The notes beneath the pieces were generated by a model. It was not told the DNA's origin and did not search any database. It was given only the letters and a program-made list of their open reading frames with translations. From positions 1 through 37,802 of the forward strand of contig BTQP01000002.1 of assembly GCA_036985935.1 (NCBI GenBank): 37,802 nucleotides of DNA, read 5' to 3'. Within the stretch, counting starts at the first letter, position 1. Every line of letters starts with the position of its first letter. Source of the stretch: Acidimicrobiia bacterium. Its GTDB lineage: Bacteria > Actinomycetota > Acidimicrobiia > Spongiisociales > UBA5794. This document shows positions 1 to 37,802 of the stretch, piece after piece. Position numbers and translations under genes: made by a program.

Positions 1-951
1 GCGATGGCCGAGATAATGGCGGGGAGGGCGACGTCTGTCCAGACGGCCGCGTATCTGGCCGCGCTTGCCACGAAGGGCGAATCAGCGGATGAAATGGCTG
101 GAATGGTCGACTCGATGATGGCTGCCGCGGTCACAGTCGAGATCGACGATGTCGTCGACATCGTCGGAACGGGTGGAGATGGATTCGGCACCTTCAACAT
201 CTCGACGACGGCTGCATTCATTGCAGCGGGTGCGGGTGTGAGGATAGCGAAACACGGTAACCGGGCTGCATCCTCGAAGACAGGATCAGCTGACCTGCTC
301 GAGGCCGCCGGCTTTGATCTCGAGCTCGGACCCGAGGCAGTGGCGGAGATGATCGACGAGACCGGATTCGGGTTCTTTTTCGCTCCGCGGTACCACCCCG
401 CAATGCGACACGCGGCTCCCGTCCGACGTGAACTCGGTGTGAGGACCGTCTTCAATTTCCTTGGTCCGCTGTGCAACCCGGCCTCTGCGCGGATGAGCGT
501 CGGTACGTCGGATCCGCGGATGGCCCAGCTGATGGTCGACGTGCTGAAGGCACGCGGCGTCGACCGCGGATTCGTCGTGTACGGGGAAGAAGGTCTCGAC
601 GAGATCTCGACCGCGGGCCCGTCGCGGATCTTCCGTCTTATGGATGGCGAGGTTACCGAAGCCGAGTTCACGCCAGAGGACTTTGGCATCACCAGGGTGA
701 ATGTCGAGGACCTCGAGGGTGGCGACGTGGCACGCAACCTTGAGATCACGAATGCGATTCTTCGTGGCGAGTTGGGTCCGGCGAGGGATGCGGCGATCGT
801 CAATGCTTCTCCTGCTCTGGTCCTGGCCGGCATCGCCCTGGGATTCGTCGAGGGTGTTCAGTTGGCTACCAAAGCGGTTGATTCGGGTGCGGCGAAGGAC
901 GTGTTCGAGCGTTCCTTAACGAAGAGTCAACAGCTCTCGACATCCGGGTGA
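1..951 (+). CDS. trpD: Anthranilate phosphoribosyltransferase, 5' end truncated by the window edge
   Basis: Frame 1 is open from nt 1. The translation has TrpD hallmarks: VDIVGTGGDG, FNISTTAAFIAAGAG, KHGNRAASSKTGSADLLEA. Confidence 0.9.
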   Translation, partial: AMAEIMAGRATSVQTAAYLAALATKGESADEMAGMVDSMMAAAVTVEIDDVVDIVGTGGDGFGTFNISTTAAFIAAGAGVRIAKHGNRAASSKTGSADLLEAAGFDLELGPEAVAEMIDETGFGFFFAPRYHPAMRHAAPVRRELGVRTVFNFLGPLCNPASARMSVGTSDPRMAQLMVDVLKARGVDRGFVVYGEEGLDEISTAGPSRIFRLMDGEVTEAEFTPEDFGITRVNVEDLEGGDVARNLEITNAILRGELGPARDAAIVNASPALVLAGIALGFVEGVQLATKAVDSGAAKDVFERSLTKSQQLSTSG

Positions 952-981
952 TATGTCGAAGACATCGGTACGGTTGAGACC

Positions 982-1581
982 ATGAGACGCGTCGCCCTCC
1001 TTGTTTCGTTGATGATGGTGGCTGCTGCATGTGCTTCCGGTCCGCAGACGGCAGCGGTTGATGGGTCGGCGAACAGTCCCGCGACGACTACGCCCGGGTC
1101 CTCAGATGAGACGGGAGCCCAGGGGGCTACCCCGGCTCCAGGCGAAGCCGTTGATCTATTTCCCAGGCCGGAGGGGCCAAGCGCACCTGACTTCACTATG
1201 GCCCTGGCATCAGGCGAATCCTTCACCTTGTCGAATGAGCAGAAGCCCGTCTACATGATCTTTTGGGCGGAGTGGTGAAGCGTGTGTCGACGGGAGTTGC
1301 CCGTTGTCGACACGGTCTCGAACGACTACATCGATGAAGTGTCGTTCCTGGCGATCGCCGGTAGGAGCGACCTGGGGAAAACAACCGAAGTCGCGTCCGG
1401 GCTCTTGTCCGACAACGTCAACTGGGGGCTCGACGACAGTGTCTGGGATCTCTACGGCGTACGTGGCCAGCCGACGTCGGTTCTTGTCAGCCAGGGCGTT
1501 GTTGTCGATTTCTGGTTCGGAGCCATCGGTGAGGTCGGGTTACGCGAGCGTCTCGACGCACTCGTTGCGCTGAGCGCATAG
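982..1581 (+). CDS. TlpA/ResA-like thiol:disulfide oxidoreductase lipoprotein with an in-frame TGA (1276-1278) at the first CXXC position; candidate selenoprotein (UxxC)
   Basis: ORFs 982-1278 and 1282-1581 share frame 1 and are separated by one TGA. The read-through gives FWAEW-U-SVC-RRELP, matching VWASW-C-LPC-RSEAP of the paralogue at 2293-2772. The N-terminus has a signal peptide and lipobox (VAAAC). The C-terminal half carries the thioredoxin-fold cis-Pro region (GQPTSVLV). Confidence 0.7.
1284..1313 (+). promoter_or_regulatory. SECIS-like mRNA hairpin immediately downstream of the in-frame TGA
   Basis: Lower stem is 8 perfect bp (1284-1291 GTGTCGAC with 1306-1313 GTCGACAC). There is a 3-nt 3' bulge (1303-1305 GTT) and an upper stem GGG/CCC (1292-1294 with 1300-1302). 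The 5-nt apical loop is AGUUG (1295-1299). The hairpin starts 6 nt after the UGA. Confidence 0.55.
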
Positions 1582-1585
1582 ATCC

Positions 1586-2293
1586 TCAGCCCGTCGACTC
1601 CTTCGTCGTTCGCCTCTTGCTCACGATGGAGGCCACGAACATGGCTGCACCGGCCACAACGCCGGCGCTGTACAGGAGCATTGGCCCGCCCGCGAGGGAG
1701 ATTCGCAGCGGTTCGGTCCCCAGGCGGATGATCGAAGCGCTCAAGAGGGCCAAACCAGCGACAGAACCCGGCGCCGGTCGACCGTACTGCTTCCATAGAG
1801 CGAGGGCGATACTTGCGAGGGCCATACCGATAGCCGCATAGATCTCGACCGGGTGCCGTGTGATCTGGCTGCCCGGAAGCGCTACCGCCCATGGCAGCGA
1901 CGATTCTGCGCCGAGGCACGATCCGGTGGCGAGACACCCCGCATACCAGCCAGCGAGACCCATCAGAGCCGCGGGTGCGATACCGTCCGCGGCAGCGACC
2001 AGCGCATTGCGTGCAAGAAACGAAAACACGAGCAAGGTGCCGATCACCACGGCCACCGTCGAAACCCCGCTGCGCACGAGCATGATCTGGAGCGGCTCCG
2101 TTAGCGGGTTCACGCCGGTCTGGATCATCGATACGATCCTGCCGATGAACAGACCAGCGATTGCGGCTACGAGTCCAGTGTCCCAGATGTCGACCGCACA
2201 GCCTGCAGCGTTCCCTCGTTTCGCCTCCCAGCGGATCATTATCCAGAAACCGAAGACGCCGATCGCTGCGGCACCCAGCAGGCTGAACTCCAT
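1586..2293 (-). CDS. Prolipoprotein diacylglyceryl transferase (Lgt) family membrane protein
   Basis: Polytopic membrane protein with Lgt-like motifs: GRIVSMIQTG (compare GRxGNFxN) and ITRHPVEIYAAIG followed by IIRLGTEPLR (compare RHPxQLYE ... R..EFFR). Its ATG overlaps the upstream TlpA-like stop by 1 nt (TGATG at 2291-2295). Confidence 0.6.
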   Translation of the reverse strand: MEFSLLGAAAIGVFGFWIMIRWEAKRGNAAGCAVDIWDTGLVAAIAGLFIGRIVSMIQTGVNPLTEPLQIMLVRSGVSTVAVVIGTLLVFSFLARNALVAAADGIAPAALMGLAGWYAGCLATGSCLGAESSLPWAVALPGSQITRHPVEIYAAIGMALASIALALWKQYGRPAPGSVAGLALLSASIIRLGTEPLRISLAGGPMLLYSAGVVAGAAMFVASIVSKRRTTKESTG

Positions 2294-2772
2294 CAGCGGT
2301 CGATCTCGTCCAGGAAGCGGGCAAGCGTAGGTTCGTCGATGATCCCGAGGTGCATCTTCACGAGCTGTCCATCGGCGGCGTAGAAGAATGTGATCGGAAC
2401 GCCCGCCGTCGCCCCCATCTCGATGGGTATGCGTCCTGGACGGTCGCTGAGGTGGGTCATGTCGGCCTCTGAATAGAACTCGGCCATGAACTCCCGAGCG
2501 TTCTGTTCGGTGTCCCTGACGTTGAGAGCGATGAACTCGACGTCAGGAGATACCCGGGTCGCCTGGGCGAGCAGCGGGGCCTCGCTCCGGCACGGGAGAC
2601 ACCATGATGCCCAAACGTTTACGACGGTAGGTTGGTCGCCGGTGGTGATCATGGTATTCAACTCGTCGAGTGTGGTTGGTGTCGGTGCATCCGGTAGGGG
2701 ACCGGTTGGAGCAGACGAGCACGCGGCGACAACCAGCGTGAAAGCAGCGAAAAGCATGATCTGGCGGCGCAT
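2293..2772 (-). CDS. TlpA/ResA-like thiol:disulfide oxidoreductase lipoprotein (Cys form, WCLPC)
   Basis: Has a signal peptide and lipobox (LVVAAC), the VVNVWASWCLPCRSEAP motif and a thioredoxin fold. Start placed at ATG 2772 (MRRQIMLF...) because the longer ORF start at 2805 would overlap the upstream gene's stop. ATG 2757 is also possible. Confidence 0.8.
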   Translation of the reverse strand: MRRQIMLFAAFTLVVAACSSAPTGPLPDAPTPTTLDELNTMITTGDQPTVVNVWASWCLPCRSEAPLLAQATRVSPDVEFIALNVRDTEQNAREFMAEFYSEADMTHLSDRPGRIPIEMGATAGVPITFFYAADGQLVKMHLGIIDEPTLARFLDEIDR

Positions 2773-2782
2773 CGGTCGAAGG

Positions 2783-3847
2783 TTAGGAGAGGTGCTTTCC
2801 AACATGTGAGTGAAGGGCCGCGACCAGGCGCTGGTTCTCGATCGGCGATCTCACCGTGAAGCGCAGGAACTCGTTCAGCGGGTGCGCCTCGGGATACGAT
2901 CGCACAACGAGTCCCTCCGTCAGCAGCGCGTCGGCGAGATGTCCCGCGCTCGGTCCTACATGGCACAGGAGAAAGTTCGCTGTAGACGGAATCACGGAGA
3001 TGCCGGCGGCTGAAAGAGCCCTGGCAAACGAGTCGCGTTCCTTCACGGTGGCGCGCACGATTCTTTCCATGCGCTGTGGTTCGCTCAGGGCCTTCTCGGC
3101 AACCAGGTGGGACAGGGTTGAGATCGATCCGGGAGGCCGGATGCGGTCGAGTTCGAGGATGAGGTCTGCGTGGCCGAACGCGAACCCGACACGGATGCCT
3201 GCCAGACCGAATCCCTTGGACATCGTGTGGAGCACGAGAAGGTTCGGATATCGATCTACCCACTGCGCCCAGCGGTCACCGACGAATTCGGCGTACGCCG
3301 CATCGATCACGACGATTCCTTTTGCAGAGGAGATGATCGACTTGATCACTTCGTTGTCGACCCGCTCACCCGTCGGATTGTTCGGTACACACAACCATGT
3401 CACGTCTGACGTCTCGGCGGCCTCCGTGATCTCATCGACCGGGAACATGTCGAATCGTGGCTCGAGAATTGGAACGAACTCGGCGTGATGCTGGACCGTG
3501 GCGATCTCGTACAGCGGATAGGTAGGGACAACAGCACAGGCTTGCCGGCCCGGACCAAGGAACGCCTTTGCGGTGAGGTCGATCAGTTCGTCGATCCCGG
3601 CCCCAGGAACGATGTTGGATGGGTCCGTGTCGAGATACAAAGCTGCCGCGACGCGGAGGGATCGATACGAGGCCCCGGGATATTCGTTCAGATTGCGGGC
3701 GAGCGGCGAGATCATTCCTGTCGCCCATGTCGTGTCGTTTGCCGCGGTGTTGTGGTCGAAGCGGACGATCTGAGACTCGTGCAGGTTGAATCGTTGGGCG
3801 ATTTCCGCCGTCGTTGGCTGCCATTCGTAGGTCGGTTGATCCGTCAC
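2783..3847 (-). CDS. PLP-dependent class I/II aminotransferase (HisC/CobD-like)
   Basis: Motifs VPNNPTG and HTMSKGFGLAGIRVGFAFG (PLP lysine). Length 354 aa. The exact substrate cannot be resolved by eye. Confidence 0.7.
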   Translation of the reverse strand: MTDQPTYEWQPTTAEIAQRFNLHESQIVRFDHNTAANDTTWATGMISPLARNLNEYPGASYRSLRVAAALYLDTDPSNIVPGAGIDELIDLTAKAFLGPGRQACAVVPTYPLYEIATVQHHAEFVPILEPRFDMFPVDEITEAAETSDVTWLCVPNNPTGERVDNEVIKSIISSAKGIVVIDAAYAEFVGDRWAQWVDRYPNLLVLHTMSKGFGLAGIRVGFAFGHADLILELDRIRPPGSISTLSHLVAEKALSEPQRMERIVRATVKERDSFARALSAAGISVIPSTANFLLCHVGPSAGHLADALLTEGLVVRSYPEAHPLNEFLRFTVRSPIENQRLVAALHSHVGKHLS

Positions 3848-3977
3848 ACGTGTCCCTGGGGTGATAGGTCAGCATACGCCACGACCATGTTTCTGTTCCC
3901 GGCGCCTGGCTCTTCTGAATCTGGGTTGAACGGCGAGCCCCGGCTGGCGAGTCTGATGCGGCACTAACGTCTTGTGT

Positions 3978-4310
3978 ATGGCGCAGCCGACGATCTCAGA
4001 TTTTCTCGATATGGCTCTGCTCGTTGGCACCGTTGTGCGGTGTGAGGTGAATACCGGTGCTCGGGATCCCGCACTGTGCCTCTGGATCGACTTCGGCAGC
4101 GGAGGCACGAAACAATCGTCAGCGAAGATCACAGACCACTATGACCCGCAGAGCCTGGTTGGCAGACAGGTAGTCGCGGTAACAGGATTCGAGCCTATCC
4201 GGGTGGGAGGTTTTCGCTCGGAGGTCCTCGTCGTCGGGGCGCTCACCGACGATGGTGTCGTGTTGCTTGCCCCCGACCGCCCCGTTGCCCCCGGCTCGTC
4301 CGTCGCGTAA
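3978..4310 (+). CDS. CsaA/YgjH-like tRNA-binding (EMAP/OB-fold) domain protein
   Basis: About 110 aa. FLDMALLVGTVVRCEV...LWIDFG...KQSSAKIT...LVGRQVVAVTGFEP...G.RSEVLVVG is typical of CsaA-type tRNA-binding domain proteins. ATG at 3978 preferred over TTG at 3972. Confidence 0.7.
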   Translation: MAQPTISDFLDMALLVGTVVRCEVNTGARDPALCLWIDFGSGGTKQSSAKITDHYDPQSLVGRQVVAVTGFEPIRVGGFRSEVLVVGALTDDGVVLLAPDRPVAPGSSVA

Positions 4311-4320
4311 TTCGCGGCGT

Positions 4321-5952
4321 TCACGGCACCACGGCGACGTTTCCGTCGCTCCGTCGATCAAGAGATGGCACAGGGGTCGACGGCGTGGTGAACACACCGT
4401 CAACGTGATCGAGTGTGACGCCGCCACTGCAGATCCAGCGCCACAAGAGCATCGCTTCGTCAATCGCAAGCGTATTTGGTGGCTGTGGCTCACATGGGGC
4501 GGTGATGGAAACAACGAGCGGTGGTGTGCTGCCGGTGGGCCACGCAGCAACGAGGTGACCCTTGTCGATGATCACTGTGACGCCATCGGCGCCGGAAGCG
4601 TGTATTCGGCCGGCGTTCTGGAAGGCGGTCCAGGCCCGTGACCGTTCGAGTGTCCGAGAGAGTGACTGCCATCGATCGCGTACGAGTGCAGCATCCTCGA
4701 ACAGCTGCCCTGCTGCAAGTGCCCGCATCCGGGTCTCGATCTCTGCCTTGAGGTTGGCGGGACGATCGATACCGAGGATCAAATCGCGCACGATATCTGC
4801 GTAGGATTCAACGGAGATATCACCGTCACACGGGCATACGGCTCGCCCGAGCTGGGAGAAGCCGCATCCCTTGCCTCGCGACGTGCAACGCCGTATGCGT
4901 GTCGCATCCCAAAGGGCGTGCACGACCGCCTCGGCAGCCCTACGGGAGCGGAATGGACCAAGAGCAAGCGGTGTGTTGCCGGCAGTGCGAGTGATCGACA
5001 GACGCGGGAATCGTTCAGATGTCAGCCGCACCCAGTGTTCGGATCTTGGAGGTTTCGATCTTCGGTTGTAGTGCGGTCGCTTTTCATGGATCTCGCGAAT
5101 CTCGAGCACGGCTGCTTCGATCTCGCCACATGTCTTGTGATAGCGAACCTCGTCGAGGTCCCTGAGGAGATTGTCTGTCCGTCGCCTGGTGTCACCTGCG
5201 AAGTAGGACCGTACGCGGCTGCGTAGATTCGTCGCCTTGCCGATGTAGATCGCCTTTCCGCTTCGATCCACGAATGTGTACACGCCGGGGCCCCGGGGTA
5301 GGTGTTCGGTGAGAGAGAGCTTTGCAATTGCCCTGGAGCCCCTGATCGTGGGCAGGGCGAGCAGATCATCGAGGTGGGTCACGCCGATCGATCCTGCTCT
5401 TTCGAGCAGTGACCAGAACACATGTGCGGTTGCGAGGGCATCGTCGAGGGCTCGGTGGTTCGGAACGACCGGCGACCCGAAATATGCGGCGAGGCTCGAC
5501 AGCTTCATACTGCGCACGTCGTTTCGGATCAGTCGTTGCGCGAGCCGCAGCGTGTCGGCGTGGCGGTGTGGCAGTTTTCCGTAACCGAGGCGTATCGCTG
5601 CGGCGTTGAGGAAGGAGATATCAAAACGAACGTTGTGACCTACGATCACCGAGTCTCCGAGAAATTCGAGAAACGAGGGCAGAGCCTCCTCGATCCTCGG
5701 CGCTTCGATCACCATTGCTTGCGTGATTCCCGTGATCACCGTCACCGCCGGTGGTATAGCGAGGCCGGGATTCACCAGTGTCTGAAAACGAGCGACCTCC
5801 ACACCTCCGACGTATTTCGCTGCTCCGATCTCGGTGATCTCGCACGTGTCGGGGGCAACACCGGTCGTTTCGAGGTCGAGCACGCAGAACGGAACGTCTG
5901 CAAGGGGTGTTCCGAGTTCTTCAAACGATCGTTGGCCGACGAGTGTCGTCAT
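4321..5952 (-). CDS. DEDDh 3'-5' exonuclease (DnaQ-like) fused to a GIY-YIG nuclease domain
   Basis: Exo motifs: FCVLDLETTG, HNVRFDISFLN, HRALDDALATAHVF. These are followed by GIY-YIG (GVYTFVDRSGKAIYIGKATNLRSRVRSYF). Start at ATG 5952 (GGGGG 4 nt upstream) preferred over ATG 5976, which lies inside the SOS box. Confidence 0.8.
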   Translation of the reverse strand: MTTLVGQRSFEELGTPLADVPFCVLDLETTGVAPDTCEITEIGAAKYVGGVEVARFQTLVNPGLAIPPAVTVITGITQAMVIEAPRIEEALPSFLEFLGDSVIVGHNVRFDISFLNAAAIRLGYGKLPHRHADTLRLAQRLIRNDVRSMKLSSLAAYFGSPVVPNHRALDDALATAHVFWSLLERAGSIGVTHLDDLLALPTIRGSRAIAKLSLTEHLPRGPGVYTFVDRSGKAIYIGKATNLRSRVRSYFAGDTRRRTDNLLRDLDEVRYHKTCGEIEAAVLEIREIHEKRPHYNRRSKPPRSEHWVRLTSERFPRLSITRTAGNTPLALGPFRSRRAAEAVVHALWDATRIRRCTSRGKGCGFSQLGRAVCPCDGDISVESYADIVRDLILGIDRPANLKAEIETRMRALAAGQLFEDAALVRDRWQSLSRTLERSRAWTAFQNAGRIHASGADGVTVIIDKGHLVAAWPTGSTPPLVVSITAPCEPQPPNTLAIDEAMLLWRWICSGGVTLDHVDGVFTTPSTPVPSLDRRSDGNVAVVP

Positions 5953-5968
5953 GAACCCCCGAGCATAG

Positions 5969-5984
5969 TCGAACATATGTTCGA
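5969..5984. promoter_or_regulatory. LexA-type SOS box TCGAAC-ATAT-GTTCGA
   Basis: Perfect match to the mycobacterial/actinobacterial SOS box consensus TCGAAC-N4-GTTCGA. It is embedded in an 18-nt perfect palindrome (5968-5985), 17 nt upstream of the preferred exonuclease start. Confidence 0.7.
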
Positions 5985-6021
5985 CATGATGTATTGATCA
6001 ACGCTGTTCTAGGATTTCCCT

Positions 6022-6519
6022 ATGCGAATCGATGGCAGGGTGTGGTTCGACTTCACGAACCCGGAGGTGTGGCACTTCTACCGATTCGTCAGGGCGTTCG
6101 TCGAGGCCGGGAACCACGCAGCGATCGAGTGGCTCCCCCTGTACAACGACAGCGAGGTCGAAGCGATGTCGGCATTTGTGATGCCGCGGAATTCCGAGGA
6201 TCGGGGCCGGTTCCTTCATGCAATGCTCGGTCTTGTGCACATGGAACACCTCGATGCAAACAAAGAGGCCACAGTCGTGAACGCGCTCGAAAGTGCCGGA
6301 CTAGCGTCAGAGATCGTTATCGACGTGCCACAACTGCAACAGCTTGCAAAGGACGCCCACGACCTCGGGGTTCAGCGCACCCCGACGATCTACAACCACG
6401 GTCCCGTCATGCATGTCACGCTCAACGGTGCGGCGACCGCCGGTGACGTCGAGGAGACAGGTCGCACGCTGATGGACGTCCTTGGCAACGACGGAATCTG
6501 GGCCATCGAAAAACCGTAG
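6022..6519 (+). CDS. DsbA/FrnE-like thioredoxin-fold protein lacking the CXXC cysteines
   Basis: VWFDFTNPEVWHFY occupies the position of the F-x-D-x-x-CPWC-Y motif of DsbA-like proteins. GVQRTPTI is the cis-Pro region. There is no cysteine in the whole ORF translation. Confidence 0.5.
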   Translation: MRIDGRVWFDFTNPEVWHFYRFVRAFVEAGNHAAIEWLPLYNDSEVEAMSAFVMPRNSEDRGRFLHAMLGLVHMEHLDANKEATVVNALESAGLASEIVIDVPQLQQLAKDAHDLGVQRTPTIYNHGPVMHVTLNGAATAGDVEETGRTLMDVLGNDGIWAIEKP

Positions 6520-6542
6520 TCAACGGTCCGGGCAAGAAGTGC

Positions 6543-7325
6543 TCATGCGTCGCCCCGCCTCTGTCTGATTGCCTCAGCGGTGAAAATGCCTGCGGCTACC
6601 GATGCATTGAGCGAATCTGCAGCGCCGTGCATCGGGACCATCGCTGCTCTCCCGGCCTCCAGCCACGTCGTATCGACGCCTTCGTGCTCGCTGCCTATCA
6701 CAATGCTGAGTGGTGGGGTCAGGTCCAGATCCCACAACGCCGCGGAAGAGGGGCTTGTGTGGGCGACAACGATCGTCGTGCGTTCAGTGCACCATTCGAT
6801 GGCTGTTTGTCTGTTCGTGACCGCAAGGGGCGTCGAGAACAATGATCCCTGTGCCGATCGCACGACGTTCGGGTTGGTGATGTCGGTACCGAGAGACGCA
6901 CCGATGAACGCTGCGCCCATCGCGTCACATGATCGAATGATCGCACCGATGTTGCCGGGTTTCTCGATTCCGTCGGCTACGAGCACGAGGGCCGGTTCGG
7001 GAGGTACGAAGCTACTCAATGCGAAGTCCGGTTGCTGTGCAACGACAAGGACTCCGTCGGGTCGCTGGCGATGAGACAACTTGTCGAATACTCGAGTATT
7101 GACGGTGACCACATTCGGGAGATCGAGCGTTTCACCGGCGTATTCGGGGCAGACGACCGTCTCGAGGACGGTGAGCAGCTCACCGGCTCTCGTGGCTTCT
7201 CGATAGCCTTCGATCAGGAAACGCTCTGTCCTGTCCCGCTCGGAACGTTTTGACAACGCGAGCCAGCTCTTGACCCGCGGATTCGCGGGACTCTCGATAT
7301 CGACCAGATGCTCCATTGGTGCCAA
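6543..7325 (-). CDS. TrmH/SpoU-family RNA 2'-O-methyltransferase
   Basis: SpoU motifs: GNIGAIIRSCDAMGA, IVIGSEHEGV, SLNASVAAGI. Confidence 0.85.
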   Translation of the reverse strand: MAPMEHLVDIESPANPRVKSWLALSKRSERDRTERFLIEGYREATRAGELLTVLETVVCPEYAGETLDLPNVVTVNTRVFDKLSHRQRPDGVLVVAQQPDFALSSFVPPEPALVLVADGIEKPGNIGAIIRSCDAMGAAFIGASLGTDITNPNVVRSAQGSLFSTPLAVTNRQTAIEWCTERTTIVVAHTSPSSAALWDLDLTPPLSIVIGSEHEGVDTTWLEAGRAAMVPMHGAADSLNASVAAGIFTAEAIRQRRGDA

Positions 7326-7411
7326 TCGGTGTTGCTTTCGATCAAGCGAATGGTGCCACGGTCTGCGTTGCTACCAGTTCTCCGTGACTCTGGACCGTGT
7401 AGCGTTCCAGC

Positions 7412-8284
7412 ATGTTGCGTGAACTCGAGATCAGCGGTCCCTTTGACCTCGGTTCCACAACCAGGGTCCTGAAGGTTGGTTCGCGGGACCGTGATGGTGC
7501 GTGGTGGTGGGCGACACAGACGTCCTGCGGGCCCGGCACCATCCGGGTCGCACGGACACATGGTGGTGTCGAAGCTGAGAGTTGGGGTCCAGGTGGTGAG
7601 TTGCTCCTGGATCGGCTTGCGACCCTCATCGGTGCGGATGATGTTGTCGGAATCGAAGGGGACAACGCCAACGTAGCCGACCTCCTGCGTCGATCTGCAG
7701 CGACACGCCTCGGCGCAACGGGGGCCGTTTTCGAGTCGACCGTGCTGACGGTTCTTGGTCAACTCGTCACGAAGACCGAATCTACGGAGGCGCGTCGGCG
7801 GCTGGTGCACCGGTTCGGTCAACCGGGGCCCGGCCCAAACCAGTCGCTCACGATGTTTCCTCGACCCGAGGTCATCGCAGCCCTGACGTACGACGATCTG
7901 CACGACGCCGGGGTGGAACGAAAACGAGCTTCGACCGTCATCGAGGTCGCACGGCGCTCGAAACGACTCGACGAGATCCTTGGCATGGACAACGATGCGG
8001 CCCGGAGGCGTCTGTCTGCCGTTCGCGGGATCGGTCCATGGACAACCGAGATCGTGATGGGCGTTGCCTACGGTGACAAGGATGCCGTACCTCCGGGTGA
8101 CTACCATCTGCCAAATTCGATCGCATTCGCCCTTGCTGGCGAAGCACGGGGCGACGACCAGCGCATGTTCGAGTTGCTAGAGCCGTACCGCCCGGAGCGG
8201 CGCAGGGTTGTCGTTGCGCTCAAGGTCGCTGGTGTCCATGCCCCGCGGTACGGGCCAAAATCGGCCGTTCGTCGGCATCTGTAG
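7412..8284 (+). CDS. HhH-GPD DNA glycosylase (AlkA-like 3-methyladenine glycosylase II family)
   Basis: C-terminal LSAVRGIGPWTTEIVMGVAYGDKDAVPPGDYHL is the HhH-GPD signature with the catalytic Asp region. Confidence 0.7.
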   Translation: MLRELEISGPFDLGSTTRVLKVGSRDRDGAWWWATQTSCGPGTIRVARTHGGVEAESWGPGGELLLDRLATLIGADDVVGIEGDNANVADLLRRSAATRLGATGAVFESTVLTVLGQLVTKTESTEARRRLVHRFGQPGPGPNQSLTMFPRPEVIAALTYDDLHDAGVERKRASTVIEVARRSKRLDEILGMDNDAARRRLSAVRGIGPWTTEIVMGVAYGDKDAVPPGDYHLPNSIAFALAGEARGDDQRMFELLEPYRPERRRVVVALKVAGVHAPRYGPKSAVRRHL

Positions 8285-8299
8285 ACCCCGCCGGGACAT

Positions 8300-9523
8300 T
8301 CAAGTCACACCCGTTCGACTCCCCGAAAAGTTCTCATAGCTACCAGACTTCATGATGTCTTCGAGGATGTCTATTGCGTCGTCGACTTCAGCGAACGTCG
8401 TGTACAGCGGCGCGAAACCGAACCGGATCAGGTCTGGTGCACGGAAGTCAGGTATGACGTTCCTCGAGCGAAGTGCTTGGGAGATCCGATATGCGTCGTT
8501 GTGGCGGACGCTGATGTGTGAACCGCGTTGGCCCGGATCAGCGGGGGTAACCATCGTGAACCCGCGAGCCTCCATGTTTTGGATCCGCTCAGCGAATGCC
8601 GACGTGAGGGCGATGCTCCTCCGTCTGATGGCGTCGATCCCTGCTTCGATCGTCAGGTCGATGCCGACTTTCGCGGCAACAAGTGAGAGGATCGGTGGCG
8701 TGCCGACGACGAATCGTCGAATGGAGGGTGACGGTTCGTAGTCCGGTGCCATCGCGAACTGGTCGGTGTGCGAGAACCAACCGCGGATCGGTTGCTCGAC
8801 CCCGGTAACGAGATCTGAGCGAACGTATAGGAACGCAGGGGCACCAGGGCCGCCGTTGAGGTACTTGTAGGTACATCCGACTGCGAAATCGGCAGACCAA
8901 TCGTTGAGGGCGATCGGAACCGACCCTACGGAGTGTGAAAGATCCCACACCATGAGTGCGCCCGCACGGTGCACAAGGCCGGTCACCGCGGCTCCATCGA
9001 GCATGGCTCCGGACCGGTATGCAACGTGTGAAAGCGATACCACACCTACGGAGTCATCGACGGCCTCAGCGAGCTGGTCGAGAGTTGGATCCTCAGGAAC
9101 GAAAATCAGCTCGCCGCCTCGCGAGTTGGCGATCGCCTCGAGCACGTACCGGTCCGATGGAAAGTTGCCACGGTCCGTAACAACGTTGCTTCGGCCGCTT
9201 GCACCAAGTGCGGCGTGGGCGACCTTGAAGAGATTGACCGAGGTTTGATCGCACAGCGCAACCTCTCCCTCTGAAGCACCGATGATCGTGGCCAACCTGT
9301 TGCCGATCTCCTGCCCCATGTCGATCCAGCGATCCCATCCGAGCACGAGCTCGTGTCCCCACTCGCCCTCGACCATGGCGCGAACGGCATCGATAGTTGC
9401 TTTCGGTAGCCGACCGAGGGAGTTTCCGTCGAGGTAGATCAGATCATCATCGATAACGAACCTGGAGCGAAAGTCGGCAAGAGGGTCCTGGTCGTCGAGG
9501 TCGCGGTCGTTCCAAACCGGCAC
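8300..9523 (-). CDS. kynU: Kynureninase
   Basis: Has LIYLDGNSLGRLP and FAVGCTYKYLNGGPGAPAFLYV (PLP-Lys region typical of kynureninase). 407 aa. Confidence 0.8.
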   Translation of the reverse strand: MPVWNDRDLDDQDPLADFRSRFVIDDDLIYLDGNSLGRLPKATIDAVRAMVEGEWGHELVLGWDRWIDMGQEIGNRLATIIGASEGEVALCDQTSVNLFKVAHAALGASGRSNVVTDRGNFPSDRYVLEAIANSRGGELIFVPEDPTLDQLAEAVDDSVGVVSLSHVAYRSGAMLDGAAVTGLVHRAGALMVWDLSHSVGSVPIALNDWSADFAVGCTYKYLNGGPGAPAFLYVRSDLVTGVEQPIRGWFSHTDQFAMAPDYEPSPSIRRFVVGTPPILSLVAAKVGIDLTIEAGIDAIRRRSIALTSAFAERIQNMEARGFTMVTPADPGQRGSHISVRHNDAYRISQALRSRNVIPDFRAPDLIRFGFAPLYTTFAEVDDAIDILEDIMKSGSYENFSGSRTGVT

Positions 9524-9529
9524 GGCGGA

Positions 9530-10678
9530 CTAGTACAGCTCGTATTGACCGTCGATCAGACGCTCGGTTACACCGGCCCAATCACCAAAACAGTCTTCGG
9601 CGATCAGCAGTGCCTCCTCCTCGTCCAGTTGACGGTCCGTCTCGATGTGAACGACCTGGGGCTCGGTGACCGAGTGGCCGATAGAGGAAAGGAGTCGAAT
9701 CGTGACCTCGGATACGTCGGTCTCGGCTATGAGCTTCTGGGTTATGTCGTACCCGATGGCGTGGTAGGTCTTTCCAACGTGCGCTGCGGGGTTCTTTCCT
9801 GCGGCGGCCTCGAGGCTCATCGGGCGGTAGGGGGTGATCAGCCCGCCGAATCGATTACCCCGGCCTACCTGACCGTCGTCGCCTGCCTCAGCGGACGTAC
9901 CGGAGAGTGTGAGGTACACCGAGTCCTCCTGGTCTGCCTGGTTGACCTGAACGGCGACCGTGCGCCCGGCGATCTCGCCGGCCACGCGCGCGGCCTCGAG
10001 CTGCACCCCATCGACAGCAGCGTCGTAGTCTGACCGGTTTTGGACACGGTCGGCAAGGATCGGGCACGCAACGGTGATGGTGATCGTGTCGCCCGTGCGG
10101 GCGCCCATCACCTTTATGTCCCGCCCGACGGGTGCCAGGCTGCGGTAGTACTCCCCATTGAGATGTGCTTCTACGCCGTGGACGGTCGATTCGAGAATGG
10201 ATCGGGGCATCGAGACTGCGGCGAAGGACGTGTCGTTTGCCAGCGGTGCAACGGTTTCAGCGTGGACGACGGCTGCCAGATCCGCCGAGGAACGGTTGAG
10301 CCAGACCTCGACGTCGAACGCCTCAGGCTGGGCCTCAGGGAGTAACTCCATCAGCCGAGCGTGGTACTGCACGGCGAGTGCCTCTGGGTCGGGTCGCCAA
10401 TCGAAGCCAAATGTCGCTTTACCGACCAGTACGAGCCTGGACGGCTTCGTGTGGGTGCCACCACCGAATCCGATATCGACCGAGCCAGCAGCGAGAATCG
10501 CCTTGTCCACATTGAAGTGGCGAACGGCACCCGTGTTCTTCTCATAGTCCCTTGCCAGTTGCCTCGCGAGTTCCTCTGCGAGACGGTCGCATATCGTGTC
10601 CGGGTGGCCGATGCCCTTTCGTTCAACGAACTCCACAGGGGGGTTGTAGGGGGCGCGACTCGTGAGCAAGAGGTTCAT
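9530..10678 (-). CDS. Archaeal-type methionine adenosyltransferase (SAM synthetase, PF01941-like)
   Basis: ERKGIGHPDTICD, PLANDTSFAV, GRDIKVMG, YLTLSGTSAEAGDDGQVGRGNRFGGLITPYRPMSLEAAAGKNPAAHVGK match my memory of the Methanocaldococcus MAT sequence. Start set at ATG 10678 (MNLLLTS...). The longer ORF to 10864 would run across the divergent gene's start. Confidence 0.8.
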   Translation of the reverse strand: MNLLLTSRAPYNPPVEFVERKGIGHPDTICDRLAEELARQLARDYEKNTGAVRHFNVDKAILAAGSVDIGFGGGTHTKPSRLVLVGKATFGFDWRPDPEALAVQYHARLMELLPEAQPEAFDVEVWLNRSSADLAAVVHAETVAPLANDTSFAAVSMPRSILESTVHGVEAHLNGEYYRSLAPVGRDIKVMGARTGDTITITVACPILADRVQNRSDYDAAVDGVQLEAARVAGEIAGRTVAVQVNQADQEDSVYLTLSGTSAEAGDDGQVGRGNRFGGLITPYRPMSLEAAAGKNPAAHVGKTYHAIGYDITQKLIAETDVSEVTIRLLSSIGHSVTEPQVVHIETDRQLDEEEALLIAEDCFGDWAGVTERLIDGQYELY

Positions 10679-10811
10679 GTTGTTCCTGTGACATCGACGT
10701 TTGACGGCGCATGGTAGTGGGCGGGCGACACCGAGGTACCGAGACGAAACACGCACCTCGCTGTGGCGAGCGTCGTGCTGCCCTGGGCTGCTGACATCTA
10801 CACTCAACGAC

Positions 10812-11855
10812 ATGGAGGGATTCTCAACTCGAGCGTTGCACGCCGACGATGGCATCAGCGACACACCGGACGTAGCACCACCGATCAGCGTCAGTACAAC
10901 ATACGAGGAAGGAACCGGTCGGCGGTATCGGCGATCGAGTCACTCCACGACCGAACGCCTTGAAGCCGTGCTCGGCTCTCTCGATGGCGGGCACGCCACG
11001 GCGTATGCATCCGGATTGGCCGCTGCTTCAGGGGTGCTTGATCACATCAATCCCGGGAGGGTCTCGATTCCTGACGACGTGTACCACGGTGTGCGCCAAT
11101 TGATCGAGAGCCGCCAGGCGCGTGGACAGCTTGTCGTATCGCGTACGGGAGAGCTCGAGCGTGGAGACCTCTGGTGGGTTGAAACGCCTTCGAACCCGAA
11201 ATGCCTGATCACCGACCTTGTGGAGGTCGCACGCCTTGCTTCAGAGCGTGGGATCATCACCGTGTGCGATTCGACGTTTGCGACTCCCGTCCAGATGCGA
11301 CCGCTCAGTCTCGGCGTCGATGTCGTCCTGCATTCGGTGACCAAGTTCATTTCAGGGCATTCCGACGCGTTGGGCGGGGCGCTCATCACGAGCTCCAACT
11401 CGATGGCGGAGGAACTACGGACCGAAAGAACGCTGAGCGGAGCAGTACCTGGCGCGCTCGACGTGTGGCTTGCCCTACGAGGCGTAAGGACGCTCGACCT
11501 TCGTGTTCGTCGCGCAAGCGAATCCGCTCTCGCCATCGCGAACTGGTTCTCGGCCCGAGGTGTGGCGACGTGGCATCCTGGACTGAGCGGGCATCCCGGC
11601 CATGCGATCGCTGCGGAACAGATGGACGGTTTCGGATCCATGATGTCCATAGATCTCGGATCCGCCGACGCTGCTCACCTATTCGTCACGAATCTTGCCG
11701 TTTTCACGAACGCCACGTCCCTCGGAAGTGTCGAGTCACTCGCCGAACACAGGCTCATCAGTGACCCACTCATCGAACCAGGTCTCGTGCGACTTTCGGT
11801 CGGCATCGAGGACGTTTCTGACCTTATCGCCGACATAGATCAGGCTCTGGGCTGA
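10812..11855 (+). CDS. Cys/Met-metabolism PLP enzyme (cystathionine gamma-synthase/lyase family)
   Basis: FSTRALHADD..PPISVSTTY and HSVTKFISGHSDALGG (PLP lysine). Start at ATG 10812 (MEGFSTRAL). Confidence 0.75.
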   Translation: MEGFSTRALHADDGISDTPDVAPPISVSTTYEEGTGRRYRRSSHSTTERLEAVLGSLDGGHATAYASGLAAASGVLDHINPGRVSIPDDVYHGVRQLIESRQARGQLVVSRTGELERGDLWWVETPSNPKCLITDLVEVARLASERGIITVCDSTFATPVQMRPLSLGVDVVLHSVTKFISGHSDALGGALITSSNSMAEELRTERTLSGAVPGALDVWLALRGVRTLDLRVRRASESALAIANWFSARGVATWHPGLSGHPGHAIAAEQMDGFGSMMSIDLGSADAAHLFVTNLAVFTNATSLGSVESLAEHRLISDPLIEPGLVRLSVGIEDVSDLIADIDQALG

Positions 11856-12454
11856 CCCCACAGGTCGTCGAAGACCACGTCGGATCGAGCATTCCATCCG
11901 CGATCGATACTCCCGGACTTGCGGTCCGTTGCAGCGTGCCCGATCGTGGCGATTCCGACGACCAGGATGTCGTCCGGGATACCGAGCACAGCATGGATCT
12001 CGTCGAGAGCTTGCGCCCCCAGGAATCCCGCCGCGAGGCCCTCATCCACGGCGGCGAGCAGGATCGCCATCATGGAAGCGCCCGCATCGACCCACCAGTA
12101 CGGCACCGGCCAGTCTTCCTCGGTCGACGCTGGACCGCCGATACCTGCCTTGTCGGGCTCTGAGTACCGTGACAGGTAGGCATCTCGATCTACGCAGATC
12201 ACGATGTGTGCAGGAGCCCGCGAGATCCACGGGTCGAATCCCTCACTGACGTAGTGCTCTTCTCCCGCTGCGGCGGCGATCGCAGCTCGCTGCGTTTCGC
12301 TCGTCACGACGACGAAGCGTTGACCCTGAGAGAAGCCGGCCGAAGGTGAGCGAACGCCTGCGTCGACGATACGAGCGAGCGATTCTGCGTCGACGGCCTC
12401 GTTCGTGTAGTTGCGAACCATATGTCGGCGTGCGAGCGCCTGTCGGAACTCCAT
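11840..12454 (-). CDS. Nitroreductase family protein
   Basis: N-terminus FRQALARRHMVRNYTNEAV...RIVDAGVRSPSAGFSQ is typical of nitroreductases. It starts 1 nt after the pntB stop. Confidence 0.75.
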   Translation of the reverse strand: MEFRQALARRHMVRNYTNEAVDAESLARIVDAGVRSPSAGFSQGQRFVVVTSETQRAAIAAAAGEEHYVSEGFDPWISRAPAHIVICVDRDAYLSRYSEPDKAGIGGPASTEEDWPVPYWWVDAGASMMAILLAAVDEGLAAGFLGAQALDEIHAVLGIPDDILVVGIATIGHAATDRKSGSIDRGWNARSDVVFDDLWGQPRA

Positions 12455-12455
12455 C

Positions 12456-13823
12456 TCAGAGTTGGCCTATGGCCGCGAGCGTATCTTCGAGGGCGACCTT
12501 GGCATCGGCAAAGTACATCATTGTGCCGTCTTCGTAGAACAGGGGGTTGTCGATTCCGGCGAAGCCGGGGGAGAGGCTCCGTTTCACGACGATGACGGTC
12601 GTCGCTTCGTCGACGTCAAGGATCGGCATCCCGTAGATCGGGCTGTCCTCATCGTTCTTTGCGGCCGGGTTGACCACATCATTGGCCCCGACGATGAGCA
12701 CCACATCGGTCTGGCTGAACCGCGGGTTCGACTGTTCGAGATCGAGCAGCAGGTCGTAGGGGATGTCAGCTTCGGCAAGCAACACGTTCATGTGGCCCGG
12801 CATACGACCTGCGACCGGGTGTATTGCATAGTGAACCTCGACACCTTTCTCCTCGAGAGCGTTGGCGAGATCCCGCACGGCGTGCTGTGCTTGAGCCACA
12901 GCGAGTCCGTAACCCGGCACGACTATCACTCTCTCGGCGTACGAGAGGGCTATCGCGGCGTCCTCTGCGGTAGCCCGTTTGACAGGTTTGGTTCCGATCT
13001 CTTCATCGGCGACGGCGCCTCCGAAACCCGAGAACAAGATGTTCGCGATCGAACGGTTCATCGCCACCGACATGTCGAGTGTCAGAATCAACCCCGCGGC
13101 CCCGACCAATGCGCCGCCAACGATGAGTGCCTGGTTGCCGATGATGAATCCTGCCATGGCAGCAGCGATGCCCGAGAACGAGTTGAGAAGCGAGATCACG
13201 ACCGGCATGTCAGCCCCACCGATCGGCAGTACCGCTGTCAACCCGAGGATGAGCGCCAGCGCCGTTGCAGCCCAATAGGCGGAGGGGGAGTTGGTGGTCA
13301 CAGCGACGACCCCGAACGCGACCGTCGCGGCGGCGATGACCCCATTTGTGACGGGGCCACCGGGTATGGAAACAGGCTTTCCGCCAATGAGGCCCTGGAG
13401 TTTCGCAAAGGCCACGAAGGACCCCGTGAGAGTAACTGCACCGATCACGAGGGACAGAACGGTTGTCGTTCCGGTTTCGCTTGGCATTGCAGCATTGGTT
13501 GCGATCACAGTCGTCGCGGCAACGAGAGCAGAGGAGCCACCTCCGAACCCGTTGAACGCTGCGACAAGTTGAGGCATGTTCGTCATCTGCACACGCAGGG
13601 CAAGGAATGCGCCGATGCCTCCTCCAACCACGACACCAGCGATCACGATTCCCCAGGTCATCGTCTCGTCGAGACCGAGCAGGTCGAAGACAACAACGAC
13701 GATCGCGAGCAGCATGCCGATGGAGGCGAGACGGTTTCCCCTTCGCGCAGTACGGGGCGACGTGAGTCCCTTGAGTCCGAGAATGAACAGGACACCCGCA
13801 GCGAGGTATGCGAGCTCTGTCAT
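12456..13823 (-). CDS. pntB: NAD(P) transhydrogenase subunit beta
   Basis: Multi-TM N-terminus plus C-terminal NADP(H) domain (VIVVPGYGLAVAQAQH, HPVAGRMPGHMNVLLAEA, IVGANDVVNPAA). ATG 13823 overlaps the pntAB stop (ATGA). Confidence 0.9.
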   Translation of the reverse strand: MTELAYLAAGVLFILGLKGLTSPRTARRGNRLASIGMLLAIVVVVFDLLGLDETMTWGIVIAGVVVGGGIGAFLALRVQMTNMPQLVAAFNGFGGGSSALVAATTVIATNAAMPSETGTTTVLSLVIGAVTLTGSFVAFAKLQGLIGGKPVSIPGGPVTNGVIAAATVAFGVVAVTTNSPSAYWAATALALILGLTAVLPIGGADMPVVISLLNSFSGIAAAMAGFIIGNQALIVGGALVGAAGLILTLDMSVAMNRSIANILFSGFGGAVADEEIGTKPVKRATAEDAAIALSYAERVIVVPGYGLAVAQAQHAVRDLANALEEKGVEVHYAIHPVAGRMPGHMNVLLAEADIPYDLLLDLEQSNPRFSQTDVVLIVGANDVVNPAAKNDEDSPIYGMPILDVDEATTVIVVKRSLSPGFAGIDNPLFYEDGTMMYFADAKVALEDTLAAIGQL

Positions 13824-14116
13824 CGGGATTTCCCTGGAAGCTTCTTGAACATCTCGAGCATGCGGTCCGTAACGAGGAAGCCACCAACGACGTTGATCAT
13901 GGCGAACGTGACCGCAAGGAAGCCGAGGATTCCCGCCACCCATGCAGAACCTGTCGCTGCGGCGATGATCGCGCCGACAATCGTGATACCCGAGATCGCG
14001 TTCGCTCCTGACATCAGTGGTGTGTGCAGCGTGGGTGGCACTTGTCGGATGACCTCGAATCCGACGAACGATGCAAGTACGAATACAACTATTCCCTGGA
14101 TGAATTCTGGACTCAT
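13820..14116 (-). CDS. pntAB: NAD(P) transhydrogenase subunit alpha part 2
   Basis: 98-aa 3-TM protein with TPLMSGANAISGI and INVVGGFLVTDRML. Start/stop are coupled to its neighbours on both sides. Confidence 0.9.
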   Translation of the reverse strand: MSPEFIQGIVVFVLASFVGFEVIRQVPPTLHTPLMSGANAISGITIVGAIIAAATGSAWVAGILGFLAVTFAMINVVGGFLVTDRMLEMFKKLPGKSR

Positions 14117-15213
14117 GATTCAGATCCTCCAGGTTCGGTCCGGTTCGTTATTGCCGGTCCCACGATGGCGTCGTCAGGGTCAACGACAAGTGAACCGTCA
14201 ACAACCATTCGTTTGGTCATCTCGAGAAGGTTTCTGGCGTACATGCGGCTCGCGTCGGCTCCAACGCGAGCAGCGAGGTCTGTCGGCCCAAGAATCTTTA
14301 CGCCGTTGATGTTGACCTCAACGTCGGGGCGCGAGCCCTCAACGTTCCCTCCAGAAGAGGCAGCCATATCGATGATGATCGAGCCGGCTTTCATACCCTC
14401 GAGCATCGCCGCGTCGATCAGTCGCGGTGCAGCCCGGCCAGGGACCTGCGCCGTCGTGATGACCAGGTCGCTCTCGACAACAGCGGCAGTCAGGACGTCG
14501 CGCTGTGCTGCCGCGGTCTGCTCATCAACCGCTCGTGCGTACCCACCGTCGTCCATTTCCTGGGTAGGCGCCTCTACGAACTTTGCGCCGAGGCTCTCGA
14601 CCTGTTCCCGGGTCTCAGGGCGAATGTCGTACGCACTGACCACACCTCCGAGACGTTTCGCTGTGGCGATGGCCTGGAGTCCCGCGACGCCTACGCCGAG
14701 GATGAGTATGCGAGCGGGGGGTACCGTGCCGGCGGCCGTGACGAGCATCGGGAGAAACTTCGGCAGCCGCGTTGCGCCGAGCAGCACGGCTGCATACCCG
14801 GCTGCGGTCGCCTGGGAAGACAATGCGTCCATGCTTTGTGCAAGCGTTGAACGCGGAACGAGTTCCATTGCGATGGTGGTGACGCCGCGTTCGGCGAGCG
14901 ATGCAAGGTAGTCAATGTTGTTGCCAGGGTCGAGGAGACCCATGACGACGCCGGCGCCTCCGAGTGCGTCGACATCTGAGGCATCTACAGGGCCGACGGT
15001 AAAGATCAAGTCCAGCGGAGCCGCCTCGGCCAGTGAGGAAACCATCCTTGCTCCGGAGTCAGCAAAGGCCTGATCGGGGAGTCCGGAAGCGTCACCGGCT
15101 CCGCGCTCGACAACAACATCGAAGCCGAGCTCGATGAGCGAAGAGACGGATGTGGGTGTTGCCGCAACGCGGGTTTCGGTGGCCGCCAGTTCTTTTCGAA
15201 TCCCTAGTCGCAT
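14113..15213 (-). CDS. pntAA: NAD(P) transhydrogenase subunit alpha part 1 (AlaDH-like dI domain)
   Basis: RKE...ETRVAATP at the N-terminus and the Rossmann motif ILGVGVAGLQAIATAKRLG. Confidence 0.9.
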   Translation of the reverse strand: MRLGIRKELAATETRVAATPTSVSSLIELGFDVVVERGAGDASGLPDQAFADSGARMVSSLAEAAPLDLIFTVGPVDASDVDALGGAGVVMGLLDPGNNIDYLASLAERGVTTIAMELVPRSTLAQSMDALSSQATAAGYAAVLLGATRLPKFLPMLVTAAGTVPPARILILGVGVAGLQAIATAKRLGGVVSAYDIRPETREQVESLGAKFVEAPTQEMDDGGYARAVDEQTAAAQRDVLTAAVVESDLVITTAQVPGRAAPRLIDAAMLEGMKAGSIIIDMAASSGGNVEGSRPDVEVNINGVKILGPTDLAARVGADASRMYARNLLEMTKRMVVDGSLVVDPDDAIVGPAITNRTEPGGSES

Positions 15214-15279
15214 AGGTCCGAAATGTACCGCACGAAGTGCTCCAACCCGCTGTCTCGCCGGCTACGGTGTCCGTGGTTG

Positions 15280-15672
15280 TCAGACCTGTGCGGACACCTC
15301 CCGGTTGGCGTACCAGGCGGCGCCGCCGACGAGAAGGGTGAAAAATGCCGTCACAGCGACGACCATCGCAAAATAGGCGTCGCTCCCTTCGTAGGTATCA
15401 GCTCCCTTCTCCCACACAGCCCCCGCGAGGATGAGCGCGGGGATCAGGACGAACTGCCAGACGAGGTCACGTCGTTCCTCGAGTTTTGCCACGACGTTCC
15501 ATTCGATCCAGGCGACTGCGATGAACACGGCCCCGAGACCGCGTGCCCAGAACGACGATGTGTCCCAGTCAAGAACATCCTCGATGACGAAGTCCGGGAT
15601 GAAGAAGTACGACAGACCGTAGATGGCGTACACAATCGCTTGAAATCGCATAACACCGCTGAGAACATTCAC
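15280..15672 (-). CDS. Small integral membrane protein, function unknown
   Basis: 130 aa with about 4 predicted hydrophobic helices. No recognisable motif. Confidence 0.5.
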   Translation of the reverse strand: MNVLSGVMRFQAIVYAIYGLSYFFIPDFVIEDVLDWDTSSFWARGLGAVFIAVAWIEWNVVAKLEERRDLVWQFVLIPALILAGAVWEKGADTYEGSDAYFAMVVAVTAFFTLLVGGAAWYANREVSAQV

Positions 15673-15758
15673 CGTGACACCTCCCGTGTATCCACAACAC
15701 GAGCATACGCGGCGATACCGGCCGGTGTAGGGGTCGCTGCTCGAGCGGGACCGGCTGA

Positions 15759-16319
15759 CTACAGGATGTCGGGAAGAGGTTTGCGAACCCGAGGCGGCTC
15801 GCCGGCGATAGGTAGAAAGAACAGCAGCACCACTCCAGCGATGAGGAATACGTCGGCGAGGTTGAATGTGATGCGCCCGGTCGATATCCAGTCCACGACG
15901 GCTCCTGAAGGGAAGAAGTGGCGATCCTGGAAACGGTCCACGAGGTTGCCGAGCGCTCCTCCAGCCAGCAGGCCATAGGCGAGCGTCATGGTCCAGCGCG
16001 ACCCGCGGGCTGAGCGCGCGGCGGTGAAGACGACGGCAATTGTTGCGAGCACGATGAAGCCCGTCGGGGCTGGTATCCCCATCAAGATGCCCCGGTTCGC
16101 AACGAGTTGGAGTCGCACACCCGCGATGGTTCTCGGACCCGAAACGAGGGCGTGCAGTGCCAATTCCTTGCTCACCTGATCGATGACGAGTGCTGCGACC
16201 AAAACGACTATCAAGACCACCAGTGCAGTGAATCGCGACCGCTGGTCATCCGTCGAAGCGGATGAGCCGTTGATCGTAGAATCGGTGGTTGCTGGATCCG
16301 TTGTCATGGAAGGTCTCAT
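15759..16319 (-). CDS. lspA: Lipoprotein signal peptidase (signal peptidase II)
   Basis: Motifs DQVSKE, VANRGILMG, GGALGNLVDR, AVVDWI, FNLADVFLIAG. Confidence 0.85.
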   Translation of the reverse strand: MRPSMTTDPATTDSTINGSSASTDDQRSRFTALVVLIVVLVAALVIDQVSKELALHALVSGPRTIAGVRLQLVANRGILMGIPAPTGFIVLATIAVVFTAARSARGSRWTMTLAYGLLAGGALGNLVDRFQDRHFFPSGAVVDWISTGRITFNLADVFLIAGVVLLFFLPIAGEPPRVRKPLPDIL

Positions 16320-16479
16320 TGTCAGCCGTCCACGTCGAGCGGAGGGTCGTGTCGGTGAGGTGATCTACATCGCTCACAGAGCATATCCCAGCCGTTTCGT
16401 ACTTCGACAGTTTCGAGCACGCGACCCGTCATCACGAATCGGAGAAATGTCTCTCGCCAAACGAACGGTGTGTGGTGAC

Positions 16480-16521
16480 GACAAGAAGGGTCCCGAAACG
16501 GTGAACGGGACCCTTCTTGTC
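16480..16521 (-). terminator. Perfect 16-bp GC-rich hairpin 20 nt after the stop of the 16542-17408 gene (no clear U-tract)
   Basis: GACAAGAAGGGTCCCG (16480-16495), a 10-nt loop, then CGGGACCCTTCTTGTC (16506-16521). It lies between the gene end (16542) and the lspA upstream region. Confidence 0.55.
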
Positions 16522-16541
16522 TCTTTGAGCGCTGACTGAGT

Positions 16542-17408
16542 TCAGCCCTTGGCTTGCACATCCTCGAACATGATGTGCAGGAATGGTTGGTCCTTCCCGT
16601 TCGGTAGTAGGAACTCGGTGGGTACCGCAAGGTCGAATGGGCCGTCAGAACCCAGTGCAACCGGTGGCAGAATGAGATGCGCCTGCCAGGAACCCCCGGG
16701 ATCCACGCCGTCATTGAAGACCAGGTTGTAGTCACCGTCTCGCACGTTCTGCGACAGCATGAAGTGTACGAACCGCTTGTCGGGTTGCAGTTCGTCGTTC
16801 ACATACAGGTCTCCCGCCCCCCAAAAGGCGATCAGCGACATGAGCTGTGGCATGAGCGGCGTGCCGATACCCGTCGCCCCGTGTTGTAGCGCGTTGACAC
16901 CGACGCCAGCGAAGTTCTCGTGGTCGACCTCAGGAAGTGCCTTCTTGACCACCAGCTTGTACTCGTTCTCTCCGTCAGGACTCGTGAACTCGAACTCGGC
17001 GTCGATCTCATCTTTGGTCGATCGACCTGAGACCGCCGTGACGTTTTTCACTTTGACCTTCGCCTCGCCCTCGATTGGGGCCCATTTGTTCGAGAACGGT
17101 GTCATCGCTGGTGTCGACCCGTCCATGCTGAAGAAATAGCCGTCGGGCGTTGTCGCGCGTTTGCCCACCGGTAGAAGGTCCAAGCCCTTTTCGTTCCCGA
17201 GGGTTCCGAAAACGGCGGGATCGAGAGCCCGTGGACCGGGGAGGATCCAGCGAACGTCGCCTCCCTCCTTCGCTTTCATGCTGACCTTGTTCGTTGCATC
17301 GATCACGTTGTTGCCAGCCGACTTTGAGTGAGCGACGGCGACGACGGCCGTTCCTACGATCATGAACGCCGCAAACAGCGCGACGAAGAGTGTCTTTCGA
17401 CCTTTCAC
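16542..17408 (-). CDS. Secreted/membrane-anchored protein of unknown function
   Basis: N-terminal hydrophobic segment KTLFVALFAAFMIVGTAVVAVAHS. GTG start at 17408 is preceded by AGGAGG (17414-17419) with a 5-nt spacer. No recognisable family motif. Confidence 0.6.
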   Translation of the reverse strand: MKGRKTLFVALFAAFMIVGTAVVAVAHSKSAGNNVIDATNKVSMKAKEGGDVRWILPGPRALDPAVFGTLGNEKGLDLLPVGKRATTPDGYFFSMDGSTPAMTPFSNKWAPIEGEAKVKVKNVTAVSGRSTKDEIDAEFEFTSPDGENEYKLVVKKALPEVDHENFAGVGVNALQHGATGIGTPLMPQLMSLIAFWGAGDLYVNDELQPDKRFVHFMLSQNVRDGDYNLVFNDGVDPGGSWQAHLILPPVALGSDGPFDLAVPTEFLLPNGKDQPFLHIMFEDVQAKG

Positions 17409-17566
17409 AAGAGCCTCCTGAGTTCTTGTTGTTTGTCGCGGTTCCTGTCCGCGACGAAGAGTCAACGAAAGGCGACACAGAGCAGGCGCCGCTGTGTCAT
17501 CTAGGCGACACTATTCCCTGAGGAAGATCGGTTGCGATCGATCTATGGAGACGTCCCGTGGCCCGG

Positions 17567-17594
17567 CCCACCCCCCTCCGGGGTGGGGTATACT
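17567..17594. promoter_or_regulatory. GC-tract inverted repeat CCCACCCC-N5-GGGGTGGG abutting a TATACT -10-like hexamer (CsoR-type operator candidate)
   Basis: Arms are 17567-17574 and 17580-17587 (perfect 8/8). TATACT is at 17589-17594, 40 nt upstream of the YHS-protein ATG. The element lies in a divergent intergenic region, so a terminator role is unlikely. Confidence 0.45.
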
Positions 17595-17634
17595 CACGCC
17601 CTCAAGCGCACGAGAAATCTCGGAGGGTTTTCGT

Positions 17635-17880
17635 ATGACCAAGCTCCTCGACCCCGTGTGTGGCATGACGGTCGATGACACTTCGTTCCTTGCACCGGGG
17701 TATGACGATGTCGCCTTCTGTGCACCAGGCTGTCGCACGACGTTCCTGCGCGACCCCGCGGCATATCCGAACCGCATGGGCAGCGCCGCACCGACCACGA
17801 TGATTCCCACCGCGCCCACCAACGACAGCGCCGCTTGTCAGTGCGATCACAACGCTGCGGACCTGTCCCACGGCCACTAG
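17635..17880 (+). CDS. YHS/TRASH-domain metal-binding protein
   Basis: LDPVCGMTVDD...FCAPGCRTTFLRDPAAY is the YHS domain signature. The Cys/His-rich tail is CQCDH...HGH. GGAGGG lies about 8 nt upstream of ATG 17635. Confidence 0.75.
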   Translation: MTKLLDPVCGMTVDDTSFLAPGYDDVAFCAPGCRTTFLRDPAAYPNRMGSAAPTTMIPTAPTNDSAACQCDHNAADLSHGH

Positions 17881-17896
17881 AGCTGTGTGATCGATC

Positions 17897-18544
17897 TTGG
17901 ATACCAACGCTTCGGAACAAGCAGATGTCACGAAACGCTACAACGCGATGGCGCGGATCTACGACATCTACGACGCTCCCATGGAATGGATGGGTACGAG
18001 ATCGAGACGCAAGCGTCTGCTGGGGCAGGCATCAGGCTCAGTTCTCGAAGTCGGAATCGGCACAGGGAAGAATCTGCCGTACTACCACGATGGTGTCGAC
18101 GTGACAGGTATCGATGTCTCGTCCGGAATGCTGTCGAGGGCGAAACAACGTCTCGTATCAACGCCGGTAGCGGCCGTCCTCATCGAAGCTGACGTTCAGG
18201 ATCTGCCGTTTGACGACGACAGTTTCGACACGGTCGTCGGCACGAGCGTGTTCTGCTCGGTCGCGGATCCTGTGATGGGAATGCGGGAGATGGGACGGGT
18301 GGTGAAACCTCAGGGGCGTATTCTGTTGCTCGAACATGTGAGGCCGCGAAACCGGATATTCGGTTTCCTGGCGGACCTTGCCACCGTGCTCACGCGGCGC
18401 CTCTTCGGGTTCCGTGCGAACCGCCGGACGGAGGAGAACATCGCAGCATCCGGGCTCGAGGTCATTGATGTCACTCGCAACGGTGTTTGGCGTACGATCG
18501 TGGCACGTGCGGCATCTTCGTCGAGTGAGGGCAGGACCGGATGA
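17897..18544 (+). CDS. Class I SAM-dependent methyltransferase (Methyltransf_11-like)
   Basis: VLEVGIGTGKNL (motif I), GIDVSSGML, FDTVVGTSVFCSV, GRILLLEH. The TTG start at 17897 is tentative (next ATG at 17948). The stop overlaps the next ATG (ATGA 18541-18544). Confidence 0.8.
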   Translation: MDTNASEQADVTKRYNAMARIYDIYDAPMEWMGTRSRRKRLLGQASGSVLEVGIGTGKNLPYYHDGVDVTGIDVSSGMLSRAKQRLVSTPVAAVLIEADVQDLPFDDDSFDTVVGTSVFCSVADPVMGMREMGRVVKPQGRILLLEHVRPRNRIFGFLADLATVLTRRLFGFRANRRTEENIAASGLEVIDVTRNGVWRTIVARAASSSSEGRTG

Positions 18545-19602
18545 CGGATCGTCACGCCAATATGAACCACGCAGCGTCAGTACGAAGTGCCATCGATGAC
18601 CCCTTTGAGCCGTTGCTCGACGTACGAGACCTTCGGACCTATTTCCTGACAGATGGAGGAGACGTCAGAGCCGTCGACGGAATCTCCTTCACCATGAACA
18701 AGGGTGAGAGACTGGGTGTTGTTGGCGAATCCGGTTCGGGGAAGTCGGTGACGGCTGCATCGATCATGGGCCTGATCGAACCTCCGGGCGCGATCGTCGG
18801 AGGCGAAATACTCTTTCACGGCCGCGATCTTGTGCAGCTCCGGGAGCGAGACATGCGAAAGATCCGTGGCAAGGAGATCGCGATCATCTTCCAGGACCCG
18901 ATGACCGCCCTCGATCCGGTGTTCACCGTTGGAAGCCAGATGGTCGAGACACTCAAAATCCACCGGAACATGTCCAAGAAGGAGGCGCGCACGGTCGCGA
19001 TCGACACACTCGCAGACGTCTCCATCCCCCGGCCTGAACAGCGCATCGATGAATATCCGCACCAGTTCTCCGGTGGAATGCGCCAGAGGGTGGTCATTGC
19101 AATGGCGCTGTTGTGTGATCCCGATCTTCTCATCGCAGATGAGCCAACAACTGCGCTCGATGTCACCTCACAGGCGCAGGTCATGGATCTGATGCTCGGG
19201 TTGGCGAACGATCGCGGAACGGCCGTCATGTTGATCACGCACGATCTGGGAGTGGTTGCGGGGTTCTGTGAGAACGTGCAGGTCATGTACGCCGGCGAGA
19301 TCATCGAGAGGGGACTCGCAGGCCCGCTCTACCTCAGCCCCGAGCATCCGTACACGCGTGGTCTGTTGGAGTCCGTGCCGAGGTTGGATGCCGATGCCCA
19401 ACATCAGCTCTACTCGATCCGCGGCGCAGCGCCGTCGTCGACGACGCCACCGCGCGGATGCCGATTCTGGCCCCGCTGTGACTACGCGACGGACCTCTGC
19501 GTGTCTGACAGACCGGATCGGTGCGATGGAACCGGTGACAAGGAGTGTGCCTGCCACTTCGCCGGCCACCTGAAGTACGAGTCGGAGAGGGCGGGCACGT
19601 GA
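18541..19602 (+). CDS. ABC transporter ATP-binding protein, Opp/Dpp/Nik family (OppD-like)
   Basis: Walker A GESGSGKS, signature FSGGMRQR, Walker B LLIADEPTTALD, and a C-terminal oligopeptide-type Cys motif (GCRFWPRCDYATDLC). Confidence 0.9.
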   Translation: MTDRHANMNHAASVRSAIDDPFEPLLDVRDLRTYFLTDGGDVRAVDGISFTMNKGERLGVVGESGSGKSVTAASIMGLIEPPGAIVGGEILFHGRDLVQLRERDMRKIRGKEIAIIFQDPMTALDPVFTVGSQMVETLKIHRNMSKKEARTVAIDTLADVSIPRPEQRIDEYPHQFSGGMRQRVVIAMALLCDPDLLIADEPTTALDVTSQAQVMDLMLGLANDRGTAVMLITHDLGVVAGFCENVQVMYAGEIIERGLAGPLYLSPEHPYTRGLLESVPRLDADAQHQLYSIRGAAPSSTTPPRGCRFWPRCDYATDLCVSDRPDRCDGTGDKECACHFAGHLKYESERAGT

Positions 19603-20696
19603 CCTCCGGCGACACCGAACGCAGCTCTGGGATAGACACGACCGGTTCGGTCCTTCTCCGCGTCGAGAACCTGAAGAAGGACTTTGTCGTCAAACGACAC
19701 GGCCTTAAGAGAAAGCCGGAAAAGCTCCAGGCGGTCGCGGGCGTATCGTTCGAGGTGCGATCAGGCCAGACCCTGAGCCTCGTCGGCGAATCGGGCTGCG
19801 GCAAGTCAACAACCGCGCGGTGCATACTCAGACTCGTTGAGCCGACGTCGGGCAAGGTGTTCTTCAGGCACCAGCACGAAGGGGATGACGACGCGGAACT
19901 CGTAGACATTGTTGCCGTAAAATCGAAGGAGCTTCGCGAGATTCGCCGCAACGCACAGATAGTTTTCCAGGATCCTGTTGCATCGCTCAACCCGAGGATG
20001 AGCGTCGAAGCGATCATCGCTGAGCCCCTTGTGGCCTATCACGTTGGAAGTCGGGCGGAGCGTGCCGCCAGGGTCAGAGAGCTGCTCGAGCTGGTCGGCA
20101 TGAAACCGTCACATGCATCACGGCATCCGCGCTCGTTCTCTGGCGGTCAGCGCCAACGAATCGGGATCGCTCGTGCTCTTGCGCTGCATCCATCGCTCAT
20201 CATTCTCGACGAACCGGTATCGGCACTCGACGTGTCCGTGCAGGCCCAGGTGCTCAACCTGCTCGATGATCTCCAGGGGCAGCTCGGACTGACGTACGTG
20301 TTCATCGCCCACGACCTCGCTGTCGTCAAACATGTGAGCACCGAGGTTGCGGTCATGTACCTCGGCAAGATCGTTGAAAAGGCTGACCGCAACACGCTGT
20401 TTCAAGCTCCTCTGCACCCGTACACACATGCCCTCATGTCCGCGGTGCCGATACCGGATCCCGTCGTCGAAGCTGATAGGGAGCGAATCATCCTCGAGAG
20501 TGAGATCCCATCAGCCGTGAACCCGCCGTCCGGGTGCAGATTTCGGACGCGTTGCCCCATTGCCGAGGTGCCGGGAAGGTGTTCTGAGGAAGAGCCAGTA
20601 CTTCGGGAGTACGCTCCCGGCCACCTGGTTGCATGTCATTTTCCACAACCTGACGGCCTCCCAGGAGGCTCAGACTCTGACCCTGTGTCGGTGTAG
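19599..20696 (+). CDS. ABC transporter ATP-binding protein, Opp/Dpp/Nik family (OppF-like)
   Basis: Walker A GESGCGKST, signature FSGGQRQR, Walker B LIILDEPVSALD, C-terminal GCRFRTRCP. GTG 19599 overlaps the upstream stop (GTGA), with GGAGAGGG upstream. Confidence 0.9.
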   Translation: MTSGDTERSSGIDTTGSVLLRVENLKKDFVVKRHGLKRKPEKLQAVAGVSFEVRSGQTLSLVGESGCGKSTTARCILRLVEPTSGKVFFRHQHEGDDDAELVDIVAVKSKELREIRRNAQIVFQDPVASLNPRMSVEAIIAEPLVAYHVGSRAERAARVRELLELVGMKPSHASRHPRSFSGGQRQRIGIARALALHPSLIILDEPVSALDVSVQAQVLNLLDDLQGQLGLTYVFIAHDLAVVKHVSTEVAVMYLGKIVEKADRNTLFQAPLHPYTHALMSAVPIPDPVVEADRERIILESEIPSAVNPPSGCRFRTRCPIAEVPGRCSEEEPVLREYAPGHLVACHFPQPDGLPGGSDSDPVSV

Positions 20697-20735
20697 ACCA
20701 GGGCAGAGCTTCTCGCTCATCGCCCGAAGCTACTG

Positions 20736-21818
20736 CTACTCGTCGACAGGTTTGTAGCGTATCCCTGCGCCTGGGTTCTGCCCTGCGATGAGTTGTGGTG
20801 GTTCGTTGTCATCGCGTAGCCCCCGAAGACGTTCGCGGAATCGTGATTTGCTGAGTGTCTTCCCTGAAGGGTCGAATACGTCACGCAATCCGTCGCCCAT
20901 GAAGTTCACAGACACGACCGTCAGAAAGATCATGATCCCAGGGAACACAGCAGCCCACGGGTTCGTGAAGATCTGTTGTTGGGCATTGCGCAACATCGTT
21001 CCCCACGAGGACGCCGGCGGCTGGAGGCCGAGACCGAGGAAACTCAGGGTTGACTCAGCGATGATCGCCGACGCAACTCCGAGCGTTCCGGCGACGATCA
21101 GTGGACTCAGAGAGTTCGGCAGCAAATGCTTGAAGATGATGCCGCGTGTCCCTGTGCCCGACGCTCTGGCAGACAGCACGAACTCGCGCTCACGCAGCGT
21201 CATGAACGAACCTCGGGTCAGCCTGGCAACGTTCATCCAGCGCACGAGGCCGATGATGATGACCATCGTCGTGAAACTGGGCCCGAGCAGGGAGGCAGCG
21301 AGGATCAGCAAGAACAGGTCCGGCAGTGACAGAGCGAGATCGGTAAATCGCATGAGAACGTTGTCGACCCACCGGCCGTAGTAACCGGCCAATGAACCGA
21401 CAAGAGTTCCGATCGTCAGAGCAACCGTCGTCGCTAGCGCAGCGACTCCTAGCGAGACTCGACCGCCAGCCAGGATACGGGTCATACTGTCTCGTCCGAG
21501 TTCGTCCGTTCCCATCGGATGGGCGAGCGATGGGCCCTGGAGACGGTTCGATAGATCCTGCGCCAGGGTGTCGTACGGGCTGAGCATCGGCCCGAAGATC
21601 GCGGCGCCGAGGACCACCAGGAAAACGATCATGCCTATGACGGCGGGACGGTTCTTGCGGAAGGTCCGCCAGTTGCGACGCCATCCCGGGATCTCGACTA
21701 CTTCCTCGTCGACGGCCAGAGCGTCGAGATGTTCGGCGGAAACACCAGATCGATCAGTGTGCGTGTCGTCTAGATCAGTCAAAACGTACTCTCGGGTCGA
21801 GCTGGCCATACAACACAT
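20736..21818 (-). CDS. ABC transporter permease (OppC/DppC-like)
   Basis: N-terminal OppC-type extension and the BPD_transp_1 core (SARASGTGTRGIIFKHLLPN). The start is ambiguous (ATG 21818 or 21809, or TTG 21782). All three overlap the end of the upstream permease gene. Confidence 0.85.
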   Translation of the reverse strand: MCCMASSTREYVLTDLDDTHTDRSGVSAEHLDALAVDEEVVEIPGWRRNWRTFRKNRPAVIGMIVFLVVLGAAIFGPMLSPYDTLAQDLSNRLQGPSLAHPMGTDELGRDSMTRILAGGRVSLGVAALATTVALTIGTLVGSLAGYYGRWVDNVLMRFTDLALSLPDLFLLILAASLLGPSFTTMVIIIGLVRWMNVARLTRGSFMTLREREFVLSARASGTGTRGIIFKHLLPNSLSPLIVAGTLGVASAIIAESTLSFLGLGLQPPASSWGTMLRNAQQQIFTNPWAAVFPGIMIFLTVVSVNFMGDGLRDVFDPSGKTLSKSRFRERLRGLRDDNEPPQLIAGQNPGAGIRYKPVDE

Positions 21819-22728
21819 CAGCGAGCAGGTTCGAAGCGACCACCATCAAAGAGCCAAGGACGAGAATGCCCATCAGGACAGGGTAGTCGAACCGCAAAGC
21901 CGAATCCCAGAACAACCGTCCGGTCCCGGGCCAGGAGAAGATGGTTTCGACCACGAGAGCACCGACGAGGAATTCGGGGATATGAATCGCTACGACGGTT
22001 ACGAACGGAATCCCTGCGTTGCGGAATGCGTGGCGCATGTAGCGCCTCATGGGGGGCACCCCACGAGCCTTATGGAATCGCATGTAGTCCTCGTCCATGG
22101 TTTCGATCATGGAGGCGCGCAGATACCTCGTGAAGAACGACAGCGACACCAGCGAAATGGCGATCGTTGGAAGTGTGAGGTACCAGATGCGTGTTCCGAT
22201 GCCAACCTCCTGACCCGGGGGTCCCATGCCACCCGTTGGGAACCATCCGAGCCACACGGAAAAGACGATGATGAGCATGAGTCCGAGCCAGAAGACCGGG
22301 AGCGACAGGCCAACGAAGCTGAGGAATGTCAGTGAATGATCGACCCATGTGTCTCGTTTGATCGCAGCGAGCAGCCCGAGTGGAATCGAAATGATGAGAG
22401 AGACGGTGATGCCAGAGAACATCAGGAGCAGGGTTGCGGGAAGTCGCTCCATGATGAGGTCGAAGACAGGCTGGCGAGCGACGAACGAGATGCCCCAGTT
22501 GCCCTGGATGAACTGACCGAGCCATGCGAAGTATTGGATGATGATCGGCCTGTCGAAGCCGAACTCGGCTTCGATTCGTGCGAGGTCTTCTCCGCTGACG
22601 TTTGCGAGCCCGCGATACGCAGCCGTAGGTCCTCCCGGTGTCAACTGGAGGAGCAGGAAGGCTACGAGGGAGATACCGACGAGGATGGGCACGGCCTGCA
22701 GGATTCGTTTCGCTACGAATTTCAGCAA
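21775..22728 (-). CDS. ABC transporter permease (OppB/DppB-like)
   Basis: MLKFVAKRILQAVPILVGISLVAFLL is a classic OppB N-terminus. Also has the EAA-like region (DYMRFHKARGVP). Confidence 0.9.
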   Translation of the reverse strand: MLKFVAKRILQAVPILVGISLVAFLLLQLTPGGPTAAYRGLANVSGEDLARIEAEFGFDRPIIIQYFAWLGQFIQGNWGISFVARQPVFDLIMERLPATLLLMFSGITVSLIISIPLGLLAAIKRDTWVDHSLTFLSFVGLSLPVFWLGLMLIIVFSVWLGWFPTGGMGPPGQEVGIGTRIWYLTLPTIAISLVSLSFFTRYLRASMIETMDEDYMRFHKARGVPPMRRYMRHAFRNAGIPFVTVVAIHIPEFLVGALVVETIFSWPGTGRLFWDSALRFDYPVLMGILVLGSLMVVASNLLADVLYGQLDPRVRFD

Positions 22729-22768
22729 GCCATGCCCTTCCTCTAGCGGGTGTCAGACCCGTCGGTTG

Positions 22769-24502
22769 TTAGTTGTCGATTGTCCAGTCCGCCGCGTTCC
22801 ACGTGAACTCGGCCCATGGGTTCGTTGCGTAGCCATTGACGGCTGCACTGAACGCATCAAGCTTCGACCGCTTGTACAGGGGAATGTACACGCCGGCGGC
22901 GAGGATCTCCTCGACGACCGTGCGGTACTCGGCCTTGCGAATCTCGATGTCGAGCGTGGCGGCGCCAGCATCGATCGCCGCATCGAGGGTGTCGTTCTTC
23001 AAGCGGAAGAAGTTCCAGCCCTGGCCACCCGGATCCTCAGGAATCGAGGACGAGCGGAACAGAATCTGCAAGAAGCCGGCTGGATCCAGGTCAGGACCCC
23101 ACGTGTCCATGACGATGTCGTAGTCACCGCGCTGGAGTTTGCCGTTTTCTGCCCAGTTGCCGAACAGCGTCGCCGCGGGCACGTTGTTGATCACGAGTTC
23201 AATGCCGACGGCCTTGAACTGCTCCTGGAGCACCTGCTCGGTGAGTTCACGCACCTGCTGACCGGCAGGAGTGCTGATCTCGAGCGTGAGCCTCTCTCCA
23301 CCCTTTTCACGGATGCCGTCTCCGCTGTCGACCCATCCCGCTTCTTCGAGCAGCGCTATGGCGCCTGCGGGATCGTATTCGGGGTTGGACAGTCCTTCAG
23401 GCGAAGCCCACCCGAGACCGATCGGAGACGTTGCAGCCTCAGAGAGTCCCTGCAACAGATCTTCGATGATCGGAGTCCGATCGATCGCCATTGCGAGAGC
23501 TTGCCTCACCTTCGAATCGCTGAAGGCAAAGTGTGGATCCGCTGGATCCGAACCTGCGCTCAGGTTGAGCCCGAGGTATTCGACGTTGGACGAAGGAGTC
23601 ACCTGAACGGTGACGCCTTCCATGGTGGTGAACTGATCGATAACCGCTGTGTCTATGTTCCAGAAGACATCGATGTCGCCCGTTCGCATTTGTGCGATTC
23701 CCGCGTTCTGATCAGGGATGATCTTGAACACGATGCGATCGATGAGTGGACGGTCGGGTACCCGGTAGTTCGGGTTCGCATCAAGGATGATCGACTGTCC
23801 CGAATCCCAACTGGTGACTACGTATGGACCGGTGCCCTCAGGGGTCCGGTTGTAGTCGGCATCGGCCAAGGACTGCCCTTCCAGCACGTGGGCTGGCAGG
23901 ATCGCCTCAGGGATGCTGAACAGCGACAGTGCAGGTGAGTACAGCTCTTTGTACGTCACGACCGCGGTTTGAGCGTCAGGTATCGCGATCGACTCGATCA
24001 ATTCATACCCGGTTGTTGTCGTTACGGCGTTCGCCGGGTCCATCACTGTTTCCCACGTGAACTGAACGTCACGGGATGTGAACGGATCACCGTCGGACCA
24101 TGTGAGTCCTTCCAACAGCTTGTACGTAACGGTGAGGCCGTCCTCAGAGATCGTTCCGCTGGCGACCGAGGGAACCTCGGCCAGCTCAGGAATGTAGTTG
24201 CCGTCAGGATCGGCACCCACGAGACCCTCGACTACAAGATCACGAACGATCCTGCTTGCCGTCTGAACGGCAAGGTACGGGTTGAGGTTGTCCGGTTCCT
24301 GGAACAGACCGACCGTGAGTACACCACCTGCATCTTCAGCCGTCGGTGGGATGGTTGTCGTTGTGGTTGGGGCGGCGGTTGTAGTCGTCTCATCGACTGC
24401 TCCGCTTGGTGCTGCTGTCGTTGTCGTCGTGTCGTCGCCAGACGTGCTACAAGCAGCAGCCGTCATTGCGAGCACGACGAGCAGAATCGCCAGTCGCTTC
24501 AT
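22769..24502 (-). CDS. ABC transporter substrate-binding lipoprotein, SBP family 5 (peptide/nickel/opine type)
   Basis: Start at ATG 24502 (MKRLAILLVVLAMTAAACS, lipobox), preceded by GAGGAGG. A Thr-rich linker is followed by a family-5 SBP body. The 73 upstream codons of the ORF track were judged a spurious extension. Confidence 0.85.
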   Translation of the reverse strand: MKRLAILLVVLAMTAAACSTSGDDTTTTTAAPSGAVDETTTTAAPTTTTTIPPTAEDAGGVLTVGLFQEPDNLNPYLAVQTASRIVRDLVVEGLVGADPDGNYIPELAEVPSVASGTISEDGLTVTYKLLEGLTWSDGDPFTSRDVQFTWETVMDPANAVTTTTGYELIESIAIPDAQTAVVTYKELYSPALSLFSIPEAILPAHVLEGQSLADADYNRTPEGTGPYVVTSWDSGQSIILDANPNYRVPDRPLIDRIVFKIIPDQNAGIAQMRTGDIDVFWNIDTAVIDQFTTMEGVTVQVTPSSNVEYLGLNLSAGSDPADPHFAFSDSKVRQALAMAIDRTPIIEDLLQGLSEAATSPIGLGWASPEGLSNPEYDPAGAIALLEEAGWVDSGDGIREKGGERLTLEISTPAGQQVRELTEQVLQEQFKAVGIELVINNVPAATLFGNWAENGKLQRGDYDIVMDTWGPDLDPAGFLQILFRSSSIPEDPGGQGWNFFRLKNDTLDAAIDAGAATLDIEIRKAEYRTVVEEILAAGVYIPLYKRSKLDAFSAAVNGYATNPWAEFTWNAADWTIDN

Positions 24503-24817
24503 GGGTTTCCTCCTCGGGGGCCTCTCGACCTCTTGTCCATCAAGTTGATTCGGATCCGTGGTCTCTCTCCGGAGCACTAATGGAGCCTTCCAAGTCACGT
24601 GCAACCACGAATCCACCGGTGCAGCGTAACAGCGCGTGCCGACTCCGTAAACCCCTCCCCGTGTGGGGTGGGAGATGATCGGTTTCGCTCTCCCCGCAAG
24701 AGTGAGTCCGTTCGCCGCCATCGTTGTCTATGGAAGGTCCCGATGCGTCGCACGTGTAACCCCACGTGGTATCCCTCTGGGGGTGGGGGCACGAAGCACG
24801 TCGGCCGACCACGGAGA

Positions 24818-25678
24818 TCAGGAGGTTGTGTTGAACTCCGCGAAGGCCGTATCGATCGACTGCCGAATGTCGGAGTCGAGAGTCGGCAGCGGAAGGCGTC
24901 CGTTCCCGGGCCGCATCCCTGCCAACGCCGCTGCGTACTTCGTGCCAGGCACGCCATGTCGCTCAACAACCGAAGTCACCCGCACAAGGTGCCGCTGGGA
25001 GTCACCGTTGCCGGCGGCGGCGTCGGCGACCACGGTGAACGCATAGTTCGCACTTGCCGTGATGGCGCCGTGGGAGCCACGATCGAAGCTGTCGGCAAGG
25101 GCTCGCGACGCGCCCGCGTACACGATGAACTCATCGCTGAGGATGGGCGCAAGCTCGTCGAGCCGCGAGACATCTCCTCCGCTGTCTTTCATGCCAGCGA
25201 TGTTGGGATGACCGGCGAGTCCAGCGACGGATTCGCAGTCCAACTCATATCCGGTCACCGCAGGAACGCTATAGAGGAAAACGGGTATCGGCGAGGCGTC
25301 AGCCACCCATTCGTAGTAGTCCGAGATCCACGGCGCGCGCCCACGCATCAATGTTGTAGGTGTTACGACGAGCAGCGCGTCGGCGCTCGCATCAACCGCT
25401 TCATTCATCTGTGCGTGTGCGCTTCGGGAGGATTCAGCGAATATTCCGCAGAGGATGACCAGATCCGACTCGACCTCCCTGGCTCCAGACACGAGCGCAG
25501 CGCGCTCGCCGGTTTCGAGGTATGGCCCCTCACCGGTCGACCCCGCGACAAGAACCCCGAGGGCGCCCGCTGCACACACGAGCGAGACGTTGTGCTCGTG
25601 GTTACCAGGGTCGAGGTTTCCGTCATCATCGAATGCGGTAACGAGCGCCGGCATCGCTCTCGGCCACACGGTTGTCAC
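24818..25678 (-). CDS. Dihydrodipicolinate synthase (DapA) family class I aldolase; true substrate unknown
   Basis: ALVTAFDDDGNLD, VAGSTGEG, GMKDSGGD (Schiff-base Lys region). The GTG at 25678 overlaps the gnd stop (GTGA). ATG 25654 is the alternative start. Confidence 0.7.
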   Translation of the reverse strand: MTTVWPRAMPALVTAFDDDGNLDPGNHEHNVSLVCAAGALGVLVAGSTGEGPYLETGERAALVSGAREVESDLVILCGIFAESSRSAHAQMNEAVDASADALLVVTPTTLMRGRAPWISDYYEWVADASPIPVFLYSVPAVTGYELDCESVAGLAGHPNIAGMKDSGGDVSRLDELAPILSDEFIVYAGASRALADSFDRGSHGAITASANYAFTVVADAAAGNGDSQRHLVRVTSVVERHGVPGTKYAAALAGMRPGNGRLPLPTLDSDIRQSIDTAFAEFNTTS

Positions 25679-27144
25679 GCTTCGTACGCCCCCGATGTAA
25701 CGTCCCCGCCGTGGCCCGTCCAGTCGGTGTGAAACCACTCCCCACGCTCCGCATCGGTTCGTTCATAGGTATGCGCGCCAAAGTAGTCGCGTTGCGCTTG
25801 AATCAGGTTGGCCGGCACGCGTTGCGAGCGGTAGGCGTCGTAGAACGCCAGAGCGGACGAATATGCAGGTACGGGTATACCAGCCCGGACCGCCCGGACG
25901 ACCGTTCGCCTCCAGCCAGGGAGGGATGTTTCGATTTCGCCCGCAAAGAAGTCGTCGAGCAGCAGGTTCGCGAGGCCGGGTTGAGCCCGATACGCCGAGG
26001 TGATGTCTTCGAGAAACCGTGACCTGATGATGCACCCTGCCCGCCAGAGTCCGGCGATCGTGCCCTGGTCGAGATTCCACTCATGCTCATGGCTTGCTGC
26101 GTTGATCAGCATGAAACCTTGCGCATACGAGATGATCTTCGACGCGTAGAGGGCATCGCTCAGATCATCGATGACGCCATCTGCGTCGAAGTGCGACGTG
26201 TCGATCGGAGTCGGGAACCGCAGAGAAACGAGCGTCCGTTCATCCACCAGGGCCGACACCATGCGTGCGTACACGGACTCAGCGACAAGGGAGACGGGCA
26301 CTCCTTGATCCATCGATGCGATGACCGTCCACTTGCCGGTGCCTTTCTGTCCTGCCGCGTCGAGTATGTGATCGATCGTGTGGACCCCGTCGGGTTCCTT
26401 GTGCCCAAGGATGTCGGCGGTGATCTCGATCAAGTAGGAGCGGAGGTTGCCCTCATTCCAGAACCTGAATTGCTCCGACATCTGATCGGGTGAATGGCCC
26501 ATGCCGCGGGTCATGATGTCGTAGGCCTCTGCAATGACCTGCATATCTCCATATTCGATCCCGTTGTGCACCATCTTGACGTAGTGGCCGGAACCTCCAG
26601 GCCCGATCCATGCAGCCATCGGTTCGCCGTTCGCTGTTGCCGCTATCGCCGTGATCGCGTTGCGGATAACCGGCCACGCCGTCTCATCTCCGCCCGGCAT
26701 GATCGAGGGGCCATGACGTGCGCCTTCCTCTCCGCCAGAGATGCCCGCTCCGACATAGGCGATACCGCTTCCGCGTAGCTGTTCGTACCGCCGCTGGGTG
26801 TCGGTGAAGAGCGAATTGCCACCGTCGACGATGACATCACCGTCCTCCAGCAAAGGCAAAAGGGCGTCGATCTGGTCGTCGACTGCGGAGCCCGCTTTGA
26901 TCATGATCAGAATCGTGCGGGGTCGCGCTATCGCCGCGACAAATGACTCGAGGTCGTAGGTAGGGACCACAGCCCGTGCGGATGCGCTACCTCGCGCGAA
27001 CTCCTTCGTGCGACGTGGACTGCGATTGAAGACTGCGACACGAAAATCGTGGTCCGCGAGGTTGAGGACGAGATTCTGGCCCATCACGGCCAAGCCGATC
27101 ACTCCAATATCAGCTTGGGTTTGGGCTGGCAACTCGATTCTCAC
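25675..27144 (-). CDS. gnd: 6-phosphogluconate dehydrogenase (decarboxylating)
   Basis: IGVIGLAVMGQNLVLN, GGNS.F.DT, GISGGEEGARHGPSIMPGG, HNGIEYGDMQ. Confidence 0.9.
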   Translation of the reverse strand: MRIELPAQTQADIGVIGLAVMGQNLVLNLADHDFRVAVFNRSPRRTKEFARGSASARAVVPTYDLESFVAAIARPRTILIMIKAGSAVDDQIDALLPLLEDGDVIVDGGNSLFTDTQRRYEQLRGSGIAYVGAGISGGEEGARHGPSIMPGGDETAWPVIRNAITAIAATANGEPMAAWIGPGGSGHYVKMVHNGIEYGDMQVIAEAYDIMTRGMGHSPDQMSEQFRFWNEGNLRSYLIEITADILGHKEPDGVHTIDHILDAAGQKGTGKWTVIASMDQGVPVSLVAESVYARMVSALVDERTLVSLRFPTPIDTSHFDADGVIDDLSDALYASKIISYAQGFMLINAASHEHEWNLDQGTIAGLWRAGCIIRSRFLEDITSAYRAQPGLANLLLDDFFAGEIETSLPGWRRTVVRAVRAGIPVPAYSSALAFYDAYRSQRVPANLIQAQRDYFGAHTYERTDAERGEWFHTDWTGHGGDVTSGAYEA

Positions 27145-27153
27145 TCTCCGGTG

Positions 27154-28230
27154 TCAGGCAGCGTACCCACGAATGGCAGCCACAACCGCGGCGCCCATCT
27201 CGGTCGTGCTGACCGATTCCTGACCGGCCGCAATATCCGATGTCCTCAATCCCGAATCGAGCACGCTATCGACCACGTTCTCGATCGCGTCCGCCTCTGA
27301 CTCGAGGTCAAGCGAATATCTGAGTCCCATTGCTGCCGAGAGGATCGCTGCCAGTGGGTTCGCGGTCCCGGTGCCTGCGATGTCGGGCGCTGAGCCGTGG
27401 ATCGGTTCGAAAAGGCCCGGACCCGAGTCGCCGATCGAGGCCGACGGCAACAAACCGATCGACCCTGGCAACATCGAGGCTTCGTCTGTCAATATGTCAC
27501 CGAACAAGTTGCCTGTGACAACAACATCGAAGTCCGACGGACGCGAGATGAGGAACATCGCCATGGCATCGACGAGAATGCTTTCGTAGCTGACATCTGG
27601 AAACTCAGACGCCATGACTCTGTCCGTGGTCGCCCTCCACAGACGCGATACAGCGAGGACGTTCGCTTTGTCGACGGAAACCAGCTTTCCGGACCGACTT
27701 CGTGCCGCTCGGGCAGCGAGTCGCACGATGCGCTCTATCTCAGCGATCGAGTACTGCATATGGTCGGCGACCGTTGTCCCATCGTCCGATTCGCTTGACC
27801 CTCCGAAGTAGATCCCGCCCGTCAGTTCGCGAAAGAAGAGGATGTCGACCCCCTCCACCACCTCTGGTTTCAGAGGCGAGGCGCCGGCCAGTTGTCGATG
27901 AACCTGCACGGGTCGGATATTGGCGAAGAGCCCGAGTTCTTGCCGGATCCTCAACAGGCCCTGCTCGGGACGAACCTGCGCTAGCGGATCGCTCCACCGG
28001 GGACCTCCAACGGCGCCGAGGAGAACGATGTCCGAGTCCGCCACGCCGGTGAGTGTTTCTTGAGGCAGTGGGTCACCTGTGGCATCCATCGCGCATCCAC
28101 CGATCAGATAGCGGGTGAACGAGAAATCATGGCCGAACCGGTCTGCCACGGCGCTCAAGACGCGCGCGGACTCGTCGATGATCTCAGGGCCTATGCCGTC
28201 GCCGGGGAGCAGAGCGATCGATGCACGCAT
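27154..28230 (-). CDS. leuB: 3-isopropylmalate dehydrogenase
   Basis: IALLPGDGIGPEI, FFRELTGGIYFG, NLFGDILTDEASML, HGSAPDIAG. Confidence 0.9.
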   Translation of the reverse strand: MRASIALLPGDGIGPEIIDESARVLSAVADRFGHDFSFTRYLIGGCAMDATGDPLPQETLTGVADSDIVLLGAVGGPRWSDPLAQVRPEQGLLRIRQELGLFANIRPVQVHRQLAGASPLKPEVVEGVDILFFRELTGGIYFGGSSESDDGTTVADHMQYSIAEIERIVRLAARAARSRSGKLVSVDKANVLAVSRLWRATTDRVMASEFPDVSYESILVDAMAMFLISRPSDFDVVVTGNLFGDILTDEASMLPGSIGLLPSASIGDSGPGLFEPIHGSAPDIAGTGTANPLAAILSAAMGLRYSLDLESEADAIENVVDSVLDSGLRTSDIAAGQESVSTTEMGAAVVAAIRGYAA

Positions 28231-28234
28231 CAGG

Positions 28235-29764
28235 TCATGCGTCTTCGTGTTCCGTAGCCATCGCCACTGTGGCCTTGTTCAGAGCCGAGATCATCGCTCT
28301 GGCCGAGCCCTCGACGACATCCGTCGAGACTCCCTGGCCCGAGTAGGTTGCCGCCCCCACCATGATGATGACGTTCACGTTTGCCATGGCATCTGCCCCC
28401 GAGGTCAGGGGTGAGACGCGATAGTCCGCAAGGGTTGCCGGGATCGTGAAGGCATCCTGGAGTGCAACGAACGTGGCGTTGACCATGCCGTCGCCCTCGG
28501 CGGTCGATGTCAACGATTCTCCGTCCCGCTCGATGGAGACAGTTGCAACAGGGGTATCGTCGGAGCCGCCTGAGACATGGATACTGGTCAGGCTCCATTC
28601 TCCCGACTCGCTGTGCGTTTCCGCTGCAACGATCGCACGGAGTCCTTCCTCGGTGATCTCGCCTTTTCTGTCCGCCAGTTCCTTGAAGCGTGCGAATGAT
28701 CGCGCGAATTTGTCATCGGAAAGCGCTATTCCAATTTTCGCAAGGGCATCGGCGAAAGCGGCGCGTCCCGAGTGTTTCCCGAGGACGATGACCGACTTCT
28801 GTCCGACGGTCGAGGCATCCATGATCTCGTAGGTCTCGCGATTGCGAAGGACGCCGTGCTGGTGGATTCCGGATTCGTGTGCAAAGGCGTTGCGACCGAC
28901 AACCGCCTTGTTGTACTGAATGGGGTACCCCGTGAGGCTGGATACCAGTCGAGATGTTTCAAAGATCTCCTTCGTGTTGGCACCGATCTCAACATCGAAG
29001 TGGTCGGGGCGGGTGGTGATCGCCATGATGATCTCTTCGGTTGACGTATTCCCCGCTCGCTCACCGATACCGTTGATCGCTCCTTCGATCTGGCGCGCAC
29101 CTGCCGCGATCGCTGAAAGCGAGTTTGCGACAGCCATGCCCAGATCGTTGTGGCAGTGGGTTGAAATGACCACATCCTCGTTACCGCCACGGACGTCGGT
29201 GAATACCCTTCTCAGCAGTTCAACGAAGTCATCTGGCATCGCGTATCCGACCGTGTCGGGAATGTTGATGGTGGTCGCACCTGCTTTCACAGCGGCGTTG
29301 CAGATCTCAACGATGAAATCGGGATCCGAACGTGTCGCATCTTGTGGGGAAAACTCGACATCATCGACGTATCTCTTTGCTCGTGTCACGCCTGCCTTGG
29401 CTGAAGCGAGCACTTCTTGAGGTGTCATACGGAGCATTTGCTCCATGTGAATCGGAGACGTCGAGGTGAACACGTGAATCCGTTTGCGGTTCGCACGCTT
29501 GAGTGCGTCAGCGGCGCGGTCGATATCGTCGGGGTGCGTACGAGCAAGCGATGCGATTACGGGTCCCGAAATCTCAGCCGCGATCCGTGACACGGACTCG
29601 AAGTCTCCAGGACTTGAAGCAGCGAATCCAGCTTCGATGACATCGACCTTGAGCTTCGCAAGCTGCCTCGCGATAGCGACCTTGTCATCAGGTGACAGCG
29701 CAATGCCTGGTGCCTGCTCGCCGTCACGAAGCGTTGTATCGAAAATGATCAGTTTGTCGTCCAT
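28235..29764 (-). CDS. leuA: 2-isopropylmalate synthase
   Basis: IFDTTLRDGEQAPG, HCHNDLGMAVANSL, and a C-terminal LeuA dimerisation/regulatory domain. 509 aa. Confidence 0.9.
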   Translation of the reverse strand: MDDKLIIFDTTLRDGEQAPGIALSPDDKVAIARQLAKLKVDVIEAGFAASSPGDFESVSRIAAEISGPVIASLARTHPDDIDRAADALKRANRKRIHVFTSTSPIHMEQMLRMTPQEVLASAKAGVTRAKRYVDDVEFSPQDATRSDPDFIVEICNAAVKAGATTINIPDTVGYAMPDDFVELLRRVFTDVRGGNEDVVISTHCHNDLGMAVANSLSAIAAGARQIEGAINGIGERAGNTSTEEIIMAITTRPDHFDVEIGANTKEIFETSRLVSSLTGYPIQYNKAVVGRNAFAHESGIHQHGVLRNRETYEIMDASTVGQKSVIVLGKHSGRAAFADALAKIGIALSDDKFARSFARFKELADRKGEITEEGLRAIVAAETHSESGEWSLTSIHVSGGSDDTPVATVSIERDGESLTSTAEGDGMVNATFVALQDAFTIPATLADYRVSPLTSGADAMANVNVIIMVGAATYSGQGVSTDVVEGSARAMISALNKATVAMATEHEDA

Positions 29765-29810
29765 GCTGCTGGTCCCTTCGTGCTACGTGTTGCGTTGTAC
29801 GTGTTACGTC

Positions 29811-30824
29811 CTACACGTCGTCCTCTGGGCTCTTTGGCACCAGGAACGTCATCATGTCTCTCAGTTCTTTTCCCGTCTTTTCGACCGGGTGCTCAGCTAC
29901 GGCAGCCCGTGCCGCCTCGAGTCGCGGTGAGCCAGCTCTGTACTCGGCCATCCACTCCCTGGCGAATTCTCCCGATTGGATCTCCCCGAGAATCTTCTTC
30001 ATCTCAGCCTTTGTCTCCGCGGTGACGATGCGTGGTCCTCGCGTGACGTCGCCATACTCAGCTGTGTCGGAGATCGAGTGCCGCATCCATTGGATGCCTC
30101 CCTCCCACAGGAGATCGACGATCAACTTGAGCTCGTGGAGTACCTCGAAGTAGGCCATTTCCGGTGCATATCCAGCTTCGGTGAGCGTCTCAAATGCGGC
30201 CTGGATGAGTGCATCCGTGCCCCCGCACAGGATGACTTGTTCCCCAAAGAGATCCGTCTCCGTTTCGGCGTCGAACGTGGTCACGATGACGCCTCCACGG
30301 GTCCCCCCGATCCCGTGTGCGTAGGACAATCCAAGAGCTTGTGCATCCCCTGTGGCGTCCTGGTGCACCGCAAGCAGCGTTGGAACGCCTGATCCCTCGA
30401 CGAATTGTCGTCTGACGAGGTGTCCTGGCCCTTTCGGCGCGACCATCACGACATCGACGTATTCCGGCGGCGTGATGAATCCGAAGTGGATCGAGAAGCC
30501 GTGGGCGAAGAACAGGGCATCACCGGGCGAGAGGTTCGGTGCGATGAGGTCCTCGTACACTTCTGGCTGTACCTGGTCGGGTACGAGAACCATGATGACG
30601 TCGGCCCACTCGACCGCCGACGCCGGGTCAACAACCTTCAGGCCAGCGTCAGAGGCCGCCGCTACCCTGGGTGAGTTATGGCGCAATCCGACGACCACAT
30701 CGACGCCGGAGTCCTTCAGGTTGAGCGCATGGGCGTGACCCTGGCTCCCGAACCCGAGAACGGCTACTTTCCGGCGCGTGATGAGCCCTGGATCCGCATC
30801 TGATTCGTAGTACATGGTGGTCAT
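29811..30824 (-). CDS. ilvC: Ketol-acid reductoisomerase
   Basis: [29 protein letters not shown]...[11 protein letters not shown]. Confidence 0.95.
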
Positions 30825-30835
30825 CGTATTGGCTC

Positions 30836-31339
30836 CTATGCCGATTTTCGTTGTTTCTTCGACGCCGACTTGGTGTCCTTTGCGAGTGCGATGCGTCCCG
30901 ATTTCACAAGGCTCACAATCCCGTAAGGACGCATGATCTCAAGGAAGTCGGACAGTCGCGACGGCTCCCCAACGATCTCGAATGTGATCGTGTGCGCACC
31001 GACGTCGACAGCCTTCGCCTCGAAAATGTTCGCTGCGTCGAGTATCTCGCCTCTTCGTTGGGTTTCGGCATTTACGCGCACCAGCATGATCTCTCGTTCG
31101 ACTGCTTCGCCTGGCGCATGCTCAGTGACCTTGAGCGTGTGCACGAGTTTGTAGAGCTGTTTGACGATCTGCTCCATCTCGGGTCCGTCGACGACGAGCG
31201 TCATTCGTGAACGTGTTGGGTCCTCGGTGGGGCCCACGGTGAGGGAATGGATGTTGAAGTCCCTGCGAGCGAACATCGAAGAAACTCGTGCAAGGACCCC
31301 TGGCTTATTCTCGACCGTGACGGATATGACATGTTGCAT
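30836..31339 (-). CDS. ilvN: Acetolactate synthase small (regulatory) subunit
   Basis: [34 protein letters not shown] is the ACT domain. The start overlaps the ilvB stop by 1 nt. Confidence 0.9.
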
Positions 31340-33054
31340 CAGAGGTCCTCCAGACCCATGAAGATCTTGTCGTTCGAGCCGCCTGCCTGGATCATCGGGA
31401 AGACCATGGCATCGGGGTCACACACGAACTCCATGACGACCGGCTTGTCGTTGACCTCAAGCGCCTTTTCGATGGTCGGCACGACCTCCTCGGGTGTTTC
31501 AGCTCGAAATCCAGCACACCCCATCGCTTCGGCAAGCATCACGATGTTGGGGATCGATGACGACAATTCGGTAGCGCTGTACCGGTTGTCGTAGAACAAC
31601 GACTGCCACTGTCTGACCATCCCGAGATTGGCGTTGTTCATGACAGCGATCTTGACCGGGATCTTCTCTACCGCTGCGGTGATCAATTCTTGGAACGTCA
31701 TCTGGAAACAGCCGTCCCCATCGATCGCAATGACAGTGGAGTCCGGCATGCCGGCCTTGGCACCGACAGCCGCGGGCACCGCGAAACCCATCGTTCCCAG
31801 GCCACCGGAGTTGATCCACTTGTTCGGGTGCTCGAATTGCCAGAACTGCGACGTCCACATTTGGTGTTGGCCTACGCCGGCAACAACGATGCCATCCGGC
31901 CCGATGTGCTTTGCGAGTTCGGAGATGACGTATTGCTGCTGGATGGGACCATCGGGGTTCTGGTCGTACTTGAGGGGGAATTGTTCCTGCCAGCCGTGAA
32001 GGGTCGCGAACCAGTCTTCTCTCCCCGGCGCCCCGTCCTTCCCGACTTTCTCGCGCCCCGCTTCTATGAGTTGCCCGAGAACTGCCTTTGCATCACCGAC
32101 GATCGGCACGTCGGGTTTGCGTATCTTCCCGATCTCTGCAGGGTCGACGTCGACGTGGATGATCTTCGCTCCGGGAGCGAACGCCGCCGGGTCACCCGTG
32201 ACACGGTCATCGAAGCGGGTTCCGACAGCGATCAGTAGGTCAGCTTTTTGCATCGAGGTTGATGCGGTGTACGTGCCGTGCATTCCCGGCATTCCCAGCG
32301 CGAGCGGGTTCGAGTCGGGAATTGCGCCTCGCGCCATGAGCGTTGTTACGACAGGGAGGTTCTGCTCCATGGCGAATCGTGTGAGTTCTTCGCTCGCACC
32401 GGCTCTGATGATTCCGCCTCCTGCGTACAGAACCGGACGTTTGGATTCGAGGATCATCTCGATCGCTGACGTGACCTGACGTGGATGACCCTTGACCGAT
32501 GGTTTGTAGCCGGGAAGGTCGAGACGTCCCGGCCCGTTCCATGTGCCCTCGGCCATCAGTGCATCCTTCGTGATGTCCACAAGAACGGGGCCCGGCCTGC
32601 CGGTCGACGCAATGTGGAAGGCCTCTTTGATCGCAGGCGCGATTTCATCGACATCCGTGATGATGTAGTTGTGTTTCGTTGCGGGCATCGAAATGCCCCA
32701 GGTGTGAGCTTCTTGGAATGCATCGAGCCCGATTGACGTGGACCCGACCTGTCCGGTCACTGCCACGACAGGTATCGAATCCATATACGCATCTGCGAGT
32801 GGTGTGATCAGGTTCGTCGCGCCGGGACCTGATGTCGCAAAGGTGACTCCGACCCGCCCGGTGGCATGGGCATAGCCCGAAGCCATGTGTCCGCCACCCT
32901 GCTCGTGGCGCACAAGGACGTGTCGAATCGAGCTGTCATACAGAGAGTCGTACGCCCGGAGAATGGCCCCGCCGGGCATGCCGAAGATGACCTCGACCCC
33001 TTCGTGTTCGAGTGCCTTGATCAGGATGTCTGCACCTACGAGCGTGTCTGTCAT
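31339..33054 (-). CDS. ilvB: Acetolactate synthase large (catalytic) subunit
   Basis: ThDP enzyme motifs: [51 protein letters not shown]. Confidence 0.95.
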
Positions 33055-33073
33055 GTTGTCTCTCCGGATAAGG

Positions 33074-33099
33074 AAAACCCCCCGGGTTACGGAGGGTTT
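33074..33099 (-). terminator. Attenuator-type hairpin plus U-tract in the ilvB leader
   Basis: On the minus strand the RNA reads AAACCCUCCG-UAACC-CGGGGGGUUUU. The core is a 7-bp GC-rich stem (one G.U) followed by UUUU. It lies 22 nt after the leader-peptide stop and 19 nt before the ilvB ATG. Confidence 0.5.
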
Positions 33100-33121
33100 G
33101 GCGCACCGTCGTGTGATGCGC

Positions 33122-33160
33122 CTATCTAAGAATGAGTACGAGTGTGTGTTCTGTGTTCAT
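33122..33160 (-). CDS. ilvB leader peptide [12 protein letters not shown] (12 aa)
   Basis: ATG AAC ACA GAA CAC ACA CTC GTA CTC ATT CTT AGA TAG, with five consecutive Leu/Val/Ile codons. It sits between a sigma70-like promoter and the hairpin/U-tract upstream of ilvB. Confidence 0.55.
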
Positions 33161-33190
33161 GGTGTCTTCGCCCACGTGGAGCGTGGACGC

Positions 33191-33218
33191 AGTATTGCAT
33201 CCTGTCATTTCATGTCAA
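33191..33218 (-). promoter_or_regulatory. Candidate promoter for the ilvB leader: TTGACA-N16-(TGC)AATACT
   Basis: On the minus strand there is a perfect -35 TTGACA (33213-33218), a 16-nt spacer ending in TGC (extended -10-like), and AATACT (33191-33196). The leader ATG is about 30 nt downstream. Confidence 0.4.
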
Positions 33219-33261
33219 GATGACGGCTGCATTGTTTGCAGAAGACGGCTGCAATGTTTGT
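33218..33261. repeat. Two head-to-tail copies of a 22-nt unit (19/22 identical)
   Basis: AGATGACGGCTGCATTGTTTGC (33218-33239) and AGAAGACGGCTGCAATGTTTGT (33240-33261). The repeat abuts the -35 of the ilvB leader promoter and ends 17 nt before the ATG of the divergent NYN gene. Confidence 0.8.
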
Positions 33262-33277
33262 ATAGGAGTCGAAGAAA

Positions 33278-34486
33278 ATGACCGCACAACAAGTGAGAGT
33301 CCTCTGCAATGTTGTCGATGTCGCCCGCATCGAGCTGCGAGATATGGATGAAGACGATCTGCCTTCCAGGCTGCGGAAGGTCGCAAAGAACAGCGCACGC
33401 GTGCTGCCCACGCCATTCGCTCAGTCGATCTTGAAAGAGATTCTGCTCAACGAGAGGTTTCGAGACGCCGTGTTGAGCAGGTGGCAGGATGAGGGGTTGG
33501 ACGACCCCATCGGGCTCGCGTACTTGAAGGACCCCGTCGGATCTCAAGACCTTGTCGTGCGGACAGATCTCGAGCGTGAGATCTCTCTCCGAGAGAGTGA
33601 GGCAAAAAGCCACGTGTTGAGGATCACTTCGCTCGAGGGGCAACTGCGAGAGGCGAAACGGAGGCTGAAGGCCGACAGAGATGACCACGTGGAGCTGATC
33701 AGTCGCCTTGGCGCCCGAGACGAGGAAAAGCGCAAGTCACTCCTGCGATCCAAGAGAGAGGCAGAAGCCGCGAGGGATGACGCCCAAAAAGCGCTCGAAA
33801 CGAGCGAGCAGACGATTCGGTCATTGCGTGCCGAACTTGCTGATGCAGCGGAGAGGATGCGGCGGGGCCTTGAACGTGAAAAGCGAAAGGCAACTTCGTC
33901 GGTTGAGCCAAGGGGTGATCAACGGCCGCTTCCTCCGTCGGATCCTGTGGCGTTCGCGGCGTGGCTTGATGCCGTCGAGAGGATTCAGCGTCCCTATCGC
34001 GATGCCGAGCGTCTTGAGTCTTTGTCGCCGAAGCCCGAGCTGTTCGAGATTCCCGACGGCATCTCCCCCGATGATCGCCGGGCGGTTGAGGCCCTCATCG
34101 CTCAGCGTCCACGGGTGATCGTGATCGATGGCTACAACGTCGCTGGGCTTCTACCGGGTGAGACACTGGCGTCCGCCTCGAACCGGGCCTCAGTGATTTC
34201 CAAGGCGGAACGGCTCTCGTTCGCGAGTGGTGCCAGCGTGATCGTGGTGTTCGACGCAGAAGGGTCCGGCTCTGACGATGCGCGAGCGCAGTTCCTGTCG
34301 CCAGGTGGCGTTGAGGTTCGGTTCTCGATGACGGAGTCTGCCGACGACTACATAGTCGACCTCATCCTGTCCGACAGCAAGAGATCGGTGTTGGTCACCA
34401 ACGACCGGGAGCTGCGCGAAAGATGTCTTGTCGATGGATGTGTGCCGGTGTGGTCGAGCGCGTTCGTGGATTGGTCGATTCACTAA
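33278..34486 (+). CDS. NYN/YacP-like (PIN-related) ribonuclease-domain protein with a charged coiled-coil N-terminal half
   Basis: The C-terminal RVIVIDGYNVAG ... VIVVFDAEGS ... SADDYIVDLI ... VLVTNDRELRERC matches NYN/YacP architecture. The central 150 aa are Glu/Arg/Lys/Ala-rich. AGGAG lies 9 nt upstream of the ATG. Confidence 0.65.
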   Translation: MTAQQVRVLCNVVDVARIELRDMDEDDLPSRLRKVAKNSARVLPTPFAQSILKEILLNERFRDAVLSRWQDEGLDDPIGLAYLKDPVGSQDLVVRTDLEREISLRESEAKSHVLRITSLEGQLREAKRRLKADRDDHVELISRLGARDEEKRKSLLRSKREAEAARDDAQKALETSEQTIRSLRAELADAAERMRRGLEREKRKATSSVEPRGDQRPLPPSDPVAFAAWLDAVERIQRPYRDAERLESLSPKPELFEIPDGISPDDRRAVEALIAQRPRVIVIDGYNVAGLLPGETLASASNRASVISKAERLSFASGASVIVVFDAEGSGSDDARAQFLSPGGVEVRFSMTESADDYIVDLILSDSKRSVLVTNDRELRERCLVDGCVPVWSSAFVDWSIH

Positions 34487-34537
34487 ACACCGGACCGTCG
34501 TGCACCGATACAAACTCAAGCGAAACATCGGAGTGCG

Positions 34538-36796
34538 GTGACCGCGACGCTCCCCCGATCACATCTTGGAGAACAGCATAGATCGCAGCCCGCGAGGGCT
34601 GCTGTTACGACGCGATGGCACGAACTTCGCCGGCTCAGCGGATTGATCATGGCGTCGCTTGCTGCCATCAGCGGGATCGTCCTTGTGTGGCCCGCAATGG
34701 CGGTTGTTGCAATCCTCGGCCTCGGCATAGCAGCAGACGCCACGTTGGCCCTGCGGACCGGTCGCAAATCGGTGGGTCCGACACTCGTAGCGGATGTGTC
34801 TTTCACCGGCCTTGCGATGATCCTCGCCAGTGTGCCCCCGGTGGCGATCGGTGTCGCTGTGGCCTACTTCATCCTGGTCGTTGCCGTTCTCGGAGATTCG
34901 CAGTACGGGTGGGTCATCGGTGTATATGCATTCGTAGTCGGTGCAATCGCTTCATTTGCGCCCACCCTCTTCGGTCTCGCCGAGCCGGTGATCCAACGGT
35001 CCCTTGCGGCAGGGATCATCGTTGTCTCCGTGTTCGCCGTCTCGACGATCGCGATGGTGAAGGAGTTCTCTCTTGTGCGAAGGAGGGGAAACGAGACGAC
35101 CGGAAGGCGAATCGAGGTCGCAGGGGCTATTTCTGATGCATCACGCGTCCTTGTGGCTGACGATGACCCCGCTGCACTGGCAAAAGCGATTTCGTCCATC
35201 CGCGAAGCACTCGGGGCCTCCGTCGTTTTTGTTGAAAGGAACGAATCCGATGCGGAACTTGGGCTGTGCGCTGTTGTGGTAGATCGTTCGGTCTCCTCGG
35301 GATACGTTCATCCCTCCGTCGATCGAACGGCGAGGGTTCCCTGGTCGGTGATGCCCGGCGCGCGGGCCCATCTCGAGGGTGGGGCGCCGTTCTTCTACCG
35401 GGTCGAGGAGGCGCGGGGGACCGCGGGGGACCGGGGCGGTGCGGCCGGACTCCAGGTCGAGATAGACGTTCCGATCGTCATGAATCAGACCTGGGTGGGC
35501 GTGGTAGGTGCGGGCGATCACGACCCCGATCGAGTGTGGGTACCCGACGACCTGGTGCTTCTGAGAACGCTTGCGGGTCTGACCGCCGCGTTCTGGCAGA
35601 GAGCCGAGGAGGCCAAGGTGAGGGATTCCCTCATAGGTTCTCTTGACGGCCGGTTGCGCTTTGAGGAAGCGCTTGCACGGTCGAGTCGGGCGTTGCTTGG
35701 CGAGACCTCGGTGGATCTGAGTCCCGCCCTGGATGCCATTGGCAGCGCAGCCCGGGTTGACGGAGTGGTTGTGACGCGAACGATCGCTGACGAAGAGGGG
35801 GGCCCGGTAGCCGAGGTCGTAGCGACGTGGAGCCCGGTTGGCACAACGCCGGTGATGTCGCCAGGTACCAGGTTGCCATACTCGGACATGCCGGAGGTTC
35901 GTGACCAGATCCAGCGTGGTGAAGAAGCGGTCGTCCACGATGCACAGAAGCGGATCACCGCAGGAATCGAGATAAACGGAGCATGGTTCGGGTCGGTCGA
36001 GTTCGTGCGAGTCAGCAACGCCGATGGCTGGCCCCAGAGGACCTTCCCTTTCATCCGGACGATCGCCGACATGCTTGGCGCGTTCTACGAGCGGGCCGAG
36101 AACCGGTCGCGTCTTGAGTCGTCGCTCTCTCAGAAGGACCAGCTCATCGCATCTGTGAGCCATGAGCTTCGAACACCGCTGACAGCTGTCGTTGGATTGG
36201 CAGAGGAACTGATCTCAGCGGAACAGGAATTCTCGGTCGAAGACCGTCTCGGGATCTTGACAGTGATCGCACAAGAGAGCAAGGAGATGGCGGACCTCGT
36301 CGAAGATCTGCTCATCGCCGCTCGAACGCAGAACGGTGATATACCGGTGTTCCCCGAGCGGGTTGACCTTGCCTTGCTCGCCGGGTACGTGAGGTCGCAC
36401 ATTTCAGTGCCCGAGTCAGTCGAACTGACGATCCACGATGCGCCGTCTGTCGCGCTGGCCGACCCTGTTCGAGTGCGACAGGTGATTCGCAATCTTCTTA
36501 CGAACGCGTTCAGGTACGGAGGTGACACCGTCACCGTCACCTTTGGAACGGAGGATGACCTGGCATACGTCGATGTTCATGACAACGGGCCAGGGATCGC
36601 TCCTGACGATAGAGCTGCGATCTTCGAGCCGTATTCGCGAGCGGGCGGGGGAGCTACACACAAGGCCTCCGTCGGACTTGGTCTCACACTTTCGAAACGA
36701 TTGGCTGAGTTGATGTCGGGTTCACTCGTGTACGTCGAAGGAGACGGCTGCACGTTCCGGCTGTCCGTGCCGTTGCCGACGGAAACTCAGCCTTAG
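34538..36796 (+). CDS. Membrane-bound sensor histidine kinase with no adjacent response regulator
   Basis: About 170-aa multi-TM N-terminus and about 350-aa cytoplasmic sensor region. H-box SHELRTPLTAV, N-box RNLLTNAFRYGG, G-boxes DNGPGI and GLGLTLS. GTG start with GGAG 4 nt upstream. Confidence 0.85.
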   Translation: MTATLPRSHLGEQHRSQPARAAVTTRWHELRRLSGLIMASLAAISGIVLVWPAMAVVAILGLGIAADATLALRTGRKSVGPTLVADVSFTGLAMILASVPPVAIGVAVAYFILVVAVLGDSQYGWVIGVYAFVVGAIASFAPTLFGLAEPVIQRSLAAGIIVVSVFAVSTIAMVKEFSLVRRRGNETTGRRIEVAGAISDASRVLVADDDPAALAKAISSIREALGASVVFVERNESDAELGLCAVVVDRSVSSGYVHPSVDRTARVPWSVMPGARAHLEGGAPFFYRVEEARGTAGDRGGAAGLQVEIDVPIVMNQTWVGVVGAGDHDPDRVWVPDDLVLLRTLAGLTAAFWQRAEEAKVRDSLIGSLDGRLRFEEALARSSRALLGETSVDLSPALDAIGSAARVDGVVVTRTIADEEGGPVAEVVATWSPVGTTPVMSPGTRLPYSDMPEVRDQIQRGEEAVVHDAQKRITAGIEINGAWFGSVEFVRVSNADGWPQRTFPFIRTIADMLGAFYERAENRSRLESSLSQKDQLIASVSHELRTPLTAVVGLAEELISAEQEFSVEDRLGILTVIAQESKEMADLVEDLLIAARTQNGDIPVFPERVDLALLAGYVRSHISVPESVELTIHDAPSVALADPVRVRQVIRNLLTNAFRYGGDTVTVTFGTEDDLAYVDVHDNGPGIAPDDRAAIFEPYSRAGGGATHKASVGLGLTLSKRLAELMSGSLVYVEGDGCTFRLSVPLPTETQP

Positions 36797-36812
36797 GGAC
36801 GGAAGAACAGAT

Positions 36813-37802
36813 CTAGAGAAGGTGACTCGCGACCTCTCTCAAGGTGTTCATATCCGATGTAGCGAGTATGAGTGTTGAAACTCCTGCATCTTTCCACGCA
36901 TCTAACCGGTCACGGATCTGGTCGCTCGATCCGACAAGACACACCTCGTCTACGAGCTCATCCGGGACCGCCATCGTGGCTTCCATTTTCTTGCCCGCGA
37001 GGTAGAGATCCTGAATACGGCGCGCATCGGCCTCGAACCCGTAGCGACAGGCGAGGTCGTTGTAGAAATTCTTCCCTCGTGCACCCATTCCGCCGATATA
37101 CAGCGCCAGTGCCGGTTTCATCTGAAGACGCCCGGCTTCGATGTCGTCTGTAACGAGCGCAGAAACGGTTGGTGCGATCTCGAACGATGTTGACTTGTCC
37201 TGTACGCCGCTGGCTTCGAAGCCCGCGTTGAGCATCGGTTGGTACACCTCGTTCGAGCGTTCGGGCGAGAAAAAGATCGGAAGCCATCCATCGGCGATTT
37301 CGGCAGAGAGTCGAACGTTCTTGGGTCCGATCGCAGCGAGGAAGATCGGCAAGTTCCCGCCTTTGGGAGCTGTCATGATCTTGAGGGGCTTCCCGAGGCC
37401 CGATGCGTCCTCTCCTTTGTACGGGAGCGAGTAGTAGGTGCCGTCGAATTCGACGGGTTCATCTCTGGCGAACATCTTGCGAAGGATCGCGATGTACTCG
37501 CGGGTCACGAGGAGCGGCTTCCCGAACGCCCTGCCGTGCCATCCTTCGACGACCTGCGGTCCTGACACTCCGAGTCCGAGGATGAATCGCCCGTGTGACA
37601 TCTGATCCATCGTCGTTGCCGTCATCGCTGTCATCGCCGGGGTTCGGGCCGGAATCTGGAACACAGCCGAACCGAGCTTGATCCGGTCTGTGCGCGCTGC
37701 GATCCACGCAAGGGGAGTGAGTGCATCTGATCCGTAGGCCTCTGCCGTCCATACAGAGTCGTAACCGAGGGCCTCCGCCTCAGAGATCAAAGAGAAGTTG
37801 TC
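36813..37802 (-). CDS. LLM-class (luciferase-like) F420/flavin-dependent oxidoreductase, N-terminus beyond the window edge
   Basis: EALGYDSVWTAEAYGSDALT, MDQMSHGRFILGLGVSGPQVVEGWHG. The reading frame stays open to nt 37802. Confidence 0.8.
   Translation of the reverse strand, partial: DNFSLISEAEALGYDSVWTAEAYGSDALTPLAWIAARTDRIKLGSAVFQIPARTPAMTAMTATTMDQMSHGRFILGLGVSGPQVVEGWHGRAFGKPLLVTREYIAILRKMFARDEPVEFDGTYYSLPYKGEDASGLGKPLKIMTAPKGGNLPIFLAAIGPKNVRLSAEIADGWLPIFFSPERSNEVYQPMLNAGFEASGVQDKSTSFEIAPTVSALVTDDIEAGRLQMKPALALYIGGMGARGKNFYNDLACRYGFEADARRIQDLYLAGKKMEATMAVPDELVDEVCLVGSSDQIRDRLDAWKDAGVSTLILATSDMNTLREVASHLL

Follow-up and report, generated by a model that had tools for sequence, protein, structure and literature searches.

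UxxC selenoproteins described as "Thiol-disulfide isomerase-like protein" were predicted first in the Sargasso Sea metagenome (Zhang, Fomenko and Gladyshev 2005, PMC1088965), and the thiol-disulfide isomerase-like selenoprotein family is listed in PMC9312934 and PMC13188914, with an assignment to cd02966 in later reviews. Two further UxxC groups, the Prx-like thiol:disulfide oxidoreductase and the thiol:disulfide interchange protein selenoproteins, carry PF00578 and PF13098 (WP_010940744.1, WP_011366075.1; PMC13188914). Cysteine-based members of this broad kind include ResA (B. subtilis), DsbF and DsbE/MPT53 (M. tuberculosis), and Etrx1/Etrx2 (S. pneumoniae), all of which use CxxC. For the decoding of UGA as selenocysteine (Sec), the reference elements are the SECIS of E. 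coli fdhF and fdnG, stem-loops that form within the coding sequence directly behind the UGA and close with a short apical loop in which G and U occur. In E. coli the minimal SECIS comprises a 17-nt upper stem-loop at a distance of 11 nt from the UGA.

Here we analyse a 37.8-kb stretch of DNA, the whole of which we call the window, in which positions 982-1581, judged by sequence, are very probably a single gene whose product is an exported TlpA/ResA-type thiol-disulfide oxidoreductase with a lipid anchor and a Sec nucleophile, U99. Like the Sargasso thiol-disulfide isomerase-like family, its product combines a TlpA-type domain with a predicted Sec in the first position of UxxC, a hairpin 3' of the UGA and homologues with Cys; the label cd02966 we take to mean TlpA-like. 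This likeness is one of superfamily-level kinship only. Sargasso AACY01523057 (...FWAPWuGGCNRE...GVSSQP) and the window protein are 28% identical with a pairwise E = 8e-12, and the motif WAEWUxxCRRELP of the Acidimicrobiia family is absent from the Sargasso supplement. The SECIS candidates in two Sargasso genes have a GGUC loop and lie further from the UGA, whereas the window family has an AGUUG loop in a hairpin at +10, and unlike the Sargasso family its members are lipoproteins (as predicted) from Acidimicrobiia/Actinomycetota-labelled genomes at a fixed, trpD-linked locus. The Prx-like and interchange selenoproteins can be likened to the window protein by description only, through its PF00578 match and a UxxC at the thioredoxin-type position. 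ResA, DsbF, DsbE and Etrx1/2 share its fold and active-site position, with Foldseek TM scores to target of 0.78-0.90 for the model of a Cys homologue. In being a predicted surface lipoprotein with a long N-terminal linker the window protein resembles Etrx1 and Etrx2, but where these proteins use CxxC its nucleophile would be UGA-encoded.

A single frame and its predicted product

Two open reading frames, 982-1278 and 1282-1581, make up one frame of 199 codons of which the TGA at 1276-1278 is the sole interruption. ATG 982 opens a run of 98 codons up to this TGA, and the frame continues from 1279, in identical phase, to the TAG at 1579-1581, with a read-through peptide of ...KPVYMIFWAEW-[TGA]-SVC-RRELPVVD... 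Both the ORF coordinates and the translation agree with the first-pass annotation, which had described two ORFs in one frame parted by nothing more than a TGA. The features of the region are as follows.

4-951, forward strand: trpD (anthranilate phosphoribosyltransferase), identified by reading of the sequence, with its stop codon TGA at 949-951
982-1581, forward strand: predicted coding sequence of a TlpA/ResA-like thioredoxin-fold selenoprotein, 199 codons plus TAG at 1579-1581, with domain matches that span the TGA
982-1032, forward strand: predicted lipoprotein signal peptide MRRVALLVSLMMVAAAC, read from the sequence, with lipobox AAAC and Cys17 at codon 1030-1032
1276-1278, forward strand: in-frame TGA, the predicted Sec codon (residue 99), which opens the UxxC redox motif (U99-S-V-C102)
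1285-1287, forward strand: TGT for the resolving Cys102 of the UxxC motif, invariant across all homologues
1289-1305, forward strand: conserved SECIS-like hairpin of 17 nt, with stem 1289-1294/1300-1305 and apical loop AGUUG at 1295-1299
1468-1473, forward strand: Gln163-Pro164 of the thioredoxin-fold cis-Pro loop (GQPTSV), with Q and P invariant in three homologue alignments
1586-2293, reverse strand: Lgt-like (prolipoprotein diacylglyceryl transferase) membrane protein of 235 aa, convergent, a weak match
2293-2805, reverse strand: Cys-type TlpA/DsbE-like lipoprotein paralogue (WCLPC), from its ORF and domain matches

The two called halves have no Pfam match when each is taken on its own, whereas the read-through product is matched by the Thioredoxin, Redoxin and AhpC-TSA models (PF00085, PF08534, PF00578), and these matches run across the TGA. 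A protein search with the single sequence gave 2 matches only, and the family came into view with a profile search; a three-sequence family profile matches ResA, DsbF and Etrx structures in the PDB at E = 1e-13 to 1e-15, with Gln163-Pro164 opposite the R-S-I-P loop of Etrx2 in the profile alignment. The AlphaFold model of a Cys homologue (P0007, pLDDT 86) has a TlpA/ResA fold in which the C/UxxC-position motif follows strand 72-77 and precedes helix 82-98, with the motif at the N-terminal end of helix alpha-1; Foldseek places this model against Mtb DsbF, ResA, CcmG and Etrx1/2 with target-normalised TM scores of 0.74-0.90. Profile and model thus give a thioredoxin fold with C/UxxC at the start of helix alpha-1 and a cis-Pro loop, as predicted for the window protein.

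The predicted signal peptide and its lipobox would supply both export and a membrane anchor, and a Ser/Thr/Pro/Ala-rich linker extends from the lipobox Cys17 to about residue 65. The lipobox is conserved, with a lipobox-like motif inside the first 45 residues of 65 of 82 complete homologues, a count made with a crude choice of start codons.

Conservation of the TGA and of the hairpin behind it

For comparison we assembled 80 related loci, each from a different species-level genome; nearly all of these genomes bear the label Acidimicrobiia or Actinomycetota. Over the best tblastn segment the loci are 42-65% identical to the query protein. The codon at the predicted Sec position is TGA in 78 of these 80 loci and TGC or TGT in the other 2 (TGC in L071 and TGT in L073, both uninterrupted and both at the syntenic locus). 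Conservation of the TGA is class-wide, with the arrangement kept in at least 78 Acidimicrobiia species. In many loci the tblastn matches cover residues 1-199, and coding conservation goes on in frame past the TGA; residues that are invariant in the alignments stand on both sides of it and include W98, C102, R104, E105, P107, Q163 and P164. Cys-form sequences number 91 in all, mostly full-length database proteins, with CPxC in 84 of the 91, and on a rough NJ tree Sec and Cys forms alternate through at least 9 switches.

The hairpin begins 10 nt past the TGA in the Sec forms and in the window has the stem GACGGG/CCCGUU. Across the alignment the contiguous stem of 6-7 bp (1288/1289-1294 with 1300-1305/1306) is paired in 89.5% of cells, against 39-69% for slid controls, and RNAalifold recovers the same stem. 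Its pairs covary: the covariation score of the hairpin alignment was matched by 0 of 500 shuffles, and one pair (alignment columns 20-36) occurs as GC 57 times, AU 14 times, CG twice and GU twice. The first-pass annotation had proposed that homologues be checked for Cys or TGA at this codon and for covariation of the hairpin, and the alignment answers both points in favour of Sec. Synonymous sites are constrained as well, with the Arg codon in the hairpin being CGG in 75 of 75 sequences against a 26% background, the Leu codon TTG/TTA in 64 of 80 against 13%, and the Pro codon CCC in 74 of 79 against 32%. The hairpin is absent from all 4 of the Cys-form genes examined, in which only 2-3 of the 6 pairs are kept, and one of these forms (L083) encodes the same peptide CRRELPVVD through CGC CGC GAG CTC CCG GTG, without the hairpin.

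Taken alone, the hairpin of the window is only moderately unusual. For the 41 nt of 1276-1316 the folding energy is -18.7 kcal/mol (z = -2.84; 1 of 200 shuffles folds equally well), and a wider stretch of 66 nt is unremarkable (z = -0.75). The fold drawn in the first-pass annotation survives in its upper part, a GGG/CCC stem with an AGUUG loop that is conserved family-wide, but its 8-bp lower stem and 3-nt bulge do not hold up as a conserved element, being paired in 66.8% of cells, which is not above shuffles; a seventh pair, C1288-G1306, and outer pairs of 1281-1286 with 1308/1310-1314 are present in the window but likewise not conserved. We also considered a second hairpin 34-47 nt past the UGA and set it aside as not family-wide, since it belongs to a subclade only, is 54% paired overall and is absent from the window. 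Rfam SECIS models gave no match at the gathering score and were not among the matches with E <= 10 in 1200-1400. Compared with the fdhF/fdnG elements, the window hairpin has AGUUG in place of GGUC and is without a conserved bulged U.

Other readings of the TGA

If the UGA is not a Sec codon, it could be recoded by other means, either through a near-cognate tRNA (Trp, Cys or Arg) stimulated by the hairpin or through a non-standard meaning of UGA in this lineage. We think this very unlikely. It can draw on the failure to find selABCD in the syntenic region searched and on a single JGI gene call (P0003), a full-length entry that renders the same TGA as Trp, but because the DNA there reads TGA this Trp comes from the caller's use of the wrong code table. 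A general change of meaning would clash with the use of TGA as the commonest true stop, which closes 424 of 633 long open reading frames across the loci, and since the trpD of the window also ends in TGA, this codon is an ordinary stop in this genome. The recoded position alternates among homologues with Cys only, the classical signature of Sec, and Trp or Arg as nucleophile would leave the enzyme inactive. The size of the hairpin and its distance from the UGA also fit a SelB-type element, by the measure of the minimal E. coli SECIS.

The TGA could instead be a genuine stop, through a strain-specific nonsense mutation that left a pseudogene or through an assembly or sequencing error, and to this we give almost no credence. 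Gene callers do treat the TGA as a stop and emit two fragments, as the first-pass annotation had expected, and the protein collection that we searched contains the Sec forms as fragments only, 94-101 aa long and either without a name or called "hypothetical protein", with P0003 as the one exception; nor was any Sec machinery found within the window. Against this, the TGA is kept in nearly all of the loci, and with the divergence given above these cannot be copies of one contaminant. Both halves are conserved in frame. All 80 of 80 Sec-form genes have TGA as their internal stop and none has TAA or TAG, whereas the true terminators of the same genes are mixed (TAG 40, TGA 33, TAA 5). In a Logan assembly of run DRR500112, made separately, the 98-aa fragment is encoded without a single difference, which together with the conservation of the TGA across species makes an assembly error unlikely.

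We see next to no chance that the locus is a conserved split gene, in which an N-terminal lipoprotein fragment and a restarted C-terminal half would assemble into a thioredoxin fold. The window has a GTG 3 nt past the TGA, at 1282, and a conserved TTG (Leu, the seventh codon past the TGA) might conceivably initiate translation. Yet among 80 homologous Sec-form genes just 6 have an ATG, GTG or TTG within 6 codons after the TGA, so the GTG is incidental and the second half does not stand as a gene of its own. The break would fall exactly at the catalytic residue and delete the nucleophile, always by way of TGA, and a separate C-terminal half would lack a signal peptide with which to be exported. 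The Cys-form relatives, including the two at the syntenic locus, are uninterrupted.

The selenocysteine reading put forward in the first-pass annotation is thus supported by the conservation of the TGA, the Cys homologues, the conservation in frame, the conserved and covarying hairpin and its absence from Cys forms. All that comparison of sequences can test here favours Sec, and the support is strong. If the UGA at 1276-1278 is read in translation as Sec rather than as a stop, then the 17-nt hairpin would act as a bacterial SECIS, recruiting SelB-GTP-Sec-tRNA(Sec) to the ribosome once the UGA enters the A site. The product of 199 residues would be exported and lipidated at Cys17, and in its active site a selenenylsulfide/selenol-thiol couple would replace the disulfide/dithiol couple. 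Such a couple may serve thiol-disulfide exchange outside the cytoplasm, a role that we infer, direction of reaction and substrates included.

Genomic setting and meaning

The gene order common to the loci is trpD, the Sec gene, the Lgt-like gene and the Cys-type TlpA paralogue. A trpD homologue lies upstream of the gene in 66 of the 80 loci, the Lgt-like gene is syntenic in 47 of 80, and the Cys-type paralogue is syntenic in about 46 of 80 (tblastn matched 55, some of which are the gene itself or lie elsewhere). The Lgt-like protein matches NCBIfam Lgt models at E = 8e-8, under their cut-offs, and PF01790 is recorded for an identical product. Translation of 2293-2805 on the reverse strand gives ...VVNVWASWCLPCRSEAPLL for the Cys-type paralogue, the same reading as in the first-pass annotation. 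No electron donor of the CcdA/DsbD type and no Msr partner is present among the window ORFs scanned, nor does any of them point to cytochrome c maturation or Sco as a client pathway. Elsewhere, one Cys-form homologue adjoins ccmE, ccmF and ccmH.

Neither the window nor about 800 kb of homologous flanks, a search of the syntenic region only, contains selA, selB, selD or tRNA-Sec. This search combined ARAGORN on the window and 81 loci, tblastn of the window and 80 loci with the SelA, SelB and SelD proteins of E. coli as queries, and Pfam and NCBIfam scans of some 30 ORFs in the window. In the same class, Acidimicrobiia, all 84 complete Actinomarina genomes are reported to have selA, selB, selC and selD (bioRxiv 10.64898/2026.04.03.716425). 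There were also no convincing further genes with a TGA and a hairpin in the window or the flanks, nor convincing interrupted ORFs in the window; an extra GGGAGTTACCC match that recurs in the two flanks scanned (L032, L052) falls within the RNase P RNA gene.

In the literature we found no paper that describes this family, and no survey of Acidimicrobiia selenoproteomes besides the Actinomarina preprint. Oxidoreductases with UxxC in a thioredoxin fold, TlpA-like ones among them, have been predicted since 2005, and this biochemistry would come as no surprise to a selenoprotein specialist. We would put at about even the chances that this is an uncatalogued selenolipoprotein, kept through much of the class Acidimicrobiia, with its own lineage-specific, minimal SECIS of 17 nt with an AGUUG loop that Rfam misses, in a fixed module with the Lgt-like and TlpA genes. 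It offers a clean, comparatively validated example of a selenoprotein gene that annotation pipelines overlook, and it would supply a compact, well-defined actinobacterial SECIS on which selenoprotein predictors could be trained and which read-through reporter experiments could use.

Once the family is re-annotated, dozens of Acidimicrobiia genomes would gain a conserved selenoprotein, and by implication Sec decoding would be common in these abundant and mostly uncultured bacteria. If the wider reading, to which we give even odds, is true, Sec decoding would be found widely in Acidimicrobiia, far past Actinomarina, and the cell surface of abundant uncultured actinobacteria would be a site of selenium-based redox chemistry.

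Reading frame and fold of the gene

The frame opened by ATG 982 extends to TGA 1276-1278 and, past it, is open again from 1279 up to TAG 1579-1581, giving a read-through product of 199 residues, in agreement with the first-pass annotation's account of two ORFs in one frame parted by this TGA.

Features of the locus and of the read-through protein
4-951, plus strand: trpD
982-1581, plus strand: gene with in-frame TGA at 1276-1278
N-terminus of the 199-residue protein: lipoprotein signal peptide, MRRVALLVSLMMVAAAC17
After the signal peptide: linker rich in Ser, Thr, Pro and Ala
Active-site stretch of the read-through: ...KPVYMIFWAEW-[TGA]-SVC-RRELPVVD...
Downstream of the active-site stretch: GQPTSV loop
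1586-2293, minus strand: Lgt-like gene
2293-2805, minus strand: Cys-type TlpA paralogue, reading ...VWASWCLPCRSEAPLL

Once Cys takes the place of the stop codon, Pfam hits to Thioredoxin, Redoxin and AhpC-TSA appear, and a three-sequence profile built on the read-through protein matches PDB structures of Etrx1/2, ResA and Mtb DsbF (E ~1e-13 to 1e-15); the stretches matching these domains and structures cross the TGA. The AlphaFold model of P0007, a Cys homologue 58% identical to the protein, has a mean pLDDT of 86 and exceeds 95 across the domain, with the Cys/Sec position falling after strand 72-77 and before helix 82-98, and its Foldseek matches are Mtb DsbF, B. subtilis ResA, Chlorobium DsbE, CcmG and pneumococcal Etrx1/2 (TM to target 0.74-0.90). 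This model and these matches identify the domain as an extracytoplasmic thiol-disulfide oxidoreductase of the TlpA/ResA/CcmG type. Of 82 complete homologues, 65 have a lipobox-like motif, crude start-codon choice notwithstanding, and the product is probably lipidated. No gene for CcdA/DsbD, Msr or Sco turned up in those ORFs of the window that were scanned.

Conservation of the TGA across relatives

A single scan of species-representative genomes confirmed 231 relatives, and the analysis uses the best 80. Apart from a few with another or no taxon label, these are labeled Acidimicrobiia or Actinomycetota; at the protein level their best segments are 41-65% identical to the query. The codon aligned to 1276-1278 is TGA in 78 of these 80 loci, TGC in L071 and TGT in L073, the latter two being positional orthologues since trpD is retained upstream in both. 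The internal stop is TGA in 80 of 80 Sec-form genes and never TAA or TAG; the true terminators of the same genes are TAG (40), TGA (33) and TAA (5). Protein alignments are invariant on both flanks of the TGA (WAEW-U-xxC-x-RE-x-P, WG, QP, W-x-G). Judged from the aligned sequences, the TGA is conserved, not accidental. A rough NJ tree that takes in 77 Sec forms, 91 Cys forms and the 1 mis-translated form requires at least 9 switches between Sec and Cys. CPxC is found in 84 of the 91 Cys forms, and in Sec forms S (33), P (20) or G (19) follows U, which suggests that the active-site dipeptide may be tuned differently in the two.

Sec-independent read-through or an altered genetic code retains a small probability as the explanation of this codon. 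TGA is the main true stop: trpD terminates with it (949-951), as do most of the long open frames of the related loci. The position alternates with Cys only. The lone database protein with Trp there (P0003, L088:99-716, a full-length JGI gene call reading FWAEWWGSC) has TGA in its DNA, so its Trp is a product of the caller's code table, in which TGA is Trp. A conserved split gene making two polypeptides is contradicted by the exclusive use of TGA as internal stop, by the position of the break on the catalytic residue, by a second half that has no export signal, and by the lack of a conserved restart codon: ATG, GTG or TTG lies within 6 codons past the TGA in just 6 of 80 Sec-form genes, so GTG 1282, the source of the "ORF 1282-1581", is incidental. 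A nonsense mutation or sequencing error is excluded by the conservation of the TGA across relatives and by a separate Logan assembly (run DRR500112), which encodes an identical 98-aa N-terminal fragment and in which the gene caller split the locus into two genes (98 and 99 aa), neither fragment having a Pfam hit on record.

Among the best 80 of 231 relatives, trpD lies upstream in 66 loci and a convergent Lgt-like gene downstream in 47; tblastn found the Cys-type TlpA paralogue in 55, downstream of the gene in most of those. The Lgt-like gene of the window encodes a 235-aa membrane protein with a weak Lgt match (E = 8e-8, far under NCBIfam cut-offs); in the 47 of 80 loci it sits between two lipoprotein TlpA-like genes and could be a housekeeping Lgt or a specialised partner. 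One MAG (MAG044) has three TGA-containing copies (L015:2737, L015:3406 and L010:1445), two of them in tandem on the L015 contig, the upstream one with a degraded hairpin (GGGAGTTGTCC). The surroundings of the Cys-form homologue P0002 (L083:8039-12594) are unlike the trpD-linked Sec locus: nearby are ccmE, ccmF and ccmH, which form a cluster for System I cytochrome c maturation together with another TlpA-like gene. Elsewhere in the window, 9530-10864 (minus strand) encodes a methionine adenosyltransferase matching PRK04439-type models at 343 bits against a 435-bit cut-off; these models represent archaeal-type MAT rather than bacterial MetK.

The hairpin 3' of the TGA

Region 1276-1316 has a folding energy of -18.7 kcal/mol (z = -2.84), and in a 66-nt context its fold is unremarkable; with a moderate z and no excess in 66 nt, the window alone is weak evidence for a hairpin, and the argument rests on comparative data, a gap-free RNA alignment of 54 nt round the TGA in all 80 Sec forms.

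Conserved hairpin and its codons
1288/1289-1294 with 1300-1305/1306: conserved stem (columns 19/20-25 with 31-36/37)
1295-1299: apical loop AGUUG, enclosed by the conserved stem
Arg, 5th codon past the TGA: CGG in 75 of 75 (26% elsewhere in the same genes)
Leu, 7th codon: TTG in 56 and TTA in 8 of 80 (same-gene background 12% and 1%)
Pro, 8th codon: CCC in 74 of 79 (same-gene background 32%)

In this stem 89.5% of cells are paired, versus 39-69% for slid registers; the covariation score of the stem was reached by 0 of 500 shuffles, and RNAalifold recovers the same stem. The pair of columns 20-36 is GC in 57, AU in 14, CG in 2, GU in 2 and broken in 4; one of its bases is a non-synonymous site in an Arg/Gln codon, the other the third base of a Val codon, where changes are synonymous. 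Synonymous sites within the hairpin are, by codon usage, frozen. Four Cys-form genes keep just 2-3 of the 6 stem pairs, and the clearest control, L083, encodes the identical peptide CRRELPVVD in Cys form via CGC CGC GAG CTC CCG GTG. The hairpin is under selection at the RNA level. The fold first proposed, at 1284-1313, had the loop and upper stem right; its lower stem, of 8 bp with a bulge of 3 nt, can form in the window as an alternative and fails as a family element (66.8% of cells paired, no excess over shuffles). None of the Rfam SECIS models matches, and they fail in Actinomarina too (bioRxiv 10.64898/2026.04.03.716425).

A second hairpin, 34-47 nt past the UGA and absent from the window, is found in a subclade only; GAUGC is one example of its stems, and the loop reads GGUC or AGUU. 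It is perfect at A2 alignment columns 39-54 (window equivalent 1308-1323) in, for example, L031, L040, L059, L067, L068 and L074, encodes D-A-V-A-S (GAUGC-GGUC/AGUU-GCAUC), and co-occurs with a shifted first hairpin (L053, L067, L079). It may serve as a SECIS in place of the first hairpin or alongside it, and resembles the GGUC-loop hairpins of two Sargasso Sea TlpA-like selenoprotein genes, candidate SECIS elements further downstream of the UGA than the hairpin here. A recurrent GGGAGTTACCC match in the flanks (L032:242-601, minus strand; L052:2551-2942, plus strand; similar positions in L040, L055, L058 and L076) is unrelated to the SECIS-like hairpin, falling within the RNase P RNA gene in L032 and L052 (Rfam, ~285 and ~282 bits).

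Probable selenocysteine insertion and known selenoproteins

Standard bacterial Sec insertion at UGA 1276-1278 is the best-supported explanation. SelB-GTP-Sec-tRNA(Sec) would bind the 17-nt hairpin starting 10 nt past the UGA, Sec99 would be inserted there, and the exported lipoprotein would act via a selenenylsulfide with Cys102. In geometry the hairpin at +10 appears close to the minimal E. coli SECIS, whose upper stem-loop measures 17 nt and lies 11 nt from its UGA. With high confidence, the finding is real and the selenocysteine interpretation put forward in the first-pass annotation is supported, by TGA conservation, Cys alternation and RNA-level selection on the hairpin. Neither the window nor the flanks of the 80 loci hold tRNA-Sec, selA, selB or selD; within the class, selA, selB, selC and selD are reported from all 84 complete Actinomarina genomes (bioRxiv 10.64898/2026.04.03.716425), a 2026 preprint that is the sole support we found in the literature for Sec decoding in Acidimicrobiia.

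Predictions of UxxC thioredoxin-fold selenoproteins are already well established. Families termed "thiol-disulfide isomerase-like" (UxxC) and "Prx-like" were defined from the Sargasso Sea (PMC1088965); a 2026 review includes both, and adds a "thiol:disulfide interchange protein" as well as a TlpA family of UGC type (PMC13188914). The Sargasso sequence AACY01523057 is 28% identical to the window protein (pairwise E = 8e-12), sharing its superfamily and active-site design but belonging to a different orthologous group. A profile search of a 5.8-billion-cluster protein collection shows the family as full-length Cys forms and as C-terminal fragments of 94-101 aa. Those full-length forms that have a name are "TlpA disulfide reductase family protein" or "thiol-disulfide isomerase/thioredoxin"; the named fragments are "hypothetical protein", and none of the 120 matches listed has a selenoprotein name. 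The gene at 982-1581 thus probably encodes a new, apparently unannotated UxxC thioredoxin-fold selenoprotein; the concept is not new, and the value of the finding lies in annotation and in what it adds to the view of how Acidimicrobiia use selenium.
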